Origin: Oscillospiraceae bacterium
Lineage (GTDB): Bacteria; Bacillota; Clostridia; Oscillospirales; JAVBNY01
NCBI GenBank assembly: GCA_031551205.1
Contig: JAVBNY010000001.1
Coordinates: 78,319 to 142,318 of the forward strand
DNA length: 64,000 nucleotides
Direction of reading: 5' to 3'
Both the position numbers and the translations under genes were made by a program. Shown piece by piece: positions 1 through 64,000 of the stretch. The first letter of the stretch is position 1, and the number at the start of each line of letters is the position of its first letter. The notes beneath the pieces were generated by a model, which was not told the origin of the DNA, did no database searches, and saw only the letters and a list, made by a program, of their open reading frames with translations.

Positions 1-1010
1 GTCTGAGAAAAATCCTCTTCCGTCTCGCCCGGAAAGCCTACGATTATGTCCGACGTGACAGTGATGTCCGGCATTTTTTCACGCGCATATCTGATAAGCT
101 CCTCGTAGGAAGCGGACGTATATTTTCGGTTCATCAGGGAGAGTACCCTGTCGGAGCCGGACTGCACAGGCAGATGCAGGTGCCGCGCCGCGCGGGGAGA
201 GGAGGCCATCGCGTCTATAAGCCGTTTTGTCGCGTCCTTTGGATGGCTTGTCATAAACCTTACCAAAAAATCGCCCTCAAGCGAGCAGACCATTGAGAAA
301 AGCTCGGGAAAGTCCGTATCCCCGGCGCCCCTGTACGAGTTGACGTTCTGTCCGAGAAGGGTAATGTCCCGGCAGCCGCTTTCGATAAGCCCGCGCGCCT
401 CTTCAAGGATCTTTTCCGGCGGGCGGGAACGTTCCTTCCCGCGGACGTAAGGCACAACGCAGTAGGAGCAGAAGTTTTCGCAGCCGTACATGATGGGTAT
501 CCAGGCCTTGACACCGCTCTCTCTGAAAACAGGCAAGCCCTCCGGTATATCATCCATAGGCGGGCGCACGTCAAAAACACGCTTTTTTTCCGTCAGGCAG
601 CGGTAAAGCGTTTCCGCCAGCCTTATAGGCGCGTCTGTCCCGAGCACGGCGGTGACATACGGGTAGGATTTTTTTATTTTTTCGGCAATGTGGTCCTGCT
701 GGGTCATGCAGCCGCAGATAATGATAATCTGGTTTTTATTGGCCCTTTTTGTGTGCGTGAGCGCCCCAATATTGCCGAGAGCCCGCTGCTCCGCGTGCTC
801 ACGCACGGCGCAGGTGTTCACAACCACGACGTCGGCCTCGGCCTCACTGTCGGTCAGTGCATAGCCCATCTCAATGAGCGCGCCCTTTATCCTCTCGGAA
901 TCGGACTCGTTTTGCTGGCAGCCGTAAGTGTCGACCGCGGCCTTCGGCGAAAGGGCGGTATTTATCTCAGAAACCTTTTTTATAAAAAGGCGGTTTGTTT
1001 CCGTATCCAA
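1..1010 (-). CDS. miaB: tRNA-i6A37 methylthiotransferase MiaB (5' part; runs off window start)
   Basis: Not in ORF track. Manual minus-strand translation from TTG at 1010 (SD GGAGG upstream) gives MDTETNRLF...VDTYGCQQNESDSE, then NTCAVRE, GCM, radical SAM GCENFCSYCVVP and HLPVQSGS. Confidence 0.93.
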   Translation of the reverse strand, partial: MDTETNRLFIKKVSEINTALSPKAAVDTYGCQQNESDSERIKGALIEMGYALTDSEAEADVVVVNTCAVREHAEQRALGNIGALTHTKRANKNQIIIICGCMTQQDHIAEKIKKSYPYVTAVLGTDAPIRLAETLYRCLTEKKRVFDVRPPMDDIPEGLPVFRESGVKAWIPIMYGCENFCSYCVVPYVRGKERSRPPEKILEEARGLIESGCRDITLLGQNVNSYRGAGDTDFPELFSMVCSLEGDFLVRFMTSHPKDATKRLIDAMASSPRAARHLHLPVQSGSDRVLSLMNRKYTSASYEELIRYAREKMPDITVTSDIIVGFPGETEEDFSQ

Positions 1011-1075
1011 TCTATTCCTCCAAAAACATATTGCCGCCTTGGGTGCGGCGAAGATGCCCATCCCAGGGCACACTA

Positions 1076-1104
1076 ATAATATCAAAATAAGGCGCGTGTG
1101 GCAA
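1076..1104 (-). promoter_or_regulatory. sigmaA-type promoter of miaB
   Basis: TTGCCA-N17-TATTAT with extended -10 TG on minus strand. Confidence 0.65.
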
Positions 1105-1229
1105 TAAGGTATCAGGATTTGCCTGAAAAAACAAAAATCATATGGCATTTTCCCCTTGTTGCGGGCGGGGAAATATGATAGTCTCGTGTCAACACTATCT
1201 GTGGCAGCACCACCGAGAGGAGAAATCTA

Positions 1230-2297
1230 ATGGAGAATCATCAAAAAATCGCTCGGGAGCTTGAGGGAAATGGACTCCAGGCAATGCTGCTTACGTCCGA
1301 GGTTTCTCGTTTTTACGCCACCGGCTTTCGTTCGTCCGCGGGCGTAGTTCTGATTACAAAAGAAAAAACCGTGCTGATTACGGATTTTCGGTATATTGAG
1401 GCCGCGCGCGCCGCCGCGGCGGGCTTCGAGGTTATGGAGACCTCCGGCAGGGACGGGTATATGCGACTGCTCTCAGAGCTTTTGTCGGATTGCCGTGCGA
1501 AAGTGCTCGGCTTTGAGGACGCGTGCATGACGGTGTGTGAGCATGAGCGGTACTCTAAAGGGCTGAAGACAAAACTCAAAGGTGCGGGGAAGATGCTTTC
1601 ATCCCTTAGAAGCTCGAAAGAGGAGCGGGAGATATCCTGCCTTAGAGAGGTGCAGGCAATAACCGAGAAGGCTTTATCTGAGGTGCTTCCCCTTATCAGG
1701 CCGGGGATGTCGGAGCTGGAGCTTTCTGCCGAGCTTGTATACAGGCTTTTAAGGCTGGGGGCCGAGAGGCTGTCGTTTGAGCCGATTGTGGTTTCCGGAG
1801 AGAACACGTCGAGGCCGCACGGCGCCCCGTCTGAGAGAAAGCTGAGAAATGGCGACTTCATCACGATGGATTTCGGCTGTGTGAAAAACGGATACTGCTC
1901 CGATATGACGCGCACGGTGGCGCTCGGAGAGGCCGACAGCGAGATGCGCATGGTGTATTCCGTTGTGTTGGAGGCGCAGAGGCGGGGCATTGAGGCCGCG
2001 CGCGCGGGCACCCCCGGCTCTGAGCCGGACCGGGCCGCGAGGGAATTTATATCCGAGAGAGGGTACGGCGGATGCTTCGGTCACGGCTTCGGACATGGGA
2101 TCGGCGTTGAGGTGCATGAGGAACCGTCACTTTCCCCGTCAAACCATGAGCCGCTGCCGGAGGGCGCGGTTGTTTCCGCCGAGCCGGGCATTTATATCCC
2201 GGGCAAATTTGGCGTTCGCATCGAGGATATGCTCGTTTTAAGGCGGGACGGCGCCGAGAATCTGACAAAGGCCGAGAAAAAACTGATTGTGATCTAA
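1230..2297 (+). CDS. pepP: Xaa-Pro aminopeptidase (M24 family)
   Basis: Creatinase N-domain plus DFG..Y.SDMTRT, HGFGHGIG.EVHE.P, EPGIY, GVRIED motifs; usual position upstream of efp. Confidence 0.92.
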   Translation: MENHQKIARELEGNGLQAMLLTSEVSRFYATGFRSSAGVVLITKEKTVLITDFRYIEAARAAAAGFEVMETSGRDGYMRLLSELLSDCRAKVLGFEDACMTVCEHERYSKGLKTKLKGAGKMLSSLRSSKEEREISCLREVQAITEKALSEVLPLIRPGMSELELSAELVYRLLRLGAERLSFEPIVVSGENTSRPHGAPSERKLRNGDFITMDFGCVKNGYCSDMTRTVALGEADSEMRMVYSVVLEAQRRGIEAARAGTPGSEPDRAAREFISERGYGGCFGHGFGHGIGVEVHEEPSLSPSNHEPLPEGAVVSAEPGIYIPGKFGVRIEDMLVLRRDGAENLTKAEKKLIVI

Positions 2298-2304
2298 TTT
2301 ATTG

Positions 2305-2333
2305 TTGCATATTTTAAGAGAGTATTATAAAAT
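2305..2333 (+). promoter_or_regulatory. sigmaA-type promoter of efp
   Basis: TTGCAT-N17-TAAAAT. Confidence 0.6.
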
Positions 2334-2404
2334 AAAGTGTCTTTATTAAGTTGCCGGATCAGCGGGCGAAAACAGCGCGGGATTCCGGCTTTGGAGGTTT
2401 GTAT

Positions 2405-2965
2405 ATGGTTTCGGCAGGAGATTTTCGCAACGGAGTCACCTTTGAGATGGATGGACAGGTCATGCAGATCGTCGAGTTTCAGCATGTGAAACCCGGCAAA
2501 GGAGCTGCCTTCGTGCGCACAAAGATTAGAAACGTAATCTCGGGCGGCGTGATTGAGAGGACGTTTAACCCCTCCGACAAGTTCCCGACGGCTTATGTTG
2601 AGCGCAAGACAGTGCAGTATCTCTATAACGACGGCGATCTGTACTACTTTATGGATACGGAGACATTTGAGCAGTTCCCGCTCAACAAGAGCGAGCTGGA
2701 CGACAACTTCCAATTTGTCAAGGAGAATATGGAGGTCAAGGTTGTTTCTTACAAGGGCAATGTTTTCGGGGTTGAGCCGCCTAACTTTGTCGAGCTTCAG
2801 ATCACGGAGACCGACCCTGGCTTCAGGGGCGACACGGCCACAAACGTTTTAAAGCCCGCCACGCTCGAGACGGGCGCGGTGATCAGGGTGCCGCTGTTTA
2901 TCGACAACGGCGACGTTATCCGCGTAGACACGCGCACCGGGGAGTATCTGGAGCGCGCGAAATAG
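2405..2965 (+). CDS. efp: Elongation factor P
   Basis: [10 protein letters not shown] loop, GDTA, VPLFI..GD.I.VDTR; start moved to the ATG after GGAGG. Confidence 0.98.
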
Positions 2966-3006
2966 TCTCGCGCCCTCGCAGTCTTAATGTAGAAAGGAAT
3001 GACGCA

Positions 3007-3426
3007 ATGAAGCCGCTTGAGAATGCAGCATACCTGAAAGGTCTGGCCGAGGGCCTTGAAATTGACGGAAAAGGCAAAGAGGGGAAGCTTATCCTCGCGA
3101 TAATCGACGCGCTTGAGAGCTTTGCCCGTTCGATTGAAGACTCTGAGAGGGAGCTTGACGCCGTCAGCGATGAGCTGAGCTTTCTGTCCCAGGGCGTGAA
3201 GGCCATGGGAGAGTATATTTTCGACGATGACAACGACGACGATGACGACGACGATGAGTTTGAGCTCGACGAAGACTCGGTTGAGTATTCCACCGAATGC
3301 CCAACCTGCAAAACCGTCATCGAGCTGGATCTGGACGAGCTTGAGGATGGGAAGATTGTCTGCCCTTCCTGCGGCGAGGAGCTTGAGTTTGAGCTCGACT
3401 GCGACGACGGGTGCGACTGTCACTGA
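3007..3426 (+). CDS. Conserved clostridial acidic protein (CD1247-like N-terminus, Asp run, C-terminal CPxC...CPxCG zinc ribbon)
   Basis: AYLKGLAEGL N-terminus, poly-D, CPTC/CPSC, C-terminal CDDGCDCH; SD AAAGGA. Confidence 0.8.
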   Translation: MKPLENAAYLKGLAEGLEIDGKGKEGKLILAIIDALESFARSIEDSERELDAVSDELSFLSQGVKAMGEYIFDDDNDDDDDDDEFELDEDSVEYSTECPTCKTVIELDLDELEDGKIVCPSCGEELEFELDCDDGCDCH

Positions 3427-3449
3427 TATTGGAATAATCCTAAAAGGCG

Positions 3450-3487
3450 GCCGCTTTGCACGGGTAGCTTTCCGTATGCAAAGCGGC
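3450..3487 (+). terminator. Hairpin after efp operon (possible terminator)
   Basis: GCCGCTTTGCA/TGCAAAGCGGC inverted repeat; weak U tail. Confidence 0.4.
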
Positions 3488-3542
3488 ACCTTAATTATTA
3501 ACGCGCGGCAATCCCGTCGCCGCAGGGGTACGGAGGTTTTTT

Positions 3543-4439
3543 ATGCGCTCGAGGATTGAGGCGCTGAAAGGGCAAAAAAATGCTGTTGTGCTCGCGCATT
3601 TTTATCAGACAATGGATGTTCAGGAATGCGCCGACTTTGTTGGAGATTCCTTTGACCTTTCCAAAAAAGCAAGGGATGCGCGGGAGGATACTATAGTATT
3701 CTGCGGCGTGCATTTTATGGCGGAGAGCGCGAAGATTCTCAGCCCTGAGAAAAAGGTGCTGCTCCCTTCGCCAGACGCGGGCTGCCCAATGGCCGACATG
3801 GTGACGCCGGAGGACGTGAGGGCGCTGAGGCAGGCGTATCCGGACGCGGCTGTCTGCTGTTATGTCAACTCGTCGGCGGCGGTTAAGGCGGAGAGCGACA
3901 TCTGCTGTACGTCGTCTTCAGCCGTCAGGATCGTATCCGCCCTTGAGCAGCGCAGGGTGATCTTTATCCCCGACAAAAACCTCGGGGCTTATGTCGCGCG
4001 CATGGTTCCGGGCAAGGAGATAATACTGTTTGACGGCTGGTGCCCCGTTCATCATCAAACCAAAGCGGAGGACATCGCCGCCGCGAAGGAGGCGCATCCC
4101 GGCGCGCTCGTGCTGTCGCACCCCGAGTGTCCGCTCGCGGTGCTTGACATGTCGGATTTTGTCGGAAGCACGAAGGAGATACTCGACTTTGTCCAAAAAT
4201 CCGGCGGCGACGAGTTCATTATCGCGACGGAAATAGGCGTTGTGGAGAGGATCAGGGCGATGAATCCTGAAAAGCTCGTCTACGTCGCGCACAACAGGTT
4301 TATCTGCCCCAACATGAAAAAGACAAGACTTTCTGACCTGCTTTTTAGCTTGGAAAACGATTATTATGAGATAAATCTCCCGCAGCACGAGCTAGAGGGG
4401 GCAAGGGCCTGCCTGGAGAGGATGGTCTCCGCCGGCTGA
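3543..4439 (+). CDS. nadA: Quinolinate synthase
   Basis: LAHFYQ, GDS, FCGVHFMAE, GCPMA, YVNS, HPEC, CPNMK motifs. Confidence 0.97.
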   Translation: MRSRIEALKGQKNAVVLAHFYQTMDVQECADFVGDSFDLSKKARDAREDTIVFCGVHFMAESAKILSPEKKVLLPSPDAGCPMADMVTPEDVRALRQAYPDAAVCCYVNSSAAVKAESDICCTSSSAVRIVSALEQRRVIFIPDKNLGAYVARMVPGKEIILFDGWCPVHHQTKAEDIAAAKEAHPGALVLSHPECPLAVLDMSDFVGSTKEILDFVQKSGGDEFIIATEIGVVERIRAMNPEKLVYVAHNRFICPNMKKTRLSDLLFSLENDYYEINLPQHELEGARACLERMVSAG

Positions 4440-4466
4440 AGAAGGTGAGAGGGGGAAGGTGGTTTT

Positions 4467-5996
4467 TTGAGGCGTTACGCATTGGATTTGGCGCCAAAGG
4501 GCGAGCTTGAGGTCGACGTACTGATTGTTGGCAGCGGCATCGCCGGTCTGTATACGGCTATGCATATTGACAAGCGCCTGAGATGCGCAATTATCACGAA
4601 GGAAAGCGTCGACATCTCCAATTCATGGCTTGCTCAGGGGGGCATAGCCGCCGCGATATCCAGAGAGGATACTCCGCAGCTGCATCTGGAAGACACGCTT
4701 GTCGCCGGAGCGGGGCTCTGTGACAGGGAGGCGGTGCGTGTGCTTGTGGACGAGGGCCCGGGAGACATCCGCACACTGCTGGGGTGGAACGTGCCGTTTG
4801 ACCTCAACGCTTACGGAGACCTGTCGATTACCAGAGAGGGAGGACACACGCGAAACCGTATTGTCCACGCCGGGGGCGATGCTACCGGGCGTGAGACCGT
4901 GAAGGTTCTCGCCGCGCATGTCAGCCTCAGGGATAACGTGAGGTTTATTCAAAACGCGTTTTTCAGCGATATTCTGACGAATGGGGATAACTGCGTCGGC
5001 GCCGTGATTATCGACGGGGAAGGCGGAGTTTGGTATGTTAGGGCGCCGCATATCTGCATATGTACGGGGGGTATCGGGCAGATATACACGCACTCGACAA
5101 ACCCGAACGTCGCCACGGGGGACGGTATTGCCGCGGCCCTGCGGGCGGGTGCGAGCCACAAAAACCTTGAGTTTATCCAGTTTCACCCGACGGCTCTTTA
5201 CTCCGAGGAGGGCGGGCGCTCGTTCCTCATCTCAGAGGCGCTTCGCGGGGAGGGGGCCGTGCTCCGCAATATCAATGGGGAACGGTTTATGAAAGGTGCG
5301 CACCCGATGGATGAGCTGGCTCCAAGGGATATTGTCGCTCGGGCTATTGTGCGTGAGATGGAGCGCACGGGCGAGAGATTTGTCTACCTTGATATTACGT
5401 GCCACGACGCTGATTTCCTTTCAAAGCGGTTTCCCACGATTTTCAGTGAATGCGAAAGCCGGGGGATCGACATTTCAAAGGACTTTATCCCCGTCTGCCC
5501 GGTGCAGCACTATCTGATCGGCGGCATACGGACAGACTTAAACGGCGAGACGTGCGTCCGCGGGCTTTACGCCTGCGGCGAGGCGGCCTATACCGGCGTT
5601 CACGGCGCAAACAGGCTGGCGTCTAATTCGATGCTTGAATGCCTCGTGTTCGGAAGGCGGTCCGCCATGCATATAAACAACTCCGGCATGGGCGCGCCGA
5701 GCCTTGACTGGAGCGCGCCGCCGCTTGCGGACGCGCCCGGGGGGGATATTGACGATAGCGAGCTGAGGCTTGAGATCAGGCGGATTATGGATACGCGCTG
5801 CGGCGTTGTCAGGACGCTTGCGGGCCTGAAAACGGGGATTTCCGAGATGGGCTCAGTGATTGAAACGCTTGAAGCTTCAAGCCTGCGGAGCAAGACCTCG
5901 CTTGAATGCTACAACATGGCGCTCGTTTCGCGCGCGATCCTGAGCTCGGCGGCCGAAAGGACGGAGAGCGTGGGAGCGCACTTCCTTGAAAGCTGA
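4467..5996 (+). CDS. nadB: L-aspartate oxidase
   Basis: GSGIAG, SWLAQGGIAAA, REGGH, QFHPT, LISEALRGEG, HGANRLASNS. Confidence 0.96.
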   Translation: MRRYALDLAPKGELEVDVLIVGSGIAGLYTAMHIDKRLRCAIITKESVDISNSWLAQGGIAAAISREDTPQLHLEDTLVAGAGLCDREAVRVLVDEGPGDIRTLLGWNVPFDLNAYGDLSITREGGHTRNRIVHAGGDATGRETVKVLAAHVSLRDNVRFIQNAFFSDILTNGDNCVGAVIIDGEGGVWYVRAPHICICTGGIGQIYTHSTNPNVATGDGIAAALRAGASHKNLEFIQFHPTALYSEEGGRSFLISEALRGEGAVLRNINGERFMKGAHPMDELAPRDIVARAIVREMERTGERFVYLDITCHDADFLSKRFPTIFSECESRGIDISKDFIPVCPVQHYLIGGIRTDLNGETCVRGLYACGEAAYTGVHGANRLASNSMLECLVFGRRSAMHINNSGMGAPSLDWSAPPLADAPGGDIDDSELRLEIRRIMDTRCGVVRTLAGLKTGISEMGSVIETLEASSLRSKTSLECYNMALVSRAILSSAAERTESVGAHFLES

Positions 5997-6004
5997 ATAA
6001 GACG

Positions 6005-6034
6005 AAAAGGCCGCCCCAAAAGGGGCGGCTTTTT
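6005..6034. terminator. Bidirectional intrinsic terminator
   Basis: AAAAGGCCGCCCC-AAAA-GGGGCGGCTTTTT between convergent genes. Confidence 0.8.
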
Positions 6035-6060
6035 GCAGTCAAAACGATATATGCCTCGCG

Positions 6061-7464
6061 TCAGGCGTGGGGAATATCCGTAAAAGACGATATCTCCGCG
6101 CTCTGGGTGCAGAGATCCGAGACCTTTAGCTCATGAATATCACTGTGCCCGGAAACGCGGCAGAAAGTTTCGAGCTCGGCCTTTGTTACATTCAAAAAAT
6201 TAAAGAGTCTTTTTGCCGCGTGCTCTACAGACAGCCTCGCGCGCAGCTCGGGATCCTGCGTGGCGGCCCCGACGGGGCAGCGCCCGGTGTGACACTGGCG
6301 GAACTGCTGACAGGCGGCGGCCATAAGCGCGGCAGAGGCGATCGCCACCGCATCCGCCCCCAGGGCGATTGCCTTCACAAAATCAGACGGGACGCGCAGC
6401 CCTCCGGTTATCACGAGCTCGACCGGCGCGCCGGCGAGGAACCGCTTTGCCCTGTGAAGCGCGTATATTGTCGGGACGGCGGAGGCGTCTTTCAGCGTTT
6501 TCGGCGAGGCGCCTGTCGCGCCGCCGCGCCCGTCGATCGTAACAAAGTCAGGCTCCGCGAAGAGGGCAAAGTCAAGATCCCGCTCGATGTGACCGGCGGC
6601 GAGCTTTATGCCGATGGGGCGGCCGCAGGAGGCGTCGCGCAGCTCGGAAACGAGCGTCCTGAGGTCATGCCTTGAGTTTATGCCGGGGAAGCGGGACGGA
6701 CTGATGATATCCTGTCCGAGCGGCCTGCCGCGGATAAGCGCTATCTCTTGCGTCACCTTTTCGGCGGGGAGGTGGCCGCCCATGCCGGGCTTTGTGCCCT
6801 GACCGATCTTGATCTCAACAGCGTCGGAGCTTTTGAGATTCTCTTCTGTAACGCTGTAAAGGTTTGGGACATATTCAAAGATATATCTGTAGGCGGAGTC
6901 GCGTTCCTCCGGGAGGATGCCGCCCTCACCGCTGCACATCGCGGTTTTCGCCATTGCCGAACCCTTTGAAAGTGCGATCTTCATTTCGCGGGACAAAGCT
7001 CCGAAGGACATATGTGAAACGTAAACCGGGGATTCAATTTCAAGCGGCTTCTTCGCGCGTTTCCCTATAACAGTCTTAACGCTGACGGGCGCGTGCTCGT
7101 CAAGCGGGAACGGGTCGAGCTGCGCACCGAGAAAAAGGATCTCGTCCCATGAAACTGTTCTCAGCCTTGTGCCCATTGGCTCAATAATGGGAAACCCGCC
7201 GACGGCCATCGCGTGGATTGTCTCCATGTGCCGATCAAAGGCATCCGATGTCTTGAAAAATTCGCGCGGATATGCGAGCGGATTTTCATCCGCGTCGGGC
7301 AAAAGAGAAGCGCCATTATCCCCAATGTCCTGTTTTCTGCTGAAAAGCGACTTTGGCGCCCCGCAGGACGGGCAGACCCAACTGTCGGGCAGACTGCCCC
7401 ACAAAGCGCCGACGGCCGCCTCGTCGTATTCAAATCCACACATGCCGCAAACATACACAGCCAT
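6061..7464 (-). CDS. Rubredoxin fused to FMN-binding glutamate synthase domain (GltB-like)
   Basis: N-terminal CGMCGFEYD...WVCPSCGAPK rubredoxin; MSFGALS, GEGG, EIKIGQGTKPGMGGHLP, CQQFRQCHTGRCPVG cluster motif. Confidence 0.9.
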   Translation of the reverse strand: MAVYVCGMCGFEYDEAAVGALWGSLPDSWVCPSCGAPKSLFSRKQDIGDNGASLLPDADENPLAYPREFFKTSDAFDRHMETIHAMAVGGFPIIEPMGTRLRTVSWDEILFLGAQLDPFPLDEHAPVSVKTVIGKRAKKPLEIESPVYVSHMSFGALSREMKIALSKGSAMAKTAMCSGEGGILPEERDSAYRYIFEYVPNLYSVTEENLKSSDAVEIKIGQGTKPGMGGHLPAEKVTQEIALIRGRPLGQDIISPSRFPGINSRHDLRTLVSELRDASCGRPIGIKLAAGHIERDLDFALFAEPDFVTIDGRGGATGASPKTLKDASAVPTIYALHRAKRFLAGAPVELVITGGLRVPSDFVKAIALGADAVAIASAALMAAACQQFRQCHTGRCPVGAATQDPELRARLSVEHAAKRLFNFLNVTKAELETFCRVSGHSDIHELKVSDLCTQSAEISSFTDIPHA

Positions 7465-7731
7465 CCCAGTAAACCTCCTCGTCTGAGAGAGTGTTTGTGC
7501 GCAAAAGCATTCACAGGCTCAGACAAAACGTTATTATGGTATTATACCAGTTAATGGCGTGGAAGTCCAGAAATTATAGATGTTTTGTGAAGGGTGTGGG
7601 GCCGTGAACGGGCGCACTTGAAAAGCGTATGTGTCAAGTGTATAATAGTGTATAATAATCCGGTACAGAATCCGGAGGCGTATATTGGTATATTTGCGCG
7701 TGTGCGGAAACGTGCTCGCATAGGGTGAGAG

Positions 7732-8502
7732 ATGAACAAAAACAAGATGACAATTCTGGCTGTTTGCGCCGCGGTGGTCGTATGCGTTTCAGTGCTGACG
7801 AGCTTCTATATGTCCAGTGTGGGAAGTAGGCCGGCCCCGATTGTGCTGCCATCGCCCCCGGAGACGGCGGCCAGCGCTCCGGATGATTCCTCCGATTCGT
7901 CCGGAGGCGGCGAGATTCCAGACAGGCTCGTCCTGACAAGGAAAAACGTGCGCGGCGCTGTGGCCGCTTTGTCGCGCCCTTCGGAATATTCCGCCGAGAT
8001 ATCCGTGAGGCTTTCATACGCCTCCGGCTCGTCCGAATCGGTCAGGAAGGTAAAGCTGCGTTCAGGCTATCAGCACACCTTTGCGGCCTCCGGACTCGGG
8101 GCAGGTAGACATATTATTTCCGGCGGGGGAAAGTCTTTTCGCTGGGAGGACGGGGACACGCATTTTTATGTAGGACAGTCCGGAGGCGTGGATCACGACG
8201 ACGAGCTGTGGATCCCAACGTATGAGGACGTGGCGGATATAAGAGAGTCCGAGATAACGGACGTCGGATACGTTGACAAAAACGGGTACGCCTGCGTGTT
8301 TCTTGCCGCGGAGGAGGCCTCCGGACGAATGAAAAAATTCTGGGTGTCGATTGATTTCGGCCTGCTCGTCGCTTCAGAGATCCTTGACCAAGAGGGGGCG
8401 CAGATCTATTCGATGTCGCTTCTTTCGCTGAGCTTGGAATTGCCTCCGGATTCGGACTTTATGCTTCCGGGGAGCGTGTCGGTGTTTTCGGCGGGGGAAT
8501 GA
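7732..8502 (+). CDS. Membrane-anchored hypothetical protein, possibly LolA-like fold
   Basis: N-terminal TM helix, P/S linker, C-terminal FWVS...GLLV..E...PPDSDFMLP pattern. Confidence 0.6.
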   Translation: MNKNKMTILAVCAAVVVCVSVLTSFYMSSVGSRPAPIVLPSPPETAASAPDDSSDSSGGGEIPDRLVLTRKNVRGAVAALSRPSEYSAEISVRLSYASGSSESVRKVKLRSGYQHTFAASGLGAGRHIISGGGKSFRWEDGDTHFYVGQSGGVDHDDELWIPTYEDVADIRESEITDVGYVDKNGYACVFLAAEEASGRMKKFWVSIDFGLLVASEILDQEGAQIYSMSLLSLSLELPPDSDFMLPGSVSVFSAGE

Positions 8503-9353
8503 AACCTTTTTTCGGCGTCGTCGAGGCTGTTTTCGGCGAAAATACGCACGATTTCGGAGGCGGGCACAAGCGTGACGCCCTCTTCCTCAAGATAGGCGAG
8601 GCTCTCTTCAATCGCCCGCGCGGTGGATGTTCCGCCCGCCGCCCCGACGTGGCCGATTACTATTGCCGCGCCGTGGCTTTTGGCATACTTTGCCGCTTTT
8701 TTCAGTTGATCTTTAACATGCGCCTCAGATTTGTCGCCGTGCTCAAGGAAGAAATTTCGCTCGCCGTAAAAAACCGGCAGAAGCTTTGCGGCCTCGCGGC
8801 ACGCGGACTTCGGGCTTGTCCTGCTGTCCACAAAATAAAGCCCCTTTTCCAGGCACGCGGAGATAACGCCGAGGACAACCTCCTGCCGCTCGCTCGACTT
8901 TGACCCCACGTGTATGTTGGCGCCCACCGCGTGCGGGACGGCGGCCAGAGCACTGGCGGTTTTTTCATAGGCTTCCTCGCGCGAGTCGCCGATGCATATC
9001 CTGCCCGGCGGGAACCACCTCGGATTGTCGTTAAATGACGACTGCATAGGAAGATGGACGATGACCTCCCTGCCGAGTTCAAACGCGTTTTGCGCGTCTT
9101 TTTCTGAAAACTGCATAAAGGGCAGTACGGCCGCCGTTATAGGACACGGAAGGGCGAGCATCTCTTTGACGCCGCTTCTGTCCTGACCGAAATCGTCGAT
9201 GATTATGGCGAGCTTCGGGTTTTCCGGCTCGGGCTGTACGGCGGCGCTCACCGCGGAGAAGGCAAGCGGCGCACCGGTGATCAGCAGAGCCCCGCAGGCG
9301 ACGATCAGCGCGGTTCTCAGTTTTATCGTAAGGAAAACGGCGTGTCCTTTCAT
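8406..9353 (-). CDS. Divergent polysaccharide deacetylase (Polysacc_deac_2/YibQ-like)
   Basis: N-terminal TM; LAIIIDDFG, HLPM, GANIHVGS, FVDSRT, IGH motifs. Confidence 0.88.
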   Translation of the reverse strand: MKGHAVFLTIKLRTALIVACGALLITGAPLAFSAVSAAVQPEPENPKLAIIIDDFGQDRSGVKEMLALPCPITAAVLPFMQFSEKDAQNAFELGREVIVHLPMQSSFNDNPRWFPPGRICIGDSREEAYEKTASALAAVPHAVGANIHVGSKSSERQEVVLGVISACLEKGLYFVDSRTSPKSACREAAKLLPVFYGERNFFLEHGDKSEAHVKDQLKKAAKYAKSHGAAIVIGHVGAAGGTSTARAIEESLAYLEEEGVTLVPASEIVRIFAENSLDDAEKRFHSPAENTDTLPGSIKSESGGNSKLSERSDIE

Positions 9354-9370
9354 ATTACCCCCCTTGGCGG

Positions 9371-9691
9371 CTATATGCCGAGCAAAAGCACCAGCCCCAG
9401 CACGATTATAATCTCGTAATTGTCTCCTTCCAGAAACATCAGAACGAGGATTGCGATCAGTATCAGGTCGCCCAGTTCCAGATCCCTGATGAAATTATTT
9501 AGGCTGAAGCCCTTTCCTCCGCGGCCGAAAAGGCCGCCGAGGCCCTCGAAGACGCCGTCAAACAGCCCTCCCAGGCGCATGCTTCCGCGAGGTATGTGAG
9601 CCGGTTCCTCACGCGGAGTATCCCGCTGTTCCAGTACCGGGGAAAACAGGGATTCCGGCGCGCCGCCCTCGCGAATATACCTGTTATACAA
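9371..9691 (-). CDS. Hypothetical protein with C-terminal hydrophobic hairpin
   Basis: MYNRYI start; C-terminal GDLILIAILVLMFLEG; overlaps upstream stop. Confidence 0.7.
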   Translation of the reverse strand: MYNRYIREGGAPESLFSPVLEQRDTPREEPAHIPRGSMRLGGLFDGVFEGLGGLFGRGGKGFSLNNFIRDLELGDLILIAILVLMFLEGDNYEIIIVLGLVLLLGI

Positions 9692-10169
9692 AGCCGTCCC
9701 CTCCGTTCAGCGTTTCAAAAACCGTCCTTATCGTCTTCGTCAGGCGGACAATCTGCATTGCTTTGTCGATCTTCATGTGGCGTTCATTTTTGAGATATGG
9801 CTTGAGCGACTGGAGGAGAAGGACGTTTTTGTCGTCGTTTGAAGAAAACTCGCCGAGAATCTTCATAATCATGCTTAAAAAGCGCGGATCGATATTCTGA
9901 AGGCCCTGAAAGCCGCCGCCCGAAAGCTGGCCGAGTATTGCCGAAAGGGGGGGGGACGCCGCGCCGGACACGGGGGACGCGTCCGGCGCGGGTCCGGGAG
10001 GTATCGCGTCTTCCAGGGATGCCTGTTCAGCCTGGAGGCCCCCCAGGGGAGCGGCGGCCTGCTGCTCTGAGGATACGTCTCCCGCGAGGGAGCGCACAAT
10101 CGACATAACCTGGTTCATGCCGTCAGGCGAAGAAAGCAGAGACGAAATTTTATCCTCAAACTCCCCCAT
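9684..10169 (-). CDS. Hypothetical protein
   Basis: SD AGGAG; LLQSLKPYL...KIDKA C-terminal motif. Confidence 0.75.
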   Translation of the reverse strand: MGEFEDKISSLLSSPDGMNQVMSIVRSLAGDVSSEQQAAAPLGGLQAEQASLEDAIPPGPAPDASPVSGAASPPLSAILGQLSGGGFQGLQNIDPRFLSMIMKILGEFSSNDDKNVLLLQSLKPYLKNERHMKIDKAMQIVRLTKTIRTVFETLNGGDGFV

Positions 10170-10172
10170 TGT

Positions 10173-10463
10173 TCACTTCTCCTTTACGAGATCCATGATG
10201 TCCTTCGCGAGAGCAGAGCCCTCTTTTGAGGCAAGCAGGGAAGAAAGCAGGTTTTTTGCGGTATCCGCGTTGCCTGCCGAAGCCGCTCCCGCCGCTTTTT
10301 TAAGCGCGTCGCCGCCGTCTCCGGCCAGCGACTGGACGACCTTTTTGCCCTCCGGAGTATTGAGCCTGGCGGAGATTTTGTCCAGGTTAGCGATTACCTT
10401 CGCGCCCTGAGACGTTTTAAGAAGAGTTCTCGCCAGGTTCTCAAGGTCCTGATTGTTTGACAT
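10173..10463 (-). CDS. Small helical hypothetical protein
   Basis: GGAGG SD before ATG 10463; first gene of tight 4-gene run. Confidence 0.7.
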   Translation of the reverse strand: MSNNQDLENLARTLLKTSQGAKVIANLDKISARLNTPEGKKVVQSLAGDGGDALKKAAGAASAGNADTAKNLLSSLLASKEGSALAKDIMDLVKEK

Positions 10464-10547
10464 GTTCGCACCTCCCACAAAGCCGCATATGTCTGTCTTT
10501 CAGTGCGCGGCGGCATTGACCGCGCTTTGGGAAATACGGCCTGGAAC

Positions 10548-10576
10548 ATTATATGACGGCGCGGGGGGAAAAATGA
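10548..10576 (-). promoter_or_regulatory. sigmaE-like sporulation promoter
   Basis: TCATTTT-N14-CATATAAT. Confidence 0.55.
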
Positions 10577-10617
10577 CGGCGGATAACTTGAGAGGCCGCC
10601 GGAAAAGGAGGATTTAA

Positions 10618-11112
10618 TTGAAAGCTATAGTTTTTGCGGATTCACATGGGAGCACGGAGGAGATGGCGCTTGTTTTACGAAGGCACCAACCGGACGTCTG
10701 CCTGCACCTTGGAAACGACGCGGCGGACATATGGGAGATCAGGGGCGCGTTTCCCAAGACGAGGTTTGAGGCGGTGCGCGGAAACGGCGACAGGGGCAAC
10801 GCGCCGGAGGAGCTGCTTACTATGCTCGGACCGGTGCGGGTGCTGATGACGCACGGGCACAAATACGGTGTCAAACAGACACGGCTGCGCGCGGAATACG
10901 CCGCGAAGGAAAAGGGAGCGGCGATCCTGCTTTTTGCGCACACGCACAAGCCCCTGCTGGAGTACAGCGGCGATCTCACTATAATGAACGCGGGCACGGT
11001 TTCCGGCGTTTACACAGGGATATTCACGTATGGGATTATAAGCATCAACGGAGACGTGAAGTGCTCAATTGAAAACGTGTTGGACATTAAAAATGCTGAA
11101 AAAGGTATTTGA
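10618..11112 (+). CDS. Metallophosphoesterase, YfcE/MJ0936 family
   Basis: DSHG, VRGNGD, THGH, HTH motifs. Confidence 0.88.
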   Translation: MKAIVFADSHGSTEEMALVLRRHQPDVCLHLGNDAADIWEIRGAFPKTRFEAVRGNGDRGNAPEELLTMLGPVRVLMTHGHKYGVKQTRLRAEYAAKEKGAAILLFAHTHKPLLEYSGDLTIMNAGTVSGVYTGIFTYGIISINGDVKCSIENVLDIKNAEKGI

Positions 11113-11120
11113 GGATCAAA

Positions 11121-12194
11121 ATGGAAAGACTTTTTGTAAACCTTCCCGGTGGAGGATACGATATATTGATTGAGGAGGGCCAGCTCTCACGCCTTGGCGA
11201 GCTTTCTGCAAAGGTTAGGAGGCCGGGGCCCGCCGCCGTAGTGACGGACGGCAACGTCGGCCCGATCTATGGCGAAACAGCCGTTGAGAGCCTTAAAAGG
11301 GCAGGTTTTTCGCCGGTGTTGATTACAATCCCACCGGGGGAAGGCTCAAAAACGACGGAGCGCCTATTGTGGCTCTATAGCCGCCTGCTTGAGGCGGGTA
11401 TAACGCGGAGCGATACGGTTTTTGCACTGGGGGGAGGCGTTGTCGGCGATCTCGCGGGCTTTGCGGCGGCGACTTTTTTGCGCGGCGTACCGTTTATTCA
11501 GGTTCCGACTACGCTGCTCGCGCAGGTGGACAGCTCCGTGGGGGGCAAGGTGGGCGTGAATCTGCCCGAGGGGAAAAACCTTGCCGGGGCCTTTTATCAG
11601 CCCCTTCTCGTCGTGATTGACCCGCTGTGCCTGAAAACACTTCCCGACCGTGTTTTTTCCGACGGGATGGCCGAGGTTATCAAATACGGTGCCATTAAAA
11701 GCGAGGAGCTGTTTGAAAAGCTTCTGCGATGCGCCGGAAGAGAAGGCGTGATGCGTGAGATTTCAGGGATAATTCTTGAGTGCTGCGCGATAAAAAGCGC
11801 CGTCGTTGAGCGCGATGAGCGCGATACCGGAGAGCGTATGCTGCTCAATTTCGGCCACACTATAGGCCATATATACGAAGCGGCGCACGGCTATGGAAAG
11901 TATACGCACGGCGAGGCTGTGTCCGCCGGGATGTGCGCGATAACGCGTATGTCCGGGCGGCTCGGGAAGACGGACGAAGACGTTTTTGATAGGCTCAGGG
12001 CGGCGGCCGCGCGTTTCAGCCTGCCGTGCTTTATCCCTTTACCTAAGGGAGAGGAGATCAGGGCTGCTCGCGATAAAAAAGCGGGCGGGAAATGGATTGA
12101 TCTTGTCTTTTTGAGCCGTATTGGGCGTGGGTATATTGAAAAAATGGAGACCGGGACCTTTGTTTCGATGCTTGGAGAGCTTGGGGAGGGATAG
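11121..12194 (+). CDS. aroB: 3-dehydroquinate synthase
   Basis: GGGVVGDLAGF, PTTLLAQVDSSVGGK, LNFGHTIGH. Confidence 0.97.
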   Translation: MERLFVNLPGGGYDILIEEGQLSRLGELSAKVRRPGPAAVVTDGNVGPIYGETAVESLKRAGFSPVLITIPPGEGSKTTERLLWLYSRLLEAGITRSDTVFALGGGVVGDLAGFAAATFLRGVPFIQVPTTLLAQVDSSVGGKVGVNLPEGKNLAGAFYQPLLVVIDPLCLKTLPDRVFSDGMAEVIKYGAIKSEELFEKLLRCAGREGVMREISGIILECCAIKSAVVERDERDTGERMLLNFGHTIGHIYEAAHGYGKYTHGEAVSAGMCAITRMSGRLGKTDEDVFDRLRAAAARFSLPCFIPLPKGEEIRAARDKKAGGKWIDLVFLSRIGRGYIEKMETGTFVSMLGELGEG

Positions 12195-12196
12195 AG

Positions 12197-13453
12197 ATGA
12201 CTCTGAAAATTGAACCCTGCAGGCTGCGCGGCGCGGTGACGCCGCCGCCTTCGAAGAGCGCGGCTCACAGGGCCATCATATGTGCTTCGCTCTGCGCGCA
12301 AGGGCAGGCGCCAAGCAGGATCGAAAACATCTCGCTTTCTGAGGATATCTCCGCAACGATTGACGCTCTCGGCGCACTGGGCGCGGATATAGCCGTCTCG
12401 GGTTCTTCGGCGGCGATCAAAAGAGGCGCCGCACTGGAGCATGCGGAAGCCGCCTCGGCGCGCAGACTTTTCTGCAGGGAATCCGGCTCGACGCTCCGCT
12501 TTATGATACCGGCGGCGCTGCTTTCCGGAGGAGGGTCGTTCTTCGGTGAAGGCAGGCTGATGCAGCGCCCGCTCACGCCGTATTTTGAAGTTTTCGGACA
12601 AAAGGGAATTGCGTGCATTCAAGACGACGAAAAGCTCGTGCTTGAGGGGATGCTGACTCCGGGGGCTTTTTCGCTTCGCGGAGATGTCAGCTCGCAGTTT
12701 GTATCGGGGCTTCTGATGGTTCTGCCTCTGCTGGGGGAGGATTCAGTTGTCGAGATGACGTCGCCGCTTCAGTCAAAGCCTTATGTCGCGATGACGCTGA
12801 GTGAGATGGAGGCCTTCGGCGTAAGGATTCGGAATGAATCGTTTAAATGGTTCTACATACCCGGCGGTCAGCGGTACATCCCTGCGGACCGCGTGATAGA
12901 GGCTGATTATTCACAGGCCGCGTTTTTTATTGCCGCCAATGCTCTTGGCAGCGACATTGCAATAAGCGGGCTTAACGTCGGCACACTTCAAGGCGACAGA
13001 ATGATTGAGACGATCATCAGGCGTATGGAAGAGCCCGGTTCAATTGAGATCGATGCCTCCGACATCCCGGATCTTGTGCCGATCACGGCTCTTTTGGCTT
13101 CGCTCCGACATGGCCGCGAGACCGTGATTTGCGGCGCCGCGCGCCTGCGGATCAAGGAGAGCGACAGACTGAAGTCGACCTGCGCGGTGCTCTCTGAACT
13201 CGGTGCCACGATTGAGGAAATGCCCGAAGGGCTGAGGATAAACGGCAGGAAATCTCTTGAGGGCGGTACAGTTCACGCCTACAATGACCATAGGATCGCG
13301 ATGATGGCCGCGATAGCGTCTACCGTTTGTTCTGCTCCTGTGGAACTGTTCGGTGCGGAATGTGTAGCAAAGTCTTATCCGGACTTTTGGGAGGTTTTTT
13401 CGTCCCTAGGCGGCATTTGCGGCATAAGCAAGGACAATAACGCCAAGAATTAA
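12197..13453 (+). CDS. aroA: EPSP synthase
   Basis: PPSKSAAHR, ESGSTLRF, SSQFVSGLL, KESDR, DHRIAM, KSYPDFW. Confidence 0.97.
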   Translation: MTLKIEPCRLRGAVTPPPSKSAAHRAIICASLCAQGQAPSRIENISLSEDISATIDALGALGADIAVSGSSAAIKRGAALEHAEAASARRLFCRESGSTLRFMIPAALLSGGGSFFGEGRLMQRPLTPYFEVFGQKGIACIQDDEKLVLEGMLTPGAFSLRGDVSSQFVSGLLMVLPLLGEDSVVEMTSPLQSKPYVAMTLSEMEAFGVRIRNESFKWFYIPGGQRYIPADRVIEADYSQAAFFIAANALGSDIAISGLNVGTLQGDRMIETIIRRMEEPGSIEIDASDIPDLVPITALLASLRHGRETVICGAARLRIKESDRLKSTCAVLSELGATIEEMPEGLRINGRKSLEGGTVHAYNDHRIAMMAAIASTVCSAPVELFGAECVAKSYPDFWEVFSSLGGICGISKDNNAKN

Positions 13454-13472
13454 CTGAAATTAGCAGTTATTG

Positions 13473-13501
13473 TTGAAAAAACACGTAGACCGTGGTAGTA
13501 T
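13473..13501 (+). promoter_or_regulatory. Internal sigmaA-type promoter upstream of ComFB-family gene
   Basis: TTGAAA-N17-TAGTAT, preceded by small inverted repeat TAACTG...CAGTTA. Confidence 0.5.
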
Positions 13502-13579
13502 AGCATTAAGAATGTCGCCAGTCCAGCCGGATATCCGGGCGCGGCTTGCCCGAATTACTTTAAAGGATCGGTATATCAT

Positions 13580-13837
13580 ATGGTTAAAAACTATATGGAA
13601 GTGTTGGCCGAGGACATGATTGACGAGGTTTTGAGGCAGACGGATGCCTGCGGATGCGATATTTGCAGGAACGACATTCTTGCCATTGCGCTCAACTCTT
13701 TGAAGCCGCGTTACGTTACCTCCGACAAGGGAGAGACGATATCCAAGCTGCTGAACTGGGATCAGCAGGTATGCGCCGATGTGACCGCCGCGCTCAACCG
13801 AGGGGCGATAATCGTGTCAAAAAACCCGCGGCACTGA
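13580..13837 (+). CDS. comFB: ComFB-family protein
   Basis: NYME, CGCDIC..D..AIALN.L.PRY, C-terminal V.KNPRH. Confidence 0.88.
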   Translation: MVKNYMEVLAEDMIDEVLRQTDACGCDICRNDILAIALNSLKPRYVTSDKGETISKLLNWDQQVCADVTAALNRGAIIVSKNPRH

Positions 13838-13866
13838 AAAGCACTTTATGGAAAGTACTGGTCATT

Positions 13867-14946
13867 ATGAAGGTTTTTTTGTTTGGAGAATCGCACGGAG
13901 AGGCCGTGGGCGTCGCGCTTGAGCGGGTGCCCTGCGGCCTTAAGATCGATTTTGGCGAGATAAAAAAGGATATGCAGCGCCGCGCTCCCGGGAGGGATCC
14001 GATTTCCACCGCGCGCTCAGAGCCGGATATCCCGGAAATAATCAGCGGTGTGCTCGGCGGGGTCACGACGGGCGCGCCGCTTTGTGCGCTCATACGAAAT
14101 ACAAACGTGAAAAGCGCCGACTATGAAAGTACGCTGAGGGTTCCGAGGCCGGGGCACGCGGAGATGTCCGCGCATATGCGATACGGTCGGTATTTTGACC
14201 CGCGCGGAGGAGGCCATTTTTCAGGAAGGCTCACAGCCCCGCTTGTTTTCGCCGGCGCGCTCGCGAAGCAGATCATCGCGCAAAAGGGCGTTTTCGTCGG
14301 CGCTCATATCCTTGAGGCGGCCGGCGTGAGGGACGAGGCGCTGGACCCTTGCCTCGCGGAAAAGGAGGCATTGCGGCTTGTTGCCGAAAAGTCGCTTCCG
14401 GTTATCCTTGACAGTGCGGGGAGCGCGATGAGAGAGGCGATACTGGCGGCAAAAAAGGATGGCGACTCAGTAGGCGGCGTTATTGAGTGCGCGATTTTGG
14501 GTGCGCCGGGCGGGCTCGGATCTCCGGGGTTTGAGTGTGCCGAGGCCGTCATCTCGAGGTACCTTTTCGCTGTTCCCGCCGTGAAGGGCGTGCAGTTCGG
14601 CGCGGGCTTCTCGTTTGCCGGGATGCGCGGCAGTGAGGCCAACGACCCAATCCGCGCGGGGGAAGACGACGAACTTTTCACAGCTTCAAACCACAACGGC
14701 GGTATTCTGGGCGGAATAACAAACGGGATGCCGATTATTTTTTCCGTCGCCGTAAAACCGACGCCGTCCATCTCAAGTGAACAGGACAGCGTGAATCTGG
14801 ATACGATGCAAAATCAGAAAATATCCGTCATCGGGAGACATGACCCGTGTATTGTGCAAAGGGCGGTCGTAGCGGTCGAGGCGGCGGCGGCGTTGGCGGT
14901 ATCTGAGCTGCTTGACGGCGGGGCCCCGCTTTGGGCGGAGATTTAA
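13867..14946 (+). CDS. aroC: Chorismate synthase
   Basis: FGESHG, RPGHA, GGGHFSGRLT, DSVGG, KPTPSI, GRHDPC; exact start uncertain. Confidence 0.95.
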   Translation: MKVFLFGESHGEAVGVALERVPCGLKIDFGEIKKDMQRRAPGRDPISTARSEPDIPEIISGVLGGVTTGAPLCALIRNTNVKSADYESTLRVPRPGHAEMSAHMRYGRYFDPRGGGHFSGRLTAPLVFAGALAKQIIAQKGVFVGAHILEAAGVRDEALDPCLAEKEALRLVAEKSLPVILDSAGSAMREAILAAKKDGDSVGGVIECAILGAPGGLGSPGFECAEAVISRYLFAVPAVKGVQFGAGFSFAGMRGSEANDPIRAGEDDELFTASNHNGGILGGITNGMPIIFSVAVKPTPSISSEQDSVNLDTMQNQKISVIGRHDPCIVQRAVVAVEAAAALAVSELLDGGAPLWAEI

Positions 14947-14963
14947 GGCTGGAGGATTGAAGT

Positions 14964-15245
14964 ATGGACAGGCTTTCTCAGCTCAGAGCCGAGATTGACA
15001 GGACGGACGCCGAGCTTCTTGCCCTGTTTGTGCGCCGGATGGAGCTGTGTACAGCGGTTGGAGAGTATAAAAAAGAGCGTTCGCTAGCAATTTTTGATCC
15101 TTTGCGCGAGGCAGAGATAATTGAAAGGCGCGCCTTCGAGGCGGGGGCCTGGCGCTGCGAGGCTGCGGAGCTTTGGAAGACGATGATGCGCCTGTCAAGA
15201 AAGGCCCAGGAGGCTGTTCTTTTGACGGATGACAAAGAACGCTGA
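14964..15245 (+). CDS. Chorismate mutase, AroQ class
   Basis: L..LR.EID..D.ELL.LF..RM.....VG.YK......D..RE pattern. Confidence 0.88.
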   Translation: MDRLSQLRAEIDRTDAELLALFVRRMELCTAVGEYKKERSLAIFDPLREAEIIERRAFEAGAWRCEAAELWKTMMRLSRKAQEAVLLTDDKER

Positions 15246-15275
15246 AGTGCAAAAACTGTTGGGGGGAGTGATGAC

Positions 15276-16310
15276 ATGGAATCCACGATTTTTGAACATT
15301 CTACGACGATAAGGGAGAAATTTTACAGCGCAGAGCCGCGAAGGCTCAGACGCATAGGCGAAAACATCACGCTTATCGGTATGCCCGGGAGCGGAAAAAC
15401 CACGATAGGCATGCTGCTTTCCCGCGCCTTTGACGCTGATTTTATCGATATCGACGCCGGGATAGAGGCGAGCACCGGTGAGAGTATCGCAAGGACATTC
15501 GAAAGTAAGGGCGAGGAATATTTCCGGGATATTGAATCCGAATATGTGCAGAAGGCCGCGGTAAAAACAGGCGTCATCATATCTACGGGCGGCGGCGTCG
15601 TTCTGCGGCAGGAGAATATGGACACGCTGAGGAACTGCGGCGTCGTTTTGTTCATCGACAGGGATATAAAGCAGATAATGGCGGAGGATCTTTCCGACCG
15701 CCCGCTTGTTGAAAATGACAGCAATGCCCTGCATCGCCTTTATGATGAGCGCATCGGCCTCTACAAGAAGTCCTGTGATCTCCGCGTTGAAAACCGCATG
15801 TCCTCAGAGCAGACGGCCGGCGAGGCGGCCGAGGGCGTTACCGCGCTGAGGCGTCGCGGCGGGGACAGGCGCATGCTAGTGATAAACGGGCCGAACATCA
15901 ACATGCTCGGGGCACGCGACAAAAGCAAGTACGGAGAGCTTGACTATTATGAGCTCTGCCGCAGGATCAGCTCATTTGCGCTTTCGCGCGGGATTTACGC
16001 CGAGATCGTGCAGAGCAACCATGAGGGCGACATAATCACTGCCATACAGAAGGCCTACGGAGAATACGACGGTATTGTGATTAATCCGGGCGCGCTCACG
16101 CATTACAGCCACGCGGTCGCTGATGCAGTGGAGTGCTGCCGGCTGCCTGTGATCGAGGCGCATCTCTCTAATATCCACGGCAGGGAGGATTTCAGAAGGA
16201 CGTCGGTCATTGCGGGGCGCTGCATGGGTCAGATATCCGGTCTCGGAGCGGAAAGCTATACCGCGGCTCTAAGGATTCTGGCTGATTCGTCATCACCTCC
16301 GCGTCTGTAA
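15276..16310 (+). CDS. aroK-aroQ: Fused shikimate kinase + type II 3-dehydroquinate dehydratase
   Basis: LIGMPGSGKTT, FRDIE, STGGG, RPL, then VINGPNINMLG.R, QSNHEG, INPGALTHYS, EAHLSNI..RE.FR. Confidence 0.93.
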   Translation: MESTIFEHSTTIREKFYSAEPRRLRRIGENITLIGMPGSGKTTIGMLLSRAFDADFIDIDAGIEASTGESIARTFESKGEEYFRDIESEYVQKAAVKTGVIISTGGGVVLRQENMDTLRNCGVVLFIDRDIKQIMAEDLSDRPLVENDSNALHRLYDERIGLYKKSCDLRVENRMSSEQTAGEAAEGVTALRRRGGDRRMLVINGPNINMLGARDKSKYGELDYYELCRRISSFALSRGIYAEIVQSNHEGDIITAIQKAYGEYDGIVINPGALTHYSHAVADAVECCRLPVIEAHLSNIHGREDFRRTSVIAGRCMGQISGLGAESYTAALRILADSSSPPRL

Positions 16311-16351
16311 AAAACTGCCTAGTATTGGGTTGAACTGTATAAAAAACCATT

Positions 16352-16375
16352 TGGCGCCCGAAAGGGCGTCATTTC
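16352..16375 (+). terminator. Hairpin after aro operon (possible terminator)
   Basis: TGGCGCCC-GAAA-GGGCGTCA-TTT. Confidence 0.45.
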
Positions 16376-16480
16376 CATAATTTGACTATATACAGGGCGA
16401 AAAGCAAGTTAAAACTACAGCATTTTACAGAAAAATGCAGCTATGTGTTAAGTAATTGTCATTTCTGGGATACTGAGCCT

Positions 16481-16507
16481 TAAACCTGTAAGTATTTCTT
16501 ACGATAT
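16481..16507 (+). promoter_or_regulatory. sigma28 (SigD/FliA)-like promoter
   Basis: TAAA-N15-TACGATAT upstream of a chemoreceptor gene. Confidence 0.6.
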
Positions 16508-16616
16508 GAATATAGAGGTTTACACATGCCCATACTGATAGAGCATGTAGAGCTCATTTTGAATGGATGCGCATAAACGAGTCGTTCGAACTGTACTTTT
16601 TGGGGAGGGCCTGCTG

Positions 16617-18617
16617 ATGAGATATATTAATTCAATTCGCTTTAAACTGATGCTGATGGTAGTAATACCTTTGCTTGTTGTGGCAATATCCTTTATTGCC
16701 ATCGCAAATTTCACCTCAAATACGCTGGTTACCGATAGCATCAGAGCGGTGGTGGATTCCGCGAAGGACACCACCCTTCTTGAGATAGAGGCAACAAAAG
16801 CCTCGCTTGGCGGCACGGCCGCCCTGATAGGGAACACGTCCGTCGGACTTGAGGAAGCAATTGTAAAAAACGACCACGGCAGAGTCTTTGCCCTTACAAA
16901 AGGTGTTCTCGAGGCATCCACGGCAGACGGCGTTGAATTTATTGACATGCAAGGAAATGTTATTGTGCGTCTGGATGACCCAACTCATTTTGGGGACAAT
17001 GTTTCGACGTCTCCCGCGGTGGCCTCTGCCCTAGGGGGGGAAATCTCATCCTTTGTCACCCCGACCCTTAACTATGGCTTCTGCATTGCCGCCTCAAGGC
17101 CTCTCTACGATGATGGAGGGGCGCAGATTGGAGCGCTGTGCTTATTTAAAGAAATCGCCACTCCGGCGTATGTCAATTTGCTTAAAGAGATGACAGGCTG
17201 TGAGGTGTCTATCTACCAGCAGGACACGCAGGTTGTCACGACGACTACCTCGGTAAAAGCCAAGCTTGATCCCGATATATCGGACACGATTTTGAAGCAG
17301 GGGAAGGAAGTTGAGGTTACAAAGGTCGTAAATGGGATCAAGTCAATGGCCAAATTCCTGCCGATAAAGGGCCATAACGGAGAAAATATCGGCGTTTTGC
17401 TGGTTGGCAGGCCATATTCCGACACAACGTGGATCACAATTCTCTGGGTATGCGTGTTTTTTGGCTTTTTACTGGTCATTACCCCCATTGTTACTAAGGT
17501 TATTTCTTCTACTGTCATGCCGATCCGGAGGCTTGTCATTGAAGCCGACCAGCTTGCCGAGGGCGATGTAACTATTGATATTACCATGAACAGGGGAGAC
17601 GAGCTTGGAAGTCTTCAGAAGAGTTTTGCCACCTTGGTTGAAAACATGCGAGCCCAGTCAGACGTGATCAGCAAGATTGCGCAGGGAGACCTGACGCTTA
17701 TATATGAGCCTCGATCGCAGAAAGACTCTGTGGGGCAGAGCCTTGTAAACATGCTTGACCAAAACAATTCCATACTGAAGAGCATATCCGAGTCATCCTC
17801 CAGTATTGCGGAAGCTTCCTCTCAGGTCGCGGCCGGCAGCCAGGCGCTTGCTCAGGGGGCAACGGAGCAGGCGGCCTCAATTGAGCAGATATCTTCCAGC
17901 ATGGTGGCGATCGAAAAACAGACGAGGGACAATGCGGAGCTGGCAAAAAAATCTTCTGTGCTCGCTGAGGACTCAGGGAGGCTGATGCAGGAGAGCACGG
18001 AGAGCATGGCCAGTCTTGTCGATGCCATGAAGGATATATCGGAGGCGTCCGACAATATTTCAAAGGTCATAAAGGTCATAGACAGCATTGCGTTCCAGAC
18101 AAACATTCTCGCACTCAACGCCGCCGTTGAGGCGGCGAGAGCTGGTCAGCACGGCAAGGGATTTGCCGTTGTTGCCGAAGAGGTGAGGAATCTCGCCGCA
18201 AAGAGCGCCGAATCCGCCCGCGAGACAACGGCGATTATCGAGGGCAGCATACAAAAGGTGGCATTCGGATCCCAGATTGTGGACAAGACCAACAAATCGC
18301 TGAGTGAGGTCGCGGTTTATTCAAAGCAGGTCATTGATAATGTCGGCGTAATCGCGAAGGCCTCAGAGCAGCAGACCCAGTCAATAGGGCAGATACACTC
18401 GGCACTCAAGCAGGTTTCGGACGTTGTGCAGGCGACGTCGGCAACAGCGGAAGAATCCGCCTCCTCAAGCCAGGAGATGTCGAGCCATGCTTTCCTCCTC
18501 AAGGAGCGTATAGAGATGTTCCATCTTCGCGATTCGGGAACATCGTGGCAAAAATCCGTAAAGGACGAAACGTTTCACAAAGAGCTGCCCTCACACGAGG
18601 ATCGTTACTACGCATGA
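16617..18617 (+). CDS. Methyl-accepting chemotaxis protein (Cache-type sensor, HAMP, MA domain)
   Basis: Two TMs; [37 protein letters not shown] signature; start at ATG after GGGAGG. Confidence 0.95.
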
Positions 18618-18776
18618 ACAGGTAATTATTGAGTAAGCGTCGGGAGATATCACTCCCGGCGCTTTCGCGTCCGGTTTTTTCTTCACGCAATCTCTGTGTG
18701 GTATTGCCTTTACTTTTTGGGAAGACTGACATATACTTGTTGAGCGGAAAAGTGAAAAAAATCTTGGGGGGATTTT

Positions 18777-20165
18777 ATGCAAAGCCCGTCGATCAAAGAG
18801 ATATTTATCAGCCCGGAAGCGTTCGGAGGCAGAATGGCCTCGCTCTGCGGCTGGGTCAGAACCGTGAGGGATTCAGGCGCCGTCCTGTTTATCGAGCTCA
18901 GCGACGGCTCAACAGTAAAAAGCCTTCAGCTCGTTGGGGCTGAGGGAATTTCCTGCTTTGAGGAGCTCAGGCGGCTGAATGTGGGCGCGGCGATCCGGGT
19001 TGAGGGAGAGCTGGTGCTGACGCCGGGAGGCAGGCAGCCTGTTGAGCTCAGGCTGAGCTCAGCCAATGTAGAGGGCGCGTCGGATCCATCATATCCGCTG
19101 CAAAAAAAACGGCACACCGCCGAATTTCTGCGTACAATAGGGCACCTCCGCCCGCGTACGAATCTGCTGGGGGCCGCCTTCCGCGTGCGGTCTGAGGCGG
19201 CCTTTGCGATCCACGAGTTCTTTCATGAAAAAGGCTTTCTGTATGTGCACACGCCGATAATTACCTCCAGCGACGCCGAAGGGGCGGGCGAAATGTTCCG
19301 CGTTACTACACTTGATGCGAGAAACCCTCCGCAAACGGATAAAGGAGCGGTGGATTTTACACGCGATTTTTTTGGCGTGCCCGCGAATCTCACGGTTTCC
19401 GGCCAGCTTGAGGCCGAGGCGTTTGCGCTGGCGTTTTCGAAGGTATACACCTTTGGCCCCACCTTCAGGGCGGAGAACTCGAACACCGCACGCCACGCCT
19501 CTGAATTTTGGATGATTGAGCCTGAAATGGCGTTCTGCGGGCTTGATGAGGATATGCGCCTAGCGGAGGAGATGACAAAGCACATCATCTCAAAAGTGAT
19601 GCGCAGGTGTCCGCACGAGATAGAATTTTTTAGCGAATTTGTCGATAAGGGGCTTCTGGAGAGGCTTTCACACGTGATCGGGTCGCCGTTTGAACACATG
19701 ACCTACACTGAGGCGGTTACGATGCTTGAGCGGCATAAAGAGAGGTTTTTATTCCCCGTATATTGGGGATGCGACCTGCAAACGGAGCATGAGCGCTTCT
19801 TAACCGAAGAGGTTGTCGGGCGGCCGGTGTTCCTCACGGACTATCCCAATGGGATAAAGGCGTTTTACATGCGGCAGAACGACGATGGAAAGACCGTAGC
19901 GGCGATGGATATGCTGGTTCCGGGCGTTGGCGAGCTCATAGGCGGCAGCCAGCGTGAAGAGCGGTTTGACACGCTCCGCGGCCGCATGGCTGAGCTCGGG
20001 CTCAGCGAAGAAACCTATTCGTGGTATCTCGACCTCAGGCGTTACGGCGGGGCGCGGCACTGCGGCTTCGGCCTTGGATTTGAACGCATGATAATGTATC
20101 TTACCGGCGTCTCAAATATCCGTGATGTGCTGCCGTTCCCACGCACGCCGGGATGCATGTCATAA
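18777..20165 (+). CDS. asnS: Asparagine--tRNA ligase
   Basis: GWVRT, LTVSGQLEAE, FGPTFRAENSNT.RH..EFWMIEPE, GFGLGFER. Confidence 0.97.
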   Translation: MQSPSIKEIFISPEAFGGRMASLCGWVRTVRDSGAVLFIELSDGSTVKSLQLVGAEGISCFEELRRLNVGAAIRVEGELVLTPGGRQPVELRLSSANVEGASDPSYPLQKKRHTAEFLRTIGHLRPRTNLLGAAFRVRSEAAFAIHEFFHEKGFLYVHTPIITSSDAEGAGEMFRVTTLDARNPPQTDKGAVDFTRDFFGVPANLTVSGQLEAEAFALAFSKVYTFGPTFRAENSNTARHASEFWMIEPEMAFCGLDEDMRLAEEMTKHIISKVMRRCPHEIEFFSEFVDKGLLERLSHVIGSPFEHMTYTEAVTMLERHKERFLFPVYWGCDLQTEHERFLTEEVVGRPVFLTDYPNGIKAFYMRQNDDGKTVAAMDMLVPGVGELIGGSQREERFDTLRGRMAELGLSEETYSWYLDLRRYGGARHCGFGLGFERMIMYLTGVSNIRDVLPFPRTPGCMS

Positions 20166-20237
20166 GATCCGGGGACTAAATCGGCTGCGCCTTGCTTCAG
20201 GGTATTCGGCCCGGCCGCCCAAAAGGGGAAGATAACT

Positions 20238-21458
20238 TTGAAAACACTGTATTTTGACTGCTTTTCAGGGATCAGCGGAGACATGTCCGTCGCCGCGATG
20301 ATAGACCTCGGGGTTCCCGAAGGGCTGGTGATGGACACCGTCGCGTCGCTGAGGCTTGAGGGATACGGGGCGCGTGTATCGAAGGTTCAAAAAAACGGCA
20401 TAGAGGCCGTCAGGTTTGATTTTGATCAAACACATGCCCATGCGCACGAGCACTCGCATATCCACGGCCATGTGCATGAACATACCCACGAACACAGGAA
20501 TCTGGCCGATATCTCCGCGATACTTCGGGCTTCGTCGCTCTCAAAGGGCGCGCTTGAGCTGGCCCTGAAAATATTTGGCATTATTGCCGAAGCGGAGGGG
20601 CGGATACACGGTGTTCCAGCGCGCGAGGTGCATTTCCACGAGGTCGGCGCGGTGGATTCGATAGCCGACATTGCCGCCGCCTCAGCATGCATCGATTATC
20701 TGGCTCCCGACAGTGTCGCCTTTTCCGTAATAAATGAGGGCAGCGGGTTTGTTAGCTGCCGGCATGGGGTAATCCCGGTTCCCGCCCCCGCTACGCTGGA
20801 AATACTGAGGGTCTTTTCGATCCCATTTTCACAAACCGATGAAAGCGGCGAGATGGTGACGCCGACGGGCGCCGGGATTGCCGCCGCCGCAGGGGACACG
20901 TTCGGCACGTCCTGCCCGTCGGGAAAGGTTCTCGCGGTGGGATACGGGGCGGGCAGCCGTGACTTCAAACGCCCAAACCTGCTCCGCGTCATGCTGATTG
21001 ACGGCGGAGAGGCGGAGAGAGACGCTGTATGCGTGCTGGAGTGCAACATCGACGATATGACTGCGGAAGGACTCGCGTTTGCCTCCGAGCGGCTTTTTGA
21101 GCTGGGTTGCCTGGATGTGACGCTCGCGCCGCTGCTGATGAAAAAGGGACGTCCGGGGACGCTGCTCTCGGTGATCTGCACGCCGGAGATGGAAAGCGGC
21201 GCGGCGGACGCGATATTCGCGCATACAACAACGCTGGGTATAAGGACGCGCCTAACGGAGCGGCATATACTGCCCCGCCGTGAGCTGTTGGTGCACACTG
21301 CGGACGGGGATGTGCGCGTAAAACGGTCTGAGCGCAATAATCGTGCCAGCTACAAGCCGGAGTATGGAGATTTGCGAAAAATTGCGGCTGAAACAGGAAA
21401 AAATTTAAGTGAAATTGCACATGAGGCGGTCAATGGTGCGCGAGAGAAAGACAATTAA
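20238..21458 (+). CDS. larC: Nickel insertase LarC family
   Basis: DCFSGISGDM, His-rich insert, HFHEVGAVDSI, PVPAPAT, TPTG, MKKGRPG, TTTLGIR, KPEY. Confidence 0.93.
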   Translation: MKTLYFDCFSGISGDMSVAAMIDLGVPEGLVMDTVASLRLEGYGARVSKVQKNGIEAVRFDFDQTHAHAHEHSHIHGHVHEHTHEHRNLADISAILRASSLSKGALELALKIFGIIAEAEGRIHGVPAREVHFHEVGAVDSIADIAAASACIDYLAPDSVAFSVINEGSGFVSCRHGVIPVPAPATLEILRVFSIPFSQTDESGEMVTPTGAGIAAAAGDTFGTSCPSGKVLAVGYGAGSRDFKRPNLLRVMLIDGGEAERDAVCVLECNIDDMTAEGLAFASERLFELGCLDVTLAPLLMKKGRPGTLLSVICTPEMESGAADAIFAHTTTLGIRTRLTERHILPRRELLVHTADGDVRVKRSERNNRASYKPEYGDLRKIAAETGKNLSEIAHEAVNGAREKDN

Positions 21459-21500
21459 ATGTATATTGTTTGCGAATAATAAAAAATAATAAAAAAAGTA

Positions 21501-21529
21501 TTGCAAATAGCGGTGAAAAGTTTTATACT
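21501..21529 (+). promoter_or_regulatory. sigmaA promoter with A-rich UP element
   Basis: TTGCAA-N17-TATACT, A-tracts upstream. Confidence 0.65.
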
Positions 21530-21598
21530 GCATTATGTGAGATAAAGAGGGCCTCCGGCCCGAGCCGCATATTTGAAAACCGAAAGGACTGGTTCAGT

Positions 21599-22792
21599 AT
21601 GAAAAAACCGCTTGGAAAGATAGCCACCGCCGTTCAGGCGTCCACAACCCTTGCGATCGACGCGCTCTACAAACAGATGAAGGCCCAGGGGGCGGACGTC
21701 GTCGGCTTCGGAGCCGGGGAGCCGGATTTTAATACGCCCGATAACATAAAAAGCGCCGGCATTAAGGCGATAAACGACAATATCACAAGATATACGCCCG
21801 CCGCGGGCCTTGAGGCGCTTAAAAAGGCCGTGTGTGACAAGTTGCTTGGGGACTGCGGCGTCAGATACGAGCCTTCGCAGATCCTTATCTCCAGCGGCGC
21901 CAAGCACAATCTGTTTATTGCGCTGATGTGCCTTTGCGACCCCGGCGACGAGGTCATCATCCCCGCGCCTTACTGGGTGAGCTACCTTGAGCAGGTGGGT
22001 ATGGCGGGGGCAAAGCCGGTTATTGTCGAGGCGTTTGAGGATCAGAATTTCAAGATTACGGCCGCGCAGCTCGAGGCCGCCATAACAGACAGGACAAAGG
22101 CCGTTTTCATTAACAGCCCGAATAACCCGACGGGCATGATGTATTCCCGCGCAGAGCTTGAGGAGCTGGCGAAGGTCTGCGTCAGGCACGGGATCTATGT
22201 CATCGCCGATGATATCTATTACAAACTGGTTTACGACAACAAGGAATTTTGCTCGATCGCGTCGCTCGGTGACGACATCAAGGCCCTGACGGTTCTCATA
22301 AACGGCGTATCAAAGTCCTATGCGATGACCGGCTGGAGAATCGGCTACACCGCCGCCCCGCCCGAGCTCGCGAAGGTCTTTGCGAACTACCAGAGCCACT
22401 CGACCTCCGCGCCCTGCTCGATTTCGCAGATGGCGTCGATCGAGGCGCTCTGCGGGGAGCAGGAGAGCATTGAGGCCATGCGCAAGGTCTTTGAAGAGCG
22501 GCGCGACTACTTTGTGTCGCGCGTTGAGGAGATTGACGGCGTGAGCTGCCTTAGGCCGGACGGCGCGTTCTATATAATGATGAACATCGAAAAGCTCGTC
22601 GGCAGGACGCTACACGGCACTGAGATCAAAAACGCGGACGATTTCGGCAAGGTGTTCCTTGAGAAGGGCAACGTCGCCGTCGTGCCGTGCACCGGCTTTG
22701 GAGCGCCGAACCATGTCAGGTGGTCCTACGCCGTTTCAATGGACGACATCAAAAAAGGTCTTGACAGACTCGAGGCATTTTTGAAGTCTTGA
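21599..22792 (+). CDS. PLP-dependent aminotransferase class I (aspartate aminotransferase-like)
   Basis: GAGEPDF, PYWVSY, NSPNNPTG, DDIY, GVSKSYAMTGWRIGY. Confidence 0.93.
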   Translation: MKKPLGKIATAVQASTTLAIDALYKQMKAQGADVVGFGAGEPDFNTPDNIKSAGIKAINDNITRYTPAAGLEALKKAVCDKLLGDCGVRYEPSQILISSGAKHNLFIALMCLCDPGDEVIIPAPYWVSYLEQVGMAGAKPVIVEAFEDQNFKITAAQLEAAITDRTKAVFINSPNNPTGMMYSRAELEELAKVCVRHGIYVIADDIYYKLVYDNKEFCSIASLGDDIKALTVLINGVSKSYAMTGWRIGYTAAPPELAKVFANYQSHSTSAPCSISQMASIEALCGEQESIEAMRKVFEERRDYFVSRVEEIDGVSCLRPDGAFYIMMNIEKLVGRTLHGTEIKNADDFGKVFLEKGNVAVVPCTGFGAPNHVRWSYAVSMDDIKKGLDRLEAFLKS

Positions 22793-22855
22793 CACAATAT
22801 GGCCTTTATGGTAGTCTTATCTTGAAAAATGTCTTATGCTGTTGAGGATGACGTA

Positions 22856-23152
22856 ATGGGAATAAATGACCTGCAAAATCCTTTGTATTATTTAGTAACA
22901 TTCATTTGTTTCGTGATTGTATACGTGACGTACTATTTTTTCTTTAGATATGCTCTAAAAAACCTGGATATTGACAGAAAGATGCCGCGAAAATTTTTCT
23001 TTTTAGCTATAGCGATAGGAATTCTGTTTAGCGTGTTTTTCCGAGGCTTTTATGCTACCTTCTTGGCTGCGTTTTGCGCTTATGTGAGACTGCGAAGTAA
23101 CCGCATGAGGAAAGAAGCGCTTGAAGAGATGGAGTTAAAAAAGGAGTTGTGA
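22856..23152 (+). CDS. Small AT-rich membrane protein
   Basis: 2-3 hydrophobic segments; own promoter TTGACA-N17-TAGTCT overlapping upstream stop; GAGGA SD before ATG 22856. Confidence 0.65.
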   Translation: MGINDLQNPLYYLVTFICFVIVYVTYYFFFRYALKNLDIDRKMPRKFFFLAIAIGILFSVFFRGFYATFLAAFCAYVRLRSNRMRKEALEEMELKKEL

Positions 23153-23221
23153 GCGCGGTAGTATATTTTGGAGAGTAGACTTCGCTAACCCCCAAAACTA
23201 TCGGTAAAAGTTAGTTTATTC

Positions 23222-23248
23222 AAAGGCGGGCTGCTGCCCGCCTTTTTT
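23222..23248 (+). terminator. Intrinsic terminator immediately upstream of purB RBS
   Basis: AAAGGCGGGC-TGCT-GCCCGCCTTTTTT. Confidence 0.75.
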
Positions 23249-23265
23249 GTAGGAGGCAAGATTTT

Positions 23266-24702
23266 ATGCAAAAAAACACATATGAGAGCCCGCTTTCGTC
23301 GAGATACGCAAGCCGGGAGATGCTGTACCTCTTCTCGCCGGACAAGAAGTTCTCGACATGGCGCAGGCTCTGGACCGCGCTCGCGAGGGCGGAGAAGGAA
23401 CTCGGTCTGCCGGTCACTGACGCGCAGATAAAAGAGCTCGAGGAAAATGTAGAAAACATAGATTACGTGGCGGCCGCTTCTTTTGAAAAGGAACTGCGTC
23501 ACGACGTCATGGCGCATATCCACACATATGGCAAGCTTTGCCCAGGCGCCGCGCCGATAATTCACCTCGGAGCCACGAGCTGCTATGTTACCGATAACAC
23601 GGACATAATAATCCACCGCGAGGCACTCGCGCTGGTGAGAAAAAAGCTTGTCCGCGCGATTGACAGGCTTTCATCCTTCGCGATGAAGCACAAAGACCTG
23701 CCCACGCTCGGCTTTACGCATTTTCAGCCGGCGCAGCTCACCACCGTCGGCAAGCGCGCTTCGCTGTGGATACAGGATCTGCTGATTGACCTCGACGAGG
23801 TTGAGTACAGGCTCGCGGGGCTCAGGCTGCTCGGCTCAAAGGGGACGACAGGCACGCAGGCCAGTTTTCTTGAGCTTTTTGAGGGCGACGATGAGAAGGT
23901 TTTGCAGCTTGAGGCCCTGATTGCCGCCGAGATGGGCTTTGATGGCGTGTACCCCGTTTCCGGCCAGACGTACACGCGCAAGCTCGACGCGGCGATTCTC
24001 GCGACGCTCTCGGGCATAGCGCAGACCGCGTCAAAATTTGCCACGGACATGCGCCTGCTTTCACACCTCAAAGAACTTGAGGAGCCTTTTGAGGGGAAGC
24101 AGATCGGCTCGTCCGCGATGCCGTATAAGCGCAATCCGATGCGCTCGGAGCGTATCTGCGCGCTGGCGAGGTATGTCATTGCGGATGCGCAGAATCCGGC
24201 CTTCACGGCCGCGACGCAGTGGCTTGAGCGCACGCTCGACGACTCCGCGAATAAGCGCATTGCCGTCCCTGAGGCGTTTCTGGCTGTTGACGCCATACTG
24301 AATATTCTGATCAACATAGCCTCGGGTATAACCGTGAATGAAAAGGTAATTGAGTGGCATATTATTGACGAGCTTCCGTTTATGGTCACAGAAAACATCC
24401 TGATGGACGCGGTCAAGGCAGGCGGCGACAGGCAAAAATTGCATGAAAAGATACGCGTCTATTCGCTTGAGGCCGGCAGACGAGTAAAGCGCGAGGGGCT
24501 CACTAACAATTTGATCGACCTCATCATAAGCGACCCGGACTTTGGTCTGAAAGAGGAAGACATCGCAAGGATCATCGAGCCCTCTCTGTATGTAGGACGC
24601 GCGCCGAAGCAGACCGAGGAATTTATATCCGGGTGTGTCCGTCCGGTGCTTATCCGGCTGGCGTCCGAGATTGAGGGTGAGGAGACGGAGCTCAGCGTCT
24701 GA
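23266..24702 (+). CDS. purB: Adenylosuccinate lyase
   Basis: PLSSRYAS, RHDVMAH, HLGATS, GFTHFQPAQ, GSSAMPYKRNP. Confidence 0.97.
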   Translation: MQKNTYESPLSSRYASREMLYLFSPDKKFSTWRRLWTALARAEKELGLPVTDAQIKELEENVENIDYVAAASFEKELRHDVMAHIHTYGKLCPGAAPIIHLGATSCYVTDNTDIIIHREALALVRKKLVRAIDRLSSFAMKHKDLPTLGFTHFQPAQLTTVGKRASLWIQDLLIDLDEVEYRLAGLRLLGSKGTTGTQASFLELFEGDDEKVLQLEALIAAEMGFDGVYPVSGQTYTRKLDAAILATLSGIAQTASKFATDMRLLSHLKELEEPFEGKQIGSSAMPYKRNPMRSERICALARYVIADAQNPAFTAATQWLERTLDDSANKRIAVPEAFLAVDAILNILINIASGITVNEKVIEWHIIDELPFMVTENILMDAVKAGGDRQKLHEKIRVYSLEAGRRVKREGLTNNLIDLIISDPDFGLKEEDIARIIEPSLYVGRAPKQTEEFISGCVRPVLIRLASEIEGEETELSV

Positions 24703-24765
24703 CAGTGTGAAACAGCCACAAAAGTATAATCTGACATTATTTTCGCCGATTGCGACAAAAGCACA

Positions 24766-24794
24766 TTGACTTTTTTCGAGCTTATATATATAAT
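24766..24794 (+). promoter_or_regulatory. sigmaA promoter of secDF
   Basis: TTGACT-N17-TATAAT. Confidence 0.75.
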
Positions 24795-24866
24795 ATCATG
24801 GTGTTCAGACGGAGCGGGGGGGAGCACAGCAGCCCCTCGCCTTCGTTAAGTAAGGAGGCCGTTTAA

Positions 24867-27092
24867 ATGGATTTTAACAAAAGAAAAAGCGTCGCATTCC
24901 TGGTTGCAGCCCTGCTCGTAATCTCGATTCTCGGGGCTATCGCTCTCTACGGCATACCCAATCCGTTTACTACTGAGCCCGGCGCGATGCTCGTTCCCAG
25001 CGTTGAAAAGGGCGTTGTCCTCGGACTTGACCTTGTGGGCGGATCGGTCATTACCTATGAGGCGCAGGTTCCCGCCGGTATGAGCAGCACGGAGCTGGAC
25101 AAGAACATGGGTATTCTCCAGTCGATTATGCGCCGACGCGTCACCACCAGCGGATTTACCGAGGCGACGGTCTCTATCGTCAACGGCAACAGGATAAGGA
25201 TTGAGATCCCTGCCGTGACAAACCCTGAGGAAGCCGTGAAGGCCCTCGGGTCTACAGCGAAGCTTGAATTCCGCGACGCCGACGGCAAGGTTGTGCTCTC
25301 AGGGAGCGACATTGCCTCAGCCGCCCGCGCCTATGGCAGGGCGCAGCAGGGAGACCTGTCGGATTCTCACTATATCAAGCTGGAGCTCAAGCCTGAGGCC
25401 GTGTCAAAGTTTGCCGAGGCGACAAGAAACGCCGCCGCCAGGCAGGCCGAGGGCAAGAACTATATCGCCATCTACCTTGACGAGGATGAGCTCAGCAGGC
25501 CCTCCGTGCACGGCGAGATCAACAGCGCCGAGTGCATTATCACGATGGGCAATTCCACGCGTGAGTATGTCGAGCAGCAGGCGAACCTGATCCAGTCCGG
25601 CCAGCTTCCTTTCGAAATTAAACAGGTCGAGCTCCGCTCGATCGGCCCGACGCTTGGCGCCGCCTCGCTTCAGACAAGCCTTCTCGCGGGATTTATCGGC
25701 TTGATTCTGGTCATTATCTTTATGATCGGGTTCTACCGTATACCAGGCGTAATGGCCAGCATTGCGCTACTCTGCTACGTCGCTATGATCGCGATTATCC
25801 TGTCGGTTCTGAAGGTTAACCTGTCCTTGCCTGGTATTGCGGGTATTATCCTGTCGATAGGCATGGCGGTTGACGCTAATGTCATAATCTTTGAGAGACT
25901 TAAGGAAGAGCTGCGCGCGGGCAAGACGCTGCGCGTCGCCGTTAAGGCCGGTTTCTCACGCGCCTTCTGGGCGATATTCGACTCGAACCTGACGACCGTT
26001 ATCGCCGCCGTGGTTCTCTGGCGGATGGGCACAGGTCCTATCGTCGGGTTTGCCGTCACGCTTCTCATCGGTGTTCTGCTCTCGATGTTCACGGTGCTTG
26101 TTGTTTCGAGGTTCCTCCTCAACATACTCGTCGACCTGAACTTCACTAACCTGAAGGCCTATGCCCTCGGGAAGGACACCTTCGCAAAGATGGCGCTTAA
26201 GTTTAATTTCATAAAGAAGTTCAAGCTTTTTGGCATTATTTCGATTGCTCTTGTCGCCACGGCGGTTGTCTCGCTTGTCCTTCTGCCGTTTGGCGTGAAC
26301 ATCTTCAACCTCGACATTGACTTTGTCGGCGGCACTACGCTTCAGTATGAGATGCACAGGCAGCTTACAAACGCGGATCTTGATGAGGTGGGCAATATCG
26401 TTAAAGACGCCATCGGGACTTACCCCTCCAGCGTTCAAAAATCTGAAGAAACCCAGGTAATCATCAAGACGTCCGACCTCAGCACCGAGCAGCGTGAAGA
26501 CGTGCATAAGGCGCTGTCAGAGAAGTTCAGCCTCACCGACGCCGACAAGCTGATGGTTGACAATGTTTCGCCGGTTGTCGGGGCTGACCTCAGCCGTTCG
26601 GCTGTCACCGCGGCACTGCTTGCCGCAGTACTGATCCTGCTGTATATCACGGTCAGGTTCGAGTTCCGTTCGGGCTCCGCCGCGGTTATTACGCTTGTCC
26701 ACGACATTTTGGTAATGATAAGCTTCTATGTCATCTTCAGGATTCCGCTCAATATGAACTTCCTGGCAGTCGCACTGACAATACTCGGTTATTCAATTAA
26801 CGCCGCGATTGTCGTGTTCGACAGGATCAGGGAGAACGTGAAGCTCAATCCCAACAAGAAGTTCGGCGAGATTGTAAACACAAGCACATGGCAGTCGTTC
26901 ACAAGAAGTATGAATACCACAATCACGACGCTTCTGCCTGTAATTATGCTGATCATCCTCGGCGTTCCATCAATCCGGAACTTTGCGCTTCCGCTCACGG
27001 TTGGCCTGATCGCTGGTGCGTATTCCTCAATCTGCCTCGCCGGCCCGCTCTGGTTCCATTTCAAGGGCAACAAGGCCGCGAACGAGTCCTAA
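24867..27092 (+). CDS. secDF: Fused protein translocase subunit SecDF
   Basis: LGLDLVGG, IGPTLG, GMAVDANVIIFER, DSNLTT, DIDFVGG, GYSIN..IVVFDRIRE. Confidence 0.96.
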   Translation: MDFNKRKSVAFLVAALLVISILGAIALYGIPNPFTTEPGAMLVPSVEKGVVLGLDLVGGSVITYEAQVPAGMSSTELDKNMGILQSIMRRRVTTSGFTEATVSIVNGNRIRIEIPAVTNPEEAVKALGSTAKLEFRDADGKVVLSGSDIASAARAYGRAQQGDLSDSHYIKLELKPEAVSKFAEATRNAAARQAEGKNYIAIYLDEDELSRPSVHGEINSAECIITMGNSTREYVEQQANLIQSGQLPFEIKQVELRSIGPTLGAASLQTSLLAGFIGLILVIIFMIGFYRIPGVMASIALLCYVAMIAIILSVLKVNLSLPGIAGIILSIGMAVDANVIIFERLKEELRAGKTLRVAVKAGFSRAFWAIFDSNLTTVIAAVVLWRMGTGPIVGFAVTLLIGVLLSMFTVLVVSRFLLNILVDLNFTNLKAYALGKDTFAKMALKFNFIKKFKLFGIISIALVATAVVSLVLLPFGVNIFNLDIDFVGGTTLQYEMHRQLTNADLDEVGNIVKDAIGTYPSSVQKSEETQVIIKTSDLSTEQREDVHKALSEKFSLTDADKLMVDNVSPVVGADLSRSAVTAALLAAVLILLYITVRFEFRSGSAAVITLVHDILVMISFYVIFRIPLNMNFLAVALTILGYSINAAIVVFDRIRENVKLNPNKKFGEIVNTSTWQSFTRSMNTTITTLLPVIMLIILGVPSIRNFALPLTVGLIAGAYSSICLAGPLWFHFKGNKAANES

Positions 27093-27112
27093 TCCCGGTT
27101 TGACTTTGCATT

Positions 27113-27153
27113 AAACGCAGCCCCCGGCGATGATCTGCCGGGGGCCTGCGTTT
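27113..27153 (+). terminator. Terminator-like hairpin after secDF
   Basis: AAACGCAG.CCCCCGGC...GCCGGGGG.CTGCGTTT. Confidence 0.6.
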
Positions 27154-27175
27154 AAAGTTTTTTGGGGGAGAAAAT

Positions 27176-28699
27176 ATGGATAAGGCGAGATCGGCAGTCA
27201 GGTGGCTGAGTTATGCTATAGTCACGCTTCTGGTGATTTTTGTGGTGCTTTGCGCCCTCAAGCTGTCGCTTGAAGGGCAGGGCGCGTCGATTACAGTGCC
27301 GCAGCTCCATCCTTTTATTCAAAGCGCGGTATTTTTTCTTGCTGCGGCGGGGATCTGCGCTCTTTTTATCAGGTTTTCGGGCAACGCAGCGAGGCTGCCT
27401 GTCCGGATTTCGCTTCTGGCAATGGTTGCTTTCAGGCTGCTTTCGGGAGCGGCGCTGGCCATTTCTACGCATATCTCGCCCCGGTATGACTTTCTGACAT
27501 ACTACCGTATGGCAGGAGAACTTCTTCATGGCAGGGCATATCTGCCGGATTATGTTTCGGTTTTCCCGCATGTTATGGGATATCCGACGGTTCTGTCCGC
27601 ATTTTTTTCAGTGTTTGGGCAGAGAGTTATTGTCGCGCAGTGCGTGAATATTGCACTGTCGTGCCTCACGGTGCTTCTGGTATATGAGGTGGGGAGGCTG
27701 ACGGCCGACAGAAAAGCGGGGCTCATAGCCGCGCTGCTGTGGACGGCGGCGCCTTCGCAGATTTTTTATCCGCTGCTCGTTTGCACTGAGCCGCTCTTCA
27801 TGTTTCTCACGTTATTATGCGCGACGCTCGCCCTGCGGGCGGTCAGGCAGAAAAGCGGCCTTCGGGGAGCGCTGATGATGTGTCTTTTGGGGGCGCTTTG
27901 CGCTGTGACATCAAAGATAAGGCCGAACGGGATAATTGTACTGATCGCGCTTATCATTATGCTGGTTCTGTTTTGGAGGCCTGCGTTTACGCTTAAGATA
28001 AAAAAAATCGATCTGACCAGGCCGCTCAGCGCTGCTTGTATCCTTATTGTGTTTTTTGCGTCGTCGAGTTTTGCATCTAACCGAATAACCTCGTTTATCG
28101 ACCGCGCGCCCGGAAAGCCGGGTTACGGCTGGAATCTTTTTGTGGGGCTTAACATGGAGTCGAAGGGCGCATGGAACATGGAGGATTCGGCGTTGTTTAC
28201 GAGGCTGCTAAATGAAAAAGGTGCGTCCGGAGCGCAGCAGGAGCTTTTCTCCAGCGCGATGTCACGAGCAGGGCACCTCGGAGTGAACACCGACACTCTC
28301 AGATTCTTTTACCACAAAATAAACCTTATGTGGGGCGGCGACAACGAGGTTATCGGATATCTCGCACCCGCGCAGCAAGAGGGCGGCAGGCAACTTTTTC
28401 TTTTTTCCTCATATCAGAAGGTATGGGAAACCGTCTTTGACCTGTACTACTTCTTCCTTTTGATGCTCTGCGCCTGGTCGCTCTGTGTAAAACTGAGAGG
28501 CTCTCAAAACACTTGCGTGATCCTCTGCTGCCTCATCCTGGCCGGTACAATAGCCCTGCACTTGTTTGTCGAGGCCGCGCCGAGATATCATTACATAGCT
28601 ATCCCGTTTTTCTGCTTGATCTGCGGTGTCGCCGCAATGGAGGGGACTTCTCGCGGTGGACGCGGGATTCGGCTGATTAATAAAGGCAATGCCGCATAA
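27176..28699 (+). CDS. Multi-pass GT-C fold glycosyltransferase (PMT_2/GT39-like)
   Basis: Many TM helices, DF..YY loop, GYP, TEPLF, RPN, E..PRY motifs. Confidence 0.75.
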   Translation: MDKARSAVRWLSYAIVTLLVIFVVLCALKLSLEGQGASITVPQLHPFIQSAVFFLAAAGICALFIRFSGNAARLPVRISLLAMVAFRLLSGAALAISTHISPRYDFLTYYRMAGELLHGRAYLPDYVSVFPHVMGYPTVLSAFFSVFGQRVIVAQCVNIALSCLTVLLVYEVGRLTADRKAGLIAALLWTAAPSQIFYPLLVCTEPLFMFLTLLCATLALRAVRQKSGLRGALMMCLLGALCAVTSKIRPNGIIVLIALIIMLVLFWRPAFTLKIKKIDLTRPLSAACILIVFFASSSFASNRITSFIDRAPGKPGYGWNLFVGLNMESKGAWNMEDSALFTRLLNEKGASGAQQELFSSAMSRAGHLGVNTDTLRFFYHKINLMWGGDNEVIGYLAPAQQEGGRQLFLFSSYQKVWETVFDLYYFFLLMLCAWSLCVKLRGSQNTCVILCCLILAGTIALHLFVEAAPRYHYIAIPFFCLICGVAAMEGTSRGGRGIRLINKGNAA

Positions 28700-28727
28700 T
28701 TCGGCGTTGCCTAAAATCATGGATATG

Positions 28728-28765
28728 AAAATGGGGGTTCCGGCAAAGCCGGAACCCCCATTTTT
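28728..28765. terminator. Bidirectional intrinsic terminator
   Basis: AAAATGGGGGTTCCGGC-AAA-GCCGGAACCCCCATTTTT. Confidence 0.85.
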
Positions 28766-28774
28766 GAGAAATAT

Positions 28775-30985
28775 TTATGCGCCGTAGACGGTTTTAAATG
28801 TAAAGGTGTAGCTCGGGAACAGGGCCGGGATCTTGAGGCCTTCAACAACAACCGTGTCGCCGTTCGCTGTGTTGGCAATCAACGTGGTTGTCGTGATCCT
28901 TCTGGCGGTGGTCGCGTAAACAGCAGCATCGTTGCCGTTGATCGTGATCTTGAACTTCGGTGAGGTTGTCGCGATGTCAACATTAAAGTTGAGGGCGAGG
29001 CGAGTCCCGTTGGCGCCGAGCGTCATGTTCCAGATGTTCGTGTTATAGGGAACGACGGTGATGGTAGCTGTCTTCTCAACGCCGCCGCTTGTGGCAGTGA
29101 TGGTGAGAGAGGCAGTTTCGGGAACCTTGGTGATCCTGAGGATGGCGTCGCCTTCGCCGTTTATTGTGCCAGTGGCGAGAACGTTGCCTTCAGCCGAGGT
29201 AATCTTAATTGCGGAGCTGCCGAGATCCTTGCCGAAAACCGCTACGGGGATGTTGGCAGGCAGGGTTGCCACGACATTGGTAAGCGAGGTAGAAACCAGG
29301 GTGAGCCCGTCAACGCTGGCAAGCGCGGCTGCGGTCTGTGTCAGTGTCTCGGAAGCGGCCGTGATGGTGTTGAGCTCAGTCATGGAATAAACCTTGATAT
29401 TGGCAGCGGAAGTAGCGGCGGTCAAAGCCGCAGCATACGGAGCCCAGCTCTCAGAGGTGTATCTGTGGCCTTCATCGGCGGCGGGCAGAGCGGCAATCTT
29501 TGTCTTGAGGTCAAAGCGGTATTTGGAGCCGAGCATTGAGAAAAAGGACATTTTCTCGGGGTTGCCGGTGGTGCCGCCCCAGAGATGCGCGCCCTTGTAA
29601 GAGTTAAAGGTGCCGGAGTCGCTTGTGCCGTCGAAGTCGATGGCAACGACTTTGTCCTTGTACTTCAGGAGAATGTCGAAGATGCCGGCGACATAGTCGG
29701 CCTGCTCCCTCTGGATGTCCTCTCTCATGGCGATGGTGTTCGAGGCCGCGGAGTTTACGAACGGCCAGTCATATCTTCTGATCGCAGGCGCGTTGCCGGT
29801 GTCGAAGTTATTGCCGAGGGAGGTGATGCCCATGGCCCTCTGGTGATCGTTCACCGCCAGGATCGGCCAGGAGGGAACGCTGGGGTCATAGTTCGGGTTG
29901 GGAACGAGGTCGGAACGGAAGTCGGCTTCGGAGAAGGAAATCTCGTTGGAGACCGTCAGGCAGTTCTTGATATACTCTTCAAACTGCGGAAGGGTCGGAG
30001 CGGCTGTCGCGAGCCTGCCCTGAAGCCCGAAACCGTCTATGTTGCCGGCCTCATATATGGGCTTCAGCATCTTGAAGGTCTGGGAGGCTTTCGGCTCATA
30101 GGGTTTGTTGGAATCCATAAAGTCATTGTAGTAAAGCTTCCAGTCCACGTTGAACTGGGCTCTGTACTTCGCGGCATACTCAAACGCTTTGCGGATGTAT
30201 ACGCTTTCCTCATAGAGCCTCTGGTCGGGATTGTTGTCGAGGTCGCGCCTTCTGAAGATGCGGCCCCACTGGCCGGTCTGATAGCCGTCGGCGTTGCGGA
30301 CGTGGCCCGTAAAGTCGTCAAGGCCTTCGTTGACAACATCCCAGGAGATTATGAGATCGTCATACGGTGCATAACGCTCGGTCATCTTCATTATGAAGTC
30401 GTCAAGCCTCGCGAGCATGACCTCGGGGGTCGTCCAGTCGGGATTGGCGGCATTGTAGTTAAAGCCGTTGCAGAAGAAGTAATTCGGCTGCTGTCCGCCG
30501 TGCCATACGAAAACGTGACCGCGGACGTAGATTTTATCGTCGTCGGCGCGGGTTTCATTGGCGACTCTCATGGCGTTGAGCATACCGATGGATCTGGCAG
30601 AATTCGAAAGATAGGTGTAGTCCTCGAGGGTGACGGTTTTGTTCGCCTTGTCAATGGCGGCGGCCTTCTCGGCCTCGCTCATCTCGGTGTTCGCGTTGAT
30701 GGCGGCGACGGCGGCGTCATAGGTGGCCTTCGAGGGGTTCCTCGCAGCAGAAGAGCCATTGCCTATCTGGCTGTCAAGTTTAAGTGCATTGGCAGGGCTG
30801 TTGACCTGGTAGTGGAGAAGCTGCTGAGCACTGCTCCAGCCGCCGAAAGTGCCTATCATAAAGGCGTCTTTATATGTTTTATAAAGAGAAGGAAGGGTGA
30901 GGTCAACCGCAGAAGACGAGGGCAGCACGCTGATAACCAGACATGCCACGATCGCAAGGCAAAGGATTCTTGATAATTTTCTCAT
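28775..30985 (-). CDS. Secreted GH10 (endo-xylanase family) glycoside hydrolase with FIVAR-like and unknown C-terminal domains
   Basis: Signal peptide; RGHVFVWH, WDVVNE, LYYNDF, IDGFGLQ, nucleophile region ISFSEAD; YTSESWAPYAAAL segment. Confidence 0.85.
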   Translation of the reverse strand: MRKLSRILCLAIVACLVISVLPSSSAVDLTLPSLYKTYKDAFMIGTFGGWSSAQQLLHYQVNSPANALKLDSQIGNGSSAARNPSKATYDAAVAAINANTEMSEAEKAAAIDKANKTVTLEDYTYLSNSARSIGMLNAMRVANETRADDDKIYVRGHVFVWHGGQQPNYFFCNGFNYNAANPDWTTPEVMLARLDDFIMKMTERYAPYDDLIISWDVVNEGLDDFTGHVRNADGYQTGQWGRIFRRRDLDNNPDQRLYEESVYIRKAFEYAAKYRAQFNVDWKLYYNDFMDSNKPYEPKASQTFKMLKPIYEAGNIDGFGLQGRLATAAPTLPQFEEYIKNCLTVSNEISFSEADFRSDLVPNPNYDPSVPSWPILAVNDHQRAMGITSLGNNFDTGNAPAIRRYDWPFVNSAASNTIAMREDIQREQADYVAGIFDILLKYKDKVVAIDFDGTSDSGTFNSYKGAHLWGGTTGNPEKMSFFSMLGSKYRFDLKTKIAALPAADEGHRYTSESWAPYAAALTAATSAANIKVYSMTELNTITAASETLTQTAAALASVDGLTLVSTSLTNVVATLPANIPVAVFGKDLGSSAIKITSAEGNVLATGTINGEGDAILRITKVPETASLTITATSGGVEKTATITVVPYNTNIWNMTLGANGTRLALNFNVDIATTSPKFKITINGNDAAVYATTARRITTTTLIANTANGDTVVVEGLKIPALFPSYTFTFKTVYGA

Positions 30986-31522
30986 TACTGCTTGCTCCTT
31001 TAAAATTATTTACTTGATGTGCTTGGCTTTCTCTTTGCATTGATAAGCCGACTTTAGATAGAGAAAAGCAAGCGATAGACTGTGAAACGAAGACGCCTCA
31101 ATAATTGGGGCGCCTCTTGGTTCAAAGGCTAAAGCTAAATGGTGAGCCGCAATCTGCGCCGCGCAAAGCGGCGAAAAAGCTGCCAAGATAGGCGGCAGAT
31201 CTGAAAGCGGCCGACGGTGCCGGGAAAAGCGAGGTAAAAGAGCTGAGCATAAAGTGCAAACAAGAAAAGACGCCGCCATGTCATACCCACGCAGGCCACG
31301 AACCGAAGTGCGGTCGGCCGAGGCTGTCGCCGGGTAGAGAGTGCCCGGGCACAGAGACAATGAAACTACAACTTTTACGGGGCATTTGGGGCAGGAGAAG
31401 CTGTGAAGTTCCGAAATCTCAGCACCCGGAGAATGAGTGGCCGCAAGAAACAGCCAAAGATTTATTTCTTAACGCCAACAATCTCCTTTCTCAAACATGT
31501 GACAGACTTGTACAACAATTCA

Positions 31523-31551
31523 ATTATATATTAAATTTACCATATAGTCAA
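31523..31551 (-). promoter_or_regulatory. Near-consensus sigmaA promoter, ~530 nt upstream of GH10 start
   Basis: TTGACT-N17-TATAAT on minus strand. Confidence 0.7.
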
Positions 31552-31619
31552 GGAAATATTTCTTATATTTGTATACTATTTAGGTATAATTGAAAATACG
31601 AGTAATAAGTTTCGAAAGG

Positions 31620-31647
31620 ACACAATCCTGGCAAATATGCATAGAAT
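31620..31647 (+). promoter_or_regulatory. sigmaK/sigmaE-like promoter
   Basis: ACACA-N15-CATAGAAT. Confidence 0.45.
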
Positions 31648-31677
31648 AATACAGAAAGTAATGAAAGGGGCAAATTT

Positions 31678-32289
31678 ATGGAATTAACACATAACGGCGG
31701 ACAGGTCCCGGACAAGGACGCCGAAAGAAGAATATGGGAGCGCGTAATGGCCCAAAAGCAGGCGGGGTCGGACGCGTACAAAAACCTGATAAACTCCGGA
31801 GGGGACAGCCGTTACGCTGTTCAAAACGGCGGCGTGGTTACGGAAATGCCGCAGGCGCAGGCGGCCGTCGCCTTGCAGGAAACCGGAGAGGACGCGTTTC
31901 TGAAAAGCTGCGTTGCGCAAGAGCTCGAGGACGCGAAGCTGTATGCCGCGCTGGCCAGATGCGCGCCGGGAAGACGTGCGTCCGCCGTGTTCATGCGCCT
32001 TTCAAACTCCGAACTTGAGCATGCAAAGCGTTTTTCCACGCTGTTCTTTTTGAGAACCGGTGAGTTTTATTTCCCGTACGCCGTAATGCAGACGCCGAGA
32101 ATAAGCATGCTGAATGAGACGCTCCGTGAATGTTACCGGCGCGAGAGTGAGGATGTTTTAAGATACCTCAGGGCGGCTGAAAGCACGGCGGACCCCGTAT
32201 TGGCCGAAGCCTTCCGGGAGGCGGCGTCGGAGGAGCTTGGGCACGCCAAGTGCATCAGGGAACTGATCGAAAACATCCTGATACCCTGA
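31678..32289 (+). CDS. Ferritin-like/rubrerythrin-family protein (possible spore protein)
   Basis: Two E...ExxH motifs (ELEHAK, ELGHAK); IWERV N-terminal motif. Confidence 0.75.
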   Translation: MELTHNGGQVPDKDAERRIWERVMAQKQAGSDAYKNLINSGGDSRYAVQNGGVVTEMPQAQAAVALQETGEDAFLKSCVAQELEDAKLYAALARCAPGRRASAVFMRLSNSELEHAKRFSTLFFLRTGEFYFPYAVMQTPRISMLNETLRECYRRESEDVLRYLRAAESTADPVLAEAFREAASEELGHAKCIRELIENILIP

Positions 32290-32383
32290 AGATTATAGAG
32301 CTGGATACATAGGGAGACAGCGCACGGAGATTGTATTCGGTATTGCCATAGACATCGGTAAAAGTGAAAGCGCGCCGGTCGGA

Positions 32384-33061
32384 TCAGGTTCTTTCCCTGG
32401 CCTCAAGCCTTGTTTTTGCCAGTGTGACGCAGATCACCCTTTTTGCTCCCGCGTTTTTCAGGACCTTGGCGGCCTCGGACAGCGTGGCTCCTGTGGTAAG
32501 TATATCGTCGATGAGCAGCACACGCCTTCCCGTGACAAGCTCAGGCTCCGTAACAGTATACGCGCCCTCAATATTCCCACGCCTTTCCTCGGCGCTCTTC
32601 AGCGAAGACTGCGGGGGCGCCTCTTTCGTCTTTTCAATGACGGAGAGCGCGACGTCGCCGAGATCGAGGGCGGCGGCCATGCAGATGAGCATCGACTGGT
32701 CGTAACCGCGCTGCTTTTTGCGCTCGGCGCTGACGGGCACCCATGTTATCACGTCATACTGGCCTGAAAGTTCCTTTGAGATGCACGCCGCAAGCAATTT
32801 CCCAAAGCATGTGGCGTATCCGCGTTTGTTTTTAAATTTGAAGCCGAGTATGGCATCTCGCACCGCGCCTTCGTAATAGAGCGGCGAAACGCAAAAGTCA
32901 AATCCCGCGAAGAGGTCGCCGCTCCGCTGCCCACGGCCTGTCCACGGAAGGGATGAAATGCACCTTCCGCATGCGCCGTTGTCTCCCGCGTGCAGCACCT
33001 TCCCGCAAAAGGCGCACCTGGGCGGAAATAGGATATCGATCAGCCCGCTAAAAAACCACAT
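32384..33061 (-). CDS. comF: ComF-family phosphoribosyltransferase-like protein
   Basis: LFPPRC..C zinc finger, RGYDQ, LLIDDILTTGAT; start at ATG 33061 after GGAGG. Confidence 0.92.
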   Translation of the reverse strand: MWFFSGLIDILFPPRCAFCGKVLHAGDNGACGRCISSLPWTGRGQRSGDLFAGFDFCVSPLYYEGAVRDAILGFKFKNKRGYATCFGKLLAACISKELSGQYDVITWVPVSAERKKQRGYDQSMLICMAAALDLGDVALSVIEKTKEAPPQSSLKSAEERRGNIEGAYTVTEPELVTGRRVLLIDDILTTGATLSEAAKVLKNAGAKRVICVTLAKTRLEARERT

Positions 33062-33089
33062 ACATATACCTCCGATGCCGAAAAATATT

Positions 33090-35294
33090 TCATGCTTCCC
33101 TGCAGAGGTCTTCAATCCTGAATTTAAGGGCTGTGTAGCGCTTCGAACGCAGATTGTTGGCAACCATTGTGCGCAGCGCGGATTCGCTGCCGACGGCCAC
33201 GAGCAGGTCGCGAGCGCGGGTAATCGCCGTGTAGAGGATCCTTCTGGTCATGAGGTTTTTTGGCGCGGGAGATGCCGCGAGGACGACCGCCGGATACTCG
33301 CTGCCCTGCGATTTGTGCACGGTCATGCAGAAGGCGTGCTCCAGTTCTGAAAGCTCGGAGAGCTCGTATTCTGCCAGCCTGTCGTCAAACCGGATGAGCA
33401 TGATCCCGTCTTTTTTCCTGATCTCCAGCACCGTGCCGATATCACCGTTGAAAACGCCCGAGCCATCATGGCCTTCCTGCGTCGTCCACAGGCGGTTATA
33501 GTCGTTTCTGACCTGCATAACCCTGTCGCCTTCACGCCATACGCGGCCGAAGGCCTGACATTCGTTTTTTCCGTGTTTGGAGGGGTTCAGCGCCTCCTGC
33601 AGCGCGATGTTAAGGCTGACGGTTCCCGTGGGGCCGAGCTTTGTGGGCGACAATACCTGGATCATGGGCGGGGAGAAGCCCATATTGCTCGGAAGCCGCT
33701 CGGCGCAGAGCTCTACAATTGTCCTTGCGGCGGAGTCGAGATCCGGCCGGCGGATGAAATAAAAGTCTCCGTACCTGGCGCTGAGCTCGGGGAGCTCGCC
33801 GCGGTTGACGGCATGCGCGCTCAGGACGATCCTGCTTTCGCTTGCCTGCCTGAAGATCTCGCTCAGGCAGACGCTTTTTATCATGCCGCACCTCAAAATG
33901 TCTCCCAGCACATTCCCGGGACCGACAGACGGGAGCTGGTTTGGATCCCCGACTATGACAAGCCTTGAATGCTCCGGCAGTGCGGACAGCAGCGCGCAAA
34001 TGAGCGGAAGGTCGACCATCGAGGCCTCGTCCAGGATAACAGCGTCGCACTTCAGCGGGTTGCTTTCGTTTTGCTGAAAGACGAGCGCACCGTCTGTCGG
34101 GGAAAATACACATCCGAGAAGCCGGTGGATTGTGGAGGCCTCGCGCCCACACACCTCGGACAGCCGTTTTGCCGCCCTTCCGGTGGGAGCGCAGAGAAAG
34201 GTTTTGAGCCCCAGATTCTCAAAAATCTCGATAATGCCTCGAAGCGCGGTGGTTTTGCCGGTTCCTGGGCCTCCGGTAAGCAGGAACAGCTTGTTGCCCG
34301 CCGCAAGAGAGATCGCCTCGCGTTGGAGCGGCGCGTACTCAATCCTGAACCGGCGCTCGATATCGCCCACAGCGCGGTCGGGGATACCGTCAAATGTGAC
34401 GCCGGACATCGAAAACAGCCTGTCGGCGACATACTGCTCGGCCTCGTGCATACGCTTAAGGTAGCAGGCTTCGACTCCCGCGATTTTCTCCAGCTTGAGC
34501 TCGTCCGCCTCCGCCAGCCGGTCGAGAGCCATTTCGACGGCGTCGGGGTACAGGCTGAGCAGCTCGCACGTGATAGGGACAAGCTTTTCAACGGGAATAA
34601 AGACATGACCGTTTTGAAGGTTGAAAAACAGCTCGTACAAAACCCCGGCCTCCACGCGCGCGGGCGCGTCAGCCGTGACGCCTCCGCGCAGCGCGATGGC
34701 GTCAGCCGCGCTGAAGTCCACAAAAAAGCCGTCGCCAGTGAGTATGTACGGATTTTCGCGGACAGCGTCAAGCGCGCCGGAGCCGTATCGGCTGTAAAGC
34801 GGCATCGCGAGCGCGGGAGGAAGCAGGTTTGCCGAGAGAAAGTCCATAAGGCGGCGCATGCATGAAAGCTTTTTGAAGGCGGAGCTTATCTGCCCCGCCT
34901 TTGAGAGCGTGATGCCGGGGATGCGAGCGAGTTTTTCCGGGGATTCAAGCGCTGAGAACGCCTCGGTGCCGAAGCTCTCGACAATCCTCTTTGCCGTCAC
35001 GGGGCCGACGCCCCGCACCGCGCCCGAGGAGAGATACCTGAGTATCCCCTCGGGGAGGGAGGGAAGGCGTCTCTCACAGGAAAACGCCTTAAACTGCTCG
35101 CCGTATGACGGGTGTTTTATCCAAGAACCCGTGAGGGACAGTTCCTCCCCGGCGCACGCGAAGGGGATATCTCCCACAACGGTCGTCAGGCGCCCGTCCC
35201 CGGGGTCAAGTCTCAGCACACAGTATCCATTTTCGGGGTTTGAGAAAACCACCGAGAAAACGGCGCCGGCTATTTTTTCGTCCCTGTCCGTCAT
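33090..35294 (-). CDS. recD2: ATP-dependent RecD2-like DNA helicase
   Basis: HPSYGEQF, LTGGPGTGKTT, APTGRAAKR, DEASM, GDPNQLPSVGPG, TVHKSQGSE, YTAITRA. Confidence 0.95.
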   Translation of the reverse strand: MTDRDEKIAGAVFSVVFSNPENGYCVLRLDPGDGRLTTVVGDIPFACAGEELSLTGSWIKHPSYGEQFKAFSCERRLPSLPEGILRYLSSGAVRGVGPVTAKRIVESFGTEAFSALESPEKLARIPGITLSKAGQISSAFKKLSCMRRLMDFLSANLLPPALAMPLYSRYGSGALDAVRENPYILTGDGFFVDFSAADAIALRGGVTADAPARVEAGVLYELFFNLQNGHVFIPVEKLVPITCELLSLYPDAVEMALDRLAEADELKLEKIAGVEACYLKRMHEAEQYVADRLFSMSGVTFDGIPDRAVGDIERRFRIEYAPLQREAISLAAGNKLFLLTGGPGTGKTTALRGIIEIFENLGLKTFLCAPTGRAAKRLSEVCGREASTIHRLLGCVFSPTDGALVFQQNESNPLKCDAVILDEASMVDLPLICALLSALPEHSRLVIVGDPNQLPSVGPGNVLGDILRCGMIKSVCLSEIFRQASESRIVLSAHAVNRGELPELSARYGDFYFIRRPDLDSAARTIVELCAERLPSNMGFSPPMIQVLSPTKLGPTGTVSLNIALQEALNPSKHGKNECQAFGRVWREGDRVMQVRNDYNRLWTTQEGHDGSGVFNGDIGTVLEIRKKDGIMLIRFDDRLAEYELSELSELEHAFCMTVHKSQGSEYPAVVLAASPAPKNLMTRRILYTAITRARDLLVAVGSESALRTMVANNLRSKRYTALKFRIEDLCREA

Positions 35295-35385
35295 GCAGAT
35301 ACCTTCATTTGAATTAAGGCAATACCGCAAAGTATTCAGACGCTCTTTGTGCGGTGTTGACTTAAGTATCCTTCCATCAATTCAA

Positions 35386-35766
35386 TTAAAAACACCCCGG
35401 GTTCTCTGCGGGCGCCGAAGTCTGTGATGCACCGGCCGCCTCGCCTACAAGTGCTTCAAGTTTTCCATCCGGGCAGAGGAAGACGCATGACTCCTTTGCG
35501 CAGATCGCCTTTGCCGTGTCAAGCGCGCTTTTTGAGAGGCCTTCGTCGACGATTACAATGTCCATCCCTGCGATAGAACCGTGCTTGAGCCAGAGGATAC
35601 CCTGAACGGTTCTCTGAAGCTCGGGCGCGTCTCCCTTGAGGCAGATAAGCGTGAACATTCTGCCGCCGGGACAGCGGATGGGCGTCACAAAAAAACCGAA
35701 AAGCGCCCAGAAAATAAACACGACGCCGGCGCATACCAGTAAAACAATAATAAAATCGATAACCAT
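35386..35766 (-). CDS. Hypothetical membrane-anchored protein
   Basis: AGGAGG SD, N-terminal TM, IVIVD.GL; sigmaE-like CATAACAT upstream. Confidence 0.65.
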   Translation of the reverse strand: MVIDFIIVLLVCAGVVFIFWALFGFFVTPIRCPGGRMFTLICLKGDAPELQRTVQGILWLKHGSIAGMDIVIVDEGLSKSALDTAKAICAKESCVFLCPDGKLEALVGEAAGASQTSAPAENPGCF

Positions 35767-35829
35767 ACCGCGCACCTCCTATTACATGTTATGCTGCGCG
35801 CGGTTTTTTGGTATAAAAGCTTTTTTGCC

Positions 35830-36354
35830 TCAGGCCGCCGAGGTTATAAGAGAATACGCCCCGTGGGAGAAGATGGACATTAGGATCCCTGCGACAACAA
35901 CGCCGAAGAAGATGGCGGGGACAGAGTCCTTCAGGCGCATATTCAGAAGCGCGGCGATAAGCGCGCCGGTCCAGGCCCCGGTCCCAGGCAGGGGGATCGC
36001 AACAAAGATGAAGAGCCCGACAAGCTGATACTTGTACACAATCTTTGCCTTCTCCAGGGCGCGCTTCTCAAGTCTGTAGATCGCGGCGGCGAACTTTGCC
36101 CTGTCTTTGAGCCACATAAAGACCTTTCTGACAAAGACAATTATAAACGGGATCGGAATCATATTTCCGACAATCGAGACGAGAAACACGGGGATAACGG
36201 GCAGGCCAAAGGTCATAACTCCGACGAGAACGCCACCACGCAGCTCGAGGATAGGGATCATCGAGATGAGGCCGGTCACAAGCAGCCGGGCCCACGGCGG
36301 AAGCGTTTCCCTGATTCCGCCGACGAAATCGGTTAAAGCGCTGAAAATATCCAT
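35830..36354 (-). CDS. Small multidrug export-like membrane protein (COG2426)
   Basis: SMIPILELRG, FVAIPLPGTGAWTG. Confidence 0.88.
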   Translation of the reverse strand: MDIFSALTDFVGGIRETLPPWARLLVTGLISMIPILELRGGVLVGVMTFGLPVIPVFLVSIVGNMIPIPFIIVFVRKVFMWLKDRAKFAAAIYRLEKRALEKAKIVYKYQLVGLFIFVAIPLPGTGAWTGALIAALLNMRLKDSVPAIFFGVVVAGILMSIFSHGAYSLITSAA

Positions 36355-36446
36355 AAATACCTCAGAAAAGTAAACTTTGCGCCGGCGGCGCGGGGAGGAT
36401 CGCAGAAAATCCCAGTGAAAAAATACCTTGGGACAATATTCTATCA

Positions 36447-37016
36447 TTATTTTGCGTATGTATGCAATCCTTTAAGCAAAACTGAGATAATTCTTTTTTG
36501 AACCAGCACGGAAATGGCCGTAATAGCCACGCCTTTTACCACGTTAAAGAGGAGAAGCGCCGGCATCATCACAAGATATGTTCCGGGCGGGACGTTTGAA
36601 ACGGCTTCATACGCGGGAATAAAGATAAAAAGATTTGAGACGAAGGCGACGGCGGTCATAAGCAGCGTCCCCGAGGCGCCGAGCGTCAGCGTCCTCACAC
36701 GTTCGTCTTTGATGGCGCCAAGGTTCCTGAAAAAGCCGAAGGGAACGACCAGCGCCACGCCGACAAGGAGGTTCGCAAGCTCGCCGATGCCCACGGTTTT
36801 ACTCGAGAGCACGTGCACGAGGTTCTTGATCAGCTCGACAAGCACGCCGAAGAGCGGCCCGTATGCCATCGAGGCCAAAACTGCGGGCAGGTCGGAGATG
36901 TCCATTTTGAGAAACGACGGGAAAAACAGAAGCGGGGTTTCGAAAAACATTAGCACGATTGCCAGTGCGGCGAGCAGCGCCGTGCACACCATGAGATAGA
37001 TTCGTTTTCTTAGCAT
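36447..37016 (-). CDS. ribU: ECF transporter S component, riboflavin
   Basis: FLKMDISDLP, VELIKN, GIGELAN, FNVVKG; FMN riboswitch upstream. Confidence 0.9.
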   Translation of the reverse strand: MLRKRIYLMVCTALLAALAIVLMFFETPLLFFPSFLKMDISDLPAVLASMAYGPLFGVLVELIKNLVHVLSSKTVGIGELANLLVGVALVVPFGFFRNLGAIKDERVRTLTLGASGTLLMTAVAFVSNLFIFIPAYEAVSNVPPGTYLVMMPALLLFNVVKGVAITAISVLVQKRIISVLLKGLHTYAK

Positions 37017-37059
37017 AATTTTTCCTCTTTTCGTCAGGCAAATGCCCAAGATAAACGCG

Positions 37060-37081
37060 AAAAAGCGCCCTTTTGGGGCGC
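37060..37081 (-). terminator. Riboswitch expression-platform terminator
   Basis: GCGCCC-CAAAA-GGGCGC-TTTTT on minus strand between aptamer and ribU. Confidence 0.65.
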
Positions 37082-37108
37082 GGCAGCACTTCCGCCTAAG
37101 CGAAAAAC

Positions 37109-37232
37109 GCCTTCTCGCATCCGGACTATACCGTCGGCTCCGGATTCAAACCGGATCATGCTTTCGCTCGCGGGCTTATCGGCTTTCGCCGCTTCACCGC
37201 CGGTGGGGAATCTCACCCCGCCCCGAAGACAG
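37109..37232 (-). ncRNA. FMN riboswitch (RFN element)
   Basis: TCTTCGGGGCGGGGTGAGATTCCCCACCGGCGGT...AGCCCGCGAGC...GATCCGGT...CCGGAGCCGACGGTATAGTCCGGATGCGAGAAG; promoter TTGCAC-N17-TAGAAT upstream. Confidence 0.97.
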
Positions 37233-37479
37233 ATATTTACTTATGGCGCTATTCTAGCATATTTCCGCATTGCGTGCAACATGTTTTTATTTTGCCGCCG
37301 ACAAGGCCTCTCCGAAGGAAAAAGATTAATGTTTATACTTTTTTTGCTTGTTATTGCGCGTACATGTGCTATAATATTACGACGCAGATAAATCAATTGG
37401 TCGTCCGGGCGCGCTGCGCTTTAAAAAATAGGCGGCATCCGGCTCACAAGGCGCCGCTTCACTCCAAGAGGGGGAGAAT

Positions 37480-40215
37480 ATGGGGATATTTAAAAAGATA
37501 TTCGGCACTACAAGCGCGAAGGAGCTAAAGCTCATCTATCCGCTGATTGACAGAATCGAGGCGCTGGAGGACGAATACCGACGGCTGTCCGACGCCGAAC
37601 TTAAAGCTAAGACTGCCCAGTTTAAAGACCGGATATCAAACGGAGAGTCGCTTGACAGCATCCTTCCCGAGGCTTTTGCCACTGTCCGTGAGGCGGCCGA
37701 CAGGGTTATCGGCCTGCGCCCGTACAGGGTTCAGCTCGTAGGCGGAGTAGTGTTGCATCAGGGGCGCATTTCAGAGATGAAGACGGGCGAGGGCAAGACG
37801 CTTGTCGCCGTTTTGCCGGCGTATCTTAACGCCCTCTCCGGAAAAGGCGTGCATATCGTCACGGTCAACGACTACCTTGCGAGGCGCGACAGCGAATGGA
37901 TGGGTAAGATACACAGGTTTTTGGGGCTGAAGGTCGGGCTGATTGTCCACGACCTTGAAAGCGCCGAGAGGCGCGCGTCATACGCCGCCGACATAACATA
38001 CGGCACGAACAACGAGTTCGGCTTTGACTATCTGCGCGACAATATGGCCATTTATAAGGAGCACATGGTGCAGCGGGGGCACAGCTTCGCAATCGTCGAC
38101 GAGGTGGACTCAATACTTATTGACGAGGCGAGAACGCCGCTCATCATCTCGGGGCAGGGAGACAAGTCGACGCAGCTTTACGAGCTGGCCGACCGTTTTG
38201 CGCAGTCGCTGCGGGCAATGCGCGTGAAGCAGCTGGATTCGAAAGAGGAGCACGACGACATTGACGCCGACTACGTCGTGGATGAAAAGGCGAGGACGGT
38301 TACGCTCACCGCCTCGGGTATTAAGAAGGCGGAGAAACATTTCAGCGTCGAGAACCTGTCCGACCCGGATAACACGACGCTGTCTCACCATATTAACCAG
38401 GCCATCCGTGCGCGCGGCCTCATGCAGCGCGATGTCGATTACGTTGTGCGCGATGGAGAGGTCATAATTGTCGACGAGTTTACAGGCAGGCTGATGTTCG
38501 GCAGGCGTTACTCCGAGGGGCTGCACCAGGCGATCGAGGCTAAGGAGGGCGTCAAGGTCGAGCGCGAGAGCAAGACGCTCGCGACGATCACGTTTCAGAA
38601 CTATTTTAGGCTTTACACAAAGCTCTCCGGCATGACGGGAACGGCCCTCACCGAGGAAGAGGAATTCCGGCATATCTACAAGCTTGACGTTGTCGAGATC
38701 CCGACGAACCGGCCCCTCTCGAGAGCTGACAACCCCGACGCGGTTTATAAGACCGAGATGGGCAAGTTCAGGGCGGTTATCGAGCAGATCGAGCAGTGTC
38801 ACGAGAAGGGGCAGCCCGTTCTGGTGGGTACGATCTCTATCGAAAAGTCTGAGCTGCTGTCAAGTATGCTCAAAAAGAAGGGCATAAAACACAACGTGCT
38901 CAACGCGAAGCACCACGAGAAGGAGGCCGAGATCGTGGCGCAGGCCGGGCGCTTCGGCGCGGTCACAATTGCCACGAACATGGCCGGACGCGGAACCGAC
39001 ATTGTACTTGGAGGAAACGCGGAGTCAATGGCTGTGGCGGAGCTGCGGAAATCCGGCTTTGATGAGGACGTCATCACGGAGGCGACCGGCCTTGCCGAAA
39101 CCAATAATGAAGACATTCTGGCCGCGCGGGAGAGGTATACCGAGCTTTTAAAGGAGCATAAGAGGGAAACCGCCGAGGAGGCGGAACGCGTAAGGGCCGC
39201 CGGCGGGCTCTTTATCATGGGCACGGAGAGGCACGAGAGCCGAAGGATCGACAATCAGCTAAGAGGCCGTTCCGGAAGGCAGGGCGACCCGGGCGCCAGC
39301 AGGTTCTACATCTCGATGGAAGACGACCTGATGCGCCTGTTCGGATCCGACCGCATAACCGCGATGATGGATACACTGGGTATCGACGAAGACACGCCGA
39401 TCGACCAGAAGATGCTGTCAAACGCGATAGAAAACGCGCAGAAGAAGGTTGAGTCGCGCAACTTCCAGACGCGAAAGAGCGTCCTGGAATACGACGACGT
39501 AATGAACACGCAGCGTGAGATTATTTATAAGCAGCGCGGCCAGGTGCTCGACGGAGCGGATATAAAGTCAAGCATTGAGGGCATGATTGAAGACGTCATA
39601 AACATGGCTGTCGACGGCGTGCTCGGCGAGCAGAAGTACCCCGAGCAGTATCAGGTCGCGGAGATAGCGCGCATGTTTGAGGGGCTGTTTTTGCGCCAGG
39701 GAGACCTGAAATATTCAGATGAAGAGATAAATAACGTCACCGGAGACATGATGAAGGACGTTCTCAGGAGCCGCGCCAGGGAGGAATATGAGATCAAGGA
39801 GCGCGAGCTCACGCCCGAGAGAATGCGCGAGCTTGAGCGCGTGGTGCTGCTCAGGATGGTTGACGAGAAATGGATGGATCACATCGACGCGATGCACGAG
39901 CTGCGGCAGGGCATCGGGCTCCGCGCCTACGCGCAGACTGATCCTATTGTCGCCTACAAACACGACGGCTTCGAAATGTTCGACGAGATGATAAACTCGA
40001 TCAAGCAGGACACGGTCAGGATGATCTACCTCGCGAGGCTGCGCGGGCAGGAGGAGCCGCAGCGCGCTCAGGTCGCAAAGCCTACCGTCGCCGTGCACGG
40101 CGACGGCAGCGAGAAGCCGCGGCCGATTAGGGTCAAAAACAAGGTCGGCAGGAATGACCCCTGCCCCTGCGGAAGCGGGAAGAAGTACAAAAAATGCTGC
40201 GGAGCCGACGAATAG
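37480..40215 (+). CDS. secA: Preprotein translocase ATPase SecA
   Basis: [39 protein letters not shown]-terminal [18 protein letters not shown]. Confidence 0.99.
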
Positions 40216-40249
40216 CGGCTTTGTAAGGCGCAAGGATGGGAGGTTTACT

Positions 40250-41371
40250 ATGGCTGCGGTTAAGATTAGAGACAATGTATATTGGGTAGGCGCAATAGAC
40301 TGGAATGTGAGAGTTTTCCACGGCTACAAGGTTCCATACGGCACGACCTACAACGCCTATCTCGTTCTTGACGAGAAGGTCACGCTGATCGATACGGTCA
40401 AGGCTCCGTTTTTCGACGAGATGATTCAGAACATCTCCGAGATTGTCGATCCCTCTAAGATCGATATACTGATTTCAAACCACGTAGAGCCGGATCACAG
40501 CGGCGCGCTGCCGGAGATAGCGAAGCTCTGCAAGGGCGCGGAGATTTACGCGACGCAGAACGGCGAAAAGGGCCTAAGGGCCTATTATGGCGACTTTGAA
40601 AATCCGTTTAAGCTTGTGAAAAAGGGCGACAGTCTGTGCACTGGCAAATTTAATTTCGATTTTGTCCCTATGCCGATGGTGCACTGGCCCGACAGCATGT
40701 CGACCTACCTGCGCGAGGAGAAGATACTATTTTCAAATGACGCATTCGGCCAGCACATTGCCTCGAACGAACGCTTTGACGACGAGATCGGGCTGATGAG
40801 GCTGACGGAGAGGGCAAGCGATTATTATGCGAACATCGTCCTGCCGTTTGCCGCTCCGGTGAAGAAGCTGCTCTCAGACGTGGCCCCGTTTGAGCTTTCC
40901 TGCATATGCCCGAGCCACGGCGTAATCCTGCGTTCGTTTATACCCGAGATCGCGGAGAAATACGCCTTTTGGGCGGGCGGAGGGTACTATGACGGTAGGG
41001 CAGTTATAGTATACGATACGATGTGGGAGTCCACCCGTATGCTTGCTGAGAGCATTGAGCTGGAATTTAAGAAAAAGGGCGTAGAGACGGCTGTCTTCGA
41101 CCTCAGGAAAAGGCACATATCAGAGGCGCTTTCCGCCTGTCTTGAGGCAAAGTATATATGCGTCGGATCCCCGACGCTGAACCGGAATATGATGCCCACC
41201 GTGGCGGGCTTTCTGTGCTATCTCAGGGGCCTCGGCCCGAAGGAGAGGACCGGGCTCGCGTTCGGCTCCTATGGCTGGAGCGGGGAAAGCGTGGGCCAGA
41301 TTGAGTCGGCGCTCGCGGAGCTGAAGTACGATATGCTGCCCGCGAGAAAGGCCGTTTACAGGCCGGAGTGA
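40250..41371 (+). CDS. fprA: Flavodiiron protein (A-type flavoprotein)
   Basis: GTTYNAY, NHVEPDHSG, HWPDSM, SNDAFGQH, PSHG, GSPTLN, FGSYGWSGE; start after GGAGG. Confidence 0.93.
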   Translation: MAAVKIRDNVYWVGAIDWNVRVFHGYKVPYGTTYNAYLVLDEKVTLIDTVKAPFFDEMIQNISEIVDPSKIDILISNHVEPDHSGALPEIAKLCKGAEIYATQNGEKGLRAYYGDFENPFKLVKKGDSLCTGKFNFDFVPMPMVHWPDSMSTYLREEKILFSNDAFGQHIASNERFDDEIGLMRLTERASDYYANIVLPFAAPVKKLLSDVAPFELSCICPSHGVILRSFIPEIAEKYAFWAGGGYYDGRAVIVYDTMWESTRMLAESIELEFKKKGVETAVFDLRKRHISEALSACLEAKYICVGSPTLNRNMMPTVAGFLCYLRGLGPKERTGLAFGSYGWSGESVGQIESALAELKYDMLPARKAVYRPE

Positions 41372-42180
41372 TGCCGGATGGGTTCACACTTAAAAGGCGC
41401 GGCGGAATAACGTGGCTGGAGCCGGATATCTTCGAAGGGCGCGTCCGCGCGGCGTTTATGACGCGGCTGGGCGGTGTCAGCCATGGGATATATGAATCGC
41501 TGAACCTCGGCCTCCGTCTTGGCGATGACAGGGAGAGCGTGCTGGAAAACTACAGGCTTGCCGGCGAGGCGGTGGATATTGATATAAAGAGGCTTGTTGC
41601 CTTCCGTCAGGCGCACACGGACATTGTGGTGACGGCCTCCGGCCCGCTCGCGGGCTGTGCGTTCGATCCGGAAGTGACAGCTGAGGCGGACGGCGCCGTC
41701 ACGAATGAGACCGGCCTGCCCCTCGGGGTGTACGCTGCCGACTGTGTGCCGATTTTGCTTTATAATCCAAAGGCGCGTTGCGCGGGCGCTGTGCACGCCG
41801 GATGGCGCGGCACCGCTTCCGGAATAGCGGCGGCGGCGATTAAAAGAATGACCGGGGACTTCGGATCAAATCCGGGCGATATTCTCGCCGCGATCGGCCC
41901 GCGTATATGCGGGGGCTGCTTTGAGACGGGGCCGGAGGTTGCGCGCGCGATGGAAGAGGCCTTCGGCCTGGGCGCGGAGGGGCATATAAGCCAGCACGGT
42001 GAAAAGCACCGTATCGACCTCGGCGCGCTGAACGCTATGTGGCTCACGCGCGCCGGAGTGCCGAAAAGCAGTATTGCCGTCTCCGATATGTGCACGATGG
42101 AGCGGAGGGATCTTTTCTGGTCTCATCGGGGTACACACGGAGAGCGGGGTGTCCAGGCGGCGTTCATTTGTATGCCGTAA
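41371..42180 (+). CDS. pgeF: Peptidoglycan editing factor / YfiH family
   Basis: TRLGGVS, ADCVPIL, HAGWRG, IGP.I...CFE, FWSHR. Confidence 0.92.
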   Translation: MPDGFTLKRRGGITWLEPDIFEGRVRAAFMTRLGGVSHGIYESLNLGLRLGDDRESVLENYRLAGEAVDIDIKRLVAFRQAHTDIVVTASGPLAGCAFDPEVTAEADGAVTNETGLPLGVYAADCVPILLYNPKARCAGAVHAGWRGTASGIAAAAIKRMTGDFGSNPGDILAAIGPRICGGCFETGPEVARAMEEAFGLGAEGHISQHGEKHRIDLGALNAMWLTRAGVPKSSIAVSDMCTMERRDLFWSHRGTHGERGVQAAFICMP

Positions 42181-42314
42181 GGCGAGCCGATTCGGACAGT
42201 GATCTGAAATGTAACAAATATATACCTAAATTGCAAACATTTTGTCTTGATTATTGTCCTGAGATTCATTACAATATATTTATAGGAAGTGTCCCAGCGG
42301 CAGAGTGATAAATC

Positions 42315-43931
42315 ATGTCCAGACTATCGAAAATAAAGTTAATATCCGTCTCACTTGCAGTGCTCATCTCGCTGTCAGTGCTGCTTGCAGGGTGCAGTTA
42401 TCTCACGGAGACGGTGCAGGACGACGCTTCGCTTCTGGGAGCGGTTTCGCCGTCGCCATCTCCGCCGCCGGTTATCCGCGTCCCGACCGGGCCGGCGAAA
42501 AACAGCCTTTTCGGGCTTGCCTACTCTGCCTCTTCGTTAAAAAACCCTATATTGACGAAGAACAGATTTAACCTTGAGATTGCGTCGCTCGTTTACGAAG
42601 GGCTTTTTTATGTGGACAGCGGATTTGTGGCGAGAAGCCAGCTGTGCGAGAGCTATCAGGCCTTCGGCGAGAGGTATGTCTTTTTGATCCGCGGCGGTGT
42701 TTTGTTCTCCGACGGCTCTGAGCTTAACGCGAAGGACGCGGCCTACTCGCTTGAGCTTGCCAGGTCTCCTGAGTCGCTGTATGCATCCAGGCTGAAGGAT
42801 GTGAAGGAGATCAGGGCAACGGGGGAGTATACGCTCGAGGTGACGCTGGATGCGCCGCGGGCAGGATTTCCGCTACTTCTTGACATTCCGCTCATTAAAG
42901 ACGGCAGCGCGCAGGATGAGTTCCCTCCCGGAACCGGGCCTTACAGTTTTTTGGGAGAGGGTCAGGAGGCGCACCTAGCCGCCCGCACAAACTGGTGGCG
43001 GGGTGAAAAACTCCCCGAGTCGAGGATTGAGCTTGTCGACAACGCGGGCCCGGACGCGCTGATATACGAGTTTGAGACCGCGCGGGTTTCATGCGTTACG
43101 GCTGATATGACGGCATCGGAGCCGATTGTTTTCTCCGGGGATTTTGAAACATGGGACTATCCCACGACAACGATGCAGTTTATAGGATTCAACGCCAGGA
43201 AGCAGGCGCTTTCAAGTGCGCTTGTCAGGCAGGCGGTATCGCTGAGCATAGACAGGGACGGTATCTGCTCGCGCGTAATGTCGCGTCACGCGTCGGAGGC
43301 GCCTCTGCCGTGCAGCCCTTTTGCGCAAAGCTATGATTCTGCCCTTGCCAGAACGGCGTCCTATGCGCCCTCAAAGGCGGCGGAGCTTCTGCGGCAGGCC
43401 GGCGCGGTGGATGCAGACGAAGACGGCGCGCTGGAGCTTATTATTGGAAAAAAGTCTTATCCGCTCTCATTTGATATGCTCACAAACGCTGAAAACAGCT
43501 ATAAGGTCTCGGCTGCGAGGATTATTGCGGACAGGCTCAGGGCTATGGGCATCGCGGTCAATCTTAGAGAGCTGAAGTGGAACGACATGGAGGCCGCGCT
43601 CGCGGCGGGAGACTTTGACCTCTATTATGGCGAGGTGTCGCTCACGGCGGACTTTGATGTATCCGAGCTCATATCGCGGTACGGAGCGATGAATTACGGA
43701 GGCTTTTACAGCGCAGAACTTGAGGAAAAGCTTGAAAAGTATATGGCGGCGGAGGGTTTCCTCCAGTCGGGAGCCCGTGAAGAGTTCTATTCCGCTTTTT
43801 TGGAGCAGGCGCCGATAGCGCCGGTGCTTTTCAAGAGCGGGTCGCTTCTGACGGTTCGCGGTTTGATTAAAAACCCAAGCCCAACCAAGCAGAATATTTT
43901 CAGAGACTTTGAAAAATGGGAGATAGGTTGA
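42315..43931 (+). CDS. ABC transporter substrate-binding lipoprotein, family 5
   Basis: Lipobox LLAGC; VYEGL, FSDG, GTGPY, VRQAVS.SIDR. Confidence 0.88.
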   Translation: MSRLSKIKLISVSLAVLISLSVLLAGCSYLTETVQDDASLLGAVSPSPSPPPVIRVPTGPAKNSLFGLAYSASSLKNPILTKNRFNLEIASLVYEGLFYVDSGFVARSQLCESYQAFGERYVFLIRGGVLFSDGSELNAKDAAYSLELARSPESLYASRLKDVKEIRATGEYTLEVTLDAPRAGFPLLLDIPLIKDGSAQDEFPPGTGPYSFLGEGQEAHLAARTNWWRGEKLPESRIELVDNAGPDALIYEFETARVSCVTADMTASEPIVFSGDFETWDYPTTTMQFIGFNARKQALSSALVRQAVSLSIDRDGICSRVMSRHASEAPLPCSPFAQSYDSALARTASYAPSKAAELLRQAGAVDADEDGALELIIGKKSYPLSFDMLTNAENSYKVSAARIIADRLRAMGIAVNLRELKWNDMEAALAAGDFDLYYGEVSLTADFDVSELISRYGAMNYGGFYSAELEEKLEKYMAAEGFLQSGAREEFYSAFLEQAPIAPVLFKSGSLLTVRGLIKNPSPTKQNIFRDFEKWEIG

Positions 43932-43932
43932 C

Positions 43933-44613
43933 GTGAAAAAGATCAGGTACGACACAAACAAGCTTATAGACATACGCAATAGCCTGCTGGCGGAGTATGG
44001 GCCCGGTCGATGGTGGCCGGCGGATTCTCCGTTTGAGGTCATGTGCGGCGCGATACTCACGCAGAACACGACTTGGCAGAATGTGGAGGTCGCCTTCGAT
44101 AACCTGGGTAGAGACAAAACCCCTGAGCAAATACTCGAAATGCCGATGACAGAGCTGGCGGACGCGATCCGTCCGTCGGGTTATTTTAATCAAAAAGCAA
44201 AGCGAATCAAGGCGATAGCTCAATGGTATCTGGACGGCGGCGGCGAAGTGTCCGCGTTTGAAGATATCGGCAAGACAGAGCTTCGAGAGATGCTGCTATC
44301 GGTCAACGGCGTCGGGTTTGAGACGGCGGATTCAATACTTTTGTATGCTTTTCACAGGCCGGTTTTTGTCGTGGACGCATATACCAGGAGGCTTTTTGAC
44401 AGGCTTGGATTCGACATTCCCCGCTCTTATGAGGACTTTGCCGCCTGCTTCCATGAGGCGCTGGAGTCCGACGCTGAGCTGTACGCGCAGTATCACGGGC
44501 TTGTCGTCGAGCACTCGAAGGTGCGCTGCTTCAAGAAGTCGCCCGACTGCGGAAGCTGCCCCCTTTCAACTTTTTGTGCATTTGCGATTGACAACACGGC
44601 AAAAATTGTTTAA
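43933..44613 (+). CDS. Endonuclease III-related HhH-GPD glycosylase
   Basis: WWP..PFEV..GAILTQNT.W.NV, GVGFETADSILLY, VVDAY, C-terminal Cys cluster. Confidence 0.9.
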   Translation: MKKIRYDTNKLIDIRNSLLAEYGPGRWWPADSPFEVMCGAILTQNTTWQNVEVAFDNLGRDKTPEQILEMPMTELADAIRPSGYFNQKAKRIKAIAQWYLDGGGEVSAFEDIGKTELREMLLSVNGVGFETADSILLYAFHRPVFVVDAYTRRLFDRLGFDIPRSYEDFAACFHEALESDAELYAQYHGLVVEHSKVRCFKKSPDCGSCPLSTFCAFAIDNTAKIV

Positions 44614-44616
44614 TAT
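44588..44616 (+). promoter_or_regulatory. sigmaA-type promoter upstream of tRNA
   Basis: TTGACA-N17-TAATAT. Confidence 0.55.
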
Positions 44617-44776
44617 ATATCTTGCGGCTTGCGAGTCATGGATTGGAAGGCTTCCAGGCGAGCCTTCCAGCGCCGTTCCGTCTCTGGAGGAGCTTTTTTG
44701 TTTCTTCTTTGAGGCAGGAATTGAGCTATTATCTCTTTATCGAAGTAAGGCCTTCTTTTTTTGTCATAAATCATTT

Positions 44777-44853
44777 GCCCCCGTACCTCACCAGGATAGA
44801 GGGCCCGCCTCCTAAGCGGGATGTAGTGCGTTCGAGTCGCGCCGGGGGTGCCA
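44777..44853 (+). tRNA. tRNA-Arg (anticodon CCT)
   Basis: Cloverleaf: GCCCCCG/CGGGGGT, D stem CCTC/GAGG, anticodon stem CCCGC/GCGGG with loop CTCCTAA, T loop TTCGAGT, encoded CCA. Confidence 0.92.
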
Positions 44854-44894
44854 AAAAAGCGCCGCAGTCTTTTTATAGATTGCGGCGCTTTTTT
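44853..44894. terminator. Terminator after tRNA (first of three hairpins up to ~44990)
   Basis: AAAAAAGCGCCGCAGTCT...AGATTGCGGCGCTTTTTT. Confidence 0.8.
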
Positions 44895-44987
44895 CTATTT
44901 ACGATAAGCAAGGGGTGCGGCAATGTGCCGCACCCCTTTATAAACAATAACCACCGGCGAAACCGTCAAGCAATTTCGGTGGCGGGG

Positions 44988-45821
44988 TTATTTCCCGCGG
45001 CCGCCGCGATCGAGATACTGCTTTTTCAGCTCGGTGGATTCGCGCATTACGCGGGAAAGGTTCTTCGCGTCGCCTCGCTCGAGCATTGTCCTGAAGGCGG
45101 ACAGGTCGTCAATCAGTGAATCAAGCCTTCGGAGCAGATTTGACGAGTTCTCGATGAAGAGTTCGGGCCACATTGCATCGTTCAGCGTCGCCACACGCAT
45201 CAAGTCGCGGAAGCTGCCGCCCTCGAACCCCACGGTCTCAAGAAAGTCCGGCTGTCGGACAATTGCGGACGCGAGAACATGCGCAAGCTGGGACGTGTAG
45301 GCAATCATGCTGTCATGCCGGGAAGCTGTAGTGAATACGGGATTGCAGCCGAGATACCGCGCCATTTCCACGACCAGGGCCGTATCCTCCCTCGAGGCGC
45401 TTTCCGGCGTTATAATAAAGTTTGCGTCTTTAAAAATTCTCGCGGTTGAGCTTTTATGCCCCCATTTTTCCCTGCCGGCCATCGGGTGCCCTCCCACATA
45501 GCGGAGGTCCCGTTCCTTCGCGGCGCGGTGCAGCATCAGTTTCACGCCGCAGACGTCGGTGATGACGGCCTTTTCTGGGAAATCCAGCTTTTTCAGCATG
45601 GCGGCCGCCAGCCTGGGGTAAACACATAAAACTACAAGATCCGCTTCCCGAACGGCATCTCCGGCCGTTTCAAAGCACTCAATCCCGAGCGATTCCATAT
45701 AGCCGCGCGCAGCCGGATTATTGTCCGAGCCGACAATCCTTCCATCCTTGAAGCCTTTAAGGCCCTTGGCAAGGGATGCTCCCATAAGCCCGAGCCCGAT
45801 TATTGCCGTGCAAAACTCCAT
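44988..45821 (-). CDS. tyrA: Prephenate dehydrogenase
   Basis: GLGLMGAS, TDVCGVK, GGHPMAGRE, HD...AYTSQLAH, GSFRD..RVA. Confidence 0.93.
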   Translation of the reverse strand: MEFCTAIIGLGLMGASLAKGLKGFKDGRIVGSDNNPAARGYMESLGIECFETAGDAVREADLVVLCVYPRLAAAMLKKLDFPEKAVITDVCGVKLMLHRAAKERDLRYVGGHPMAGREKWGHKSSTARIFKDANFIITPESASREDTALVVEMARYLGCNPVFTTASRHDSMIAYTSQLAHVLASAIVRQPDFLETVGFEGGSFRDLMRVATLNDAMWPELFIENSSNLLRRLDSLIDDLSAFRTMLERGDAKNLSRVMRESTELKKQYLDRGGRGK

Positions 45822-45936
45822 TTTGTCCCATACCTCCGTGCCGCGCCATTTTGACGGCGCACACTGAATTATATTCCATAAAACGCATTATTTCAATAGC
45901 TCGGGAGAAAGTTTGGAAGAAGAGGTCGGCTTCGGA

Positions 45937-45966
45937 ACATAGTACGCGCCGTGGAAATCATATAAT
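45937..45966 (+). promoter_or_regulatory. sigmaE-like promoter of yunB
   Basis: ACATAGT-N15-CATATAAT. Confidence 0.55.
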
Positions 45967-46022
45967 ATTACGGTATACCCGCGAACACGGCGCCGCGGGT
46001 TGGAACGGAAAGGGGGGCGGAT

Positions 46023-46706
46023 ATGGCGCGGCGCAGGCGCATAAGGTTTTTTGCGAGGGGCGGACGGCGCGGCCGCCCGCACGTCTATGTATTGCTCTGC
46101 GTTCTGGCGGTGGCTGCATCGGTTCTTCTGATCGACCTGAAGCTGCGTCCGCTCGTCAGGCAGCTTGCGGTTTCAAGGGTGTCATACCTTGCTACGCGCG
46201 CGATAAACGATGCCGTGAGCGATGCCGTGAACGACAGTGCTCTCCAGTATGGCGACCTTGTGATGTTCGAAAAGGACACAGATGGCAAAATCACCGCGCT
46301 GAAAACAAATATGCTCGGCATAAACAGGCTGAAAAGCGGCATAACAAACCGCGTGGTCGAGAGGGTCAACGGGATGGAGCCCTCAAAGCTCTCGGTGCCG
46401 TTGGGGAATATCCTGAACGGAGAGCTTTTGTCCGGCAGAGGGCCGGGGATACCTGTCAGGATTGTACCCGTCGGCATGGTGGATACAAAATTTTCAAACA
46501 ACTTCTCGGAGGCAGGGATAAACCAGACAAGACACGAGATTGTGCTGAACGTAAAGGTCGACATCGGGGTGCTTTTGCCGGGGAACTCGGCCGACATCGT
46601 CGTTTCAAGCCAGGTGACGATCGCCGAGACAATCATCGTGGGCACGGTTCCGGGCACCTTTGCGAGCTTCGACAGTCTGGGCAATATCTGGGATGCAGAT
46701 AAATAG
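46023..46706 (+). CDS. yunB: Sporulation protein YunB
   Basis: VPLG......L...GP.IPV...P.G, F.EAGINQT.H.I, IAETIIVG.VP. Confidence 0.93.
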   Translation: MARRRRIRFFARGGRRGRPHVYVLLCVLAVAASVLLIDLKLRPLVRQLAVSRVSYLATRAINDAVSDAVNDSALQYGDLVMFEKDTDGKITALKTNMLGINRLKSGITNRVVERVNGMEPSKLSVPLGNILNGELLSGRGPGIPVRIVPVGMVDTKFSNNFSEAGINQTRHEIVLNVKVDIGVLLPGNSADIVVSSQVTIAETIIVGTVPGTFASFDSLGNIWDADK

Positions 46707-46786
46707 GTCGTGTTGAAACTCTGCTCAACACGACCTGGGATACCGGCGCGCAATTCGGTAAAACCGGGTTGCGCGTTACTGTTTTA

Positions 46787-46948
46787 GGGCCTGTTCACAT
46801 AAGCAGGGAATGCTCGATTTATGAGTAGATTTTGTGACAGGAAAGATAAAATTTTGCGGGCATAATTTGTTTATGGCAAGAAATTTTAGCGCAGCATGGC
46901 GCAAAATCTGCCAAAAGGCGGGCGTTCATCGTTTATGTGAGCAGTCCC
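46787..46948. mobile_element. MITE-like non-autonomous element, 162 bp
   Basis: Imperfect 18-bp TIRs (GGGCCTGTTCACATAAGC / GTTTATGTGAGCAGTCCC), flanking TTTA direct repeat, internal rod-like self-complementarity. Confidence 0.7.
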
Positions 46949-46949
46949 T

Positions 46950-48830
46950 TTAACTGAAAAGAGCGCATGAGAGCGGAGGCAGGGAGAGATGCAGACCGCC
47001 TTCCAGGATCTGAAAGATCCTGCCGGTGACCCTTTCCGTGACAAAGGAGCTGTCAAACGGAAGCCATACACATCTGGCCTCATTACATCGGTTGACGGCC
47101 ACAGTCACGCTCTGTCCGGGGCACTCCCGGCGGAAGGCCAGAATATCCTCGCAGGCCGGAATATATTCGATTGAGCCCCCGCTCAGAGCAGGGCTTTCCG
47201 CTCGAAGGCGGGATATTTTACGGTACCATGAAAGCAGGTCGCCGTCCTCTCCGCCCCAGGGGAAGCCCTTTCTGTTCAGCGGATCCTCAAACCCCTCCAT
47301 ACCGGCCTCGTCCCCGTAATAGACGCACGGAGAGCCGGGGAAGCAGAACTGGATAAACGAGCCGAGCATCAGAAGGCGTTTTGCCGCCTCGCGGCGGCCT
47401 TCCGGCAGGCGCATCAGGGCTTTTGCCTGTTTGTCGAGAGCGAAATCCTCCTTGTCGCAGCCGAGAATAGTCAGGATACGCGGGGTGTCGTGCGTCCCGA
47501 TTATATTCATCGAGGACATGAATACGGCCTCGGGATAGTTCTCTCTGATACTCTCCATTACGGCTATAAAATGCCCGGAGGGGCCGCCCAGAAGAAACTC
47601 GATAACCGAGTTTCTGAGCGGGTAGTTCATAACGCCGTGCAGTCCGCACCTGAGGATATACCGGCGCCTGACATCGTAGCTGATTTTGTTTGAAGCGTCC
47701 TCCCAGACCTCGCCGATTATCACGGCGTCGTCAAGCACATCCTGCGCCGCACTGTTGAGCTCGCTGATAAACTCGTCCGGCAGTTCGTCGGCTACGTCGA
47801 GCCTCCAGCCCGAGGCGCCCGCGCGCAGCCAGCGCCTGACAACAGAGTCCTCTTCGCCGAAGATAAAGCGACGATAGCTCTCATCCATCTCGCTTACCTG
47901 CGGAAGTGTATATATCCCCCACCACGACGAATATTTGTCGGGCCACTTTTCAAACTCAAACCACGGGAAATAGGGCGAGTCCTTCGACTGATACGCACCG
48001 ACGCTGTCGTAGCGCCCGAGCGCGTTGAAATACCGGCTGTCATACCCGGTGTGGTTGAAAACCCCGTCTAAAATAACGCGCATACAGAGCTTCCGCGCTT
48101 TTTCACACAGTTCCTCAAATTCGGCGTTTGTCCCGAACATCGGATCGATTTCATGGTAGTCGCCGGTGTCGTATCTATGGTTTGAATACGCCCTGAAAAT
48201 GGGGCTGAGATATATCGTAGTCACATTCAAAGACCTGAGATAGTCAAGTTTTGAAAGGATGCCCCTTATGTTTCCACCGAAAAAGTCGCAGTTTTTGACC
48301 TCGCCATTCTCGTCCCTGCGGAACTCGGGGCAGTCGTCCCAGTTATCGTGCAGCGTTCGGCCCTCCATGCCCTGAGTGAGCCCTTTGCGGCAGAAACGGT
48401 CCGGAAAGATGTGGTATGTAATGCCCTCGCCAAACCATTTAGGAGCGTTGGCTGAGGCCTCATATACCGACAGCTGATATTCCTTTGGATCTTTGCCGTA
48501 CATAGCGCCCTCGCCGCCGAGCCCATCCTCGTTGTCGCCGTAAAAAAGAACGCAGCCGTCTGAAGCGGTCATCGCGAAGGAGTACCAACAGATGCCGCAG
48601 TATTCGGGGAGGGAGATCTCACAGGAGTAACGGTCCATGCCGAGCGAAAGGCCGCTCCAGGACATAACATGCTCTGAGGTCTCGCCGGTGCACTCAAAGC
48701 GCAGCCTGATAGACACGCCCGACACCGTGACTGAGCGTCTGACGGACAAACTGAAACTGACGCTTGAACCGGAGCGCACGGCCCCGAACGGAGATTTATA
48801 CCCTGGGTCCCTCGAATTAAAATAAATCAT
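46950..48830 (-). CDS. GH13 neopullulanase/amylopullulanase-like glycosidase
   Basis: YHIFPDRF, SNHRYDT, DGVFNH, GWRLDVADE, GEVWED, THDT.R, YYGDE; start at ATG after AAGGAG. Confidence 0.93.
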   Translation of the reverse strand: MIYFNSRDPGYKSPFGAVRSGSSVSFSLSVRRSVTVSGVSIRLRFECTGETSEHVMSWSGLSLGMDRYSCEISLPEYCGICWYSFAMTASDGCVLFYGDNEDGLGGEGAMYGKDPKEYQLSVYEASANAPKWFGEGITYHIFPDRFCRKGLTQGMEGRTLHDNWDDCPEFRRDENGEVKNCDFFGGNIRGILSKLDYLRSLNVTTIYLSPIFRAYSNHRYDTGDYHEIDPMFGTNAEFEELCEKARKLCMRVILDGVFNHTGYDSRYFNALGRYDSVGAYQSKDSPYFPWFEFEKWPDKYSSWWGIYTLPQVSEMDESYRRFIFGEEDSVVRRWLRAGASGWRLDVADELPDEFISELNSAAQDVLDDAVIIGEVWEDASNKISYDVRRRYILRCGLHGVMNYPLRNSVIEFLLGGPSGHFIAVMESIRENYPEAVFMSSMNIIGTHDTPRILTILGCDKEDFALDKQAKALMRLPEGRREAAKRLLMLGSFIQFCFPGSPCVYYGDEAGMEGFEDPLNRKGFPWGGEDGDLLSWYRKISRLRAESPALSGGSIEYIPACEDILAFRRECPGQSVTVAVNRCNEARCVWLPFDSSFVTERVTGRIFQILEGGLHLSLPPLSCALFS

Positions 48831-48873
48831 TGCGTCCACTCCTTTTCTTGACGGAAAAAGCGCTGGATAAGCC

Positions 48874-50262
48874 CTACCCGATAATGACATGCGACTCCGG
48901 ATATCCAATCTTCGGGGCGGATGTCTGACGAATCATAACGGCGAGCCCGAAGGTTATTATGCCCACTCTGCCGATGTACATCAGAAAGACCAGGACAAGC
49001 TTTGAGGCCGACGTGAGCCCTGCCGTGATGCCGGTTGAGAGGCCGACCGTGCCAAAAGCGGACACGGCCTCAAATATTATTGCAAAAAAGCCCTCTCGTC
49101 CCTCAAAAAAACCGATAATCATAGCGCCGCCAACGCATAGAAAAACCGCAAGCATTGTGACGGTGAGCGCGTGCATTACCTGAGACGTGCGGATTTTCCT
49201 GCCGTGTATGACGGTGTCCTGCCGGCCTCTGAAGATGGATACCGCCGCGGCAAGGATGATACCCGCCGTTACCGTCTTGATACCCCCGGCGCAAGAGCCG
49301 GGCGAGCCGCCGATAAGCATCAGGATTATCGACACGGCTTTGGACTGGTCAAAAAATCCGGCCTGAGGAACAGAGGTGAAACCGGCTGTTCGCGTGGTGG
49401 TCGACTGGAAAGCGGCATTTAAAAGTTTTTGCCAGACGGGCATCGACCCAAAGGTATCGGGGTTTGAATACTCGGCAAGGAAAAAATAAGCCGTTCCCAA
49501 AACAAGCAGAAACGCGGTTATTGTCAGAACCATCTTGGAGTGCAGCGTCAGCTTTTTAAAGCTCTTTTCGGTGAGCACATTCTCCCAGACAATAAAGCCG
49601 AGCCCTCCGAGGATAATAAGCGCCATAATCGTTAGGCACACGGCGGGATTTGCGTTGAAAGGCTCAAGGTTTTTCCCGGGAGCTATGTCGCCGGTGATGT
49701 CAAAGCCCGCGTTGCAGAAGGCGGAAACAGAGTGGAATACGCCCTTAAAAATCGCATTTGGGAACCCGTAGACACCGGCAAAGGAAAAGGTCAGAACCAC
49801 GGCGCCGCTTCCCTCAATAATCAGTGTTCCAAGCAGCACATGCCGAACAAGGCGCACGACGCCGGAAAGATCTGAAAGTGAAAAGCTCTGCACCATGATG
49901 AGCCGCTCGGTCAGGCCAATCCTGCGCTTGAGAAAGAAGAAGGCCATCGAGGCGAGCGTCATAAAGCCTAGGCCGCCTGTCTGGATAAGCAGCAGCATGA
50001 CTATCTGCCCGAATGTGCTCCAGTGGGTGTATGTATCCACAACTGAAAGCCCAGTCACGCAGGTACAGGACGTCGCCGTGAACAGACTGGTCACAAAGTC
50101 CGTCACCTCGCCCGAGCGCGAGGAGACCGGAAGCATTAGAAGAAACGTCCCTAAAAGTATTATCGCGAAAAACATGATAAGAATAAACCTTGTGGGGCTG
50201 AAAAATCTGAAGTCCGGCCGTTTATGCATCCCTCCGGGGGTGTTACGCTCTTTGATGTTCAT
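48874..50262 (-). CDS. ktrB: Trk/Ktr K+ transporter membrane subunit
   Basis: ATSCTCVTGL, SAFCNAGF, TTRTAGF, SAFGTVGLS, MYIGRVG. Confidence 0.92.
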   Translation of the reverse strand: MNIKERNTPGGMHKRPDFRFFSPTRFILIMFFAIILLGTFLLMLPVSSRSGEVTDFVTSLFTATSCTCVTGLSVVDTYTHWSTFGQIVMLLLIQTGGLGFMTLASMAFFFLKRRIGLTERLIMVQSFSLSDLSGVVRLVRHVLLGTLIIEGSGAVVLTFSFAGVYGFPNAIFKGVFHSVSAFCNAGFDITGDIAPGKNLEPFNANPAVCLTIMALIILGGLGFIVWENVLTEKSFKKLTLHSKMVLTITAFLLVLGTAYFFLAEYSNPDTFGSMPVWQKLLNAAFQSTTTRTAGFTSVPQAGFFDQSKAVSIILMLIGGSPGSCAGGIKTVTAGIILAAAVSIFRGRQDTVIHGRKIRTSQVMHALTVTMLAVFLCVGGAMIIGFFEGREGFFAIIFEAVSAFGTVGLSTGITAGLTSASKLVLVFLMYIGRVGIITFGLAVMIRQTSAPKIGYPESHVIIG

Positions 50263-50348
50263 ATTGCGGCTCCATCTGTTCAGTTATTTTTGGTATCCTA
50301 ATTACTTCGAATAAATCCCCGGTTTAATGATTAGTATTGCGTGCAATG

Positions 50349-51101
50349 TCAGACAATATCAATCCCGACGGGACAGTGGTCGCTTCCCATTACCTCAGGG
50401 AGGATAAACGCGTCGAGCACGCGGGGAAGAAAGCGCTCGGACACAAGGAAGTAATCTATGCGCCATCCCGCGTTGCGCGAGCGTGCGCCGCCGATATATG
50501 ACCACCAGGTGTAAGCCCCGGTCAAATCCGGGTAGAAATGCCTAAAGGTGTCGACAAAGCCGGAGTCGAGCAGAATAGTCAGCTTTTGTCGCTCCTCATC
50601 GGTAAATCCGGCGTTATGCCTGTTCGACTTCGGGTTTTTGAGGTCAATCTCCCGGTGCGCCACGTTGAGATCACCGCATAGCACGACCGGTTTGACCGCG
50701 TCAAGCTCCAACAGCCTTAGTCGGAAATCGTCCTCCCATCCCATGCGGTAGTCAAGGCGCCGCAGTTCGTTCTGAGAGTTCGGCGTGTAGCAGTTGACGA
50801 GAAAAAAGTCGTAAAATTCCGCGATTATCACGCGCCCCTCCAGGGGATGATCAGGACGTGCGAGGTCAAACTGCACACTGATTGGCTCTATGCGGGAAAA
50901 GACGGCCGTACCTGAATATCCCGGCTTTTCGGCGCTATGCCAGACAAGCGAATACCCAGGGATGTCGATATTGACCTGCTCGAGGCGCGCCTTGACCTCC
51001 TGAAGACAGATTATGTCCGGATTTATCGCCGCGATATAGTCTAAAAACCCCTTTGTCAGGCACGCGCGTATTCCGTTGACATTCCAAGAGATAAGCTTCA
51101 T
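50349..51101 (-). CDS. xth: Exodeoxyribonuclease III (AP endonuclease)
   Basis: SWNVNGIRA, LQE.K, GDLNVAH, WWSY, GWRIDYF, SDHCP. Confidence 0.96.
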   Translation of the reverse strand: MKLISWNVNGIRACLTKGFLDYIAAINPDIICLQEVKARLEQVNIDIPGYSLVWHSAEKPGYSGTAVFSRIEPISVQFDLARPDHPLEGRVIIAEFYDFFLVNCYTPNSQNELRRLDYRMGWEDDFRLRLLELDAVKPVVLCGDLNVAHREIDLKNPKSNRHNAGFTDEERQKLTILLDSGFVDTFRHFYPDLTGAYTWWSYIGGARSRNAGWRIDYFLVSERFLPRVLDAFILPEVMGSDHCPVGIDIV

Positions 51102-51179
51102 AAAATTCAGCTCCCGGTAATTATGTTATTGTAATTTATTTAATCGCTGGAGTAATAATATATCTTTTCGGCGGCTTAG

Positions 51180-51206
51180 TCAAACCGCGGCTGAAAAAAC
51201 CGATAT
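51180..51206 (+). promoter_or_regulatory. sigma28-like promoter
   Basis: TCAA-N15-ACCGATAT; its -35 overlaps the divergent xth sigmaA -35 (TTGACT). Confidence 0.5.
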
Positions 51207-51370
51207 ACTAATATGCGGGGACAGTCGCTCTCAAGTCTGTCAGGGAAACACCGCGCATCAGCCCGTATATCTCAAGAGGGGAGACTGGCTCCCTTTAAGA
51301 CGCTGAGCAACGGGATAAGCATATGCACAAAACCGTTCGCAGAAATTAACAGAGAAAAGCAGGCGTTTTT

Positions 51371-52960
51371 ATGAAAGAGAATATGAGGGACAAGATTAAT
51401 TCCGAGCTGATAAGGGTGCTTATAGACAACACGCCCGTGGCCTATATTATCCTTGACGACGAATACCGCATATATTACATCAACGACAATTTTCTTAAGC
51501 TGCGCAGCCTTGATTCCGAGAGTACCCTGGGCGAGCTTTGCTACAATATCTCGAACAGAGGCGAGCTTTGCAGGCAATGCGCTGTCAAGCAGGCGCTGAA
51601 GACGGGAGAGAAAGCGTTTGTTTCAAGGAAGGACACGCTCCCGGACGGCATGGTCAGGTTTATCGACGACTATGCGATTCCCCTGCTTACCGACGAGGAG
51701 ACCGGCCGCAGGTTTGTGCTTGAGATAATGGTCAACAGAACGCCGGAGATGATCGCCAAGGAGCGGCGCGACGCGGACTACGGCGAGATCATCTCGGTTT
51801 TCACAAATCTGCTTGATTCCAAGGACAAGTATACGGCGACGCATTCCGACAGCGTGAGGAGGATAGCCTCGATGCTGGCGCGCGCGATGGGCCTTTCCGC
51901 CAAGGAGATTTTCGACATCTCCATCGCCGCCAGCCTTCACGACATCGGAAAGGTCAGGATACCCGATTCTATTATCAACAAGCCGGGAAAGCTTGACGAG
52001 AATGAGTTTATGCTCATTAAAAGGCATCCCCTCATCTCGTATGAGATGATAGCGGGCCTGTCGAGCTTTGAGGAGATAAGCGGCATCGTCAGGCACCACC
52101 ACGAGAGGATAGACGGCAGAGGGTACCCCGACGGGCTTTCAGGAGACGAGATCCCGATAGGAGCAAAGATCGTGGCGGTGGCCGACACATACGACGCAAT
52201 CGTCTCAACTCGGTCTTACCGAAGCGCGCTCTCGCACGAATACGCGCTTGGGGAGATTCGGCGTGTGGCGGGCACACAACTTGACGAGGAGGTTGTAAAC
52301 GTATTCCTCTCAATGGATTTCAGGAAGGAATGCGTGGTGTCAAGGGAGCTGGACGGCGAAAAGCCACCGGTTGAGAGGGTAATCGGCCCTCAGAGCGTTG
52401 TCTCGAAGACAAAAGAAATTGATACCGGTGCGTTCAGCCGGATTGTAAAAGACAGACAGCTTCTTACCAAGATTTTTGAAAATACCCCGTGCGGCTACGT
52501 TCTGATGGACAGGGACAGGAAGGTGCTTTTCGCAAGCCGCTATTTCCTCGACTATATGGGTCTTTCGGCAGATGAGGTTATGGATAAGCAATGCTATGAG
52601 GCGGGCGGCATAGGATCTTTGCCGTGCCCCGGATGCGCCATAGAAAGGGCGCTTGAGTCCGGCAAGGTGGAGTATATGCTGCAGGAGCAGGCCACAAGAA
52701 ACGGCCCGAAGATATTTGACCTGTTCGGCATCCCGCTGAAGGAGCCTGACGGAACCGTGGATTACGTCATTGAGGCGATCATCGACAGGACAGCTGAGGT
52801 AAGCTTTGAGCGGCAGCGCGGAAAGGACTTCAGCGAGCTTATCGGCATGATGACGGGCCTTCTTGAGGAGCAGGAATCCGGCGAGAGTATGTCGGCAAAG
52901 ATCACAGAGCTGAGGGAGAGGCTGAGCGGCCTTCTGAATAACAAGCCCGCTGGAAGATGA
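51371..52960 (+). CDS. PAS - HD-GYP - PAS protein (cyclic dinucleotide phosphodiesterase)
   Basis: KD.YT..HS..V, HDIGK, HHERIDGRGYPDG, VADTYDA...R.YR; two Cys-rich PAS-like repeats. Confidence 0.9.
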   Translation: MKENMRDKINSELIRVLIDNTPVAYIILDDEYRIYYINDNFLKLRSLDSESTLGELCYNISNRGELCRQCAVKQALKTGEKAFVSRKDTLPDGMVRFIDDYAIPLLTDEETGRRFVLEIMVNRTPEMIAKERRDADYGEIISVFTNLLDSKDKYTATHSDSVRRIASMLARAMGLSAKEIFDISIAASLHDIGKVRIPDSIINKPGKLDENEFMLIKRHPLISYEMIAGLSSFEEISGIVRHHHERIDGRGYPDGLSGDEIPIGAKIVAVADTYDAIVSTRSYRSALSHEYALGEIRRVAGTQLDEEVVNVFLSMDFRKECVVSRELDGEKPPVERVIGPQSVVSKTKEIDTGAFSRIVKDRQLLTKIFENTPCGYVLMDRDRKVLFASRYFLDYMGLSADEVMDKQCYEAGGIGSLPCPGCAIERALESGKVEYMLQEQATRNGPKIFDLFGIPLKEPDGTVDYVIEAIIDRTAEVSFERQRGKDFSELIGMMTGLLEEQESGESMSAKITELRERLSGLLNNKPAGR

Positions 52961-53049
52961 TGGGCATGAAAAAAACGAGCACAAAGACGGATACCTTAGT
53001 GCTCGTCCGCAAAGTCGGCAGCGGCGCGTCAAAAATAGTGTGACGCAAA

Positions 53050-53077
53050 AAAAGCAGGAGACATATGTCTCCTGCTT
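53050..53077. terminator. Terminator between convergent genes
   Basis: AAAAGCAGGAGAC-ATAT-GTCTCCTGCTT. Confidence 0.7.
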
Positions 53078-53090
53078 CTCTCAGCAAAAA

Positions 53091-53363
53091 TTAGTCCCTC
53101 GAGCGGGAGAAACACTCGCTGCAGTATACAGGCCTGTCGGTCTTCGGCTCGAAAGGAACCTTGGCTTCGCCGCCGCAGGCAGCGCAAGTCGCTGTGAAGA
53201 ACTCTCTCGGGCCGCGGGCAGCGCTCTTGCGAGCGTCACGGCAGGTTTTGCAGCGCTGAGGCTCATTCATAAAACCGCGCTCGGAGTAAAACTCCTGCTC
53301 GCCGGCGGTAAATATAAATTCTCCACCGCACTCTTTGCAATTTAGTGTCTTGTCTTCGTACAT
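53091..53363 (-). CDS. Small zinc-ribbon protein with CxxC-x17-CxxC domain
   Basis: DKTL.CKECG.EF.FTAGEQEFY...GF.NEP.RC..CR; C..CG....VPF.P...RPVYC.EC. Confidence 0.9.
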   Translation of the reverse strand: MYEDKTLNCKECGGEFIFTAGEQEFYSERGFMNEPQRCKTCRDARKSAARGPREFFTATCAACGGEAKVPFEPKTDRPVYCSECFSRSRD

Positions 53364-53459
53364 TGTTTACCCTCACTTTGATAGATTAGTGTTGCTCCTG
53401 CCGTCGCCCTAAGGGAAAAAGCTCCATTACAGCAAAACAGGGCGTATATGCGCGCAGAG

Positions 53460-54137
53460 TTACCTGCTGTCGCCGTTTGAAAGGTGCTGTTGCAGCTTGC
53501 GCCTAATACGCTGCACAGCGTTGTCCACAGATTTGGGCTGTCTTGCGATCTTCTCGGCGATTTCCCGGTAAGAAAGACCGCGGAGGTACAAATCCAAAAT
53601 TTTCGCCTCCATGGAAGTAAAAAGAACACGGAGCGCATCTGTGAACTGGAGCTGCTCTTCACCCTGGATGACCAGCTCTTCAGGATTTGCCGCGCGATTT
53701 GATGCCACTAATCTTGTCTCTTCAAAAAGAGGGGAAGTAAGCGGGATGTAATCGTTTAGCGGAGAGTGTTTTTTTCTGGCGGCCGTTTTTATGCTCGAAT
53801 ATATTTGTCTTTTTATGCACGTCTTTGCGAAGCCTCTGAATGGAACGCCAAGCTCGGGGTTATAACCTCTTACAGCGCCGATGAGCCCGATAAAACCCTC
53901 CTGAATAAGGTCTTCGTTTTCTGCGCCCTGCATAAAATAAGAACCTGCAATGAGCCTGACCTGAGGAAAAAACCTGATATAAAGCGCAGCCTCAGCTCTT
54001 TCGCTGCCTGACTGCGCGAGCGCGCAGAGTTTTTCGTCTGATTCGGGGGAAGGGAAAACGCTTTCCTTTTCCGTGACGGCGGCCTCATCAGGGTTGCCGG
54101 AGAATACTTCCTTACTGCTGTCAAGGTAATCAGACAT
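53460..54137 (-). CDS. sigH: RNA polymerase sporulation sigma factor SigH
   Basis: EDLIQEG.IGL, RKKHSPLN.Y, SY.EIA, KSVDNAVQRIRRK. Confidence 0.92.
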   Translation of the reverse strand: MSDYLDSSKEVFSGNPDEAAVTEKESVFPSPESDEKLCALAQSGSERAEAALYIRFFPQVRLIAGSYFMQGAENEDLIQEGFIGLIGAVRGYNPELGVPFRGFAKTCIKRQIYSSIKTAARKKHSPLNDYIPLTSPLFEETRLVASNRAANPEELVIQGEEQLQFTDALRVLFTSMEAKILDLYLRGLSYREIAEKIARQPKSVDNAVQRIRRKLQQHLSNGDSR

Positions 54138-54170
54138 ACTTAACGGACCCTTCTGTATTCACTATTTCAA

Positions 54171-54200
54171 ATTGTACACCAGTGAAGACTGTTTTGTCAA
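54171..54200 (-). promoter_or_regulatory. sigmaA-type promoter of sigH
   Basis: TTGACA-N18-TACAAT. Confidence 0.6.
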
Positions 54201-54247
54201 GCAAAATATATCGTGTTTAATAGAATCATAGCAGTTAGAGCGGATTT

Positions 54248-54628
54248 TTAAAAGATATTGATCAGACGCACTCTTTCTTCGTCGTTAAGCTGCAATAATC
54301 GGGTCTGAGCCTTAATATTTGCGGCCTTGAATTCAGTGTGTTTTTCCAGTCGCATGTACTCTTCCATCTCGAGAAGCAGTGAGTAAACCTCGTCTATCCC
54401 GTCGTGCTTCATCACAATTGCAAAAAATGTGCCGTTATCTTCCCATTTTGTCATCGCTTCACCGGAATATTCAAACGCGGAGCTCCAGTCGCCCAGATCC
54501 GCACGATATTCACAGGCTTCGAGCAGTTCAAGTATCTCGCGAATGTCTCCGGATACCTTCATCGAAGAAAAAAGGGAGAGACTTAAGGTAATGGAGAGGA
54601 TTAAAAGACCGATAAGCGCGAATTTCAC
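54248..54628 (-). CDS. DUF4363-like protein
   Basis: N-terminal TM, W......H..IDE, ends NIF; typical partner of DUF421. Confidence 0.75.
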   Translation of the reverse strand: MKFALIGLLILSITLSLSLFSSMKVSGDIREILELLEACEYRADLGDWSSAFEYSGEAMTKWEDNGTFFAIVMKHDGIDEVYSLLLEMEEYMRLEKHTEFKAANIKAQTRLLQLNDEERVRLINIF

Positions 54629-54631
54629 TTC

Positions 54632-55318
54632 TTATCCTCCTTTTTTCTTCTCGCGTTCGGAGATATATATGCCTCCGCTGTCGTCAAGGGTCATCAGGAA
54701 CACCGCCCCGGGAGAAGAGATCTTGCGGGATTTCAGTTCGGCGTCGAGCCACGCCCGGTTATAGCCGCGCAGCTGCAGATTGTTCTGAAGCACCCGCCCG
54801 TCGTTTATCACTATCACCGGGAGCCCTTTTTCGGGAAGACTGAGCCCCATATCGCCCGCCTTGACTGAGGAAAACTCTGAAAAGGGGATGATACTTAATG
54901 TGCCGTTGGGTTCAAGGATGCCGTATTTGACCTGGGAGATATCCGTTATGTCCTTGGCGCGCAGCTCCTCAATTAGCTCGTCGATCGTAAAGCGGTTACG
55001 GTGCATCTGGTCCTGCATTATACAGCCGTTTTCAATTATCATACTTGGCTTGCCGCACATCATAACCCGGAATCGCACGCTTTTCAAAATTGCCGAGGTC
55101 AGGATAAACTCCATCCCGATAAGAGTTGCTATGGGAATGATCCCAACCAGCAGGGGGATGCCGATGTCCTGCATGGGTATTGCCGCCAGCTCCGAGATGA
55201 GGATTGTCACAACAAGTTCACTCGGCTCAAGCTCGCCGATCTGCCTCTTGCCCATCACGCGCAGGCCAATTGTGACCGTCAGATAAAGAATCACAGTGCG
55301 AAAAAAAACTGTAACCAT
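54632..55318 (-). CDS. DUF421/YetF-family spore membrane protein
   Basis: RVMGKRQIGEL, GKP..II.NG, EL.E.LR, ILEPNG.LS; start at ATG after GGAGG. Confidence 0.9.
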   Translation of the reverse strand: MVTVFFRTVILYLTVTIGLRVMGKRQIGELEPSELVVTILISELAAIPMQDIGIPLLVGIIPIATLIGMEFILTSAILKSVRFRVMMCGKPSMIIENGCIMQDQMHRNRFTIDELIEELRAKDITDISQVKYGILEPNGTLSIIPFSEFSSVKAGDMGLSLPEKGLPVIVINDGRVLQNNLQLRGYNRAWLDAELKSRKISSPGAVFLMTLDDSGGIYISEREKKKGG

Positions 55319-55359
55319 ACAAACCTCCGGCATTTTCGCCCGCAAATTTCCGCAATGTG

Positions 55360-55388
55360 TATTTTTCCCCAATAGCGCAAAATAATTC
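55360..55388 (-). promoter_or_regulatory. sigmaF/sigmaG-like forespore promoter
   Basis: GAATT-N15-GGAAAAATA. Confidence 0.4.
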
Positions 55389-55687
55389 AAAAAAGTTTTA
55401 AGACAATACACACAATTTCTGTGGGAGGTCGCCTTTTATTTCCGAGTTGGCATGAATCTACGCAGCATATCAAAATACCGCATAATATGGATAATTATTG
55501 CATAACATATTCTTTTATACAGAAAGGGCGGGGGGACTATTGCAAATGCGTAAAAAATAATGTAGAATGGCTTGGTAAATTATTCTCCGACGAAATATCT
55601 GCGAGAGAGAAAGCAGCCGTATCGGAAACAGTATAGCCTGCGGCATTTAAAAAAGAGAATACCCGGACGCAGCCGGGCGAGAGTTGG

Positions 55688-56872
55688 ATGGTGAAACAAA
55701 GAATGATGATACGTAAGCCGCGCGCTTTCTGCGCGCTGTTTCTTGCGCTGCCGTTTATTTTGGGCGCATTTTCTCCGGCGGCCTCTGCAAATGCTCCGGA
55801 AAAAGAGAAGATCGAGTTTAGCAGTTATTTTTCAGGCCATACCGAAATGACCGCTACATACTGCGCAGAGTCGAGTGCTAAAAAATCCGGTGAGGGTGAG
55901 GGCGTAATCGCGGATTTTGCTGAAAAGGCCTGCGCGGGCCTGTTTTTCCCGGCAATATTTCCACCGCTTCTTAGAGAAGAACGGCAGGAGATCCCTTTGC
56001 CCGGTCCGGATGCCGTGGCAGAGAGCGCGGTTTGCGCGGCGGAATCCAGCACAGTGCACCCCGGCATCGCGCTGAGTGAGTCGAATCACCGGCTTACCCT
56101 TGCAGAAACCACGGTTTGGATCGGCGAGAACGCCGAGGATGCCCTTGTACAGCTGGGATTGCCCGACAGAGAGGCGGCCTCGCCGCTCGGCTTTGTCTGG
56201 AAGATATATACCGGGGACTACACAAGGTTTTTAATGCTCGGTGAGAAGGACGGCGCCGTTTGCGCCTTCGCGACGTGCGCGCCCGGATTTATCTATAACG
56301 ATTCGATCTCCTGCGGATCATCCGCGAAAGAGACGGACAATAAAGCCGTTCGTCTGCTCACGGACAATATAGACGGAGGCAGGGTTATCGGCGTGTACGC
56401 CGCGGCCCCGGACATAGACCTGAGCTTCACGGATAAAAATGTGCTTGAGACATATCTTGCTTCTCAGGAGCAGTTCGACAAAGATACCGCCCTAGAAATG
56501 TTTGATTTCTGCAACGCCTTCCGCCTGCAAAAGGGGGTGGCCCCGCTTGTTTACAGCGAGGATGCGGAAAAGGCTGCGCTTGAGCACAGCAGATATATGG
56601 CGGACAGCAACTCCGCCAGCCATACAGGCGCCAAGGGCAGCAGCTCATATGACCGTATTTCCGTAAATGTGGGGAGCATCAGGCGGTCGGCTGAGAATGT
56701 TGCCTGGGGGCAGGCCTGCGGCGCGTTCGCCTTTGAAACCTGGATCAACCTCCCCAAGCACAGAAAGGCGATGCTGAACCCCGGATACACATATTTCGGA
56801 GGCGGGGCCGCGTACAACAAAAACTCGGACTTTCGTTATTACTACACGATGGAGCTTTTTACGCCGATGTAG
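55688..56872 (+). CDS. Secreted CAP/SCP-domain protein
   Basis: Signal peptide; N.FR...G..PL, HS.YMA, H.G, AENVA, W.N...HR..ML. Confidence 0.85.
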   Translation: MVKQRMMIRKPRAFCALFLALPFILGAFSPAASANAPEKEKIEFSSYFSGHTEMTATYCAESSAKKSGEGEGVIADFAEKACAGLFFPAIFPPLLREERQEIPLPGPDAVAESAVCAAESSTVHPGIALSESNHRLTLAETTVWIGENAEDALVQLGLPDREAASPLGFVWKIYTGDYTRFLMLGEKDGAVCAFATCAPGFIYNDSISCGSSAKETDNKAVRLLTDNIDGGRVIGVYAAAPDIDLSFTDKNVLETYLASQEQFDKDTALEMFDFCNAFRLQKGVAPLVYSEDAEKAALEHSRYMADSNSASHTGAKGSSSYDRISVNVGSIRRSAENVAWGQACGAFAFETWINLPKHRKAMLNPGYTYFGGGAAYNKNSDFRYYYTMELFTPM

Positions 56873-56899
56873 GAAAACCGGCTGAATCAGGAGGCGGAG

Positions 56900-58195
56900 A
56901 TGTACAGACCCCTTGCCGATATTATCCGTCCGCAGCTGCTCGGAGACATTGTCGGGCAGCGGCATCTGCTTGGAAAAAACGGGATGCTCAGGCGTGTAAT
57001 CGAGAGCGGAAATATCCCGAATATGGTGTTTTACGGGCCTTCCGGCACCGGGAAGACGACAGTTGCCAACATAATCGCCAGCGAGACGAGCCGCCGGCTT
57101 TATAAGCTGAACGCGACCACTGCTTCAATATCTGATATCAGGGACATCATTTCGGAAATAGGAACCATGTTCACTCCGCAGGGGGCCTTACTGTATCTCG
57201 ACGAGATACAGTATTTCAACAAAAAGCAGCAGCAGTCGCTTTTGGAGTTCATTGAAAACGGGGCCATTACGCTGATCGCCTCGACGACCGAAAACCCGTA
57301 TTTCTATGTATTTAACGCGATCCTCAGCAGGTCAACCGTTTTTGAGTTTAGGCCGCTTGAGCCGTCCGACATCGCGCCCGCGGTGGAGCGCGCCGTCAGG
57401 CTGGGAGCGGGGGACGGAGTGCGTGTGAATCTTGAGCCCGGCGTTATTGAGCACATTGCCTCCTCCTGCGGAGGAGATGTCAGGAAGGCCGTAAACGCGG
57501 TGGAGCTTCTGCTGTCGGCTGCGGTGCGCAAAGACGGCGATCTAACGCTCACGCTTGAGGACGCGCAGACCGTGTCTCAGAGATCCTCCATGCGCTACGA
57601 CCGTGACGGCGACGCGCATTACGACATACTTTCAGCGTTTCAGAAATCAATTCGCGGCTCCGATCCAAACGCCGCGGTGCATTACCTCGCGAGGCTGCTC
57701 GCGGCGGGGGATCTTGCCTCCGCGTCGCGGCGCCTGCTTGTAACCGCATGTGAGGACATAGGCCTCGCGTATCCGCAGGCTATCTCGATTGTCAAGGCCT
57801 GCGTCGACGCGGCGTTTCAGCTCGGCCTCCCGGAGGCGCGGATCCCGCTTGCTCAGGCGGTGATCCTCTGCGCGACGGCGCCGAAGTCAAACTCGGCGGT
57901 GAATGCCATATCAAAGGCCGATGCAGACATTGCCGCGGGCGGCTGCGGCGATGTGCCGGATAACCTGAAGGACTCGCATTACAAGGGCGCGGAGGCGCTC
58001 GGGCGGGGGAAGGCGTATCTCTACCCTCACGATTTTCCCGGCGGATACGTCAGCCAGCAATATCTTCCCGATGCCCTAAAAGGTCGCGAATACTACGCTT
58101 TTGGGATGAATAAAGCGGAGCAGGCGGCAAGGCGGTATTGGGACGAGATTAAGCGAGGGAAGACGGACGAAGATGAAAAGGCCCCTGTGGAATGA
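56900..58195 (+). CDS. rarA: Replication-associated recombination protein A
   Basis: PLA..IRP, GPSGTGKTT, DEI..FNK.QQ, TTENP, YD...D.HYD..SAFQKSIRGSD, EDIGLA. Confidence 0.96.
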   Translation: MYRPLADIIRPQLLGDIVGQRHLLGKNGMLRRVIESGNIPNMVFYGPSGTGKTTVANIIASETSRRLYKLNATTASISDIRDIISEIGTMFTPQGALLYLDEIQYFNKKQQQSLLEFIENGAITLIASTTENPYFYVFNAILSRSTVFEFRPLEPSDIAPAVERAVRLGAGDGVRVNLEPGVIEHIASSCGGDVRKAVNAVELLLSAAVRKDGDLTLTLEDAQTVSQRSSMRYDRDGDAHYDILSAFQKSIRGSDPNAAVHYLARLLAAGDLASASRRLLVTACEDIGLAYPQAISIVKACVDAAFQLGLPEARIPLAQAVILCATAPKSNSAVNAISKADADIAAGGCGDVPDNLKDSHYKGAEALGRGKAYLYPHDFPGGYVSQQYLPDALKGREYYAFGMNKAEQAARRYWDEIKRGKTDEDEKAPVE

Positions 58196-58234
58196 GTGCT
58201 TCCGCAGGGACCTTTTGACTTTTGGCGAGGGGGG

Positions 58235-60283
58235 TTATGCCGCTTTCGGAGAGGGAAGGCGGATAACTGTTTTAAACAGGTCTCCGTCGATCTCAACTTC
58301 AAAGCTGCCGTTCTGAGCGAGGATAAAGCTCTCGACTATCGAGAGGCCGAGCCCGTGTCCTTCGCTTGCCCGCGCGCTGTCGCCGCGCTTGAAGCGCTCT
58401 GTCAGCTCGGACGGGTCTACGTTCAGCTCGAATCTTGAGATGTTCTTGACGGTCAGGCAGGCGCAGCCGTCTTCTGCGGCTCCGTCTATGTACACGCGCG
58501 AGCCCGGCATTGCGTATTTAAAGATGTTTGACATCAGATTTTCGAACACCCGCCAAAGAAGTTTGCCGTCGGCGAGGGCCCTTACCGGAGGAACATTCAC
58601 GCGGAAGTCGAGCCCGCTCTCCGCCACTCTGTCCTCGAGCTCGCCAAGCGTCTGCCGCACAAAATTTTCAAGGTCAATCTCGCAGATATCAACCTCGATA
58701 TTGCCGGAAGCAGCCCTCGACATTTCAAAAAGGTCGTCGGTCAGAAGCTTGAGCCGCGCCGCCTTTCTGCGGATAATCTCCAGATGGTCGCCTGCGTTTT
58801 CGCTCTGAAGGCCCTCCGAGGCGAGAAGGTCGGCGTACGTGATAATCGAGGTCAGCGGCGTGCGGATATCGTGTGAGACGTTTGCCACGAGCTCAGTTTT
58901 CAGGCGTTCGCTTTTCAGCGCCTTATGAAGGGCAAGGTCGAGGCCGTCCGCGATGGAGTTTATATCCCCGGCAAGCGCTTTGAAATCTCCGCCCGTCACG
59001 CTGATTTTGTGGGAAAAATCTCCCCCCCTTATAGCTGCGGCGCCCTTTGAAATTGCAGCGAACCTTTTTGAAATCCACAGGCTGATCCCGGCGATTGCAA
59101 TGAAAAGCGGAATAATAAAAATCGCCGAAGCAAAGCAGAGTATCGTCAGGAATACGATAAGCGCCAGCACGCAGATGACCTTAAACGAGACCGACCTCGT
59201 CTGAAACAGCTCCCGCGTCGTTTTAACACAGCCTGAAATAACCGTGCCGCAGAGTGTGTGACTGAAAAAGCGGCGCTGCTTTATGCGTTTTACGGCCGCG
59301 ATATATAAAAGTATTCCCGCGTAAGCGCACACGGCCGAACAGAACGCAAGCACCCGCCCGGGATCCATGAACGTGACCCTCAGCATAAGCCCGGCGAGGC
59401 CTATAACAAGCCCGACGAAAATCGCCAGTATCAGCGCGCCGGCATCAAGATAGAGCCTGTCTGTTGCTGAGAAGTGAAGCTCAGCGTCGCGCGGCCGCCG
59501 CCCCGCGCCTATGGTGAGCACAGCCATGCAGAGAATAAACAGCGCAAAAGAGGAAGCGAGGAGCCAAAACCCTCGGATGAGCGCCGCCCGTCCGGCTGCA
59601 AGCTCCCTGACGGTACGCTCGACAAAGCTCTCCGAAAAGGCGAAGCGGATGGAGTCGTCCGGCTCTATGTCGCGAAAATACCGCATTTCGTTTATGCTGG
59701 AGCTTGAATTAAATTTGTCGGAGACATAATGAAGCGGCTGGGAGAGAAAAAAATCATCATCCTTGCTTAAGTTTTCGAGCGAGTGCCCTCCGATGCTTAT
59801 GGAAAAATAAATGTCCTGATTGGAGAGAAAGGCCCTGCTCTGATCTGAATACTCGCTGAGCCGCCTGGCGGTGACCTCCGCCGGGATTTCAGCCAGCTCT
59901 TCCCTGTATTGCTCGCGGAACAGCGCAAGAGTCATTTGCTCGCCCTCATGTGAATCCGCGTAGTCGGCGGAGGCCTTTTGATAAAGCTGCGCCTCGGCCG
60001 ATTTGACATGCGGCCCGATGCCGTCGCCGCGCTTTATGCTGTCCTCGTCGCCGTATTCACTTAAAAGGCCGCAGATCCCGTCTATATATGACGACGCGGC
60101 CCCGATAACGGAGGGAGTGCCGGAGATATCAGGGGCAAGGCAGCTCCTTATGCCGACCGACCCCTCGATGGAAGCAATCCCGTACAGGGAAAACATCATC
60201 GCCGCGAACGAAGCCCCGGCGAGCAGAAACGCGGCGGCCTTGACCGCCGTTTTATGTGTCAAGCTTTTCAAGTTTATAGCCAA
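58235..60283 (-). CDS. Membrane sensor histidine kinase
   Basis: Multiple TMs, HAMP, NVSHDIRTPLTSI, ENLMSN..KY, ERF.RGD, GLGLSI. Confidence 0.94.
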   Translation of the reverse strand: MAINLKSLTHKTAVKAAAFLLAGASFAAMMFSLYGIASIEGSVGIRSCLAPDISGTPSVIGAASSYIDGICGLLSEYGDEDSIKRGDGIGPHVKSAEAQLYQKASADYADSHEGEQMTLALFREQYREELAEIPAEVTARRLSEYSDQSRAFLSNQDIYFSISIGGHSLENLSKDDDFFLSQPLHYVSDKFNSSSSINEMRYFRDIEPDDSIRFAFSESFVERTVRELAAGRAALIRGFWLLASSFALFILCMAVLTIGAGRRPRDAELHFSATDRLYLDAGALILAIFVGLVIGLAGLMLRVTFMDPGRVLAFCSAVCAYAGILLYIAAVKRIKQRRFFSHTLCGTVISGCVKTTRELFQTRSVSFKVICVLALIVFLTILCFASAIFIIPLFIAIAGISLWISKRFAAISKGAAAIRGGDFSHKISVTGGDFKALAGDINSIADGLDLALHKALKSERLKTELVANVSHDIRTPLTSIITYADLLASEGLQSENAGDHLEIIRRKAARLKLLTDDLFEMSRAASGNIEVDICEIDLENFVRQTLGELEDRVAESGLDFRVNVPPVRALADGKLLWRVFENLMSNIFKYAMPGSRVYIDGAAEDGCACLTVKNISRFELNVDPSELTERFKRGDSARASEGHGLGLSIVESFILAQNGSFEVEIDGDLFKTVIRLPSPKAA

Positions 60284-60953
60284 CTCCCCACACCACCTTC
60301 AGATATATTGGTTCCTTAGGGTTTATCTCGATTTTCTCGCGTATCCTGCGTATATGCACCGAAACCGTGTTGTCCGCGTTGAAAGAGGGCTCGTTCCAGC
60401 AGAGCTCGTATATCTGATCGATTGAATACACTCTGCCCAGATTCTCGATGAGCAGCCGGAGTATCTTGTATTCCATCGGGGTCAGGCGGACGGGCTCGCC
60501 GTCGAGAGTTACCTCTTTTTTCACGTCGTCAAGCGTCAGGCCGCCCGTGCGGAACACGTCATGGCTGAGAGGCTGGCCTCCGAGAGAGGTAAACCTCCTG
60601 AGCTGCGACTTCACACGGGCGACAAGCTCAAGCGCGTTAAAAGGCTTTGTGACATAGTCGTCCGCGCCGAAGGCCAGGCCCGCGATCTTGTCCGTGCTCT
60701 CGGATTTTGCCGAAAGCATGATAATCGGGATGTTTTTTGTCTCGCGGATCTTCATTGTAGCCGTATTTCCGTCCATCAGCGGCATCATCACATCCATAAT
60801 TACAAGTGAGATGTCGTTTTCCGCCAGAGCCTTCAGCGCCTCGTGGCCGTTTGAAGCGATTATGGTGCCATAGCCCTCAAGCTTCAGGTATATCTCGACC
60901 GCCCGCGCGATCTCGAGGTCGTCGTCACAAATCAGGATGTTCATTGCGTTCAT
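60252..60953 (-). CDS. OmpR-family response regulator
   Basis: ILICDDD, MDVMMP, GADDYVTKPF, TVSVHIRRIREKIE, VWGVGY. Confidence 0.96.
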   Translation of the reverse strand: MNAMNILICDDDLEIARAVEIYLKLEGYGTIIASNGHEALKALAENDISLVIMDVMMPLMDGNTATMKIRETKNIPIIMLSAKSESTDKIAGLAFGADDYVTKPFNALELVARVKSQLRRFTSLGGQPLSHDVFRTGGLTLDDVKKEVTLDGEPVRLTPMEYKILRLLIENLGRVYSIDQIYELCWNEPSFNADNTVSVHIRRIREKIEINPKEPIYLKVVWGVGYKLEKLDT

Positions 60954-61059
60954 CTCTTTTCCTCCGAATGCAGATTAATACCCTCATATTATACCACGTC
61001 CCTTCACTGCCTGTACCCCTATGGTACATCAAAAATCTTACGCTCAAAGCATCGTAAAG

Positions 61060-61117
61060 CTTAAAACTATCTTAACTTGTTGTTCCGCGGGGAGCGCGAA
61101 TTTACAAACAGTTCACA
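61060..61117. promoter_or_regulatory. OmpR-family direct-repeat boxes
   Basis: CTTAAA-N5-CTTAAC (61060-61076) and TTTACA-N5-TTCACA (61101-61117). Confidence 0.5.
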
Positions 61118-61223
61118 ATGCATTAATTATTTAATCAAAAATGTGCATTATAGTATAAGCATACAGACGATGCGCGGGAGATCCCCCGCGGCTTCTTAAA
61201 ATAATACATAAGGAGGAAACACC

Positions 61224-63011
61224 ATGAACTATAACGATAACGAATACGAAGGCGGCGGACAGGGGAATATCCCGGGCGCCGGAAAAGGATGCGGGGAGGA
61301 GACTGTGAAGTCTCCGCAGAGGGAGCCTGAGAACGACTATTCACGCAGCCCGGAAAGGGTATATTCGCCGGAGTCGGTCGTGATGCCGGAATACGGAAAC
61401 GGACGCACCGAAGGCGCTGTTAAGCCTCAGGCGGAGCATGACGCCGTTACGGCGCAGCCCGCAGAGCCGCCGGTATACACGGAGCCGTGGCGGGGAGAAA
61501 GCGCTTCGGCCGGTTCGGGACTTTATTCCTACAGCGGGCGCGAGATACCGTCGGCGGGCTTCTATGTGAGAAGTGCGGAGCCATCCTCCCAGTACGGGCA
61601 GCAGTACGGTTCCGCGCAGCCGCAGCCGCAGGGAGACTACGCGGCCTACCGTCAGGAGTACAGTCAGGACGCGGGGCAGGCCGCGCAGAGGCCGGCCTAC
61701 ACAAACAGGCCTCAGGCAAAGGTAAGCGTTAAAAAGAAGAAGGCGTGGCTGGCTCCGCTCTCTCTGGTTATGGTTTGCCTCCTGATTGTGGGCGCGCTTT
61801 CCACCGCCTTCCTGATGAACTACGACCTGGGCGTTAAAAACGAGAATGGAAGCGTTGATTTCTCAATAAAGCCAAAGGACAAGGCCCCGGTTATTGACGA
61901 CGGAACCCAGACGCCGTCCGGCGGAGAGGCTACCCCCACGCCGAATCAGGGCGGGATTCACGAAGCAAATCCGAGCGCCTCTGAGGGGACGCTGGTTCCG
62001 GTAGTGACCGACTCAAAGGCAAGGGAGCTCTCTATCCCCGAGATTTACACAAAGTGCATCTCCAGCGTGGTTGGCATTGAATCAACGCTTGGGAGAAACG
62101 GGGCGCAGGGAACCGCGACCGGGACGGGCATCATTATGTCGAAGGACGGGTATATAGTAACCAACAATCATGTTATCAGCGGAGCTACGGCCGTCAAGGT
62201 TGTCTTCCAGTCCGGCGAGGAGTATGAAGCGAAGATAATCGGCAGCGACGAAAAAAGCGACCTCGCGGTGATGAAGATCGCGGCGACAAACCTCACGCCC
62301 GCCGAGTTCGGCAATTCAGACACGCTCATTGTGGGCGAGACGGTGGTCGCGATAGGCAACCCTCTCGGGATTGAGCTTCAGGGAACTGTAACCGACGGCA
62401 TTGTCTCGGCGATTAACCGCAACGTCGAGGTTGAGGGCAGGACGATGACACTTATCCAGACCAACGCCGCGATCAACCCGGGCAACTCCGGCGGCCCGCT
62501 CATAAACGCATACGGGCAGGTCATCGGCATCAACACTCTCAAGATGAGCGACTATTACCAGAATATCGAGGGGCTTGGCTTCGCGATCCCCGCCAGCTCC
62601 GTCATCTCAATCACCGGCGAGCTGGTTGAGAAGGGATATATCTCCGGGAGGCCGTCGATTGGGATCTCGTGCAGGGAGATCACGGAGCGTGCCGCGAGCT
62701 ACTATAATATCCCGCAGGGCATTCAGATTCTCTCCGTTGACGAGATGTCCGACGCGTATATAAAGGGCGTCGCGGTGGGCGATATCATCACAAAGTTCAA
62801 CGACAAAGAGGTTAAGACAATTTCTGAGATGAACGCGTTGAAGGAGCAGTATAAAGCCGGGGACAAAGTAAAGCTCACGCTCTACAGAAACGGCAAGACG
62901 CTCGACATCGAATTCAAGCTCATGGACGAGGCCGTCATGTCGCAGACCTCGATAGGTGAGAACGACGCGGGCCAGATCCCGACAGACCCGTTCGGCGGCA
63001 TGTGGCCGTGA
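61224..63011 (+). CDS. htrA: HtrA/DegP serine protease with PDZ
   Basis: GTGII, TNNHVI, DLAV, IGNPLG, QTNAAINPGNSGGPL, PDZ; long low-complexity N-terminus plus TM. Confidence 0.96.
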   Translation: MNYNDNEYEGGGQGNIPGAGKGCGEETVKSPQREPENDYSRSPERVYSPESVVMPEYGNGRTEGAVKPQAEHDAVTAQPAEPPVYTEPWRGESASAGSGLYSYSGREIPSAGFYVRSAEPSSQYGQQYGSAQPQPQGDYAAYRQEYSQDAGQAAQRPAYTNRPQAKVSVKKKKAWLAPLSLVMVCLLIVGALSTAFLMNYDLGVKNENGSVDFSIKPKDKAPVIDDGTQTPSGGEATPTPNQGGIHEANPSASEGTLVPVVTDSKARELSIPEIYTKCISSVVGIESTLGRNGAQGTATGTGIIMSKDGYIVTNNHVISGATAVKVVFQSGEEYEAKIIGSDEKSDLAVMKIAATNLTPAEFGNSDTLIVGETVVAIGNPLGIELQGTVTDGIVSAINRNVEVEGRTMTLIQTNAAINPGNSGGPLINAYGQVIGINTLKMSDYYQNIEGLGFAIPASSVISITGELVEKGYISGRPSIGISCREITERAASYYNIPQGIQILSVDEMSDAYIKGVAVGDIITKFNDKEVKTISEMNALKEQYKAGDKVKLTLYRNGKTLDIEFKLMDEAVMSQTSIGENDAGQIPTDPFGGMWP

Positions 63012-63046
63012 TGACACTAGAGCTCTGAGCAATGATCGCATATATG

Positions 63047-63085
63047 CAGGCAGGCCGCTTCCTTTTAGGAGGGCGGCCTGCCTGT
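63047..63085 (+). terminator. Hairpin after htrA (possible terminator)
   Basis: GCAGGCAGGCCGCTTCC...GGAGGGCGGCCTGCCTGT. Confidence 0.6.
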
Positions 63086-63173
63086 AAGGAGATTCTAATT
63101 TACAAACCTCTCAAAATGTGATAGTATATTTCAGTATTACGAAGCGCGAACCGGAAAGATGAAAGGGGAAAAA

Positions 63174-64000
63174 ATGAGTATTAAAAAATTATTTACACTG
63201 ACGCTGGCGGCCGTCATGGCCGTATCGTGCCTGGGACTGTCGTCTTTTGCGGCCGACGAGCCCGCGGGAGATGTTCCTGGGGCCGTGCCTCAGCAGGACG
63301 GGCTGCTCATAGCCGCCGCCGTCGTCCCGGCCGACCTCGCGCCGCTCATCAGCGAAGCCGCATCCCTGCTCAACGTAGCCGATTTCTTCCGCGGCACGGA
63401 CAAGGGCCTTGAGCTCGACCGCGCGCCCTCCCGCGCCGAAGCGGCGACGATGCTTGTGCGTATGCTGGGCGCAGAGACGGCCGCGTCAAGCGAGAAAAAC
63501 ACCCATCCGTTTGCCGACGTTAAGGCGACCTCTGTCTGGGCGAGCGACAACATTGGCTATCTCTATAAAAACGGCCTGACAAAGGGCGTGTCCGACGTAA
63601 AGTTCGGCGACAGGGATCTTGTCATTGCAAAGCAGTTTTACACCTTTTGCCTGCGCGCGCTCGGATACGCGGACGGACAGGACTTTGCATATGACGACGC
63701 GGTTGCCAAGGCGGCGGAGCTCGGCGTAATCACGCCTGAGGTCGCGGCGGCTGTTAACGCGAAGGCGAATTTCACACGCGGCGACATGGCTCTGGCAATG
63801 TTCAGCGCGCTGAAGGCAAAGCCTAAGGGCGCGGAGAAGAACCTTGCAGATACGCTTACGGAAAAGGGCAGCGTCTCCGTTTTCAGCAGCGAGATCGTTA
63901 ACGGCACGAACGAGCTGTTTAACTTCATGAAGGATGCAGGCGGCAAAACCGACAAGGTTAACTTTACCGCCTCGCTCACAGCGAAGATTGATATTACGGC
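63174..64000 (+). CDS. Secreted SLH-domain protein (partial, runs off window end)
   Basis: Not in ORF track. Manual translation MSIKKLFTLTLAAVMAVS...RGTDKGLELDRAPSRAEAATMLVRMLG...HPFADV...WA...IGYLYKNGLTKG...LRALGY...FTRGDMA. Confidence 0.85.
   Translation, partial: MSIKKLFTLTLAAVMAVSCLGLSSFAADEPAGDVPGAVPQQDGLLIAAAVVPADLAPLISEAASLLNVADFFRGTDKGLELDRAPSRAEAATMLVRMLGAETAASSEKNTHPFADVKATSVWASDNIGYLYKNGLTKGVSDVKFGDRDLVIAKQFYTFCLRALGYADGQDFAYDDAVAKAAELGVITPEVAAAVNAKANFTRGDMALAMFSALKAKPKGAEKNLADTLTEKGSVSVFSSEIVNGTNELFNFMKDAGGKTDKVNFTASLTAKIDIT

Follow-up and report, generated by a model that had tools for sequence, protein, structure and literature searches.

The gene for a secreted glycoside hydrolase family 10 (GH10) xylanase in the genome of an Oscillospiraceae bacterium is preceded by about 530 nt of DNA, beyond which stands the only clear promoter that faces it. 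The locus raises the question of whether this interval is the leader of the GH10 mRNA, a separate structured RNA or the remains of another gene. The window, that is the whole stretch of DNA analysed, comprises 64,000 nt, and all positions without a contig label refer to it; G000 denotes the source genome. The first-pass annotation described the interval as highly structured and non-coding, and interpreted it as either a cis-regulatory leader or an independent RNA antisense to it. The interval is most probably the leader of the GH10 mRNA.

Promoter, leader and coding potential

The assignment of the gene to family GH10 is confirmed by Pfam PF00331 (E 9e-31). Among six promoter-like sites between 30500 and 32500, the one singled out earlier, at 31551-31523 on the minus strand, is the best. 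With the usual spacing of 6-7 nt from the promoter, transcription is predicted to start near 31516; the ATG lies at 30985, so the promoter-to-ATG gap of some 530 nt reported earlier corresponds to a leader of about 531 nt (Table 1). The promoter faces GH10 with no gene between, giving a leader of several hundred nucleotides from a start site that is predicted. The SD-like word GAAAGGAG near its 5' end is followed, at poor spacing, by a possible 19-codon TTG ORF (31478-31419). A sister leader, before a GH9 gene on contig C32, also contains an SD-like word, at +24. Sites like the plus-strand TTCTCA-16-TAAAAT arise 1.5 times per shuffle of the region.

Table 1. Features of the GH10 locus and of related loci in the source genome.
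Feature	Position	Strand	Basis or remark
GH10 xylanase gene	28775..30985	-	736 aa, secreted; C-terminal module shared genome-wide
Rubrerythrin/ferritin-like gene, divergent from GH10	31678..32289	+	
Sigma-A-type promoter TTGACT-17-TATAAT	31523..31551	-	11/12 consensus match
Predicted 531-nt 5' leader of GH10 mRNA	30986..31516	-	promoter position; non-coding tests
GH10 ribosome-binding site AAAGGAG	30995..31001	-	sequence
SD-like word GAAAGGAG, ~27 nt into leader	31483..31490	-	sequence; putative STAB-SD-like function
Weak promoter-like site TTCTCA-16-TAAAAT, 9/12	30979..31006	+	pattern score
Palindrome, 13/14 match to TGTGCCCGGGCACA, about +164 to +177	31340..31353		likely LacI-family xylose/xylan operator
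Predicted 5' hairpin, -21.5 kcal/mol, pairs part of SD-like word	31428..31486	-	z -2.9 (31425-31495)
Predicted 26-bp interrupted rod, -31 kcal/mol	31345..31429	-	minus-strand specific
Multibranch named by the first-pass annotation	31145..31212	both	z -2.9 plus, -2.6 minus
Weak terminator-like hairpin, -6.5 kcal/mol, plus CUUUUUCG	31172..31198	-	fold prediction
Interrupted stem, inner hairpin 31088-31119 (-13.5 kcal/mol on minus)	31071..31136		
Last predicted leader stem-loop, -13 kcal/mol, then AU-rich single-stranded tract	31021..31073	-	
Plus-strand fold: long G.U-rich closing rod, three arms	31018..31240	+	basis of antisense reading
Stand-alone 496-nt contig, metatranscriptome X2	31001..31496		depth 22.3; no loose ends listed
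Second SD-like word	G000 C6:24475, C9:17027, C11:7248, C19:6737, C19:25565, C31:23519, C32:183034; also L106, L002		
Dispersed repeat	G000 C11:~6880, C31:~29500, C32:~18500, C32:~177000, C32:~182900, C18:~97130		
314-nt duplication	G000 C27:~6380-6700 and C7:~18410-18720		

The interval was said to hold no credible ORF, and hexamer coding scores are indeed negative in all six frames (-0.5 to -1.2, versus +0.3 to +0.7 in three neighbouring genes). Its open frames include a 116-aa TTG ORF and frames of 152 codons (minus) and 133 codons (plus); none of five open frames matched Pfam or PHROGs at E<=0.1. The purine skew noted on the plus strand was likewise recovered (57% purine, AT skew up to 0.56).

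Several features were observed at other genes for secreted proteins of this genome. A C-terminal module of about 170 aa is found on secreted proteins from 52 ORFs, including the GH10 gene (28775-29320), and is present in 3 of 400 genomes of the order (G079, G320 and G198). A second SD-like word, often GGAGGTG, stands 65-100 nt before the start codon of 7 of 29 genes with this module versus 16 of the 348 remaining genes that have long gaps upstream (Fisher p 0.0008, the 65-100-nt range being chosen after the pattern was seen); such words are possible STAB-SD-type stabilisers of secreted-enzyme mRNAs. A dispersed REP/MITE-like repeat of ~40-70 nt lies upstream of several secreted-protein genes and is absent from the GH10 leader. 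Two different genes are preceded by copies, 92% identical, of a 314-nt segment with a promoter and the start of a signal peptide.

A putative operator and a xylan regulon

The one word common to this leader and that of the paralogous GH10 gene (contig C31, 53% identical) is a palindrome of 14 nt. Within the window alone it is not significant, a match being present in 22 of 100 shuffles. Over the source genome the 14-mer has 23 matches at up to two mismatches. A crude ORF mask classes 11 as intergenic and places nine two-mismatch matches inside ORFs; 25 shuffled-palindrome controls gave 0-3 intergenic matches each. Among the 14 matches listed, two are unassigned and 12 stand before assigned genes: two GH10 genes (including this one), two GH43, two GH3, two GH9, and genes for a CBM6/GH30-like protein, a CBM4_9 protein, an SGNH esterase and a LacI protein. 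The LacI gene (C3:13129) heads xylA (xylose isomerase) and chvE-gguA-gguB, all assigned by NCBIfam above cut-off. At L068:1130-7923 (C3:13129-19922) stand LacI, xylose isomerase and chvE-gguA-gguB, after which comes a GH3 gene with an operator of its own.

Of 14 loci with a homologue of the LacI protein in other genomes, 5 have a like palindrome within 300 nt upstream. Among GH10 relatives for which upstream DNA was found, the closest (L106, 65% over residues 1-224) has a 12/14 site 144 nt before its ATG and a leader of ~360 nt as judged by eye, which does not align with the GH10 leader of the window. In G079, G320 and G198 the 14-mer has 12, 13 and 10 matches versus 2, 4 and 6 for controls, the best of these matches being mostly at two mismatches. 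LacI-family operators are usually marked by CG at the centre and by a copy upstream of the gene for the regulator itself. The palindrome here is even, has a central CG and occurs before functionally linked genes, before the regulator gene and before homologues of that gene. A self-site before the regulator gene is also stated in the accessible text of PMC5171806.

Sequence comparison thus makes the palindrome probably a working operator, and its repressor would be the LacI protein encoded at C3:13129. The LacI-xylA-chvE-gguAB locus is probably the centre of a xylan regulon that comprises some 12 transcription units. Exact and variant literature searches for the operator word returned nothing relevant among the matches listed; these searches do not reach logos, figures, supplements and regulon databases, and the word may be catalogued already.

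The layout recurs in other members of the regulon. The distance from predicted start to operator and the leader length are 163 and 531 nt for this GH10 gene, 155 and 496 nt for GH3 on C6 (leader at C6:41940-42440), 146 and 527 nt for GH9 on C32 (leader at C32:237610-238136), and 197 and 353 nt for GH10 on C31; the span from operator to ATG is ~210 nt longer here than in the paralogous GH10 leader. By sequence comparison, a putative repressor site therefore stands downstream of the start, at a distance that suits a roadblock rather than the blocking of a promoter. Since the sister leaders are similarly long, the length of this leader calls for no separate RNA. The paralogous leaders before other CAZyme genes, a search for which was proposed earlier, repeat the layout and have no alignable sequence in common with this leader. 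Nor do they have a fold in common with this leader (the C32 leader has a mean z of +0.8), which has the lowest mean sense-strand z (-0.93) among eight regulon leaders with a promoter-defined start. Sharing neither sequence nor fold, the sister leaders give no sign of selection on the hairpins.

Folding, homologues and RNA-library coverage

The description of the interval as highly structured is too strong: as a whole it is only moderately above chance, and two sub-domains fold well, on opposite strands. Compared with dinucleotide shuffles, the whole interval gave z -1.19 on the plus strand (11 of 100 shuffles as good) and -2.03 on the minus strand (4 of 100). The interval was also set against other divergent intergenic regions 450-900 nt long, of which 24 out of 37 were scored: 8 matched or beat it in mean z and 6 in minimum z, in a noisy comparison (15 shuffles per folding window) whose control set may include tRNAs and repeats. 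With bounds chosen after the fold, 31018-31240 gave z -4.3 on plus (0 of 150 shuffles as good, -84.9 kcal/mol) and -2.0 on minus (-67.2 kcal/mol), and 31340-31435, its bounds chosen likewise, gave z -3.7 on minus (0 of 300) and -0.7 on plus. The best sub-domains prefer opposite strands, so folding does not fix the strand, in agreement with the first-pass annotation.

All helices named in that annotation are present, and they cannot all form in full together, since within the multibranch ATCTGC/GCAGAT overlaps two inner hairpins by 1-2 nt. The further stems it placed near 31294-31350 are not significant (31280-31360, z -1.3/-0.7), and one of them is the DNA palindrome. On the minus strand the base of the predicted rod is built from the RNA copy of the operator. 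The terminator-like hairpin has a pair probability of 0.79 in a nascent chain ending at 31180 and of 0.08-0.34 in longer chains. An anti-SD switch using 31073-31063 was rejected, its probability being at most 0.05 versus 0.81-0.96 for the local stem-loop; the same model pairs the ribosome-binding site with early coding sequence or with a leader tract, and this pairing is not trusted.

The Rfam search proposed earlier gave no match to the interval at gathering score, only three chance matches (E 0.4-5, in a search at E<=10); the leader matched neither a riboswitch family of Rfam nor the raiA motif RNA (RF03072). Over the whole window the only Rfam match is an FMN riboswitch at 37105-37234 on the minus strand (106 bits), an ordinary one standing before an ECF-type transporter gene (36447-37049). 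No DNA homologue of the interval was found in 60 relatives, and of 400 genomes of the order 22 gave only matches of 20-50 nt (E 2e-4 to 1e-2), taken as chance. One gapped pattern of the interval had no match in viral contigs, none of the upstream DNA of 83 GH10-related loci aligned with the leader, and a first metagenome scan with the GH10 protein gave no match. The GH10 relative in G198 lies inside an operon and has no long leader. Two covariance models, R1 for the plus-strand domain and R2 for the 5' domain on the minus strand, were each built from one sequence and are of low power. R1 gave weak partial matches in 5 of 149 genomes of the order, none credible; the best (26 bits) was seen by eye to be a gene end plus hairpins. 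R1 also matched 0 of 149 genomes of the class and 2 of 7 picked genomes, both at E>0.02. R2 had no match in 149 genomes, and its sole match in 22 sources was the sequence it was built from. The collection searched contains no second genome from the family of G000.

G000 (80.6% complete) has no detectable RNase P RNA, which was found in 40 of 40 relatives, and no detectable 6S RNA, found in 32 of 39; rnpA, tmRNA and SRP RNA were all detected. The two absences are most simply ascribed to the missing fifth of the assembly. Because of them, the interval was tested with order-specific profiles of both RNAs. It was rejected as a divergent RNase P RNA of type A/B (profile from 30 relatives -2.4 bits, with only a 22-nt L13-like word at 31223-31244) and as a divergent 6S RNA, for which there was no match by Rfam or by a 30-relative profile and a similarity of the plus-strand fold to the 6S geometry by eye only. 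Elsewhere in G000, at C18:~97130-97240 before an aminotransferase-like gene, a stretch without a profile match is similar to words at the apex of 6S RNAs from the order; it adjoins a copy of the dispersed repeat.

X2 is a gut metatranscriptome, a single run, from the same study as the run from which the genome may come, and its library may contain DNA. The stand-alone contig within the leader is 4-8 times deeper than the patchy contigs over the GH10 coding region (depth 2.8-5.2); one flat depth is given per contig, so a short abundant 5' piece with thin read-through would look alike. The promoter zone (31497-31669) is uncovered, a 12-nt gap separates the leader contig from the next contig, and the neighbouring operon has a depth of 27.7. 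X2 contigs carry no strand, true RNA ends or depth profile, and contig ends are not RNA ends; with that limit, one end of the leader contig lies 20 nt inside the predicted start, 6 nt before the SD-like word, and the other on the first base of the ribosome-binding site, after the AU-rich tract past the last stem-loop. As a hint from one study, the contig suits a leader RNA more long-lived or more abundant than its mRNA. No contig of a further run, X3, was placed here, an absence that carries no weight as evidence. The X2 contig over the rubrerythrin-like gene extends into the convergent comF, so the depth there may be antisense read-through; in a protein search the rubrerythrin-like protein had only one relative (60%).

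Interpretation and comparison with known systems

The favoured scheme, a leader of the GH10 mRNA with a LacI operator roadblock and a stabilised leader RNA, is held at slightly better than even. It starts from the promoter match, the motif with its distribution and the X2 contig. A sigma-A polymerase would start near 31516 on the minus strand, and a LacI protein bound at about +165 would stall it unless a xylose-derived inducer were present; the inducer would lift the roadblock and allow the full GH10 mRNA to be made. The 5' SD-like word, its hairpins and the last stem-loop may slow decay of the leader RNA; a stop or cut short of the coding region, perhaps in the AU-rich tract before the ribosome-binding site, would let this RNA accumulate. 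A cut or stop at the ribosome-binding site is put forward tentatively. That the 496-nt piece persists as an RNA and acts independently is unlikely, whether as a cut, structure-switching leader, in which the rod on the operator's RNA copy would sense a xylan signal, or as an undescribed antisense RNA family of ~230 nt in a lineage with no detectable RNase P RNA or 6S RNA. Of the two readings in the first-pass annotation, the cis-regulatory leader gains support from the sister layout and the X2 contig, and the clearest element is a DNA operator which that annotation had not seen. As an RNA the leader is a modest finding, since precedents exist and the searches found no homologue from which a conserved structure could be shown.

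It is rather unlikely that the promoter and operator leader work while the folding is incidental, the depth in X2 reflecting ordinary 5' polarity or the truncation of transcripts at the roadblock while the gene is repressed. The whole-region z of only -1.2/-2.0, the 8 of 24 control regions that fold as well, the unrelated and less structured sister and orthologous leaders, and the failure of both covariance models to find a homologue are what such a leader would give; against it stand the lowest mean z of the eight regulon leaders, two sub-domains that beat all shuffles, and contig ends in X2 that match the leader ends. An attenuator or riboswitch-like leader of the kind proposed for xyl-doc, in which either hairpin 31198-31172 or hairpin 31119-31080 would end transcription in the absence of a sugar or protein signal that refolds it, would account for the terminator-like site on the minus strand and for leader depth above coding depth, and according to the accessible text of PMC5815224 read-through is prevented by the xyl-doc UTR in E. 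coli as well. Here, however, the hairpin 31198-31172 is a weak one (-6.5 kcal/mol, 5 U), the only antiterminator that can be drawn has probability 0.00 and costs 20 kcal/mol to force, and the X2 contig continues 170 nt past the hairpin to 31001; with no Rfam riboswitch match, and sugar control already accounted for by the operator, an attenuator is quite unlikely.

Quite unlikely, too, is an independent structured RNA of about 230-480 nt on the plus strand, starting near 31013 and antisense to the leader. The much better plus-strand folding of 31018-31240 (z -4.3 versus -2.0), its G.U-rich helices with pair probabilities mostly of 0.75-0.99, its A-rich loops, a weak promoter ending 12 nt before the fold and the lack of detectable RNase P and 6S RNAs in G000 all favour it. 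Yet that promoter is at chance level and has its -10 box covered by the X2 contig, no plus-strand terminator stands at the far end, the RNase P and 6S profiles (30 relatives each) do not match, R1 has no credible homologue in 149 genomes of the order, 149 of the class and 7 picked genomes, and the sister leaders already account for the length. Least probable by far is that a decayed protein gene or mobile-element remnant lengthened the leader; the open frames of 152 and 133 codons and the ~210 nt in excess of the paralogous GH10 leader suit this reading, which is opposed by the negative coding scores and the lack of a Pfam or PHROG match, and by the absence of a second copy in the genome, of convincing terminal repeats and of any phage match, plasmids giving two matches of ~30 nt.

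The leader of the GH10 mRNA may be set beside known systems, as the accessible text of the cited reports describes them. In the STAB-SD of Bacillus thuringiensis cry3A, an SD-like word that starts no gene shields the RNA from RNase J1; the leader is 558 nt long, and the word lies just inside the -129 end and protects coding mRNA (PMC4113751). The present leader resembles that of cry3A as a long sigma-A leader with an SD-like word; unlike that of cry3A, the word stands close to the leader's 5' end, is predicted to be partly paired and is a candidate STAB-SD. The X2 contig ends 6 nt upstream of this word, as a contig end rather than an RNA end, but a TTG follows.

The likeness to the cip-cel and xyl-doc leaders is one of layout, by description rather than by sequence alignment. 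The cip-cel operon of Ruminiclostridium cellulolyticum starts 643 nt upstream, with a processing site in its leader (PMC4423207), and has a CRE 414 nt downstream of the start, leader CREs being read as roadblocks (PMC3551867). A leader of several hundred nucleotides, a secreted plant-wall enzyme and a repressor site well downstream of the start are common to both; cip-cel itself has a processing site and structure within its leader (PMC3551867, PMC4423207), and in place of its CRE the present leader has a GC-rich palindrome tied to a LacI-xylA operon, at about +165 and before a single gene. The xyl-doc 5'-UTR of R. papyrosolvens and R. cellulolyticum exceeds 400 nt and occurs as free RNA far above its genes (PMC5815224). 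It too is a structured leader before hemicellulase genes, GH10 coming first in three species; it differs in being >85% conserved in four species, under two-component control and furnished with strong terminator-like stems (PMC5815224), whereas the searches gave no homologue of the present leader, which has a weak terminator-like hairpin and a putative operator of LacI type.

LacI-family regulons for plant sugars are described for XynR of Anaerocellum bescii (PMC12285236), Cphy2742 (PMC5171806), GlyR2 (PMC8457756) and Moth_2024 (PMC2873477), the last a xylose-linked regulator whose motif could not be fixed (PMC2873477). With this group the present system shares a LacI gene with an operator before it, CAZyme targets at scattered places, operators that lie at start sites or downstream of them and a central CG. 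Its operator differs from the words printed in these reports (gaaancgctt-type, cre-like or GTAAnnTTAC), among them those for XynR, GlyR2 and Cphy2742; logos or supplements of these papers may hold a like motif. Long regulated leaders are already described for clostridial cellulase and xylanase genes; what is newly noted here is the likely operator and its regulon. They offer a concrete, testable scheme for how an uncultured clostridium of the invertebrate gut controls xylan breakdown: a single LacI-type regulator, acting from inside long leaders, would link about a dozen secreted enzymes with xylose uptake.
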